Source: a virus (taxonomy: Duplodnaviria; Caudoviricetes). Taken from it: a stretch of DNA of 30,269 nt. The stretch spans positions 1-30,269 of IMG/VR virus record IMGVR_UViG_3300020403_000053. One strand, written 5' to 3'. Made by a program: the position numbers and the translations under genes. Position 1 is the stretch's first letter, and the number at the start of each line of letters is the position of its first letter. Positions 1 to 30,269 of the stretch are shown one piece after another. The notes below the pieces were generated by a model that searched no databases, had not been told where the DNA came from, and saw only the letters and a list, made by a program, of their open reading frames with translations.

Positions 1-420
1 AGAATAAACGAGCAATCGTGGACAGTTTCAGTATCAAACTCTCCTACTTGGGGGCAATGGTCTAAAAACTACACAAACGATGCTGGTGGGTCGGGTGTAG
101 CATCCGCTGATGAAGACCAAAGATCAGGCGGTGGTTATGGTGGCGGCAGAGTTTTGCCTGGTTCGAGACACACTATTAGTTATCCAAATAATACTAATCC
201 TTATGGCGGCGCTGGCGGTGAAGCTGGAGAAAACGGGGGAAGCTACGGGTACTCAGGTGAGAGTGGCGGTGGCGGCGGCTGGGGGTCATCAGGAGGCAGA
301 GGTTATCGTGGTGCTTTTGCATCTAACCAATCTCAAGGCGGTGACGCTGGTAAGGCTGTAGATGATAGCGGCGTTTCTTATACTCTTAGCAATAGTGGAA
401 CAATTTACGGTGGCACATAA
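1..420 (+). CDS. C-terminal part of glycine-rich adhesin / tail-fibre tip protein (Gp38-like); 5' end outside window
   Basis: Frame of ORF 154..420 is open back to base 1 (RINEQSWTVSVSNSPTWGQW...). It has Gly-rich motifs GGGYGGG, GGAGG and GGGGGWGSSGG, and ends GGDAGKAV...SNSGTIYGGT, resembling T-even Gp38 C-termini. Confidence 0.6.
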   Translation, partial: RINEQSWTVSVSNSPTWGQWSKNYTNDAGGSGVASADEDQRSGGGYGGGRVLPGSRHTISYPNNTNPYGGAGGEAGENGGSYGYSGESGGGGGWGSSGGRGYRGAFASNQSQGGDAGKAVDDSGVSYTLSNSGTIYGGT

Positions 421-860
421 TGACTAGATATATTTATGCCCAAGTAGCTTACGAAACTGTAGATGAAGTGCAGGAAGCTGTTACCGCTATGAAAGCCAGG
501 TTAGACAATAATCCTACTGATTGGTGTGTTGTAAAGCCTTCTATAAGTAGTAAGACACTTCGTATTGATGGTAATGAGATTGTAGCTTACGCATATGGTA
601 ATCCTTTAACAGATGCAGAAATAAACGAATTAGATAGCTCTGAAACAGTTTATAATGTTTTCTCAATTAATGATGCTGACAACTACACAGAAGTTTCTGA
701 AGACAATGTTGCTGAAAAAATAAGATTAATGAGAGCGTCATACGGGCGGTGGTTAGCTGTCGATAAATATTTTGATAGTCAGGTAGAAGACGGTGAGTTG
801 TTAATTGTTCACAACGTAACAAACGAGGATATGTCGGTTTATGTCACTAGTCCCAATTAA
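420..860 (+). CDS. Hypothetical protein, tail module
   Basis: 146-aa ORF coupled to the upstream stop (TAATG) and overlapping the next gene; no motif recognised. Confidence 0.75.
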   Translation: MTRYIYAQVAYETVDEVQEAVTAMKARLDNNPTDWCVVKPSISSKTLRIDGNEIVAYAYGNPLTDAEINELDSSETVYNVFSINDADNYTEVSEDNVAEKIRLMRASYGRWLAVDKYFDSQVEDGELLIVHNVTNEDMSVYVTSPN

Positions 861-3800
861 ATTACCAGCAGGATTTTATAGAAACGGCACAGAATTTGAG
901 GCGTCAAATAGATGGCGTGATGGAAGCCTGGTCCGGTGGCTAGATGGTAGTTTAAAACCTATTGGTGGGTGGACAACACGAAAGGCGGCATTTGCTAATA
1001 ACCCTGTCAGGGGTATGCACTCTTGGCAATCTAACGATGGTACTGCGTGGGTGGCTGGTGGCTCACATGACCAATTAGTGGCAATGACAGGTGCAGGAAT
1101 TTGCTATGATATTACGCCTGACGATTTAGCGGCTGGTCGTGAAGATGCGGCTGTTAATACTGGTTACGGGTTTGGGTTTTATGGTACTGGTTACTATGGT
1201 CAACCAAGATCAGTAACTAGCGATAGTGTTCCTCAAGAGGCTACAACATGGCAGCTAGATAACTTTGGTGAAAATTTAGTTGGTTTGCATAACGATGATG
1301 GGCGTATTTGGGAGTGGGATTTAACAACCACCATTGGTGCTGAGTTAGTGGCTAATGGTGATTACGCATCTGATAGTAGTTGGAATAAAGGAACTAACTG
1401 GTCAATCTCTGGCGGTGTTGCCGTATATGCACAATACAAGCCTTTATTCGATGCAGATGATACAGCTATTATTGATGTGGCAAATGACACAATAACAATA
1501 ACAGGACATAGTTTTGCAAATGGTGACGAGGTTACTTATGTCGTGCCAACTGGACAAACCGCTATAGATGGCCTGACTAACGGAACAAATTATTTCATAG
1601 TTTCTGCAACTACAAACACGTTTAAGCTTGCCGCAACAAGCGGTGGATCTGCTATTAATCTGTCAGCAAACAAGCAAGTTACTTTTGACGCTGATGATAA
1701 TGCTGTAAAAGATGTAACCAATAATAAAATTGTTACGTCCAACACATTTTCTAACGGTGACAAAGTTACTTATTCTAACGGATCTGGAACAGACATTGGC
1801 GGTCTGGTTAACAATACTAACTATTTTATCATCAACGCTTCAGGCACAGAGTTTCAGTTAGCGGCAACGAGTGGTGGTGCAGCTATAGATCTTACGGCTG
1901 ATTTAAATGTTTCTTTTGATCCGAATGGCGCAGCGGTTAGCCCAACAACCAATACAGTAACAGTGGCTAATGTGGGTGGTGTAAATAGGTTTCATTTCGG
2001 TGGCGTCACTGCACCTACTCTAACGCTGATTAGAGGCACAACCTATACTTTTGATATGTCCGATGCTTCTAATAGTGGTCATCCGTTAGTGTTTCAAAAT
2101 GGTGGTGCAAATTATACTTTAGGGGTGACCACAACGGGAACCCCTGGAACGTCAGGCGCTAGTGTGACCTTTGCAGTGCCATTATCTGCCCCTGCTAGTG
2201 GCCTGACCTACGTTTGTTCGGTGCATGGTGCAGGGATGGGTTCGAGTATTACTACTGTCGCTTCGGCTGGGCCTATAGACTACAACACAGATGAAATAAC
2301 AATCGCTAATCATGGTTTTGTTAACGGAAATGAAGTCACTTATTCTAACGGTGGCGGCACAGACATAGGTGGCTTAACAACTGGTACAAATTACTTTGTT
2401 ATTTATGTTAGACACGATGCAATAAAATTAGCGGCAACGTCTGGTGGGGCTGCGATTAACCTCACGGCTCCTGCTGGTGCATTAGGAACTAACCACTCTT
2501 TTGATTTAGATATTGGGTCAAGCCATGTAATTAGACAAGACATAGGATCTACGCACCAACTGCAACGAGTAAATTTTGGTAATTTAGACCAAACAGTCAG
2601 TGGTCTAGTTGTTACACCTGACATACAAGACAGCTACGATGTTACCGTTGATTTGATAGACCCTAACGATGATAGCGATGCAAGCACTGTTCCTAACGTC
2701 AAAATTAAGGTAACTGGCACGACTAGCACAACGGTTCATGTGCATGAAACTTTAGTTGTTGGATCAAACGTCTTTAGGTTTGGCGCAGATGATACAACTG
2801 TTAAAATTGAAATAATACCGCAAGCTTACAATACGCCAAACTTTGATATTGATAATATATCATTAAAGCAAAAGACGGTTGCAGAACCGCTAACAAACGC
2901 ACCTATTAACAACAAAGGTATAGTTGTAACGGAAGAACGCTTTATTTTTGCATTAGGTGCTGGTGGCAATAGTCGTAAGGTTCAGTGGTGCGATAAAGAA
3001 AACAATACACAGTGGACGCCAGCCGTAAATAACGAAAGTGGGGACATAGAATTAGCGACTAGTGGTCAGGTCATGGGTGGCGTTAGAACAAGAGGCGTTA
3101 CATTAATTATCACTGACACAGACGCTCACATGGCCCAATATGTTGGCCCCCCCTATGTGTATTCTTTTCAGCGTGTAGGAACTAACTGTGGGGCAGTATC
3201 TAGATTAAGTGCGGTAGCAACTGACCAAGGTGCATTTTGGTATGGTCAAGAAAATTTCCATTACTTCGATGGTAACAGCGTTCAAACATTAAAATGTGAT
3301 GTTCAAGATTATGTGTTTAATGATTTCAACCAAGCGCAACAGTCAAAAGTTTGGGGTATGGTCAACGGTGCAAACAACGAAATCTGGTGGTTTTACTGTT
3401 CGTCTGGATCTACAGAAATAGATCGTTATGTAGCTTATGATTTTAAAGATGGTCATTGGCTTATAGGTAATTTATCAAGAACTTCAGGCGTAAGTCGCGG
3501 TGTTTTTGCATATCCATTCATGGCTAAACATGGCGCAAAGACAGATATTATGAACCACGAAATAGGTTTTAACTACGAGGGTTCGTCTATTTTCTGCGAA
3601 ACAGGGCCAGTAAGCATTGGTAACGGTGATCAGGTTGCAAAAGTTACTGAAATCATAACGGATGAAAAAACCCAAGGTGATGTGGATTTAAAATTCAAAA
3701 CACGATTTCATCCTAACGATACAGAACGTACTTTTGGCCCATTTAACCCTTCTAACCCAACTTCAGTAAGATTTACTGGCAGACAAGTTAAAATGCGTGT

Positions 3801-3873
3801 TGAAGGTGATCAGAACACTGATTGGCGTGTAGGCGTCATGAGATTAGAAGTTAAGGCAGGGGGTAGGCGCTGA
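841..3873 (+). CDS. Podovirus tail nozzle / DNA-stabilisation protein (P22 gp10-like) with a large multi-domain insertion
   Basis: 1010 aa. The N-terminus (MSLVPIKLPAGFYRNGT...WQLDNFGENLVG) and C-terminus (RKVQWCDKEN, YVGPPYVYSF, NNEIWWFY) look like a beta-propeller nozzle. It precedes a GNAT-like gene and the ejection genes. Insertion at about 1342-2874. Confidence 0.7.
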   Translation: MSLVPIKLPAGFYRNGTEFEASNRWRDGSLVRWLDGSLKPIGGWTTRKAAFANNPVRGMHSWQSNDGTAWVAGGSHDQLVAMTGAGICYDITPDDLAAGREDAAVNTGYGFGFYGTGYYGQPRSVTSDSVPQEATTWQLDNFGENLVGLHNDDGRIWEWDLTTTIGAELVANGDYASDSSWNKGTNWSISGGVAVYAQYKPLFDADDTAIIDVANDTITITGHSFANGDEVTYVVPTGQTAIDGLTNGTNYFIVSATTNTFKLAATSGGSAINLSANKQVTFDADDNAVKDVTNNKIVTSNTFSNGDKVTYSNGSGTDIGGLVNNTNYFIINASGTEFQLAATSGGAAIDLTADLNVSFDPNGAAVSPTTNTVTVANVGGVNRFHFGGVTAPTLTLIRGTTYTFDMSDASNSGHPLVFQNGGANYTLGVTTTGTPGTSGASVTFAVPLSAPASGLTYVCSVHGAGMGSSITTVASAGPIDYNTDEITIANHGFVNGNEVTYSNGGGTDIGGLTTGTNYFVIYVRHDAIKLAATSGGAAINLTAPAGALGTNHSFDLDIGSSHVIRQDIGSTHQLQRVNFGNLDQTVSGLVVTPDIQDSYDVTVDLIDPNDDSDASTVPNVKIKVTGTTSTTVHVHETLVVGSNVFRFGADDTTVKIEIIPQAYNTPNFDIDNISLKQKTVAEPLTNAPINNKGIVVTEERFIFALGAGGNSRKVQWCDKENNTQWTPAVNNESGDIELATSGQVMGGVRTRGVTLIITDTDAHMAQYVGPPYVYSFQRVGTNCGAVSRLSAVATDQGAFWYGQENFHYFDGNSVQTLKCDVQDYVFNDFNQAQQSKVWGMVNGANNEIWWFYCSSGSTEIDRYVAYDFKDGHWLIGNLSRTSGVSRGVFAYPFMAKHGAKTDIMNHEIGFNYEGSSIFCETGPVSIGNGDQVAKVTEIITDEKTQGDVDLKFKTRFHPNDTERTFGPFNPSNPTSVRFTGRQVKMRVEGDQNTDWRVGVMRLEVKAGGRR
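1444..2562 (+). repeat. Three intragenic ~70-aa repeats (FxNGDxVTY...GLxxxTNYF...LAATSGGxAIxL) plus three stacked GxxH strands
   Basis: Copies at about 1444-1668, 1681-1899 and 2275-2469; GTNHSF, GSSHVI and GSTHQL at 2485-2562. Confidence 0.9.
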
Positions 3874-4220
3874 TGCCAGTAACGCCACCAATACTAGGGG
3901 ATGATGTTAGACAATGGGGCAGACAGCTTAATTTATTTCTAACACGAAATCTTGGTAAATTATATTTTAAAACAAGTGATGATAACCCTAGTGAAAACGG
4001 TATTTTTCTTTGGGATGACGAAAACAATTATCCTGTCGTTTCAGCGCAAAACGCTTTTAAGCAAGTTGCTATGAAGCAGACAACACCTAATTCAAGTGTC
4101 GGTGCGGCTGGTGATGTAGCAGGAATGATAGCTTGGGATACTAATTATATTTACATTTGTACGGCTTCACATGATGGCAGTACAGCAATTTGGAAGAGGG
4201 TAGCACTGTCTACATACTAG
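3873..4220 (+). CDS. Small virion tail protein
   Basis: 115 aa, TGATG-coupled. The C-terminal GxxGMIAWDTNYIYIC...WKRVAL motif is common in phage fibre proteins. Confidence 0.65.
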   Translation: MPVTPPILGDDVRQWGRQLNLFLTRNLGKLYFKTSDDNPSENGIFLWDDENNYPVVSAQNAFKQVAMKQTTPNSSVGAAGDVAGMIAWDTNYIYICTASHDGSTAIWKRVALSTY

Positions 4221-4598
4221 ATGGCAAAAGATATTGTTGTAAACGAAATAGAAAGATGTCGGCCCTGGATAGAGGCTGCATTAGAGTATACTGGAGGCAC
4301 ACACGAGTTTGAAGATATAGTCGATGGTATTAGATCTAGCCGTATGCAACTTTGGCCTAGCGAGAGGGGGTGCATTGTGACAGAGATTGTGATATACCCA
4401 AGAAAGAAAGTGTTAAATATATTTTTAGCTGGTGGAGAGTTGGATCAGATATTAGATATGAATGACGATGTGAAAATTTGGGCTAAAAGTCATGGATGCG
4501 AGGCAGCTACAATGTCAGGCAGATTAGGATGGAAAAAACCATTAGAACCACAAGGTTGGAAATTATTGTATGCTAATTTTCAAAAGGAGATAGATTAA
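4221..4598 (+). CDS. GNAT-fold-like virion assembly protein (position equivalent to P22 gp14 / T7 gp13)
   Basis: 125 aa with GCIVTEIVIYPRKKVLNIFLAGG and SGRLGWKK; lies between the nozzle and ejection genes. Confidence 0.55.
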   Translation: MAKDIVVNEIERCRPWIEAALEYTGGTHEFEDIVDGIRSSRMQLWPSERGCIVTEIVIYPRKKVLNIFLAGGELDQILDMNDDVKIWAKSHGCEAATMSGRLGWKKPLEPQGWKLLYANFQKEID

Positions 4599-5044
4599 TG
4601 GGTGGCAGATCGGGCGGCACTAAAACAGAAAAGGCAAATTTACCAGCCTTTGCGGAAACAGGTTTACAACAGGCTCTTGGAACCGCGACAGATTTATCTG
4701 CTACGGGATATGTTCCCTATTACGGGCCAGATGTTGCGAGTTTCAGTCCTTTGCAAAATGCATCATTTGAGGGAACAGATATGATGGCCTCGGCTTTTGG
4801 AATGCCAACGAGCGGAGGTCAATCATATTTGCCTGAAGCAAAAACAATGGGTGGCATGACCGGGTATTCTTCAGGTGAAGGTTTCGATGCGGCTGTCGAT
4901 GAGTTGGCAAAAAGGCGTCCTGGTCAGGCAAGCTATCTTGACAGTTTTTTAATTGACCCAATGACAGGTCAAGCTGGATCAAGAACGCCGGGCAATCAGC
5001 CCGTTGAACTAGAAATGCAAGGACAAGGCAGAAGAGGAAAGTAA
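4598..5044 (+). CDS. Putative DNA ejection (internal virion) protein 1
   Basis: MGGRSGG start, YVPYYGPDVASF motif, AAGGAG RBS, and position after the GNAT-like gene. Confidence 0.55.
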   Translation: MGGRSGGTKTEKANLPAFAETGLQQALGTATDLSATGYVPYYGPDVASFSPLQNASFEGTDMMASAFGMPTSGGQSYLPEAKTMGGMTGYSSGEGFDAAVDELAKRRPGQASYLDSFLIDPMTGQAGSRTPGNQPVELEMQGQGRRGK

Positions 5045-5045
5045 A

Positions 5046-5684
5046 ATGGCTGGTGGTGCAAATCCAAATATGGTTCAACCTACTGCAAATCCGTTCATGA
5101 GGGCTTCTACGGCTAATCAGCAAGCACTGAACACTTATTCGAACCCAGGTGCAGCGGCTGCTAGTATGATGAACCCTTATAATCAACAAGTGGTTGACAC
5201 AACATTAAGAGATGTCGGTCAAGCTTCACAAATAGCAATGAACAATCTAGATGCACAAGCGCAAAAAGCCGGGGCATTTGGTGGGTCCAGGCATGGCATT
5301 GCAATGGCAGAACTAGGCAAGGGTTACCAACAGCAAGCGTTAGATAAAGTTGGCGCATTACGTCAGCAGGGTTACGGTCAGGCAATGAATAATGCTTTTA
5401 ATGCTGCATCAGGATTGCAAAATGCAGGACAACAAGCCTTTAACATGGGGCAAGCTGTTAACACTCAGCAAATGCAACAAGGCGCTATGCAGCAACAAAT
5501 GATGCAAAACCTTATCAATGCAACAAAAGGCCAATACGGAGGCTACACAGGTGGTCCAGGGCAAGGTTTAAATACTTTGTTACAGACAATATCTGGTCAG
5601 CCAAATATGACAGGTCAAACAAGTCAATTTCAGCCGGGCCTGTTTAATTATCTTCAACTAGGCGCAAGTATGTTTCCCAGGTAA
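5046..5684 (+). CDS. Putative DNA ejection protein 2 (Q/A/G-rich)
   Basis: NPYNQQVVD and GAFGGSRHG motifs typical of podovirus DNA-transfer proteins. Confidence 0.65.
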   Translation: MAGGANPNMVQPTANPFMRASTANQQALNTYSNPGAAAASMMNPYNQQVVDTTLRDVGQASQIAMNNLDAQAQKAGAFGGSRHGIAMAELGKGYQQQALDKVGALRQQGYGQAMNNAFNAASGLQNAGQQAFNMGQAVNTQQMQQGAMQQQMMQNLINATKGQYGGYTGGPGQGLNTLLQTISGQPNMTGQTSQFQPGLFNYLQLGASMFPR

Positions 5685-5695
5685 AAGGATAAATT

Positions 5696-6643
5696 ATGGC
5701 AAGTTTACTAGATTTTTTAGGCGGTCTTAATAAAAGAAGAGAAGATCAAATTTTTAGCCCAATGCAAAGATTTGGTATGGGTCTAGATGCTCTTATTTTG
5801 CCAGAAGCTAGAATGGGAGATAGCATACGAGAGCAAGCAATAGCGCAATATCAAGAAAATAAAGAAAAAGACCAAAGAAACAGAACAGTAGAATATTTAA
5901 AAGGATTGCCAGGAGGCGCAGCGTTTGCAGGGGCTATAGACGCTGGTGTTCCTATCAATCAAGTTTACGCAGCTTATTTAGCTGCACAACGTGGCGATTA
6001 TGTGGTTGTTGGGAATACGTTAGTTGACAGGGCAACTGGAAAACCTGTTTTTTCAGATAAATCAGGCAGTGGTTCAATGGCAGGATTTACCTATACAGAT
6101 GCTGCTGGAAATAAAATCACAATAGGAACCCCTGATTTAAATCAAGATAAAAGTAATGCATTAACTTTTGGGCGAAGGGTTCAAAAAGCAAATGATATAC
6201 TTTCTGGTGTTGAACTTGCAGGAACAGATTTTTTCCAAAATGCACTAAATTTTGTTCCTTTTGGGGCTGGCAGATTTTTGCAAAATGAAAATTTTAAATC
6301 ATATGATGATGCAAGACGCGATTTTGTTAATGCTGTTCTTAGGCGTGAGTCAGGTGCTGCAATCGCTGAAAGTGAATTTGAAAGCGCAAATAGACAATAT
6401 TTTCCTGTTCCCGGTGATAGTCAAAGACAAATAGACGAAAAGCGACAGCGTAGAGAGCAAGCTGCAATGTTATTAATAGCTGCTTCTGGACCAGAGGGTG
6501 CAGCATTTAATGCACAACTAGATCAGTTAGCATCACAACTCAATCCACTTTATAATAATAAAGATTTATATGATGAAGAACGAAAAAGATTAAAAAAAGA
6601 ACAAGCTAACCAGTCAAGTAATGGTAACACAATAGAAAACTAA
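5696..6643 (+). CDS. Putative DNA ejection protein 3
   Basis: 315 aa; RDFVNAVLRRESGAAI...YFPVPGD motif recalled from podovirus ejection proteins; position. Confidence 0.6.
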   Translation: MASLLDFLGGLNKRREDQIFSPMQRFGMGLDALILPEARMGDSIREQAIAQYQENKEKDQRNRTVEYLKGLPGGAAFAGAIDAGVPINQVYAAYLAAQRGDYVVVGNTLVDRATGKPVFSDKSGSGSMAGFTYTDAAGNKITIGTPDLNQDKSNALTFGRRVQKANDILSGVELAGTDFFQNALNFVPFGAGRFLQNENFKSYDDARRDFVNAVLRRESGAAIAESEFESANRQYFPVPGDSQRQIDEKRQRREQAAMLLIAASGPEGAAFNAQLDQLASQLNPLYNNKDLYDEERKRLKKEQANQSSNGNTIEN

Positions 6644-6652
6644 GAGGCAGCG

Positions 6653-8935
6653 ATGGCTAAAAAAGCATATTATGTCAGAATAAAAGAAAATGGCAAATTA
6701 GCTAGAATTGTTGCTGATAGTCCAGAAGATGCCCTTAAACAATCTGATAATTTAGATTTGGCTACAGCTACTTTCGTTGCAGAGGATGAAAACGGCAATG
6801 CACTGAGGGGCGGCAAAGACAATCAAGAAGCTGTAGTAATAGCTCCAGACGGTACACGGTCATTAGTTTCACCGGGATATTCTACACAAGATCAAGATAA
6901 AATAAATGAGTTTATATCTGGAAAAGTTTCTGCCGGGGATTTGTCTCAAAGCATGATTAATCAAGGTTTAATCCAAGAAAACCCTTTGAGTGCTAGAGTA
7001 GCTACTGGTATGCAAGCCATAGGTTTTGGTGCTGGTTCTTTTACAGATGAGGTGATTGAAGCTTTTGGATTTAAAGATACAGCGCAAGGCATAAGAGCCT
7101 TAAATAATGCAATGCAGACTGAAAGACCATTAGAAAGTTTAGCAATACAAGCTGGAATAAGTATTCGAGAAGCATATAAGTTAGCAAAAAAATTTCCTAA
7201 ATTAGCAGAGTATTTTGCTGGCAATCCAAACAATAGTATGTTGAGCAACATGGGCAGAGGTGCAATTGCTGGAATGGCATCAGGTGCTACGCAGGGCGGT
7301 ATTATGGGTGCTGGTCAAGCGGAAGATGGTAATAGACTGCAAGCTGGTGGCGAGGGTGCTTTTTTTGGCGGTGCAGGAGGTTTTGCATTAGGTGGAGCAA
7401 CGGCTCCTTTGGCTGCTGGTGGCAGAAATCTTATGGAGTTTGTAAGAGCTTCAGATGTAAAAGCTATTGGTGCAGCGTTAGGTATAAGCAGAAACGCAGC
7501 GGCTGTTATTAAAAACGCTTTTAACATGGGCGGTGATATTAATACAGCAATTGCACAAGTGCAGAGGGCTGGCGAAAACGGTATGCTTGTTGATGGCGGT
7601 GTTGCAGCAAGAGCATTAGCAGACGCTGCTGGTAATTCAGGTGTTAATGATGCCGGGCAAATTATAGGAAATGCATTAGAAAATAGGGCTGCTGCTGTTT
7701 CAGGTGATTTATCTAGAACATTAGATGAAACTCTTGGAGAAGGTTTTAAAGGCCCAACAGAGGCACAAAGAGTTATTTCTGGCAGAACAAAAGAAGCAAG
7801 AAATAAAGCTTATCAAGCAGCGTATAATACATCAATTGATTATGGAACGGGTAGTAAAGGTGCTGACGTTTTAAATGTAATTAAACGAGTAGACAATAAA
7901 ACTTTGAAAGAAGCATTTGAAGAAGCTAATGCAGATATGTTGGCAGATGGTATTAACAATGCACAATTGTTAATCCGTGTAGATGATGCTGGTAATATTA
8001 TAGAAAAAACAGAATTACCTAATGTAATACAGCTAGATTATTTAAAAAGATCTTTACAGACATTAGCTGAACAAAACAGAGATGCTACTACACTACAATT
8101 TACCACTAAGGGGCTACGATATAATAGATTGGCTAGAGATTTACGCCAGGCTATTGGTGATGCTGTCGTTGATCAAGATGGTGTAAAAATTTATAATAAA
8201 GCTGTAAACTTAGGTGGAGATAAAATTGCTGAACAAAATGCATATCGTATTGGTAATGAAGCATTAAGAGCAAAAACCGGTGTCGAAAATGTTTACGAAA
8301 CAATAGGACCAAACCCAACTTTTGCACAAAGAGAAGCTGCAAAAATGGGCATGAGAACTTACATTAAACAAGTGTTAGGTGATGTAAAAGCTGTTCCTAG
8401 TGATCCAGATTTAGAGGCTAGACAATTAGATGCTTTTTATAAGCTTACATCATCAGAAAACGCTCGTACTAAAATTAAATTAGTTATGGGTGATGAAGCT
8501 GATGAATTACTGAAACAGATAGATGAAGTAGCACAGACAGCAATTGTAAGGTCTGCTTTCAATCAAAATTCTAAAACAGCAATAAGGCAAGCCATTCAAG
8601 GTGATGTTGATAAAATAATAGAGCCAGGTCCTGCAACTTCATTGCTTCAAGGTAAACCTTTTGAGGCAGCGCAAAAGATAGTTTCAGAAATAACCGGGTT
8701 TACTGATGAAATGAGTATTAACCGTAAAAATGCAATATATGAAGAAATTGCAGAGGTTCTTACAAGACAAGGCACAGATCAAGCTATTGATGCGCTTAGA
8801 ATATTAGAGCAAGCTAGATTAGGTCAAAGACCTACAGCAGAACAAAACAGGGCATTAGCAAATGCAATCTTTATAGGCTTTGGCGGTGGTGGTCAGGACG
8901 TAGCTAGAGAAGAACTTAGGGGACTGTTACAGTAA
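6653..8935 (+). CDS. Large DNA ejection protein (P22 gp16-like position)
   Basis: 760 aa, Ala/Gly-rich and helical, with a hydrophobic Gly-zipper region (GAFFGGAGGFALGGA). Confidence 0.65.
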   Translation: MAKKAYYVRIKENGKLARIVADSPEDALKQSDNLDLATATFVAEDENGNALRGGKDNQEAVVIAPDGTRSLVSPGYSTQDQDKINEFISGKVSAGDLSQSMINQGLIQENPLSARVATGMQAIGFGAGSFTDEVIEAFGFKDTAQGIRALNNAMQTERPLESLAIQAGISIREAYKLAKKFPKLAEYFAGNPNNSMLSNMGRGAIAGMASGATQGGIMGAGQAEDGNRLQAGGEGAFFGGAGGFALGGATAPLAAGGRNLMEFVRASDVKAIGAALGISRNAAAVIKNAFNMGGDINTAIAQVQRAGENGMLVDGGVAARALADAAGNSGVNDAGQIIGNALENRAAAVSGDLSRTLDETLGEGFKGPTEAQRVISGRTKEARNKAYQAAYNTSIDYGTGSKGADVLNVIKRVDNKTLKEAFEEANADMLADGINNAQLLIRVDDAGNIIEKTELPNVIQLDYLKRSLQTLAEQNRDATTLQFTTKGLRYNRLARDLRQAIGDAVVDQDGVKIYNKAVNLGGDKIAEQNAYRIGNEALRAKTGVENVYETIGPNPTFAQREAAKMGMRTYIKQVLGDVKAVPSDPDLEARQLDAFYKLTSSENARTKIKLVMGDEADELLKQIDEVAQTAIVRSAFNQNSKTAIRQAIQGDVDKIIEPGPATSLLQGKPFEAAQKIVSEITGFTDEMSINRKNAIYEEIAEVLTRQGTDQAIDALRILEQARLGQRPTAEQNRALANAIFIGFGGGGQDVAREELRGLLQ

Positions 8936-8945
8936 AGGAAAGTAA

Positions 8946-11054
8946 ATGCATTTAGAGCCATTAGATAAATTACAGATAGAAAGTATTGTCTCAAAAGCTA
9001 TCCAAGACGCTGTAGATTTTATAGATGCAGAAATACATCCACAGCGTTTAAAAGCGCAACGATACTTTGATTTAGAAACAGATCTAGGTTTTGAAGAAGG
9101 GCGAAGCAGTGTCGTTAGCAGTAAGTGCCGGGATGTTGTTAGAGGATTAAAACCGTCTTTACAGCGTGTGTTCTTAGCCAGTGAAAAGCCCGTAGAATTT
9201 GTTCCTAGAGGTCCAGAGGATGCCCAGGCTGCTGAACAAGCTACAAAATTTATTAACTATAAGTTCCAACAGTTAGATGGTTATAAATTAATTAATGACG
9301 TTTTTCAGGATGCGATGGTTAAAAAAACAGGTATTGCATATGTCTATTATGATGACCGGGTTAAAACGGATATACAAACTTACACTGGTTTGAGTGATGA
9401 GGAATTTACCTTAATTGTTGAAAGCGATGATGTAGAAGTTATTGAGCATGAAAAAGTTTCTGTGACAAAAATTAGTGAAGATGGAATAGATGCAGATGCA
9501 GCAGTACATGATCTAAAAATATCCCGATCATTACCAGATGGAGATTTAGCGGTAAAATCAATTCCACCGGAGGATTTTTTCGTTGATAGATCTGCAAGAA
9601 GTATTTCAGAGTATTATATTTGTGGTCATACATCAGATATGACTATGGCTGATTTATTTGCTATGGGATTTACTGAGGAAGAACTTCAAGATGTTAACAA
9701 CACTGAATATTCAGTTACTGATGACGAGGCTGAATTTGAACGCCGGGGATATACGGTAAGTGATGCAGATGATGAAAACGAAAGTTTATCGTCAAAGAAA
9801 ATTACCGTTACAACAGCATTTATGAAATTAGACATTGAGGGTACTGGCAAGCCACAACTCTATCAATTTATTTGCGCTGGCTCTAATTATACTTTGTTAG
9901 ATTTTTATGAAGCTGACGAGACACCATACGCTATTTTTGAGGTTGACCCAGAACCTCATGCTTTCTTTGGCACTTCAACTGTTGATTTGTGTATATCAGA
10001 CCAGGACGCAGCAACCTCGATGCTAAGAGGTATTTTGGATAATGCTGCTTTGGTTAACAATCCGGGCTTACAGATAGTCGATGGTCAGGTTGCAACAGAA
10101 GACGTTTTATCAAACGAAGTCGGACGCATTGTGCGAGTTAAAAATTTAAATGCCATGAAAGAAATGGCAATACCTTTTACAGCAGCACAAACACTCCCGG
10201 CCTTACAATACTTTGACCAGTTAGTAGATAACAAAACTGGCGTAAGCAAAATGGCACAAGGGCTAGATCCTGATGTGTTAAAAAGTGCAACGGCAACAAG
10301 TGTTGCGGCGTCTATGGAGGGCCAGGCTGGTCAAGCTGAAGTAGTTGCAAGAAACTTGGCTGAAGGTGGTATGCGTCAATTGTTTTCACTGATGCTTAAA
10401 TTATTTGTCAAAAATGTAGATGAAGAACAAGTAATGCGTGTTAACGGTGATTTTGTTCCGATAGATCCTACATCATTTAATCCAGAAATGGATTTAGTTG
10501 TTAATGTAGGAATAGGAACAGGTAGACAAAACGAACGTGCAGCAGCCTTACAGCAAACATTAGCTATACAGCAACAGATTTACACTGCATATGGGCCAAT
10601 GAACGGTGTTGTTACTTTGACGCAAATAAGAAACACACTAGCTGATATGTTGGCTCTGGGCGGTATTAGAAACGCAGAAAGATATTACCAGCCAATGACT
10701 GAAGAAATAGAGCAGCAAATGCTGATGATGCAGCAACAGCAAGCACAACAACAAGCTATGATGCAGGGGCAGCAGCCAGATCCAATGGCAATGGCAATGC
10801 AAGCAGAACAGTTTAAAACACAAACAAACGCACAAGTTGACATGGCTAAAGCACAAATGGATAATCAGTACAAAATGCATGAACTAGCTATGAAAGATGA
10901 TTTGCAGCGTGATGAAATGGTACAGAACTTAGCAGTAAAAGTGGCAGAAATATTAGGTAAGTATGGAACGGCTGTAGACGTCCAGGGCATTAAGGCAGAA
11001 CAAGATGCAACACGTCAACATAACGAAGCAATGATGGGTATGAATGGCGGTTGA
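8946..11054 (+). CDS. Portal protein (P22-like)
   Basis: 702 aa with GRSSVVS, FVPRGPED, DAMVKKTGI and IPPEDFFVD, plus a Q/M-rich coiled-coil C-terminal barrel; followed by scaffold and capsid. Confidence 0.9.
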   Translation: MHLEPLDKLQIESIVSKAIQDAVDFIDAEIHPQRLKAQRYFDLETDLGFEEGRSSVVSSKCRDVVRGLKPSLQRVFLASEKPVEFVPRGPEDAQAAEQATKFINYKFQQLDGYKLINDVFQDAMVKKTGIAYVYYDDRVKTDIQTYTGLSDEEFTLIVESDDVEVIEHEKVSVTKISEDGIDADAAVHDLKISRSLPDGDLAVKSIPPEDFFVDRSARSISEYYICGHTSDMTMADLFAMGFTEEELQDVNNTEYSVTDDEAEFERRGYTVSDADDENESLSSKKITVTTAFMKLDIEGTGKPQLYQFICAGSNYTLLDFYEADETPYAIFEVDPEPHAFFGTSTVDLCISDQDAATSMLRGILDNAALVNNPGLQIVDGQVATEDVLSNEVGRIVRVKNLNAMKEMAIPFTAAQTLPALQYFDQLVDNKTGVSKMAQGLDPDVLKSATATSVAASMEGQAGQAEVVARNLAEGGMRQLFSLMLKLFVKNVDEEQVMRVNGDFVPIDPTSFNPEMDLVVNVGIGTGRQNERAAALQQTLAIQQQIYTAYGPMNGVVTLTQIRNTLADMLALGGIRNAERYYQPMTEEIEQQMLMMQQQQAQQQAMMQGQQPDPMAMAMQAEQFKTQTNAQVDMAKAQMDNQYKMHELAMKDDLQRDEMVQNLAVKVAEILGKYGTAVDVQGIKAEQDATRQHNEAMMGMNGG

Positions 11055-11292
11055 TTTAGAAATAAGGGCTAGACGATCAAAAAGCCTGTTAGAAAATGAT
11101 TGGTTTATAGAAACCATAAGGGATTTGCGACAACATCAAATGAATGTTTTTGCAAATAGTAGCGCCGATGAGGTGGAGATCCGTGAGGACGCTCATGCCA
11201 TTCTCAGGGCATTAAATGCAATCGAGGTCTCATTAAAGGCAGATGTAGATGCTATAGAGATCTTAAAACATAAGGGAAAGCACCGTGGCTGA
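11044..11292 (+). CDS. Small head-module protein between portal and scaffold
   Basis: 82 aa, helical, overlaps both neighbours; a usual position in P22-like marine phages. Confidence 0.75.
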   Translation: MAVDLEIRARRSKSLLENDWFIETIRDLRQHQMNVFANSSADEVEIREDAHAILRALNAIEVSLKADVDAIEILKHKGKHRG

Positions 11293-12280
11293 AGAAACGA
11301 CTAACCCAATAGACGGCAGAGATATGGATGCAGTGGCCGCAAGTTTACTTGAAACAACTGTAGAAAATCCAACTGAACCAGAGCCAGAAGCTGTGGAGGC
11401 AACTGATGTCGATCAGACCGAAACAGAAGAGGTTGTGGAGCTTGAAGAGGATGCCATTGAAGCGTCAGACGATGGTGAAGAATATTCTGACGATGAGGAA
11501 TATGAAGTAGCTGAAGAACCCGAAGTTGAGCAAGAGCCTCTTTACACTGTAAAAGTTAACGGTGAAGAAAGACAGGTAGACCTTGCAGAACTGACACGAG
11601 GTTATTCTGGTCAAAAGTATATCCAAGAGGGTATGGCGAATGTTGCTAATCAAAAGAAAGAAATTGAGAGGCTACAACAGGAGACCACCCAAGAGCGACA
11701 AGCTTTAATGCAATTAATGAAGCAAGTCCAAGCGGAAGGTGTGCCGCAAGTCCCACAATATCCAAGCGAGGAACTGCGTAGCAGTGACCCTATAGGTTTC
11801 TTGGAAAAGGAAGCGGAATATCGAAGGGCTGTAGACAAGCGCCAACAGTTTGAGCAACAAGCAAGGGCTGTAGCGCAACGTGAAGCACAGGAGCAACAAA
11901 GATTAAACGATGAACGTCTTAGCCAAGAGGCCATGCGCCTGGCGGAGTGGATGCCTGAGTTTAGTAATCCTGAAAAGAAAGCTGAAATTATACAAGATAT
12001 GACCGTCAAAGCAAAAAAACATTACAATCTGACAGATGAGATGATTGGAACTGTTCAAACTGCTGAAGAAGTTCGTATTTTAAATGATGCTTTAAAATGG
12101 CGAGAGCTACAAACTAGTAAGTCCAAAGCTGAGAAAAAGGTAGAGGGAGCTAGGAAAGTAGTTAAGCCAGCAGCTAAACGTGCAGCAAACGCTGGGAAAG
12201 TTTCACAAGCTAAAAAGTTAAAATCGCAAATGGAGAAAACTGGCAGTGTCGATGATGTTGCTAGGTTTTTATTATCTTAA
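11285..12280 (+). CDS. Capsid scaffolding protein
   Basis: Very acidic N-terminus, YTVKVNGEERQVDLAELTRGY motif, coiled coil, and basic C-terminus ending KTGSVDDVARFL. Confidence 0.85.
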   Translation: MAEETTNPIDGRDMDAVAASLLETTVENPTEPEPEAVEATDVDQTETEEVVELEEDAIEASDDGEEYSDDEEYEVAEEPEVEQEPLYTVKVNGEERQVDLAELTRGYSGQKYIQEGMANVANQKKEIERLQQETTQERQALMQLMKQVQAEGVPQVPQYPSEELRSSDPIGFLEKEAEYRRAVDKRQQFEQQARAVAQREAQEQQRLNDERLSQEAMRLAEWMPEFSNPEKKAEIIQDMTVKAKKHYNLTDEMIGTVQTAEEVRILNDALKWRELQTSKSKAEKKVEGARKVVKPAAKRAANAGKVSQAKKLKSQMEKTGSVDDVARFLLS

Positions 12281-12302
12281 CTTTTGTCTAGGAGACTAAA
12301 TC

Positions 12303-13265
12303 ATGGCTGTAACAGCTAATACAAACGAAACGTACTCAGAAAGTATCATTAAAGAAGATCTTTCAAGTGCATTAACATCTATAAGTCCAACAGAGTGTCC
12401 TTTTATGGCGGCTGTAGGCACTCGCAACATCTCTAATACCTACTTTGAGTGGGCAGAAGTGGATCTGGCGGCTGCTGTGGACAACAATTCCAAAATCGAG
12501 GGTGACTCTGGATTAGCCAACGATGCACCCCATAACGCAGTAAGAAAAGCCAATTATTCAAATATCAGTACGAAGGTCGTAGAAGTTTCTGACACCGCTA
12601 ACCAGGTCTCTGGTGTGGCAGACGCTCAGACTACTGCAAAACAGGTTGCATATGCTCTAGCGGCCCTAAAACGCGATATGGAAAAAATGAGCTTAAACAA
12701 TGCTGCCGCCAATGCTGGTGCATCTGGTACGGCTCGTGTGACTGCTGGTGTTCCTGCATTCCTTACCACAAACGTAAATCGTGGTACTGGTGGTGCTAAC
12801 GGTACAACATCAGGATCTGGCTCTGCTGGTTATCCAAACGCAGCGGCTACTGACGGAACAGCTAGAGCAATCACTGAGGCTATGTTGAAGAGTGTCGTAG
12901 CTGATTGTTGGACTGAAGGTGCAGAACCTAGCATTGTGCTTTGTGGGGCGTCCCAGAAGCAGACCATTTCTGGTTTCACAGGTAATGCTACCAAGTTCCA
13001 AGAAGTGGACGGGAAGCGCCTTACAGCCGCTGTGGACATCTATATTTCTGATTTTGGAAGTCTAGAAATCGTTCCAGCAAGGCACGTCCGTTCTAGGGAT
13101 GTTCTCGTTTTGGACCCAAATTATGCTAAAATTGCATATCTACAAACAGCAACGCAAAAAGAACTTGCCCGTACTGGTTTGTCAGAGCGTAGATTAATCA
13201 GCGCAGAATGGGGCGTTGAGGTTACTTCTGAAAAGGCCCACGGGATAATTGCAGACGTATCATAA
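12303..13265 (+). CDS. Major capsid protein (DUF5309/SU10-like)
   Basis: 320 aa with EDLS..L..ISPTECPF, YFEW, LKRDMEK, YISDFG and ELARTG; strong AGGAG RBS. Confidence 0.9.
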   Translation: MAVTANTNETYSESIIKEDLSSALTSISPTECPFMAAVGTRNISNTYFEWAEVDLAAAVDNNSKIEGDSGLANDAPHNAVRKANYSNISTKVVEVSDTANQVSGVADAQTTAKQVAYALAALKRDMEKMSLNNAAANAGASGTARVTAGVPAFLTTNVNRGTGGANGTTSGSGSAGYPNAAATDGTARAITEAMLKSVVADCWTEGAEPSIVLCGASQKQTISGFTGNATKFQEVDGKRLTAAVDIYISDFGSLEIVPARHVRSRDVLVLDPNYAKIAYLQTATQKELARTGLSERRLISAEWGVEVTSEKAHGIIADVS

Positions 13266-13271
13266 AAATAG

Positions 13272-13291
13272 TGGGGGCGATTTAGCCCCCA
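13272..13291 (+). terminator. Hairpin after capsid gene (weak terminator or mRNA-stabilising stem)
   Basis: TGGGGGC-GATTTA-GCCCCCA perfect 7-bp stem; no downstream U-tract. Confidence 0.5.
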
Positions 13292-13310
13292 TACCTAATA
13301 GGAGGTTAAT

Positions 13311-13571
13311 ATGAAAATTAAAATTGTTAGTGATAGACAGCCTTTTGTGGATGGCAAAAAAGCTATGCTAGATGAAGAGTTTGATGTGACAGACGCAGAA
13401 GGCAGGGCAATGATTGAAAATGGATTAGCAATCCGGGCAGAAGAAAAGCCAAAACGTGCTAGAAATAGTAAGGGTCAATTGCAAAAAGATGATCCAACTA
13501 CAGAAACAAATGAAGCTTGGGTTGGAGGCGTAGCCCCAAAGAAAAAGGCTAAAAAGAAAAATGCAAAATGA
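13311..13571 (+). CDS. Small head-associated protein with basic C-terminus
   Basis: 86 aa, AGGAGG RBS, directly after the capsid gene. Confidence 0.75.
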   Translation: MKIKIVSDRQPFVDGKKAMLDEEFDVTDAEGRAMIENGLAIRAEEKPKRARNSKGQLQKDDPTTETNEAWVGGVAPKKKAKKKNAK

Positions 13572-13842
13572 TGTAAAAACAAACTATCATTGGGAAGATA
13601 ATAAACTGGTTGTTGATCGTAGCCAGGATGTCCAGGATATTTTAGATTTTAACAAAGAAAGAAATATTGATGGACACAACCGTAAGTCTGATATGAGACT
13701 TGTTGGATCTATACCTTTTGTTGTGATCGAAATGTGGATGAAAGAATGTGGAGCAAAGCTAGGGTCCAAAGAGTTTCAAGAGTATGTCAAGAAAAAACTT
13801 ACTTCTGGTGAGTATAGTAAGTTGATAGCTAACGGGTACTAA
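13561..13842 (+). CDS. Hypothetical phage protein
   Basis: 93 aa overlapping the upstream gene; QDVQDILD and VGSIPFVVIEMW motifs recalled from post-capsid genes. Confidence 0.75.
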   Translation: MQNDVKTNYHWEDNKLVVDRSQDVQDILDFNKERNIDGHNRKSDMRLVGSIPFVVIEMWMKECGAKLGSKEFQEYVKKKLTSGEYSKLIANGY

Positions 13843-14259
13843 ATGGATCTGCCCAAGGTAAATATCCTTACTGCTGGAACTATGGTCGTGGCTACTGTGG
13901 GAACAATCAGTGGGGCTATATGGTATGCCTCTGGGCAAGCATCTATTATAGAAGGACTTACACAACAGGTCGAAACTTTGACCATTGAAAACAATGCTAC
14001 TGACCGCACCAATTTGATCAGAGATGTTGAACAAAATGCGGAACAAATAGATGAAATAATTGATTATATCGTAGAACTTGAAGAAGAAGGTGAAGAAACC
14101 TTAGAGGATGTAATGTCCGAATTTGACGAGGTGTACGAAACGCAGGAGGGTTTTCTACTGCAATTTAATCAGATCGTGAAATTACAAGCTAGAGTAAAAA
14201 CTTTAGAAAATACTTTAGAATATTTGACAAGAAGCCCTGCACTATCTGACGGGAGGTAA
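13843..14259 (+). CDS. Membrane-anchored acidic coiled-coil protein
   Basis: N-terminal hydrophobic helix (ILTAGTMVVATVGTISGAIWYA) followed by coiled coil. Confidence 0.7.
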   Translation: MDLPKVNILTAGTMVVATVGTISGAIWYASGQASIIEGLTQQVETLTIENNATDRTNLIRDVEQNAEQIDEIIDYIVELEEEGEETLEDVMSEFDEVYETQEGFLLQFNQIVKLQARVKTLENTLEYLTRSPALSDGR

Positions 14260-14261
14260 AT

Positions 14262-14717
14262 ATGGACCCCTTAACGATATTGGGCGTTGTGAAATCTTCT
14301 CTAATGGCCGGGAAAACCGTTGCAAGTCTGTCTAAAGAAATAGGGCAGTTTTTTGATGCTACTGATAATGCTAAAAAGAAACTCCAACAAAAAGGAGTGT
14401 CTGGCTCAAATGTCAACGCAATCGCTATGGAGCGGTTTGCCAAATTAAGACAGGCTGCTGAAGCTGAAGAGGAATTGAAAAAATTTATTTCAGAGCAATT
14501 AGGACCCTCGCATTGGCAAACTTTGCTCAAAATAAGACGGGAAGTGTTGCAAGAAAAAAGGGAAGCTGAAGCTAGAGCCAGACGAGAAGCAATTGAAAGG
14601 CAAGAATTGGCTATAACTATTGCCGGGATAGTTGTGCTTCTGTTGTTTTCTGCAATCGGCTCAATGGCGTACCTACACTACATGAATTGGATTGACGTTA
14701 GAGATTGGATTAGGTGA
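14262..14717 (+). CDS. Hypothetical membrane protein (C-terminal TM helix)
   Basis: GGAGG RBS, MDPLTIL start, TM segment AITIAGIVVLLLFSAIGSMAYL. Confidence 0.75.
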   Translation: MDPLTILGVVKSSLMAGKTVASLSKEIGQFFDATDNAKKKLQQKGVSGSNVNAIAMERFAKLRQAAEAEEELKKFISEQLGPSHWQTLLKIRREVLQEKREAEARARREAIERQELAITIAGIVVLLLFSAIGSMAYLHYMNWIDVRDWIR

Positions 14718-14836
14718 GACTTGTCGAGGTTAAGAGAAATAGGTTTGTCGTATATACAGAAAACGGTAAAGTGGTTATACAAACAAGTGACTTGAGAGTT
14801 GCAAGGAGGTTTTTAAATGCCGAAAAAACAGTATGA
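14714..14836 (+). CDS. 40-aa small protein (not in ORF track)
   Basis: GTGA overlap with the upstream stop; reads MRLVEVKRNRFVVYTENGKVVIQTSDLRVARRFLNAEKTV and fills the intergenic gap. Confidence 0.6.
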   Translation: MRLVEVKRNRFVVYTENGKVVIQTSDLRVARRFLNAEKTV

Positions 14837-15125
14837 TTTTAATGACAACGGGAAGATAGACCCCGAAGAACGTGAAATAATGTTGGAAGATCGCCGCCGT
14901 ATCATGAGTGACAATGATGCCCGTAGAGATGCTCAACGTAGGATGTGCTGGTTTAGTTTATTTGGCATGTTGCTCTTTCCCTTCGGTGTTGTTTTTACTG
15001 AGTGGATGGAGTTACCGCAAGCTTCAGTAATGCTGTCTAGCATGAGTAACATTTACTATGTTTCGATAGCTGCAATCGTTGCAAGTTATTATGGTTTTAC
15101 AAATGTAGGGAGTAAGGACAATTGA
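14817..15125 (+). CDS. Two-TM membrane protein with N-terminal EF-hand-like loop (holin/antiholin candidate)
   Basis: DFNDNGKIDPEE loop, two hydrophobic helices, AAGGAGG RBS, adjacent to the holin. Confidence 0.7.
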   Translation: MPKKQYDFNDNGKIDPEEREIMLEDRRRIMSDNDARRDAQRRMCWFSLFGMLLFPFGVVFTEWMELPQASVMLSSMSNIYYVSIAAIVASYYGFTNVGSKDN

Positions 15126-15499
15126 TTGATAAATTGATAGGCCCCGTAAGTGGCATTCTCGATAAGGTAATACCAGACAAGGACCAGGCCGCTAAACTAG
15201 CTCACGAGGTGGCTACAATGGCTGATAAGCATAGCCAGGAGCTTGCCCTCGCTCAGTTAGAAATACTTAAAGCTGACGCCAAGGGCAACTGGTTCCAATC
15301 GTCCTGGCGTCCACTCATCGGATGGCTGGGTGGAATAGGGTTAGGTGTAAATTATATTGTTAGCCCAATATGCGCCGGGTTCGGTGTTATAATCCCACAG
15401 GCTGACATGAGCGTTATGATGCCTTTGCTTTTAGGAATGCTTGGAATGGCTGGCGCAAGAAGTTTCGACAAGTTAAAAGGGACGGATAGTAAAAAATGA
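15122..15499 (+). CDS. Holin (GTA-type 3TM holin family)
   Basis: LIGPVSGILDKVIPDKD, WFQSSWRPLIGW and LLGMLGMAGARSFDK; directly before the endolysin. Confidence 0.85.
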   Translation: MIDKLIGPVSGILDKVIPDKDQAAKLAHEVATMADKHSQELALAQLEILKADAKGNWFQSSWRPLIGWLGGIGLGVNYIVSPICAGFGVIIPQADMSVMMPLLLGMLGMAGARSFDKLKGTDSKK

Positions 15500-16107
15500 G
15501 TGAAGCATTAGCAAATTTTCAAAAGCAGATTGGCGCTAAACCTGATGGATCATTTGGCCCAAATACAGCACGAGCTATAAAAAAGCATTATGCACTTAGT
15601 CCAGAACGTGCAGCACATCTTTTAGGCCAGGTAATACACGAAAGCGGTAATTTTCGATATGTTCGAGAAAATCTAAATTATTCCGTTGAGGCTATGATGA
15701 AAGTATGGCCTAGCAGATTTCCTACTAAGGAGAGTGCAGAACCGTTCGCCAGAGACCCTGAGAAGCTCGCTGAGAAGGTTTATGGCGGTAGGATGGGTAA
15801 CCCCCCTGGAATGGCTGGAAAATTCCTGGGAAGAGGTTTCCTTCAATTGACGGGCTATAACAATGTAAAAGCCTTTTCTGATGATATGGGTGACCCGGAA
15901 ATATTAGAGAACCCAGAAATCATCGAAACAAAATATCCGATGGATACAGCTATTTGGTTTTTCCAGAAAAATGGTTTGTGGAAGATCGCAGATAATGGCG
16001 TCAATGATGACACTATTACCCGTATCACTAAAAAAATTAATGGTGGTACAATCGGCTTAGACCATAGGATGAAAGAAACTAAAAAAATCTTTACCTATCT
16101 TATATAA
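15496..16107 (+). CDS. Endolysin, glycoside hydrolase family 19, with short PG-binding N-terminus
   Basis: FQKQIGAKPDGSFGPNT, HESGNF, ENLNYS, GRGFLQLTG and INGGTIGLDHR. Confidence 0.9.
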   Translation: MSEALANFQKQIGAKPDGSFGPNTARAIKKHYALSPERAAHLLGQVIHESGNFRYVRENLNYSVEAMMKVWPSRFPTKESAEPFARDPEKLAEKVYGGRMGNPPGMAGKFLGRGFLQLTGYNNVKAFSDDMGDPEILENPEIIETKYPMDTAIWFFQKNGLWKIADNGVNDDTITRITKKINGGTIGLDHRMKETKKIFTYLI

Positions 16108-16228
16108 AAAGCGAGGACGCCCAGCGCCTGGCTCCAACCAAGATATACGCCGCCTCATGTCAGGTTACACTACTGTCTTTCACTGCGCTAGAAAGACAGT
16201 CTGACAGGGGTACACAACCGCCCTCGCT
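16106..16228 (-). ncRNA. Structured RNA element A (multi-stem, ends in U5; may also terminate early transcription)
   Basis: Stems 16110-16119/16219-16228, 16158-16163/16201-16206, 16172-16181/16191-16200 and 16127-16131/16138-16142; the mismatches become G-U only on the minus strand. Confidence 0.6.
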
Positions 16229-16233
16229 GTTCT

Positions 16234-16365
16234 TTTAAGTGCAACCACTCATTCAGTTACACTACCTGGTCACCATGAAGGAGTTTAGGCCCAGGCTGCT
16301 ATGGTTAGGGTCCAAGAATGAGCTACGTCAAAAACCACCCTGGCACTCATAGCTTACCACTTAAA
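16234..16365 (-). ncRNA. Structured RNA element B
   Basis: Stems 16234-16241/16358-16365, 16248-16254/16316-16322 and 16265-16269/16291-16295; shares GUAGUGUAAC with element A. Confidence 0.5.
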
Positions 16366-16375
16366 CCTCATGTTT

Positions 16376-16582
16376 TCACCAAGGTCTAAGTTTCGGCTTT
16401 ACGATTTTTGATGGTATTTCACTGTCTATACACCAGCCAGCTTCACCATTTATTTTATCGTAAAGACTATTCCTATCTACTAGTACACTCCAGCAAGCAT
16501 CCTCACTAGGAAACCATATTTTAGTTTCTTGTCGGTGACCGCTTACCATGTATTGGATAACCAGTAGATGAAAAAATTCCAT
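16376..16582 (-). CDS. Hypothetical protein
   Basis: 68 aa, AAGGAG RBS, two Cys, ends PKLRPW. Confidence 0.7.
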   Translation of the reverse strand: MEFFHLLVIQYMVSGHRQETKIWFPSEDACWSVLVDRNSLYDKINGEAGWCIDSEIPSKIVKPKLRPW

Positions 16583-16650
16583 TGTGTTTTAATCTCCTTA
16601 TGTTATGACCCCTTTCGGGGAGTTTCACGAGGGTGGACATAGGCTACGGC

Positions 16651-17031
16651 CTAGCTCCCCACCACATTTTTCTTGTTACCGTTTACAGATAAAACTTCTT
16701 TTCTAGGCAATCTGTACCGATAAATTGTATCGGATATAGTATGCACTGGTAAATTTAACGCATTGGCTATTTGTGCATTTGTTAAATCATAACCAAGCAA
16801 AATATTAATCGTTCGAACTCTTGGCGATGCCTGAATACTATCTTTGCGTCTATGGGCATTACCATCTAATCTACTTTTTTGTATTGCAGGAGAACTTTGG
16901 ACACTATTTTCTTTTTGCTTTCTTTGTAGTTTAGTGTGTGACCCAATAACTTTTGCCATGTGTTCACCTATCTCAGCTTCAGTAGGTATCCTTCCTAACT
17001 CTTTCATAAGCTCTCGTCTAAAGTCTATCAT
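16651..17031 (-). CDS. HTH DNA-binding protein (sigma70 region-4/LuxR-like C-terminus)
   Basis: LTNAQIANALNLPVHTISDTIYR. Start moved to ATG 17031 because of the ATGA overlap with the upstream stop. Confidence 0.65.
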   Translation of the reverse strand: MIDFRRELMKELGRIPTEAEIGEHMAKVIGSHTKLQRKQKENSVQSSPAIQKSRLDGNAHRRKDSIQASPRVRTINILLGYDLTNAQIANALNLPVHTISDTIYRYRLPRKEVLSVNGNKKNVVGS

Positions 17032-17237
17032 ATTTTTACCCCATTTCGTCTTAGTTTTAATGTAAATTGTTTTAGTTCTTCCCTGGCTCTCCAAAGATCG
17101 TTTTTTATATCCGGGTGATGATCATGCCCGTACAGTCGATCTTGTAGGTTATCGACTTGACGCCGCAGGAAGCGTAGAAGCTCCCTGTCGGCAGGGTTTA
17201 AATCACTATGCAGCAATTTGCTCATGGTCACGATCAT
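17028..17237 (-). CDS. Hypothetical protein
   Basis: 69-aa helical ORF in a tightly packed early operon; exact start uncertain. Confidence 0.65.
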   Translation of the reverse strand: MIVTMSKLLHSDLNPADRELLRFLRRQVDNLQDRLYGHDHHPDIKNDLWRAREELKQFTLKLRRNGVKI

Positions 17238-17490
17238 CTATAAATCGTAAAACTTTTGGTAGAATTTTATAAATGCAACTCTTGTGATTAATTCGTCCAC
17301 TTATAAGAGCATTTTCTACCCAATCGGTTTGATGACCGCTCCATAAATCCCAACGGTTCTCGATATAATCAAGCACTAAAATAAATTTCTTTTCTGCTTT
17401 AGTGCCTGGCATCGAGGTGAATTTAGCACTGTCATAATCTAATTCAGTTACGTCAATGCTATAGTTCATTATTGCAATCTTATCAGCCAT
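17206..17490 (-). CDS. Hypothetical protein
   Basis: 94 aa, GAGGAG RBS, TAATG-coupled. Confidence 0.7.
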   Translation of the reverse strand: MADKIAIMNYSIDVTELDYDSAKFTSMPGTKAEKKFILVLDYIENRWDLWSGHQTDWVENALISGRINHKSCIYKILPKVLRFIDDRDHEQIAA

Positions 17491-17750
17491 TATAAACTCT
17501 CCTCTAAAGCCCAGCCTATATCTTCTTCGTACTGCTTTTCGATATATGCCTTAATACGTTCTGGCAGTTTGTATGCATCAGTTGCTTTTAGAAAAGCTTT
17601 GTGCTTACGTCCATTTTCCAGGTAAATATCAACGTGTTCGATAATGCGGTCACGGTAGTCAACTACCGCTTCCGCACAGATCTTAATTGGTAGACCCTTA
17701 ACGCACACCTCAAGAAAACAACTAGTGGTATATGTGGCTTGTCTACGCAT
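17490..17750 (-). CDS. Hypothetical protein
   Basis: 86 aa, TAATG-coupled at both ends. Confidence 0.7.
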   Translation of the reverse strand: MRRQATYTTSCFLEVCVKGLPIKICAEAVVDYRDRIIEHVDIYLENGRKHKAFLKATDAYKLPERIKAYIEKQYEEDIGWALEESL

Positions 17751-18001
17751 TATAAAGCCTCGTTATATTCGTTAGCTCTTTTAACAGGCTTATGTGTAAT
17801 TTTGATCATATCATAATCGACAAGAATTTGGTGCAATACATCACCTTGTTCATCATGGGAAAATTCAATACCCAACTCGTCTTTAAATATGTCAGCTACT
17901 TTGCTTTGTACATTTGCAAGCTGTTGCACACCCATAGTACCTGGACGCATTCCAACAAGCGTTGCATATAATTGTAATTGATGATCTGTAAAATTTTCCA
18001 T
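17750..18001 (-). CDS. Hypothetical early protein
   Basis: 83 aa, RBS GTGAGGT, first gene after a promoter-like element. Confidence 0.7.
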   Translation of the reverse strand: MENFTDHQLQLYATLVGMRPGTMGVQQLANVQSKVADIFKDELGIEFSHDEQGDVLHQILVDYDMIKITHKPVKRANEYNEAL

Positions 18002-18039
18002 ACTAGTTTTTTTACCTCACTGTTTAGTATGTTACTACA

Positions 18040-18077
18040 TTAAGTATCTTATAGGCTACAATTCAATAGCCTACAAG
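18040..18077 (-). promoter_or_regulatory. Early promoter/operator copy 1 (TTGAATTGTAGC; inverted repeat TAGGCTA/TAGCCTA)
   Basis: Inverted repeat 18052-18058/18067-18073; TTGTAG-N17-TATAAG on the minus strand. Confidence 0.55.
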
Positions 18078-18085
18078 AATTTTTT

Positions 18086-18154
18086 TTAGGCTAGTAGTAT
18101 TGCTACTGTAAAAGCAGCAAATACTAACCCGGCCAGAAATTCATTAAGCAACAT
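18086..18154 (-). CDS. 22-aa hydrophobic peptide (not in ORF track)
   Basis: MLLNEFLAGLVFAAFTVAILLA; AAGGGA upstream; overlaps the end of the preceding gene. Confidence 0.45.
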   Translation of the reverse strand: MLLNEFLAGLVFAAFTVAILLA

Positions 18155-18386
18155 TATTTTCATCCCTTAATATTTCTGGTTTTTCGTTATTTATGATTAG
18201 TTCCATTACCTCCCTGTTAAGTTTGTTAAGTGGATAATCTTCACCATGTTCACGGATTAAATCTTCTGCAAATCCTTTTGCTGCTTCTAGATCGTCAACT
18301 CCAGCAGGTGCAAAATAACCACCAGTTAAAGCTTGCCATAAAAAACAAACATAAAGTTGTTCAGTTGTTTCTTCTCGATTAGTCAT
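18144..18386 (-). CDS. Hypothetical protein
   Basis: 80 aa, RBS AAGGGAG. Confidence 0.7.
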   Translation of the reverse strand: MTNREETTEQLYVCFLWQALTGGYFAPAGVDDLEAAKGFAEDLIREHGEDYPLNKLNREVMELIINNEKPEILRDENNVA

Positions 18387-18388
18387 TT

Positions 18389-18553
18389 TTATATCTCCCT
18401 TACTTCATCATCGAACAACCAAGCTATGGTATCGTTAACAAGAACAAAAACATTGTTATGATGAATTTGTACGATTGTACCTATTTGTCCGTCATGCGAT
18501 CCTCTGTGTAACCTACTACTTTCAATCATAACTTTTGTATTTACTTCTAACAT
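18389..18553 (-). CDS. 54-aa small beta-rich (SH3/KOW-like) protein (not in ORF track)
   Basis: MLEVNTKVMIESSRLHRGSHDGQIGTIVQIHHNNVFVLVNDTIAWLFDDEVREI; AAGGAG RBS. Confidence 0.7.
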   Translation of the reverse strand: MLEVNTKVMIESSRLHRGSHDGQIGTIVQIHHNNVFVLVNDTIAWLFDDEVREI

Positions 18554-18581
18554 TTCTTATCTCCTTGTTACCTCTATACTA

Positions 18582-18625
18582 CTTATATGGGGATTAGGTG
18601 CTACAATTACAAGGGCAGCACCTAA
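18582..18625 (-). promoter_or_regulatory. Early promoter/operator copy 2 (CCCTTGTAATTGTAGCACC; 9-bp inverted repeat)
   Basis: TTAGGTGCT 18594-18602 / AGCACCTAA 18617-18625; CTTGTA-N17-CCATAT on the minus strand. Confidence 0.65.
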
Positions 18626-18640
18626 AGTTTTTTTATTTTT

Positions 18641-18895
18641 TTAAATCTGCAATTTCCATTTTTTACCGTTTAATCCTGCAACTCTTTCACCAGCTACGTT
18701 TATTTCTATTGTTGGCTTGTAAGTTTTACCTGGTGCTTTGTCAGTTACTGGGTTGCAAAATCTTAAAACCTGTTCAACATTTAATAGATCAAGTCTGTCT
18801 CTTGTTGTTTTAAGAACTTCTAAAGTTAAATTTTCTGAACCAATCTTTGCTAATTGCAATAATATTTTAGCCTCGTTTTCAGTTAACTTAATCAT
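18641..18895 (-). CDS. Hypothetical protein
   Basis: Start moved to MIKLTENE (ATG 18895), which follows an AAGGGAG RBS. Confidence 0.65.
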   Translation of the reverse strand: MIKLTENEAKILLQLAKIGSENLTLEVLKTTRDRLDLLNVEQVLRFCNPVTDKAPGKTYKPTIEINVAGERVAGLNGKKWKLQI

Positions 18896-18897
18896 AA

Positions 18898-19104
18898 TTA
18901 TATCTCCCTTACCCATGCGCCGTTGATACCTGAAAAACGGATGCTTTTGTTGATTTGTTTAGCTAACTTCTTTGCTTCTTTCTCACTGTCAGCTTGTACC
19001 TCTGCAAGCACAACAACTTTTCTTTTAGAATAATCACCATAACCATACTCAGCGGTGTTTGGTGTTGGCTCGTATCTTTCTTCGACTATTTGGTAGGTGT
19101 TCAT
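18898..19104 (-). CDS. Hypothetical early protein
   Basis: 68 aa, AAGGAG RBS, EVQADSEKEAKKLA motif. Confidence 0.7.
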   Translation of the reverse strand: MNTYQIVEERYEPTPNTAEYGYGDYSKRKVVVLAEVQADSEKEAKKLAKQINKSIRFSGINGAWVREI

Positions 19105-19124
19105 TTTTTTCTCCTTTTTACCTT

Positions 19125-19163
19125 ATATTATATATGTAGTATCGGTGCTACAAATATCAAGGG
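19125..19163 (-). promoter_or_regulatory. Early promoter/operator copy 3 (CCCTTGATATTTGTAGCACC...TATAAT)
   Basis: GGTGCTACAA 19144-19153 is identical to 18597-18606 and is followed by CAAGGG in both; AT-rich UP-like tract upstream. Confidence 0.65.
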
Positions 19164-19209
19164 AGGATTGTAAAAAAAATTAAAAAAAACTAACTTTTTT
19201 TTCAAAATA

Positions 19210-19701
19210 GTGATTATAGGGAGTAAATCGTTGAATTTATTAGAAACCATTGGGGATATAAATTTGCAGAAAATTAACAAAGTAGAGTTTGAGGTATCAG
19301 GTCAGCCTGTTGGCAAGGGTAGACCTCGATTTACTAGGACCGGGCAAGTGTATACCCCTCCTAAAACCAGGGAGTATGAGCAACGTATCCATGCAGCGGC
19401 TTGGTCAGTAATGCAGGAACAAAAGCTAGAGCCAACAGAAAAATTTGTTCACATGGAAGTAAAAGCATTTATGGAAATACCTAAATCTTGGTCTAAAATA
19501 AAAAGATTGGAGGCAGAATATGGTGTCATAAAACCAACTTGTAAGCCTGATTTAGACAACATTGTAAAATCAGTGGGTGATGGACTAGAAAATGTTGTTT
19601 ACTATTCAGATAAACAAGTAACCAGCATTGATGCTAAAAAGGTCTATTGTCACCCGGATAAAGGACCAGTGATTTATGTGTCTATATCTTGGACAGAATA
19701 G
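19210..19701 (+). CDS. rusA: RusA-family Holliday junction resolvase
   Basis: GQPVGKGRPRF, KPDLDNIVKSVGDGL and YSDKQV catalytic Asp motifs; true start may be TTG near 19264. Confidence 0.9.
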   Translation: MIIGSKSLNLLETIGDINLQKINKVEFEVSGQPVGKGRPRFTRTGQVYTPPKTREYEQRIHAAAWSVMQEQKLEPTEKFVHMEVKAFMEIPKSWSKIKRLEAEYGVIKPTCKPDLDNIVKSVGDGLENVVYYSDKQVTSIDAKKVYCHPDKGPVIYVSISWTE

Positions 19702-20000
19702 GACCAATCAGGGCCATATGTCTCTTGCCATAATTTGGGTTCTTTATGTATAGCAATCTTGGAGTTATCCCATAAACCTTGGTGATGTCCTTCGCAGAGG
19801 GGGATAGCTTCACCATCTGATCTTTTGCTAGTGCTGTATCTGTCATGTATCGGATGATGTGCTGTTGTCGGTGAGTTTTGTACCTCGCCAAATCTTTGAC
19901 ATACGCAACAGCGCATTTCTCTTATCTTGTTGAGAAACTTTTCATTCTTTTTTTTCTTAGGTTGTTTTTGACCCAATGGTGGTTTGTTAGCCAAATTCAT
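19674..20000 (-). CDS. Zn-finger HNH-like nuclease (DUF968/Ref-like)
   Basis: CCVC...AHH...IPLCEGHHQG...IH pattern. Confidence 0.75.
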   Translation of the reverse strand: MNLANKPPLGQKQPKKKKNEKFLNKIREMRCCVCQRFGEVQNSPTTAHHPIHDRYSTSKRSDGEAIPLCEGHHQGLWDNSKIAIHKEPKLWQETYGPDWSYSVQDIDT

Positions 20001-20515
20001 TCAAATCTCATTTCTTGATATATTTTCCACAGGCTTTCGATAGGTCTCAAATAAATTTGCTCCATTGTATAGCAAGGTCCGTATCCACCTAAGTTTTCAT
20101 GTTGTGCCTCTTCTTTGAAAATTTTTTTTGGTATGTAGCCAGCTATAATCATTACATCCTCTTCATCTGATGCAGTTACTAAAACAGAACATTTGGATTT
20201 AAATGCATCTAACGATTTAAAAAGCAGTTTACCATTTTGATGGAAGGTAGTTTTAACATCTATGCTTATATCACCCAGGAACATATCTACGCCGTAATCT
20301 GAGCTATATTGAAATACGTTATGCTGACAGCCTAATACTTTTGCTACAGCAGTCTCACCTTTAATGCCTAGTTGATCTACATCGTTATCATTTCTTTTGC
20401 CATCTTTTCTCTGGTTTGGAACTCCCATAGCTCTAGATAGTTGCCATCGAAGTGTAGCTGCTTGTCTACACTCCAGCATTTCTTGCCTGTTTAACCTAAC
20501 TTTCAAGTGGGTCAT
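19997..20515 (-). CDS. Putative PD-(D/E)XK-fold nuclease
   Basis: GIKGETAVAK, YGVDM and IDVKTT motif series. Confidence 0.55.
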   Translation of the reverse strand: MTHLKVRLNRQEMLECRQAATLRWQLSRAMGVPNQRKDGKRNDNDVDQLGIKGETAVAKVLGCQHNVFQYSSDYGVDMFLGDISIDVKTTFHQNGKLLFKSLDAFKSKCSVLVTASDEEDVMIIAGYIPKKIFKEEAQHENLGGYGPCYTMEQIYLRPIESLWKIYQEMRFE

Positions 20516-20888
20516 ATCCGATTGCCTCTGCTAGTTTAGCCATAGCCATTTCAAAATACTGGTGAAACTCAGCCTGGTTCATTTTGCTAAATTGTATACT
20601 ATCGGAAATCTGCATGTGCTTCCCGGCAATAGCATTATATTTTAACTTATAGTATCCACACGCAAATTTTAGCTCTTCATGCAGATGTTTTTCTGTAGGC
20701 CACTTACCAGTAGCCTTGCAGACGTTTCTTAGCGCTGACCAATAAAGATTGTGATGCGGATTAGATCTGGAGCCAGTAGGTTTAAGATTGTACGCTTGCC
20801 CCTGCTTTGCATCCTCTAGTTGTTCAGCGTCATATTGTGAGACAGGCAGTAACTGCCCATCTCTAAGGTATACTTGTAATGAAGTCAA
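20496..20888 (-). CDS. DUF1367/NinB-like recombination accessory protein
   Basis: RSNPHHNLYW and SIQFSKMNQAEFHQYF motifs; next to ssb. Confidence 0.65.
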   Translation of the reverse strand: MTSLQVYLRDGQLLPVSQYDAEQLEDAKQGQAYNLKPTGSRSNPHHNLYWSALRNVCKATGKWPTEKHLHEELKFACGYYKLKYNAIAGKHMQISDSIQFSKMNQAEFHQYFEMAMAKLAEAIGYDPLES

Positions 20889-21310
20889 AATGGTATCTCA
20901 TCGTCAAAGTCTAAGTCATCTTTAGTGACCTGGCGTTCGGCTGGATCTGTGTTGCTTAGATCCATTAGGTTAGCACCCTCTACTTGTGCATTTGTTTGCG
21001 CTGGCGGCATAGTTGACTGTTCTTGTCTGTCACCCCCACCCATTAATTCTAAATGATTGGCACTAACAGATAGATAGGTTTTACCGTTATATTCTCTTGT
21101 CTTTAGCTCACCACTAGCGACAACCTGTTTACCTTTCTTAATGTAGGCAGCAAGCTTTGTGTTACTTGTGATAACGTCAAAAAACATTACTCCTTTGTTT
21201 TGTCCATATCCATCTGCAACTGCGAGAGAAAAGGTTGCAAACTCCCTTCCCTCTTTCTGACGAACTTCACTGTCTTTAGTGCTACGCCCTGCGATTGTAA
21301 TAGCTTTCAT
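20885..21310 (-). CDS. ssb: Single-stranded DNA-binding protein
   Basis: ITIAGR, FSLAV, YIKKGKQVVASGELKTREY and C-terminal DFDDEIPF. Confidence 0.95.
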   Translation of the reverse strand: MKAITIAGRSTKDSEVRQKEGREFATFSLAVADGYGQNKGVMFFDVITSNTKLAAYIKKGKQVVASGELKTREYNGKTYLSVSANHLELMGGGDRQEQSTMPPAQTNAQVEGANLMDLSNTDPAERQVTKDDLDFDDEIPF

Positions 21311-21936
21311 ATTTCTAACTCCAATTTTCTTTTGTCTCGTGCTTCCACAACTTGGTTATACTGTTCTTCAGTAATATCTTTTCGGTTTAGTAATTTAGTA
21401 AAGTTACTTTCTCCCTTCTCAAAACTTTCAGCGGTACAATTTTCATAAAACTCTATGGCGGTATCCACACGATCTTGAGTAGATAATTCCATAATCTGTT
21501 TTTGTTCTTTGACCGGGGGTTCAATTTCATTTTCTGGTAAATCCTCACCAGCATAAATATAATGACCTAGACCATGCATAGCGATAGCCTTAACTAAGCA
21601 GCGCATTCGTGCATCACTTATTTCTCTGGATGTTGGACTAGCTTTTGAATTGTTTTTAAAGTCCATGACAGGTAGCCACATCATATGCTCCTGTCCTTCT
21701 ATGGTAACACTTACCCGGACCTCTACGGTATTGTTTGGATAGATAATATCCTCATGGATTGTATAGGTTGCTTCAGGGTAAAACTTTTTAACCTCACCCC
21801 ATGCCCAGGCCCATGACAAATAACTAAGGCTGTATGGCTTGCCTGACTTGTCTTTGTACCATTTCTTTTCGATCTTTTCTGTGACCGGGTGTTTTGATAA
21901 CACTTCCCACACTGATTTTACTTTTTTATTCGACAT
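21307..21936 (-). CDS. sak: Sak (Rad52-like, DUF1071) single-strand annealing protein
   Basis: LSYLSWAWAW, MWLPVMD and MRCLVKAIAMHGLGHYIYAGEDLP; start moved to MSNKK (GGGAG before ATG 21936). Confidence 0.9.
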   Translation of the reverse strand: MSNKKVKSVWEVLSKHPVTEKIEKKWYKDKSGKPYSLSYLSWAWAWGEVKKFYPEATYTIHEDIIYPNNTVEVRVSVTIEGQEHMMWLPVMDFKNNSKASPTSREISDARMRCLVKAIAMHGLGHYIYAGEDLPENEIEPPVKEQKQIMELSTQDRVDTAIEFYENCTAESFEKGESNFTKLLNRKDITEEQYNQVVEARDKRKLELEI

Positions 21937-22111
21937 CTCCCATCTCCCTTCTAAGTTGCTGATCATAAGAGTTTGCACTATTAACACCGTCTTGTATGGC
22001 ATTAATAATTTCTTTTGCTTCAAATGGACTGATGTGAAGCTTCACCATAGCTTTGTATACAGAAGCAGTAATATGCAAATGAGATACATAGTTTATCCGT
22101 CTTTTATCCAT
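21926..22111 (-). CDS. Hypothetical protein, first gene of recombination operon
   Basis: 61 aa, GAGGT RBS, overlaps the sak start. Confidence 0.65.
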   Translation of the reverse strand: MDKRRINYVSHLHITASVYKAMVKLHISPFEAKEIINAIQDGVNSANSYDQQLRREMGDVE

Positions 22112-22141
22112 TTTTACCTCGTTATTTTTTTTAGTGTGTGT

Positions 22142-22176
22142 CTTGCAATATAATCATTTGTAGCCTAAATACAACC
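22142..22176. promoter_or_regulatory. Overlapping divergent promoters with central ATTTGTAGC box
   Basis: Plus strand: CTTGCA(22142)-N17-CTAAAT(22165), close to the alphaproteobacterial sigma70 consensus CTTGAC-N17-CTATAT. Minus strand: TTGTAT-N16-TATATT. Confidence 0.6.
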
Positions 22177-22179
22177 TTA

Positions 22180-22392
22180 ATGGCAAAAAAAGAGGAAAAA
22201 AAAGTGTACCCAGATAGAATGTTAACTTTGGAATATATTCAAAAAATATTGAAAAGTGACAGGAATATTGCTGCTGTATCTAAGAAAACTGGTATCTCAC
22301 GTTGGACTATATATCGTTTGCGTGATGGTGTTGGTGATGCACAGTATGAAACTGTTAAGACGCTATCAGATTATTTTGATAGTCCGAATTAA
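22180..22392 (+). CDS. Cro/XRE-family HTH regulator
   Basis: NIAAVSKKTGISRWTIYRLRDG...YETVKTLSDYF; start is ATG 22180 or GTG 22204. Confidence 0.85.
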   Translation: MAKKEEKKVYPDRMLTLEYIQKILKSDRNIAAVSKKTGISRWTIYRLRDGVGDAQYETVKTLSDYFDSPN

Positions 22393-22419
22393 AAAAAAGA
22401 CCCACTATAAAAGTGGGCC
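22391..22419 (-). terminator. Intrinsic terminator facing leftward
   Basis: Minus strand reads GGCCCACU-UUUAU-AGUGGGUC-U8; the G-U pair and U-tract exist only on the minus strand. Confidence 0.75.
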
Positions 22420-22465
22420 AGTGTGAGGTAAAAAGGATTATCACAGGCGTGGATAAACCTTAGTG
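22391..22465 (-). ncRNA. Putative ~75-nt anti-RBS small RNA
   Basis: Promoter-like CTTTCT(22497-22492)-N17-CTATCT(22474-22469), then a 5' hairpin, linker UCCUUUUUACCUCAC, and terminator. Confidence 0.6.
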
Positions 22466-22508
22466 CGAAGATAGACTAAGAAATTAATATTAGAAAGAGG
22501 TAAATTAA

Positions 22509-23189
22509 ATGTCACATTATATGACCGCATTAGCAATGAAACAAAGAGGCTTGCCGCCATACTCTAAAATACTTTTGTATTGGCTTGCCGATCATCACAA
22601 CGCAGAAACAAACAGATGCTTCCCCAGCCTAAGTAGGTTATCGAAGCTATGTGAAATATCTAAACGATCTGTACAAAACCATCTGCAAAACCTAAAGGCT
22701 TGTGGATTAATAAGTGTCGAACATTCTTACCGGGATGATGGGCAACAAACATCAAATAATTATCTATTACATTTATCAGAAGAGTGGGTGCATGATATGC
22801 CAGGTGGGGATGCAGAATATGCTACCCCAGGGGTGCAGGATTTGCCAGCCAATAACCTTGGAAGTAATAACCCTGGAAGAGAAATAGTATTGGTCAGAAA
22901 TATAGAACAAACCATTGCTGACTTTGAAGAGTGGTGGAAGGTCTATCCTAGAAAAGTAGGGAAGTATAAAGCATCACCAGCATTTGCTAAAGCTTGTCAC
23001 ATAACAAATTTTGATGAGTTATTGGAAGCAACAAAAAGATTTGCTAAAGCTTGTGAGGGTCAAGATAAACAATTTATTCCACATCCGACAACCTGGTTAA
23101 ATCAACAGAGGTGGAAAGATGATATTGAAGGTAAAGTTGTTAGTATTAAAAATGTTGTTCTTAAAGACATGGGGTTAAGCTATGAATAA
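22509..23189 (+). CDS. Replication initiator (N-terminal wHTH; C-terminal FEEWW..YPRK domain)
   Basis: LADHHN...CFPSLSRLSKLCEIS...L...GLI; FEEWWKVYPRKVGK; FIPHPTTWLNQQRW; internal iterons. Confidence 0.85.
   Translation: MSHYMTALAMKQRGLPPYSKILLYWLADHHNAETNRCFPSLSRLSKLCEISKRSVQNHLQNLKACGLISVEHSYRDDGQQTSNNYLLHLSEEWVHDMPGGDAEYATPGVQDLPANNLGSNNPGREIVLVRNIEQTIADFEEWWKVYPRKVGKYKASPAFAKACHITNFDELLEATKRFAKACEGQDKQFIPHPTTWLNQQRWKDDIEGKVVSIKNVVLKDMGLSYE
22786..22879. repeat. Putative replication origin: three 17-bp iterons plus a 14-bp tandem pair
   Basis: GGGTGCATGATATGCCA 22786, GGATGCAGAATATGCTA 22808, GGGTGCAGGATTTGCCA 22831; AATAACCYTGGAAG at 22851 and 22866. Confidence 0.75.
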
Positions 23190-23655
23190 TCAAAGAAATG
23201 ACGAGCTAAGAAATCTTACTATGAAAGTATTAGCCAGGTTAAACGCACCAAGGGCTGTAGCTGGTGATACTGAAGCAATGAAAGCAGAAGCAGAGTTTCT
23301 TGTTAAAAGAATTATAGGATTAGCTCCAGGTAGAGGATACACTGTTTGGTTCAAAGATTTTGAAGAGCAATTGTTAGGAAGCTTGGAAACAAGATCTTGG
23401 CCTACAGCAAAACAAATTAGCCAGGCAGCAAAAGACATTGCACCTAAACGTCCAGAGTTAAGAAATTTAACGGGTGATAATAAGTATACTCCTGATCCTC
23501 TCAAAATTAATGCAAAGCGTATACAAAACGGTGAGGCAGTAGATGAAAATTATATTAACGGAAAGTTTGCAGATCAGATGCTAAGAGCAGGGTTAATTCA
23601 AGAACATGATTTACAACCATACAAAGAGTATCTTAGTAATGTTAAAATAGGTTAA
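23182..23655 (+). CDS. Hypothetical protein (helicase-loader position)
   Basis: 157 aa overlapping the initiator stop; RSWPT motif; function inferred from position only. Confidence 0.65.
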   Translation: MNNQRNDELRNLTMKVLARLNAPRAVAGDTEAMKAEAEFLVKRIIGLAPGRGYTVWFKDFEEQLLGSLETRSWPTAKQISQAAKDIAPKRPELRNLTGDNKYTPDPLKINAKRIQNGEAVDENYINGKFADQMLRAGLIQEHDLQPYKEYLSNVKIG

Positions 23656-23771
23656 AGTGTGGTAATGGTTTCATAGGCTCTTTCGTGAAACCTCCCTACA
23701 CTAGAGCCTACCTTAGTTGTGAGATGGTGTTTATTGGCATAACATTATCGGAGCTTCATGATTGAGGTACT

Positions 23772-23812
23772 AGCCCCCATCGGTTCCCACAGGCTGGTGG
23801 GGGTTTTCTTTT
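23772..23812 (+). terminator. Intrinsic terminator before terminase genes
   Basis: AGCCCCCAUCGGUU-CCCACA-GGCUGGUGGGGGUU followed by UUCUUUU; G-U pairs fit the plus strand. Confidence 0.75.
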
Positions 23813-23869
23813 AGTAGTAAATAAGCTAACGTATACTACATATGGTAGGACCCTAGTAAGGACGGACAT

Positions 23870-24166
23870 ATGAGTACAAAAGAAGAACAAACGAATAAAA
23901 TAGGCCAAAATACGGGAAATCGTGGTAAGGGCAGACCCAAAGGTGCAATAAATAAAAATAGTAAATTACTGAAAGACGCTATACTCGAAGCAGCGGAACG
24001 TGCTGGTAATAAGTTTGGTAAGGAAGGGTTAGTAAGTTACCTAGAACACCAGGCAGAAGAAAACCCCAGCGCTTATATGTCATTAATGGGCAAGGTGTTA
24101 CCTCTACAAGTAACAGGATCGGGTGATAGTGGGGAACATAAGTTTATTATAAAATGGCAGAAGTAG
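23870..24166 (+). CDS. terS: Terminase small subunit
   Basis: GNRGKGRPKGAINK, ENPSAYMSLMGKVLPLQVTG; overlaps terL. Confidence 0.85.
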   Translation: MSTKEEQTNKIGQNTGNRGKGRPKGAINKNSKLLKDAILEAAERAGNKFGKEGLVSYLEHQAEENPSAYMSLMGKVLPLQVTGSGDSGEHKFIIKWQK

Positions 24167-25434
24167 ACGATAGCTGGGAAGTAATAGAACATAATTACAA
24201 GCCCAGAGAGTTAGCGAGAGATTTTCACAACCGTAAAGAACGGTTTGCTATTATTGTAGCTCATAGACGTTTTGGTAAGACTGTAGCTGCTGTAAACGAC
24301 TTGATACAGTCATGCTTTGAAATAGATCAGCCTAATGTCCGGGTGGCGTACATAGCACCATATCTTAGCCAGGCCAAAGCTGTAGCCTGGGATTATGCTC
24401 TAGAATACACACAAGATATACCATTTATAAAAGTAAATCATTCGGAGTTAAGAATAGATTTTCCTAACGGATCTAGATTTAGATTATTTGGTGCAGACAA
24501 TTACCTGGCACTCCGGGGTCTAATGTTCGATCATGTTGTGCTAGATGAGTTTGCTGACTTTCCGGTATCAGCTTATCCTAGTGTTATCAGGCCAGCTACA
24601 GTAGATCGTAAAGGCAAGATAACAATGATCGGCACACCAAAAGGCCGCAATGAATTTTATGAAATGTACGAATATGCAAAGACACACCCGGATTGGTATT
24701 GTCGAATGTTTAAGGCATCAGAGACAGATATATTGGACCCGGAAGAGTTAGCAGAAGCAAAACGAACAATGGGTGATGATAGGTATGAGGCAGAGTTTGA
24801 GTGTTCTTTTGAAAGTGCGATAGTTGGTGCTTACTATGCTGTAGAAATGAAAGAAGCTATGGCAGACGGTAGAATTACAACCGTACCTTATGACCCGGCT
24901 GTAGGTGTAACGGTCTCATGGGACCTGGGTATTGGTGACAGTACAGCGTTATTCTTTGCACAATTTGTAGGCCAAGAGATAAGAATAATTCGATATTATG
25001 AAAGTTCAGGTGTTGGTTTAGATCACTATGCAAAAAAACTAACGGAGTTTGGCTACCATTATTCTGAGCATATTTTACCGCACGATGTGCAAGTAAGGGA
25101 GTTAGGAACAGGAAAGTCCAGACTAGAAACATTAGAGGCGCTGGGTGTAAGAAACATTACGATAGCGCCAAGGTTAAGTGTTGATGATGGAATACAAGCA
25201 GCCCGGTCTATGATTGCCAGGTGTTGGTTTGATGAGGAAAACGTAGGTAGAGGTTTAGAATGTTTACGGCAATATCGCCGGGAATTTGATGAAAGATTAA
25301 AAACCTGGAGGGGTAGACCGTTGCATGATTATACCTCACATGCAGCAGATAGTTTTAGATATTTAGCAGTGGGTCACCAGCCAGAAACAAATTGGGGTGA
25401 ACCGTTAAGAAGGAATTTGCGTGGCATAGCATAA
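24154..25434 (+). CDS. terL: Terminase large subunit
   Basis: Walker A HRRFGKT, Walker B VVLDEFAD, coupling motif IGTPKG, nuclease motifs SWDLG and HAADSFRY. Confidence 0.95.
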   Translation: MAEVDDSWEVIEHNYKPRELARDFHNRKERFAIIVAHRRFGKTVAAVNDLIQSCFEIDQPNVRVAYIAPYLSQAKAVAWDYALEYTQDIPFIKVNHSELRIDFPNGSRFRLFGADNYLALRGLMFDHVVLDEFADFPVSAYPSVIRPATVDRKGKITMIGTPKGRNEFYEMYEYAKTHPDWYCRMFKASETDILDPEELAEAKRTMGDDRYEAEFECSFESAIVGAYYAVEMKEAMADGRITTVPYDPAVGVTVSWDLGIGDSTALFFAQFVGQEIRIIRYYESSGVGLDHYAKKLTEFGYHYSEHILPHDVQVRELGTGKSRLETLEALGVRNITIAPRLSVDDGIQAARSMIARCWFDEENVGRGLECLRQYRREFDERLKTWRGRPLHDYTSHAADSFRYLAVGHQPETNWGEPLRRNLRGIA

Positions 25435-25469
25435 TGTGCTAGGGTGGCAGAAAATAGGAGTTTTTGCGA

Positions 25470-25649
25470 ATGCCTAGAAAGAAAAAGCGCGGTCTATACG
25501 ACAATATAAATGCTAAAAGACGTAGAATAAAAGCAGGAAGCGGAGAACGCATGAGGGGGCCTGGTGAAAAAGGCAGACCAACTGCAAAAAACTTTCGAGA
25601 TGCTGCAAAGACTGCAAAGAAACCTAAAAAGAAGAAGGGGAAGAAGTAA
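25470..25649 (+). CDS. Small, highly basic protein
   Basis: AGGAG 9 nt before ATG 25470; GLYDNINAKRRRIKAGSGERMR. Confidence 0.75.
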   Translation: MPRKKKRGLYDNINAKRRRIKAGSGERMRGPGEKGRPTAKNFRDAAKTAKKPKKKKGKK

Positions 25650-25696
25650 TGCCAGGTTCACATTATGGAAAAAAGAAAAAAGGACGTAAGAAGTAA
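25649..25696 (+). CDS. 15-aa basic peptide (not in ORF track)
   Basis: MPGSHYGKKKKGRKK; TAATG-coupled at both ends. Confidence 0.55.
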   Translation: MPGSHYGKKKKGRKK

Positions 25697-26631
25697 TGCC
25701 ACACGTTTCTGGACACAATCCGGGTAGTAGTGGTATACCAAAATCACTAAGGCCAAGAGTTAGACCGAAGACAGTCCCAGGTCCTGCATTTCCTAAAAAT
25801 GATAATCCTGTTGCAAGGCAGGGTGGCGGCGGTGGCCCAAAAGGTGGTGGTCCAGCTAGAATAGATCCTACTACAGAAGTAGGGCAAAGTTTTGTTCAAA
25901 AATATAATACAGATGGCCGTTATGGTTATTATAATACTAATCCTAATCACGAAAAATATGCATTAGGTGAATATGTCCCTGCATTCAGGGATATGATGGA
26001 TGGCGGTGGTTATGATACTAACGACACGTTTTTTAAAGGCGCTGGTCCAATTTCAGCATTACTAAATGTTGCAAAGATTAGGCCATATGGTCAAAGCGAA
26101 ACACCAAGAGAGCAAATAGGTTTTAGAGATTTTACTGATATGACTGATCGCGGTGGACCCCAGCATAGTGGTGGTGAGTTTGAAGGTGGTGGTATGATTA
26201 GTATGGCTGGCAATCTAATGGATAAATTGTCAGGCCGGGAAGCTACGCCAAAAACTAGATACTATGAAGGACCACAATCAGTAGGATTAATGAAAACTCA
26301 ACCAGTAGCATCAGCAACAGTAGTTAATACTAACCCAAATCCACAAGAGTTAAGTATGGTTCCATTTAATAATGTTACTCCACTTACCCAGTATAACACT
26401 GCTGATATGATGACTTCGCCTGATGAGTTAACAATACCAATGATGAATAATATGTCAGCAGCCGCTGTTGATACGATAGGTGTATCGGAAACACCGCAGC
26501 AAAGATTAGAAAGATTTAATCGTTTAATGCTAACTGTCCCGGATGATGTATCAGTAGATGACCATTCAAGATATATGGATTATATACTAGAGCAAAATGG
26601 TACGTTGCCATATGCAGAATACTCCAGGTAA
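25696..26631 (+). CDS. Hypothetical Gly/Pro/Met-rich protein
   Basis: 311 aa; internal repeat FRDMMDGGG..F.GAG / FRDFTDMTDRGG..FEGGG. Confidence 0.75.
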   Translation: MPHVSGHNPGSSGIPKSLRPRVRPKTVPGPAFPKNDNPVARQGGGGGPKGGGPARIDPTTEVGQSFVQKYNTDGRYGYYNTNPNHEKYALGEYVPAFRDMMDGGGYDTNDTFFKGAGPISALLNVAKIRPYGQSETPREQIGFRDFTDMTDRGGPQHSGGEFEGGGMISMAGNLMDKLSGREATPKTRYYEGPQSVGLMKTQPVASATVVNTNPNPQELSMVPFNNVTPLTQYNTADMMTSPDELTIPMMNNMSAAAVDTIGVSETPQQRLERFNRLMLTVPDDVSVDDHSRYMDYILEQNGTLPYAEYSR

Positions 26632-26901
26632 ATGAGTGAAAAGAAGAAAGATAGCCGCCTCAAACGTGCTGGTGTTAGTGGTTACAACAAACCAAAAAGG
26701 ACGCCAAATCACCCTACTAAATCACATGTGGTTGTTGCAAAAGAGGGCAGCAAAGTCAAAACTATTCGCTTTGGTCAACAGGGCAAGACAGGCGATAAAA
26801 CTATGACAAAAAGAGCTAAGTCATTTAAGGCAAGACACGCAAAAAATATCGCTAAAGGCAAAATGTCGGCGGCTTATTGGGCAAACAAGGTTAAGTGGTA
26901 A
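26632..26901 (+). CDS. Small basic phage protein
   Basis: GYNKPKRTPNHPTKSHVV, IRFGQQG, SFKARH and SAAYWANKVKW motifs recalled from a widespread phage family. Confidence 0.8.
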   Translation: MSEKKKDSRLKRAGVSGYNKPKRTPNHPTKSHVVVAKEGSKVKTIRFGQQGKTGDKTMTKRAKSFKARHAKNIAKGKMSAAYWANKVKW

Positions 26902-28346
26902 TGTCAGTATCAGACGAGTTAAGATCGTTAAGACAAAATGCTAGTATCTTTAGAGGTCTGTTTAATTTTATAAAAGAAAACGAGCAAGACTTAGCAAATC
27001 GTAACAGGCGTCCAGTGTTAGGTGGTTTGTTTTCAAAAGAGCCTGTTTATGGGACAGATACAATTGAATATGAAGGTATAGGGCCGTTCTTAGCAAATTT
27101 AGTGGAGCCTGTTGCAAGAGCTATAGATGCTCCACAAGCAGCAGCGCAAGGATTAATACCACCAGAGGACATGACAGGAGAAGCTTTTAATGTAGCTGGC
27201 ACTGCAATGTTTGGGGGTGGTTTAGTTCCTGGGATAGATGATGCGGTTATTGCAGCAAACAGAGCAAAATTTGGTGGTTTATTAAATCCATTAATTGACG
27301 ATGAAGTAAAGAGGGTTAATAAAATAGAATTAGACCCGGCAATGCTAAGTGAACAAAAACTACCAACTTATGTAGAGCGAATACCTTTTACTACAGAAAA
27401 ATCACCTAGTGAAATGATGCCTGTCATTGAACGTGATATATCAGAATTTAAAGGTAGCCTGTTAACCCCGGCATATGGTGATAGAACCTACGGAGGTAAA
27501 GTCCTTACGCATATTGGTGGTATAGAGCTTACAAAGCCTGTCGAAATGCAGGGTGGTCACGATTTTATGAGGTATCTAAACACTGGATTATGGGCTTCTG
27601 AGAAAGGAGCAATGGAAAAAAAGGCTAAATTTTATGATAAGTTAATTGAAGAGGGTGCAGATCCTCTTATGATTTATACAGCAATGGGCGGTCAGTCAGC
27701 AGATTTCTCACATCACATGTCAGATGCTATGATGGGTTTAATCGAACAATCACCTATATCTAAAAAAGCAGCAAAAAAGTTTGATGATTTCGTAAAAAAC
27801 ACAGGTAACAAGTACGATAAAAAAATTACACCAGGTGACAAGAAGTGGCCTGGCATTTTAAGCCCAGATGCTAGACGTTATTTGTTAGAAAATATGACAG
27901 GGACAAATAGACGTTTGTTATGGCAGGAAATGGATAAAAAAAGCTATCTTGAAGATGGTTTTCCTTTTGTTGGTGCAGTCCGGGCAGCTATAACAGATCC
28001 TTCATTGCAAAGAACACCTTACTTTGCCACAGGGCAATCAATTGGTAGAGCTAGAGGTGGTGGATTACTATCTATGGATGATGCAAAATATGGAAACTAC
28101 GGTGGTGTGATGCCGCATAAAAGTTATGACAGTCAGATAGAAGGTGATTATCTTGGAAAGCTTGTGGAAAATGTTCCAGCAGAATTAATTTTTAGAGACT
28201 TTTTTAATGCTAGGAGAAACGCTGGAATAGCTACTTCTGGTGATCAAAGATCATTTATGATGTCACCTTACATTGCACAAAGAGTAGACAACCAAATGAT
28301 TGATGAGGTAAGTCAATACTTAGAAAATTTGCGAAGAGGTTATTAA
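26901..28346 (+). CDS. Hypothetical protein (~480 aa)
   Basis: Long ORF; TAATG-coupled start at 26901 preferred over 26895. Confidence 0.75.
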   Translation: MSVSDELRSLRQNASIFRGLFNFIKENEQDLANRNRRPVLGGLFSKEPVYGTDTIEYEGIGPFLANLVEPVARAIDAPQAAAQGLIPPEDMTGEAFNVAGTAMFGGGLVPGIDDAVIAANRAKFGGLLNPLIDDEVKRVNKIELDPAMLSEQKLPTYVERIPFTTEKSPSEMMPVIERDISEFKGSLLTPAYGDRTYGGKVLTHIGGIELTKPVEMQGGHDFMRYLNTGLWASEKGAMEKKAKFYDKLIEEGADPLMIYTAMGGQSADFSHHMSDAMMGLIEQSPISKKAAKKFDDFVKNTGNKYDKKITPGDKKWPGILSPDARRYLLENMTGTNRRLLWQEMDKKSYLEDGFPFVGAVRAAITDPSLQRTPYFATGQSIGRARGGGLLSMDDAKYGNYGGVMPHKSYDSQIEGDYLGKLVENVPAELIFRDFFNARRNAGIATSGDQRSFMMSPYIAQRVDNQMIDEVSQYLENLRRGY

Positions 28347-28347
28347 A

Positions 28348-28968
28348 ATGGCGCTAAATACATATGCAAATTTAAAAACAGCTATTGCTGATTTTCTTAA
28401 TAGAGATGATTTAACAAGCTCAATAGATGATTTTATTGATTTGGCAGAAGCTCAAATGAACCGGGAGATCCGTCATTGGGACATGGAAAAAAGAGCTACT
28501 GCTGTTTTAAATACACAATACACTGCATTGCCGAACGATTTTGTAGAACCAATTAGATTTATGATCACAGATGGTAATACTTCAACCGTAGAAGGTGTAA
28601 GCAGTCATGAAATAGCCAGGCTTCGGATGACTAATAATAACGCCACTGGTAGACCGCAAAACTATGCTATTATTGATGGTTCTATTGAGGTGTGGCCTTC
28701 CCCGGATGCTTCATACACTTTAGAAATGGCATACTATGAAAAGATAGATAGCCTAAATAATTCAACTACATCTAACTGGATATTAACACGATTTCCTGAT
28801 GCATATTTGTATGGTTCGTTAATTCATTCGGCTCCATACTTAGCAGATGACCAAAGAATACAAACCTGGTCAGCATTGTATTTGAAGGCAATTAGTGATA
28901 TTAATTCAGAGAATGAAAGATCTAAGTTAGGTGGTACGGGTCAGCGCATCAAGATAAGGAGTTACTGA
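28348..28968 (+). CDS. Head-tail adaptor protein
   Basis: TYANLKTAIADFLNRDDLT..IDDFIDLAEA and NWILTRFPDAYLYGSL. Confidence 0.8.
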   Translation: MALNTYANLKTAIADFLNRDDLTSSIDDFIDLAEAQMNREIRHWDMEKRATAVLNTQYTALPNDFVEPIRFMITDGNTSTVEGVSSHEIARLRMTNNNATGRPQNYAIIDGSIEVWPSPDASYTLEMAYYEKIDSLNNSTTSNWILTRFPDAYLYGSLIHSAPYLADDQRIQTWSALYLKAISDINSENERSKLGGTGQRIKIRSY

Positions 28969-29339
28969 TGGCAAGTATAGCAGACAGAATACTGGATAAC
29001 GGATTGACGGTACTCGACACAGAGGCCAACAGGTTTGACATTACAAGCCAAGAAGCAACAACATATGCAGAGGCCACATCAACATATACTTTAGGCAATA
29101 CAACCAGCATTAGTATAGGTTCACCAGCCGACAGGACGGGCGGAGGACGTAAAGTGACTTTGGCGGCAATCAGCGATGCTTCTGTGACAGGCACAGGAAC
29201 AGCAACACATTTTGCAATTACAGATACGTCAAACAGTAGGTTGTTAGTGACAGGCGCTTTAAATGCTTCTCAGTCTGTTAACAGTGGTAACTTATTCGAT
29301 ATATCTGCATTAGATATAGGCATACCAGATCCGAGCTAG
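28968..29339 (+). CDS. Virion structural / fibre-attachment protein
   Basis: 123 aa, Thr/Ser-rich beta protein, TGTATHFAITD motif. Confidence 0.65.
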   Translation: MASIADRILDNGLTVLDTEANRFDITSQEATTYAEATSTYTLGNTTSISIGSPADRTGGGRKVTLAAISDASVTGTGTATHFAITDTSNSRLLVTGALNASQSVNSGNLFDISALDIGIPDPS

Positions 29340-29342
29340 TAG

Positions 29343-29681
29343 ATGGTAAAAGTAGCAGACAGAGTAAAGGTCACAACGACTACGACAGGCACAGGCACGA
29401 TTACGTTGGGCAATGCTGTCACTGGATTTAGGACTTTTGCAAATGGCGGTGTAAGTGATGGTGACAGTGTGCGTTACGTTATAGAAAGCGGAAACGACTA
29501 CGAGATTGGCACTGGCACATATACGCATAGTGGCACAACTCTAAGCAGAACCTTAACGTCTAGCTCCACGGGTTCTTTGTTAAATCTTTCTGGTACATCA
29601 ACAGTTTTTATTACACTGGCGGCAGATGACTTTGATGCTCGTGCGGCGGTTCCAGTAGCTATGGCGATTGCGTTAGGATAG
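29343..29681 (+). CDS. Tail fibre N-terminal-type protein
   Basis: [33 protein letters not shown] and C-terminal AMAIALG. Confidence 0.7.
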
Positions 29682-29684
29682 AAA

Positions 29685-30017
29685 ATGGCAAACACGTTTA
29701 AAAGAAAACTAAGCAGAAACATAGGAACATCTGCAACGGCTGTAGGCAGTTACACGGTGGCAGCTTCTACGCAAACAACCATTATTGGCCTTACTTGTTC
29801 TAACAGTACAACGGCAGCTATTACAGTAGATGTTGCGCTAAATGATGGGTCTAATGATCACTTCATGGTTAAAACCGCAACAGTGCCTAGTGGTGGCTCT
29901 CTGGTCGTAGTTGGTGGTGATCAAAAAGTCGTTATGGAAACTGGTGATAGCGTAAAAGTTACGTCTAGCGCGGCGTCATCTTGCGATGTCATTATGAGCA
30001 TTTTGGAGATTACCTAA
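29685..30017 (+). CDS. Tail fibre-associated beta protein
   Basis: MANTFK...QKVVMETGD...SILEIT; this type usually follows AIALG-ending genes in marine phages. Confidence 0.7.
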   Translation: MANTFKRKLSRNIGTSATAVGSYTVAASTQTTIIGLTCSNSTTAAITVDVALNDGSNDHFMVKTATVPSGGSLVVVGGDQKVVMETGDSVKVTSSAASSCDVIMSILEIT

Positions 30018-30269
30018 TGGGTAAGTCTAAAGATTTAGCTACACTCAAAGACAGTGGTTTATCTATTGATGGTACACTAACGACTACAAGCACAGGTACA
30101 AACCTTACTTCAAATTCTTATAATGTAGTTAAGATACAAACCGATAAAGATGATAATGGGTCAAATGATGATGCCATTCTTCAATTTACAAATGGTAGCT
30201 CAAACACTGTTAAGGGTGAATTACGTTATGATGAGTCTGAAAGTATGTTTGAGATTGGGCATGGAGACA
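30017..30269 (+). CDS. Tail fibre protein, 5' part (runs off window)
   Basis: TAATG-coupled; MGKSKDLATLKDSGLSIDGTLTTT... open to the window end. Confidence 0.7.
   Translation, partial: MGKSKDLATLKDSGLSIDGTLTTTSTGTNLTSNSYNVVKIQTDKDDNGSNDDAILQFTNGSSNTVKGELRYDESESMFEIGHGD

Follow-up and report, generated by a model that had tools for sequence, protein, structure and literature searches.

A predicted small RNA on the minus strand between a cro-like gene and a replication initiator probably represses the early genes of its phage, which belongs to an uncultured marine family, in trans, by pairing with their ribosome-binding sites (RBSs). An RNA repressor of early genes had been proposed in the initial annotation of this DNA, and it is supported by the ranking of targets, the shuffle controls and the covariation of linker and leader from lineage to lineage.

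The window, i.e., the whole stretch of DNA analysed, is a virus record of 30,269 bases with 40% G+C. Its annotated genes include an SU10-type portal and capsid, lysis genes and a terminase, as well as a block of small leftward genes, RusA, NinB, SSB, Sak, a lone cro-like helix-turn-helix (HTH) gene and an O-like initiator. Protein searches with the initiator, the capsid, Sak and the terminase found no isolated phage with more than 60% identity. The host is probably a Roseobacter-group bacterium, because the initiator relatives in cellular records belong to Rhodobacterales in 4/4 cases and one homologue of the first leftward protein bears the label Lentibacter. There is no gene between the end of cro (22392) and the start of the initiator (22509), hence no cII. 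The features discussed below are collected in Table 1.

Table 1. Positions and strands of the genes, signals and predicted pairing sites in the window.
Feature	Position	Strand	Remarks
Predicted small RNA, 71 nt	22391..22461	-	Hairpin, linker, terminator; candidate transcript in the cro-initiator interval
-35 hexamer TTTCTA	22491..22496	-	Overlaps the ribosome-binding region of the initiator
-10 hexamer TATCTT	22468..22473	-	17-nt spacer; predicted start 7 nt downstream, at 22461
Hairpin 1	22433..22461	-	Stem covaries; GCCUGUG on the loop side invariant
Linker (seed) UCCUUUUUACCUCAC	22423..22437	-	15-nt pyrimidine stretch; U run between two anti-Shine-Dalgarno cores
Intrinsic terminator	22391..22419	-	8-bp stem (22419-22399, one G-U pair) and U8; reaches the cro stop codon
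Second candidate promoter TTGTTT-17-TATAAT	22516..22544	-	Inside the first codons of the initiator; would give a form of ~118 nt covering the initiator RBS in cis
cro-like lone HTH gene	22204..22392	+	GTG start at 22204, in-frame ATG at 22180; weak HTH_3 match (E 8e-4)
Lambda O-like replication initiator	22509..23189	+	phrog_270 (E 2e-45)
First leftward gene, 61 aa	21926..22111	-	11-nt overlap of its 3' end with the start of sak
Sak annealase	21307..21936	-	SSB and NinB/Orf come next; recombination operon following target 1
Target 1: RBS and start of the first leftward gene	22111..22120	-	10/10; best covarying target across lineages
Target: leader of cassette gene 18898-19104	19112..19123	-	AGGTAAAAAGGA, 12/12
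Target: leader of cassette gene 18389-18553	18562..18574	-	12/13
Target: leader of cassette gene 17750-18001	18009..18020	-	12/12; best score in the window
Target: RBS of 127-aa gene 16651-17031	17033..17043	-	11 bp, one G-U
Weaker candidate target: initiator RBS	22497..22504	+	8 bp; rank 3/49
Operator-like boxes between -35 and -10 of target promoters	19147-19153, 18600-18606, 18055-18061	-	Cassette promoters
Operator-like box	22158-22164	+	Divergent promoter

The promoter-like site first described upstream of the hairpin is present, with its register corrected: the hexamers read TTTCTA-17-TATCTT rather than CTTTCT-N17-CTATCT. Since the likely start is the first base of hairpin 1, the RNA would be ~71 nt long, a refinement of the ~75 nt initially expected for a minus-strand transcript whose hairpin, linker and U8 terminator we confirmed. 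A 76-nt stretch of the minus strand folds well (z -3.97, with 0/200 shuffles as good), against a z of -2.31 for the plus strand. The minimum free energy fold has the CCUU of the linker (22436-22433) paired into the base of hairpin 1. The part of the linker reading CCTTTTTACCTC is invariant in 10/10 close relatives, a figure that partly reflects selection by the search pattern. Rfam gave nothing at the gathering score in the window or the 10 relatives, and at E up to 10 it gave 8 weak matches, all far under the cut-off.

To place the element among relatives, we collected 208 loci with an initiator start from viral, metagenome and genome contigs, 119 of which were left after removal of duplicates and short flanks; an automatic terminator call sorted these into long-spacer (73) and short-spacer (32) classes and left 14 uncalled. 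The succession of hairpin, linker and terminator recurs at the same place in 73/119 of the non-redundant relatives, including several lineages with unrelated linkers. A TT..-16/18-TA...T promoter is found just upstream of the initiator in 58 of the 73 long-spacer loci, vs 13.3 +/- 3.3 (maximum 24) in 200 shuffles. The bases that follow its -10 also bear a signature, with a purine at the seventh position in 52/58 promoter-bearing loci and pyrimidines at the fifth, sixth and eighth in 53-54/58. The minus strand outfolds the plus strand in 66/73 loci, although the terminators had been chosen from the minus strand to begin with. A comparison of 10 close relatives shows both-side changes in 5 of the 17 pairs of the structure, and 95% of the cells pair, vs 31-46% in slid structures; the shuffle control for this covariation is inflated by kinship among the ten. 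Hairpin 1 accounts for both-side changes in 4 of its 8 pairs in the same relatives, and its G-U pairs favour the minus strand. We conclude that the predicted RNA element is real and conserved.

The linker matches quoted in the initial annotation were all found, including those of 8 nt at 22497-22504 and 14253-14260. Perfect matches of at least 10 nt number three in the window, all of them at RBSs of leftward genes; Markov-simulated windows hold a mean of 0.64 such matches anywhere, and at least three in 7/200 cases. We scored 49 start regions of the window with a simplified hybridisation-plus-accessibility model in custom code, after discarding raw duplex folding without accessibility as too noisy. 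The top 6 of the 49 are five leftward early genes and the initiator: the start at 18001 scores -11.6, the 127-aa gene -7.5 (its start was entered 3 nt off), rep -7.5, 18553 -7.3, 22111 -7.2 and 19104 -4.5 (-11.7 without target structure). The mean for the four early leaders named at the outset is -7.6, vs -3.4 for 300 shuffled linkers. It had been cautioned that the match might reflect the Shine-Dalgarno (SD) core itself; shuffles that keep the anti-SD core have a mean of -4.1, and the real early score is reached by 0/300 of them, as by 0/300 of the plain shuffles. When all 16 leftward genes are set against 29 late genes there is no score shift (p 0.33), which means that only promoter-proximal genes match.

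Equally good scores for late genes or host RBSs would have spoken against specific repression. One late-gene leader, overlooked at first (5679-5689, AGGTAAAAGGA, gene 5696), offers 11 bp with a bulge and scores as well as the targets without target accessibility (-10.4) and -3.7 with it; late leaders are unlike the early targets once accessibility is counted. The genome G008 served as a substitute for the host, which may differ from it: of 261 start regions in 280 kb, 1/261 scores -7.1 or lower with target structure, and 16/261 score -10.7 or lower without it, as well as the targets do. Host leaders of this kind are thus unlike the early targets when target structure is counted. The complete relative G001 gives a similar ranking, with early-region genes filling 7 of the top 8 places among 54 start regions. 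The leader of its homologue of the 127-aa gene ranks 7th of the 54, and this gene is predicted as a target in two genomes. The 127-aa protein itself (16651-17031, minus strand) has a weak match to sigma-70 region 3 (E 1.8e-5, just under the cut-off) and a FliA-like one (E 0.008), and it may be a sigma mimic or a late regulator.

Linker and leader also change jointly. Close relatives all have the same linker, and across lineages it covaries with the target leaders; in most lineages its best partner is the RBS of the first leftward gene of that very lineage. By eye, it pairs with the leader of the first leftward gene as CCUUUUUACCUC with GAGGUAAAAA in the window, UUCCUCCAUUUUUA with UAAAAAUGGAG in L040, CCUUACUUAUUGCU with AGCAAUAAAUGAGG in L032, UUCCUUUUUUGCUAU with AUAGCAAAAAAGGAG in L138, UCCUUAUUGCCU with AGGCAAUAAGGG in L164, UUUUCCCUUC with GAAGGGAAAA in L205, and UUUCAUUUGAUA with UAUCAAAUGGAG in L147. 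Because these pairs were chosen after being seen, we ran an automatic test; we give no weight to a matrix of 8 clades (1/40,320), whose clades were picked post hoc after the matches had been seen. The automatic test started from 93 loci with enough left flank, of which 80 had a terminator called and 73 had at least five leftward genes, forming 25 clusters; it kept mis-called starts (L188, L059), and its energies were computed with custom simplified hybridisation code. In the long class (17 clusters), the linker scores -8.16 against the first leftward gene of its own genome vs -5.37 against that of others (0/100,000 permutations). The 7 short-class clusters have no such preference (39,587/100,000), and covariation is absent from the short-spacer class (39,587 and 45,885 of 100,000 permutations). 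When related clusters are merged by hand into 9 groups (49 loci, related to each other inside the groups), the values are -8.0 vs -4.7 kcal/mol (2/100,000 permutations). In the same groups the cassette leaders reach 76/100,000 and the initiator RBS (rep) 1749/100,000, and the result is null for cro (48,390), sak (38,242) and rightward genes (25,589 and 39,841 of 100,000). Hence cro, which by eye looked like a target in some lineages, was rejected as a general one.

The signal for the first leftward gene withstands the removal of any single group, the window's included (5/40,320 or less). It is weakened by masking the SD core (1231/100,000), after which the window's own group has no signal, and it is small in 3/9 groups: L124 (-0.1), L059 (-0.6, partly mis-called starts) and L027 (-1.6). 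Own-pair energy is the same when both strands are flipped (-11.33 vs -11.34), so that target pairing alone cannot fix the strand. Covariation points to the first leftward gene as the best-conserved predicted target, with the cassette genes second.

The position of the RNA invites another interpretation, which we regard as improbable: it might be mainly a cis-antisense RNA, or mark a convergent promoter, that tunes the cro-initiator message or replication in the manner of lambda pO/OOP or of a plasmid counter-transcript, the matches in trans being secondary. The position and direction are indeed those of pO/OOP as given in the excerpts of PMC3985674. Moreover, short-spacer loci have TTG(C/T)TT-17-TATA(A/G)T inside the initiator in 29/29 cases, a count that leaves out L004, L024 and L095, dropped by hand, where this promoter is absent and the terminator calls looked wrong or the loci were distant. 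These relatives (e.g., L003, L007, L050) encode Tyr4 by TAT in 29/29 and Gln12 by CAA in 29/29, vs 58% TAT and 73% CAA in the rest of the initiator gene. This points to a second class of RNA in short-spacer loci, one that would be antisense in cis to the rep RBS. In the window and 17 close loci the -10 of the in-gene promoter is kept throughout (18/18), and 12 of the 18 have CTGTTT at -35. A perfect cis-complement of the rep leader would be present in the RNA of the short-spacer relatives and in the possible 118-nt form, not in the 71-nt form, which stops 36 nt short of the initiator RBS. The initiator RBS also has the mild preference for its own linker given above. Yet an RNA acting mainly in cis would have no need of complementarity to distant leaders, and from lineage to lineage the linker changes along with the leader of the first leftward gene; in addition, the codons of the in-gene promoter are at background in long-spacer loci overall (TAT 41/61, CAA 44/68). 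A cis-acting long form alongside the trans-acting one is nevertheless plausible, because the in-gene promoter is present in 29/29 short-class loci and its -10 is kept 18/18 in the window's family.

The organisation of the early genes bears on how the leader motifs may have spread. Outside the RNA, the seed-type motif has 39 copies in 11 close loci, 39/39 before an ATG and 34/39 directly behind a promoter with an operator-like box, the patterns having been drawn from these same sites. The genes that follow are often unrelated to each other. An upstream leader peptide similar to plasmid tap was considered and rejected: the motif is followed by an ATG in some relatives, and such an ATG is absent in the window and in L002. 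The boxes are palindrome-like (TGTAG/TGTATC ... CTACA/GATACA), occur also in the cassette promoters of L111, L168 and L174, and are probably operators bound by the cro-like HTH protein. Four TTGTAGC-box promoters had been described originally; the boxes exist, but TTGTAGC as such is unspecific (8 further copies in the window), and the fourth one (22158) belongs to the plus strand. Related contigs skip stretches 18559-19110 and 17217-17494 of the window or break at leader motifs, and the early genes are, by this comparison, exchangeable cassettes.

There is a slim chance that recombination among cassettes has spread the motif as a repeated promoter-leader module or as a site bound by a protein, and that one inverted copy lies before a terminator by chance, with no regulatory pairing at all. 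In its favour, contigs have 18559 fused to 19110 at leader motifs, where loose ends also cluster; flipping both strands makes no difference; a 10-nt inverted repeat surrounds cro (22111-22120 / 22425-22434); and leaders could become alike through cassette exchange at the motif, with no RNA involved. However, the copy is found where a structured element with its own promoter, start signature and terminator is left unpaired; the first leftward gene belongs to a conserved homologous family and is no swapped cassette; and the cro and sak leaders do not covary. Cassette swapping may explain part of the likeness of cassette leaders, but not the covariation of the first gene.

That gene overlaps the next start codon in 15/17 loci and encodes a protein family of 57-89 aa, with a predicted two-helix hairpin (pLDDT 82), for which we found no informative match in PHROGs, Pfam, NCBIfam, PDB sequences, Atlas or a viral fold search. 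An antitoxin-like RNA of type I, whose sole essential job would be to restrain a toxic first leftward protein (kil/icd-like), all other matches being incidental, would agree with the covariation being strongest for this single small gene and with its protein lacking a known family, but its chance is slimmer still, as the predicted hairpin of a charged protein is not a single hydrophobic helix and cassette leaders before unrelated genes match equally well or better.

Under repression in trans, which we favour, the single-stranded linker would pair with the RBSs of the phage's own early genes and block their translation. The host sigma-70 would transcribe the RNA from a promoter devoid of operator box, so that the RNA would accumulate once the DNA is inside the cell and as its copy number rises. 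A block on the first leftward gene would also dampen the overlapping sak-ssb-ninB operon, via translational coupling or via Rho polarity of the sRNA-induced kind described in the excerpts of PMC12360218. The small HTH protein would repress the same promoters at the DNA level, resulting in a two-layer switch-off. The RNA would most likely serve to turn early genes off after a delay in lytic growth, and a likely side effect is that kin with the same seed are excluded when they arrive later. We favour a lytic use because integrase, CI peptidase and ParA were not found. The initial description of a phage with no recognisable CI or integrase extends to its near-complete relatives, in which a tyrosine integrase is found in 0/7 virus records of at least 94% estimated completeness, and peptidase S24 (CI peptidase), resolvase and ParA in 0/5 each; PHROGs searches of 52 of the 54 called G001 proteins gave no integration or repressor family at E 1e-5. 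It is possible that lysogeny genes exist in an unrecognised form.

A bolder proposal, which we consider doubtful, is that in this family of marine Rhodobacterales phages the RNA does the job of CI, and that seed changes between lineages go together with changes in the leaders of every operator-bearing early promoter, so that both define immunity groups. Seed switching between lineages is compatible with immunity specificity. If the proposal were true, a phage without integrase, CI or partition system could stay silent in starved hosts (pseudolysogeny), kin with the same seed would be excluded, and sequence alone would suffice to read the immunity code.

Among known systems, the element most likely works like c4 and sits like OOP, and it is a member of neither. 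According to the excerpts of PMC12197685 and PMC8546580, c4 of P1 and P7 acts in trans, pairs around the RBS and blocks translation, and its specificity in P1 vs P7 leads to heteroimmunity; the title of a reference in PMC8546580 gives its length as 77 nt. Pairing in trans around the RBS of a phage mRNA is the shared trait, here by prediction and covariation. The differences are that the window and the 10 relatives have no match to the c4 covariance model (RF01695), which is absent even from the 8 weak hits at E <=10; that one linker serves as seed here, whereas c4 uses loops; that there are at least five predicted targets in separate transcription units, whereas c4 targets the ant mRNA; that the RNA has its own promoter and terminator; and that no ant annotation, S24 domain, CI or anti-repressor was found here, the target protein having no family.

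OOP, a short leftward transcript of the interval between cro and the initiator, starts where the initiator gene has its 5' end (excerpts of PMC3985674); it is cis-antisense to cII and acts through RNase III (excerpts of PMC12197685 and PMC3985674). For the early replication of lambda, a silencing that is CI-independent and OOP-dependent is reported (excerpts of PMC3349717). The OOP-like position suggested in the initial annotation is borne out by a promoter that faces leftward where the O-like initiator begins, identified by consensus and conservation, and the short-spacer relatives resemble OOP most. The difference is that there is no cII between cro and initiator here, and that the evidence points to distant RBSs. 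The CI RNA of P4 represses the phage's own replication and early genes, a likeness in RNA-based repression, but it is processed from the transcript that it controls and pairs with seqA/seqC, causing premature termination (excerpts of PMC4825925), whereas the RNA here is on the opposite strand and elsewhere, matches SD regions, and has targets 300-5400 nt away behind separate promoters. P22 sar RNA and 24B_1 of Phi24B lower the translation of a phage regulatory gene (excerpts of PMC12197685); unlike here, they have a single anti-repressor target and belong to integrating phages with CI. As to plasmid counter-transcripts, ParA was found in 0/5 relatives of this phage; as to Hfq-dependent trans-acting sRNAs, a U8 terminator is present here.

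The literature searched, which covered few subscription journals, held nothing on this RNA or on the phage family. Each of the phage RNAs compared here that act on phage genes has one target message, and the prophages they serve, integrating or plasmid, have a protein repressor. The present RNA is predicted to govern the first genes of many early promoters, in phages without recognisable lysogeny genes. Seed and targets have been rewritten together several times, which provides natural compensatory pairs. The RNA is a candidate for the molecular basis by which marine phages shut off early genes or enter pseudolysogeny. A further suggestion is that cis-acting RNAs in the OOP position can come to act in trans.

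Some further observations concern the RNA and its surroundings. The GCCUGUG of hairpin 1 (22442-22448, minus strand) is invariant in 10/10 close relatives, partly through selection by the search pattern; a phage target for it was sought and rejected, the CACAGG sites having no consistent position, and it is possible that the motif has a host target or is a protein site. In L024 and L036-L044, linkers 60-100 nt upstream of the initiator carry CCUCC-type motifs, which we take to be similar to those of alphaproteobacterial 'cuckoo' RNAs; an Rfam search of L024 and L040 gave no match. The initiator gene contains short direct repeats, three 18-mers at 22-23 nt spacing (22786-22879) and two 14-mers (22969-23054), which may be iterons of a lambda-like origin. 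RusA (19231-19701, plus strand) runs against the neighbouring leftward genes from a promoter divergent to that of the 19104 cassette, and in the L027 group it is placed between the regulator and the RNA. Finally, the major capsid gene of the complete relative G001 (L211:6077-6377) is in two parts ~300 bases apart, possibly split by an intron or insertion.
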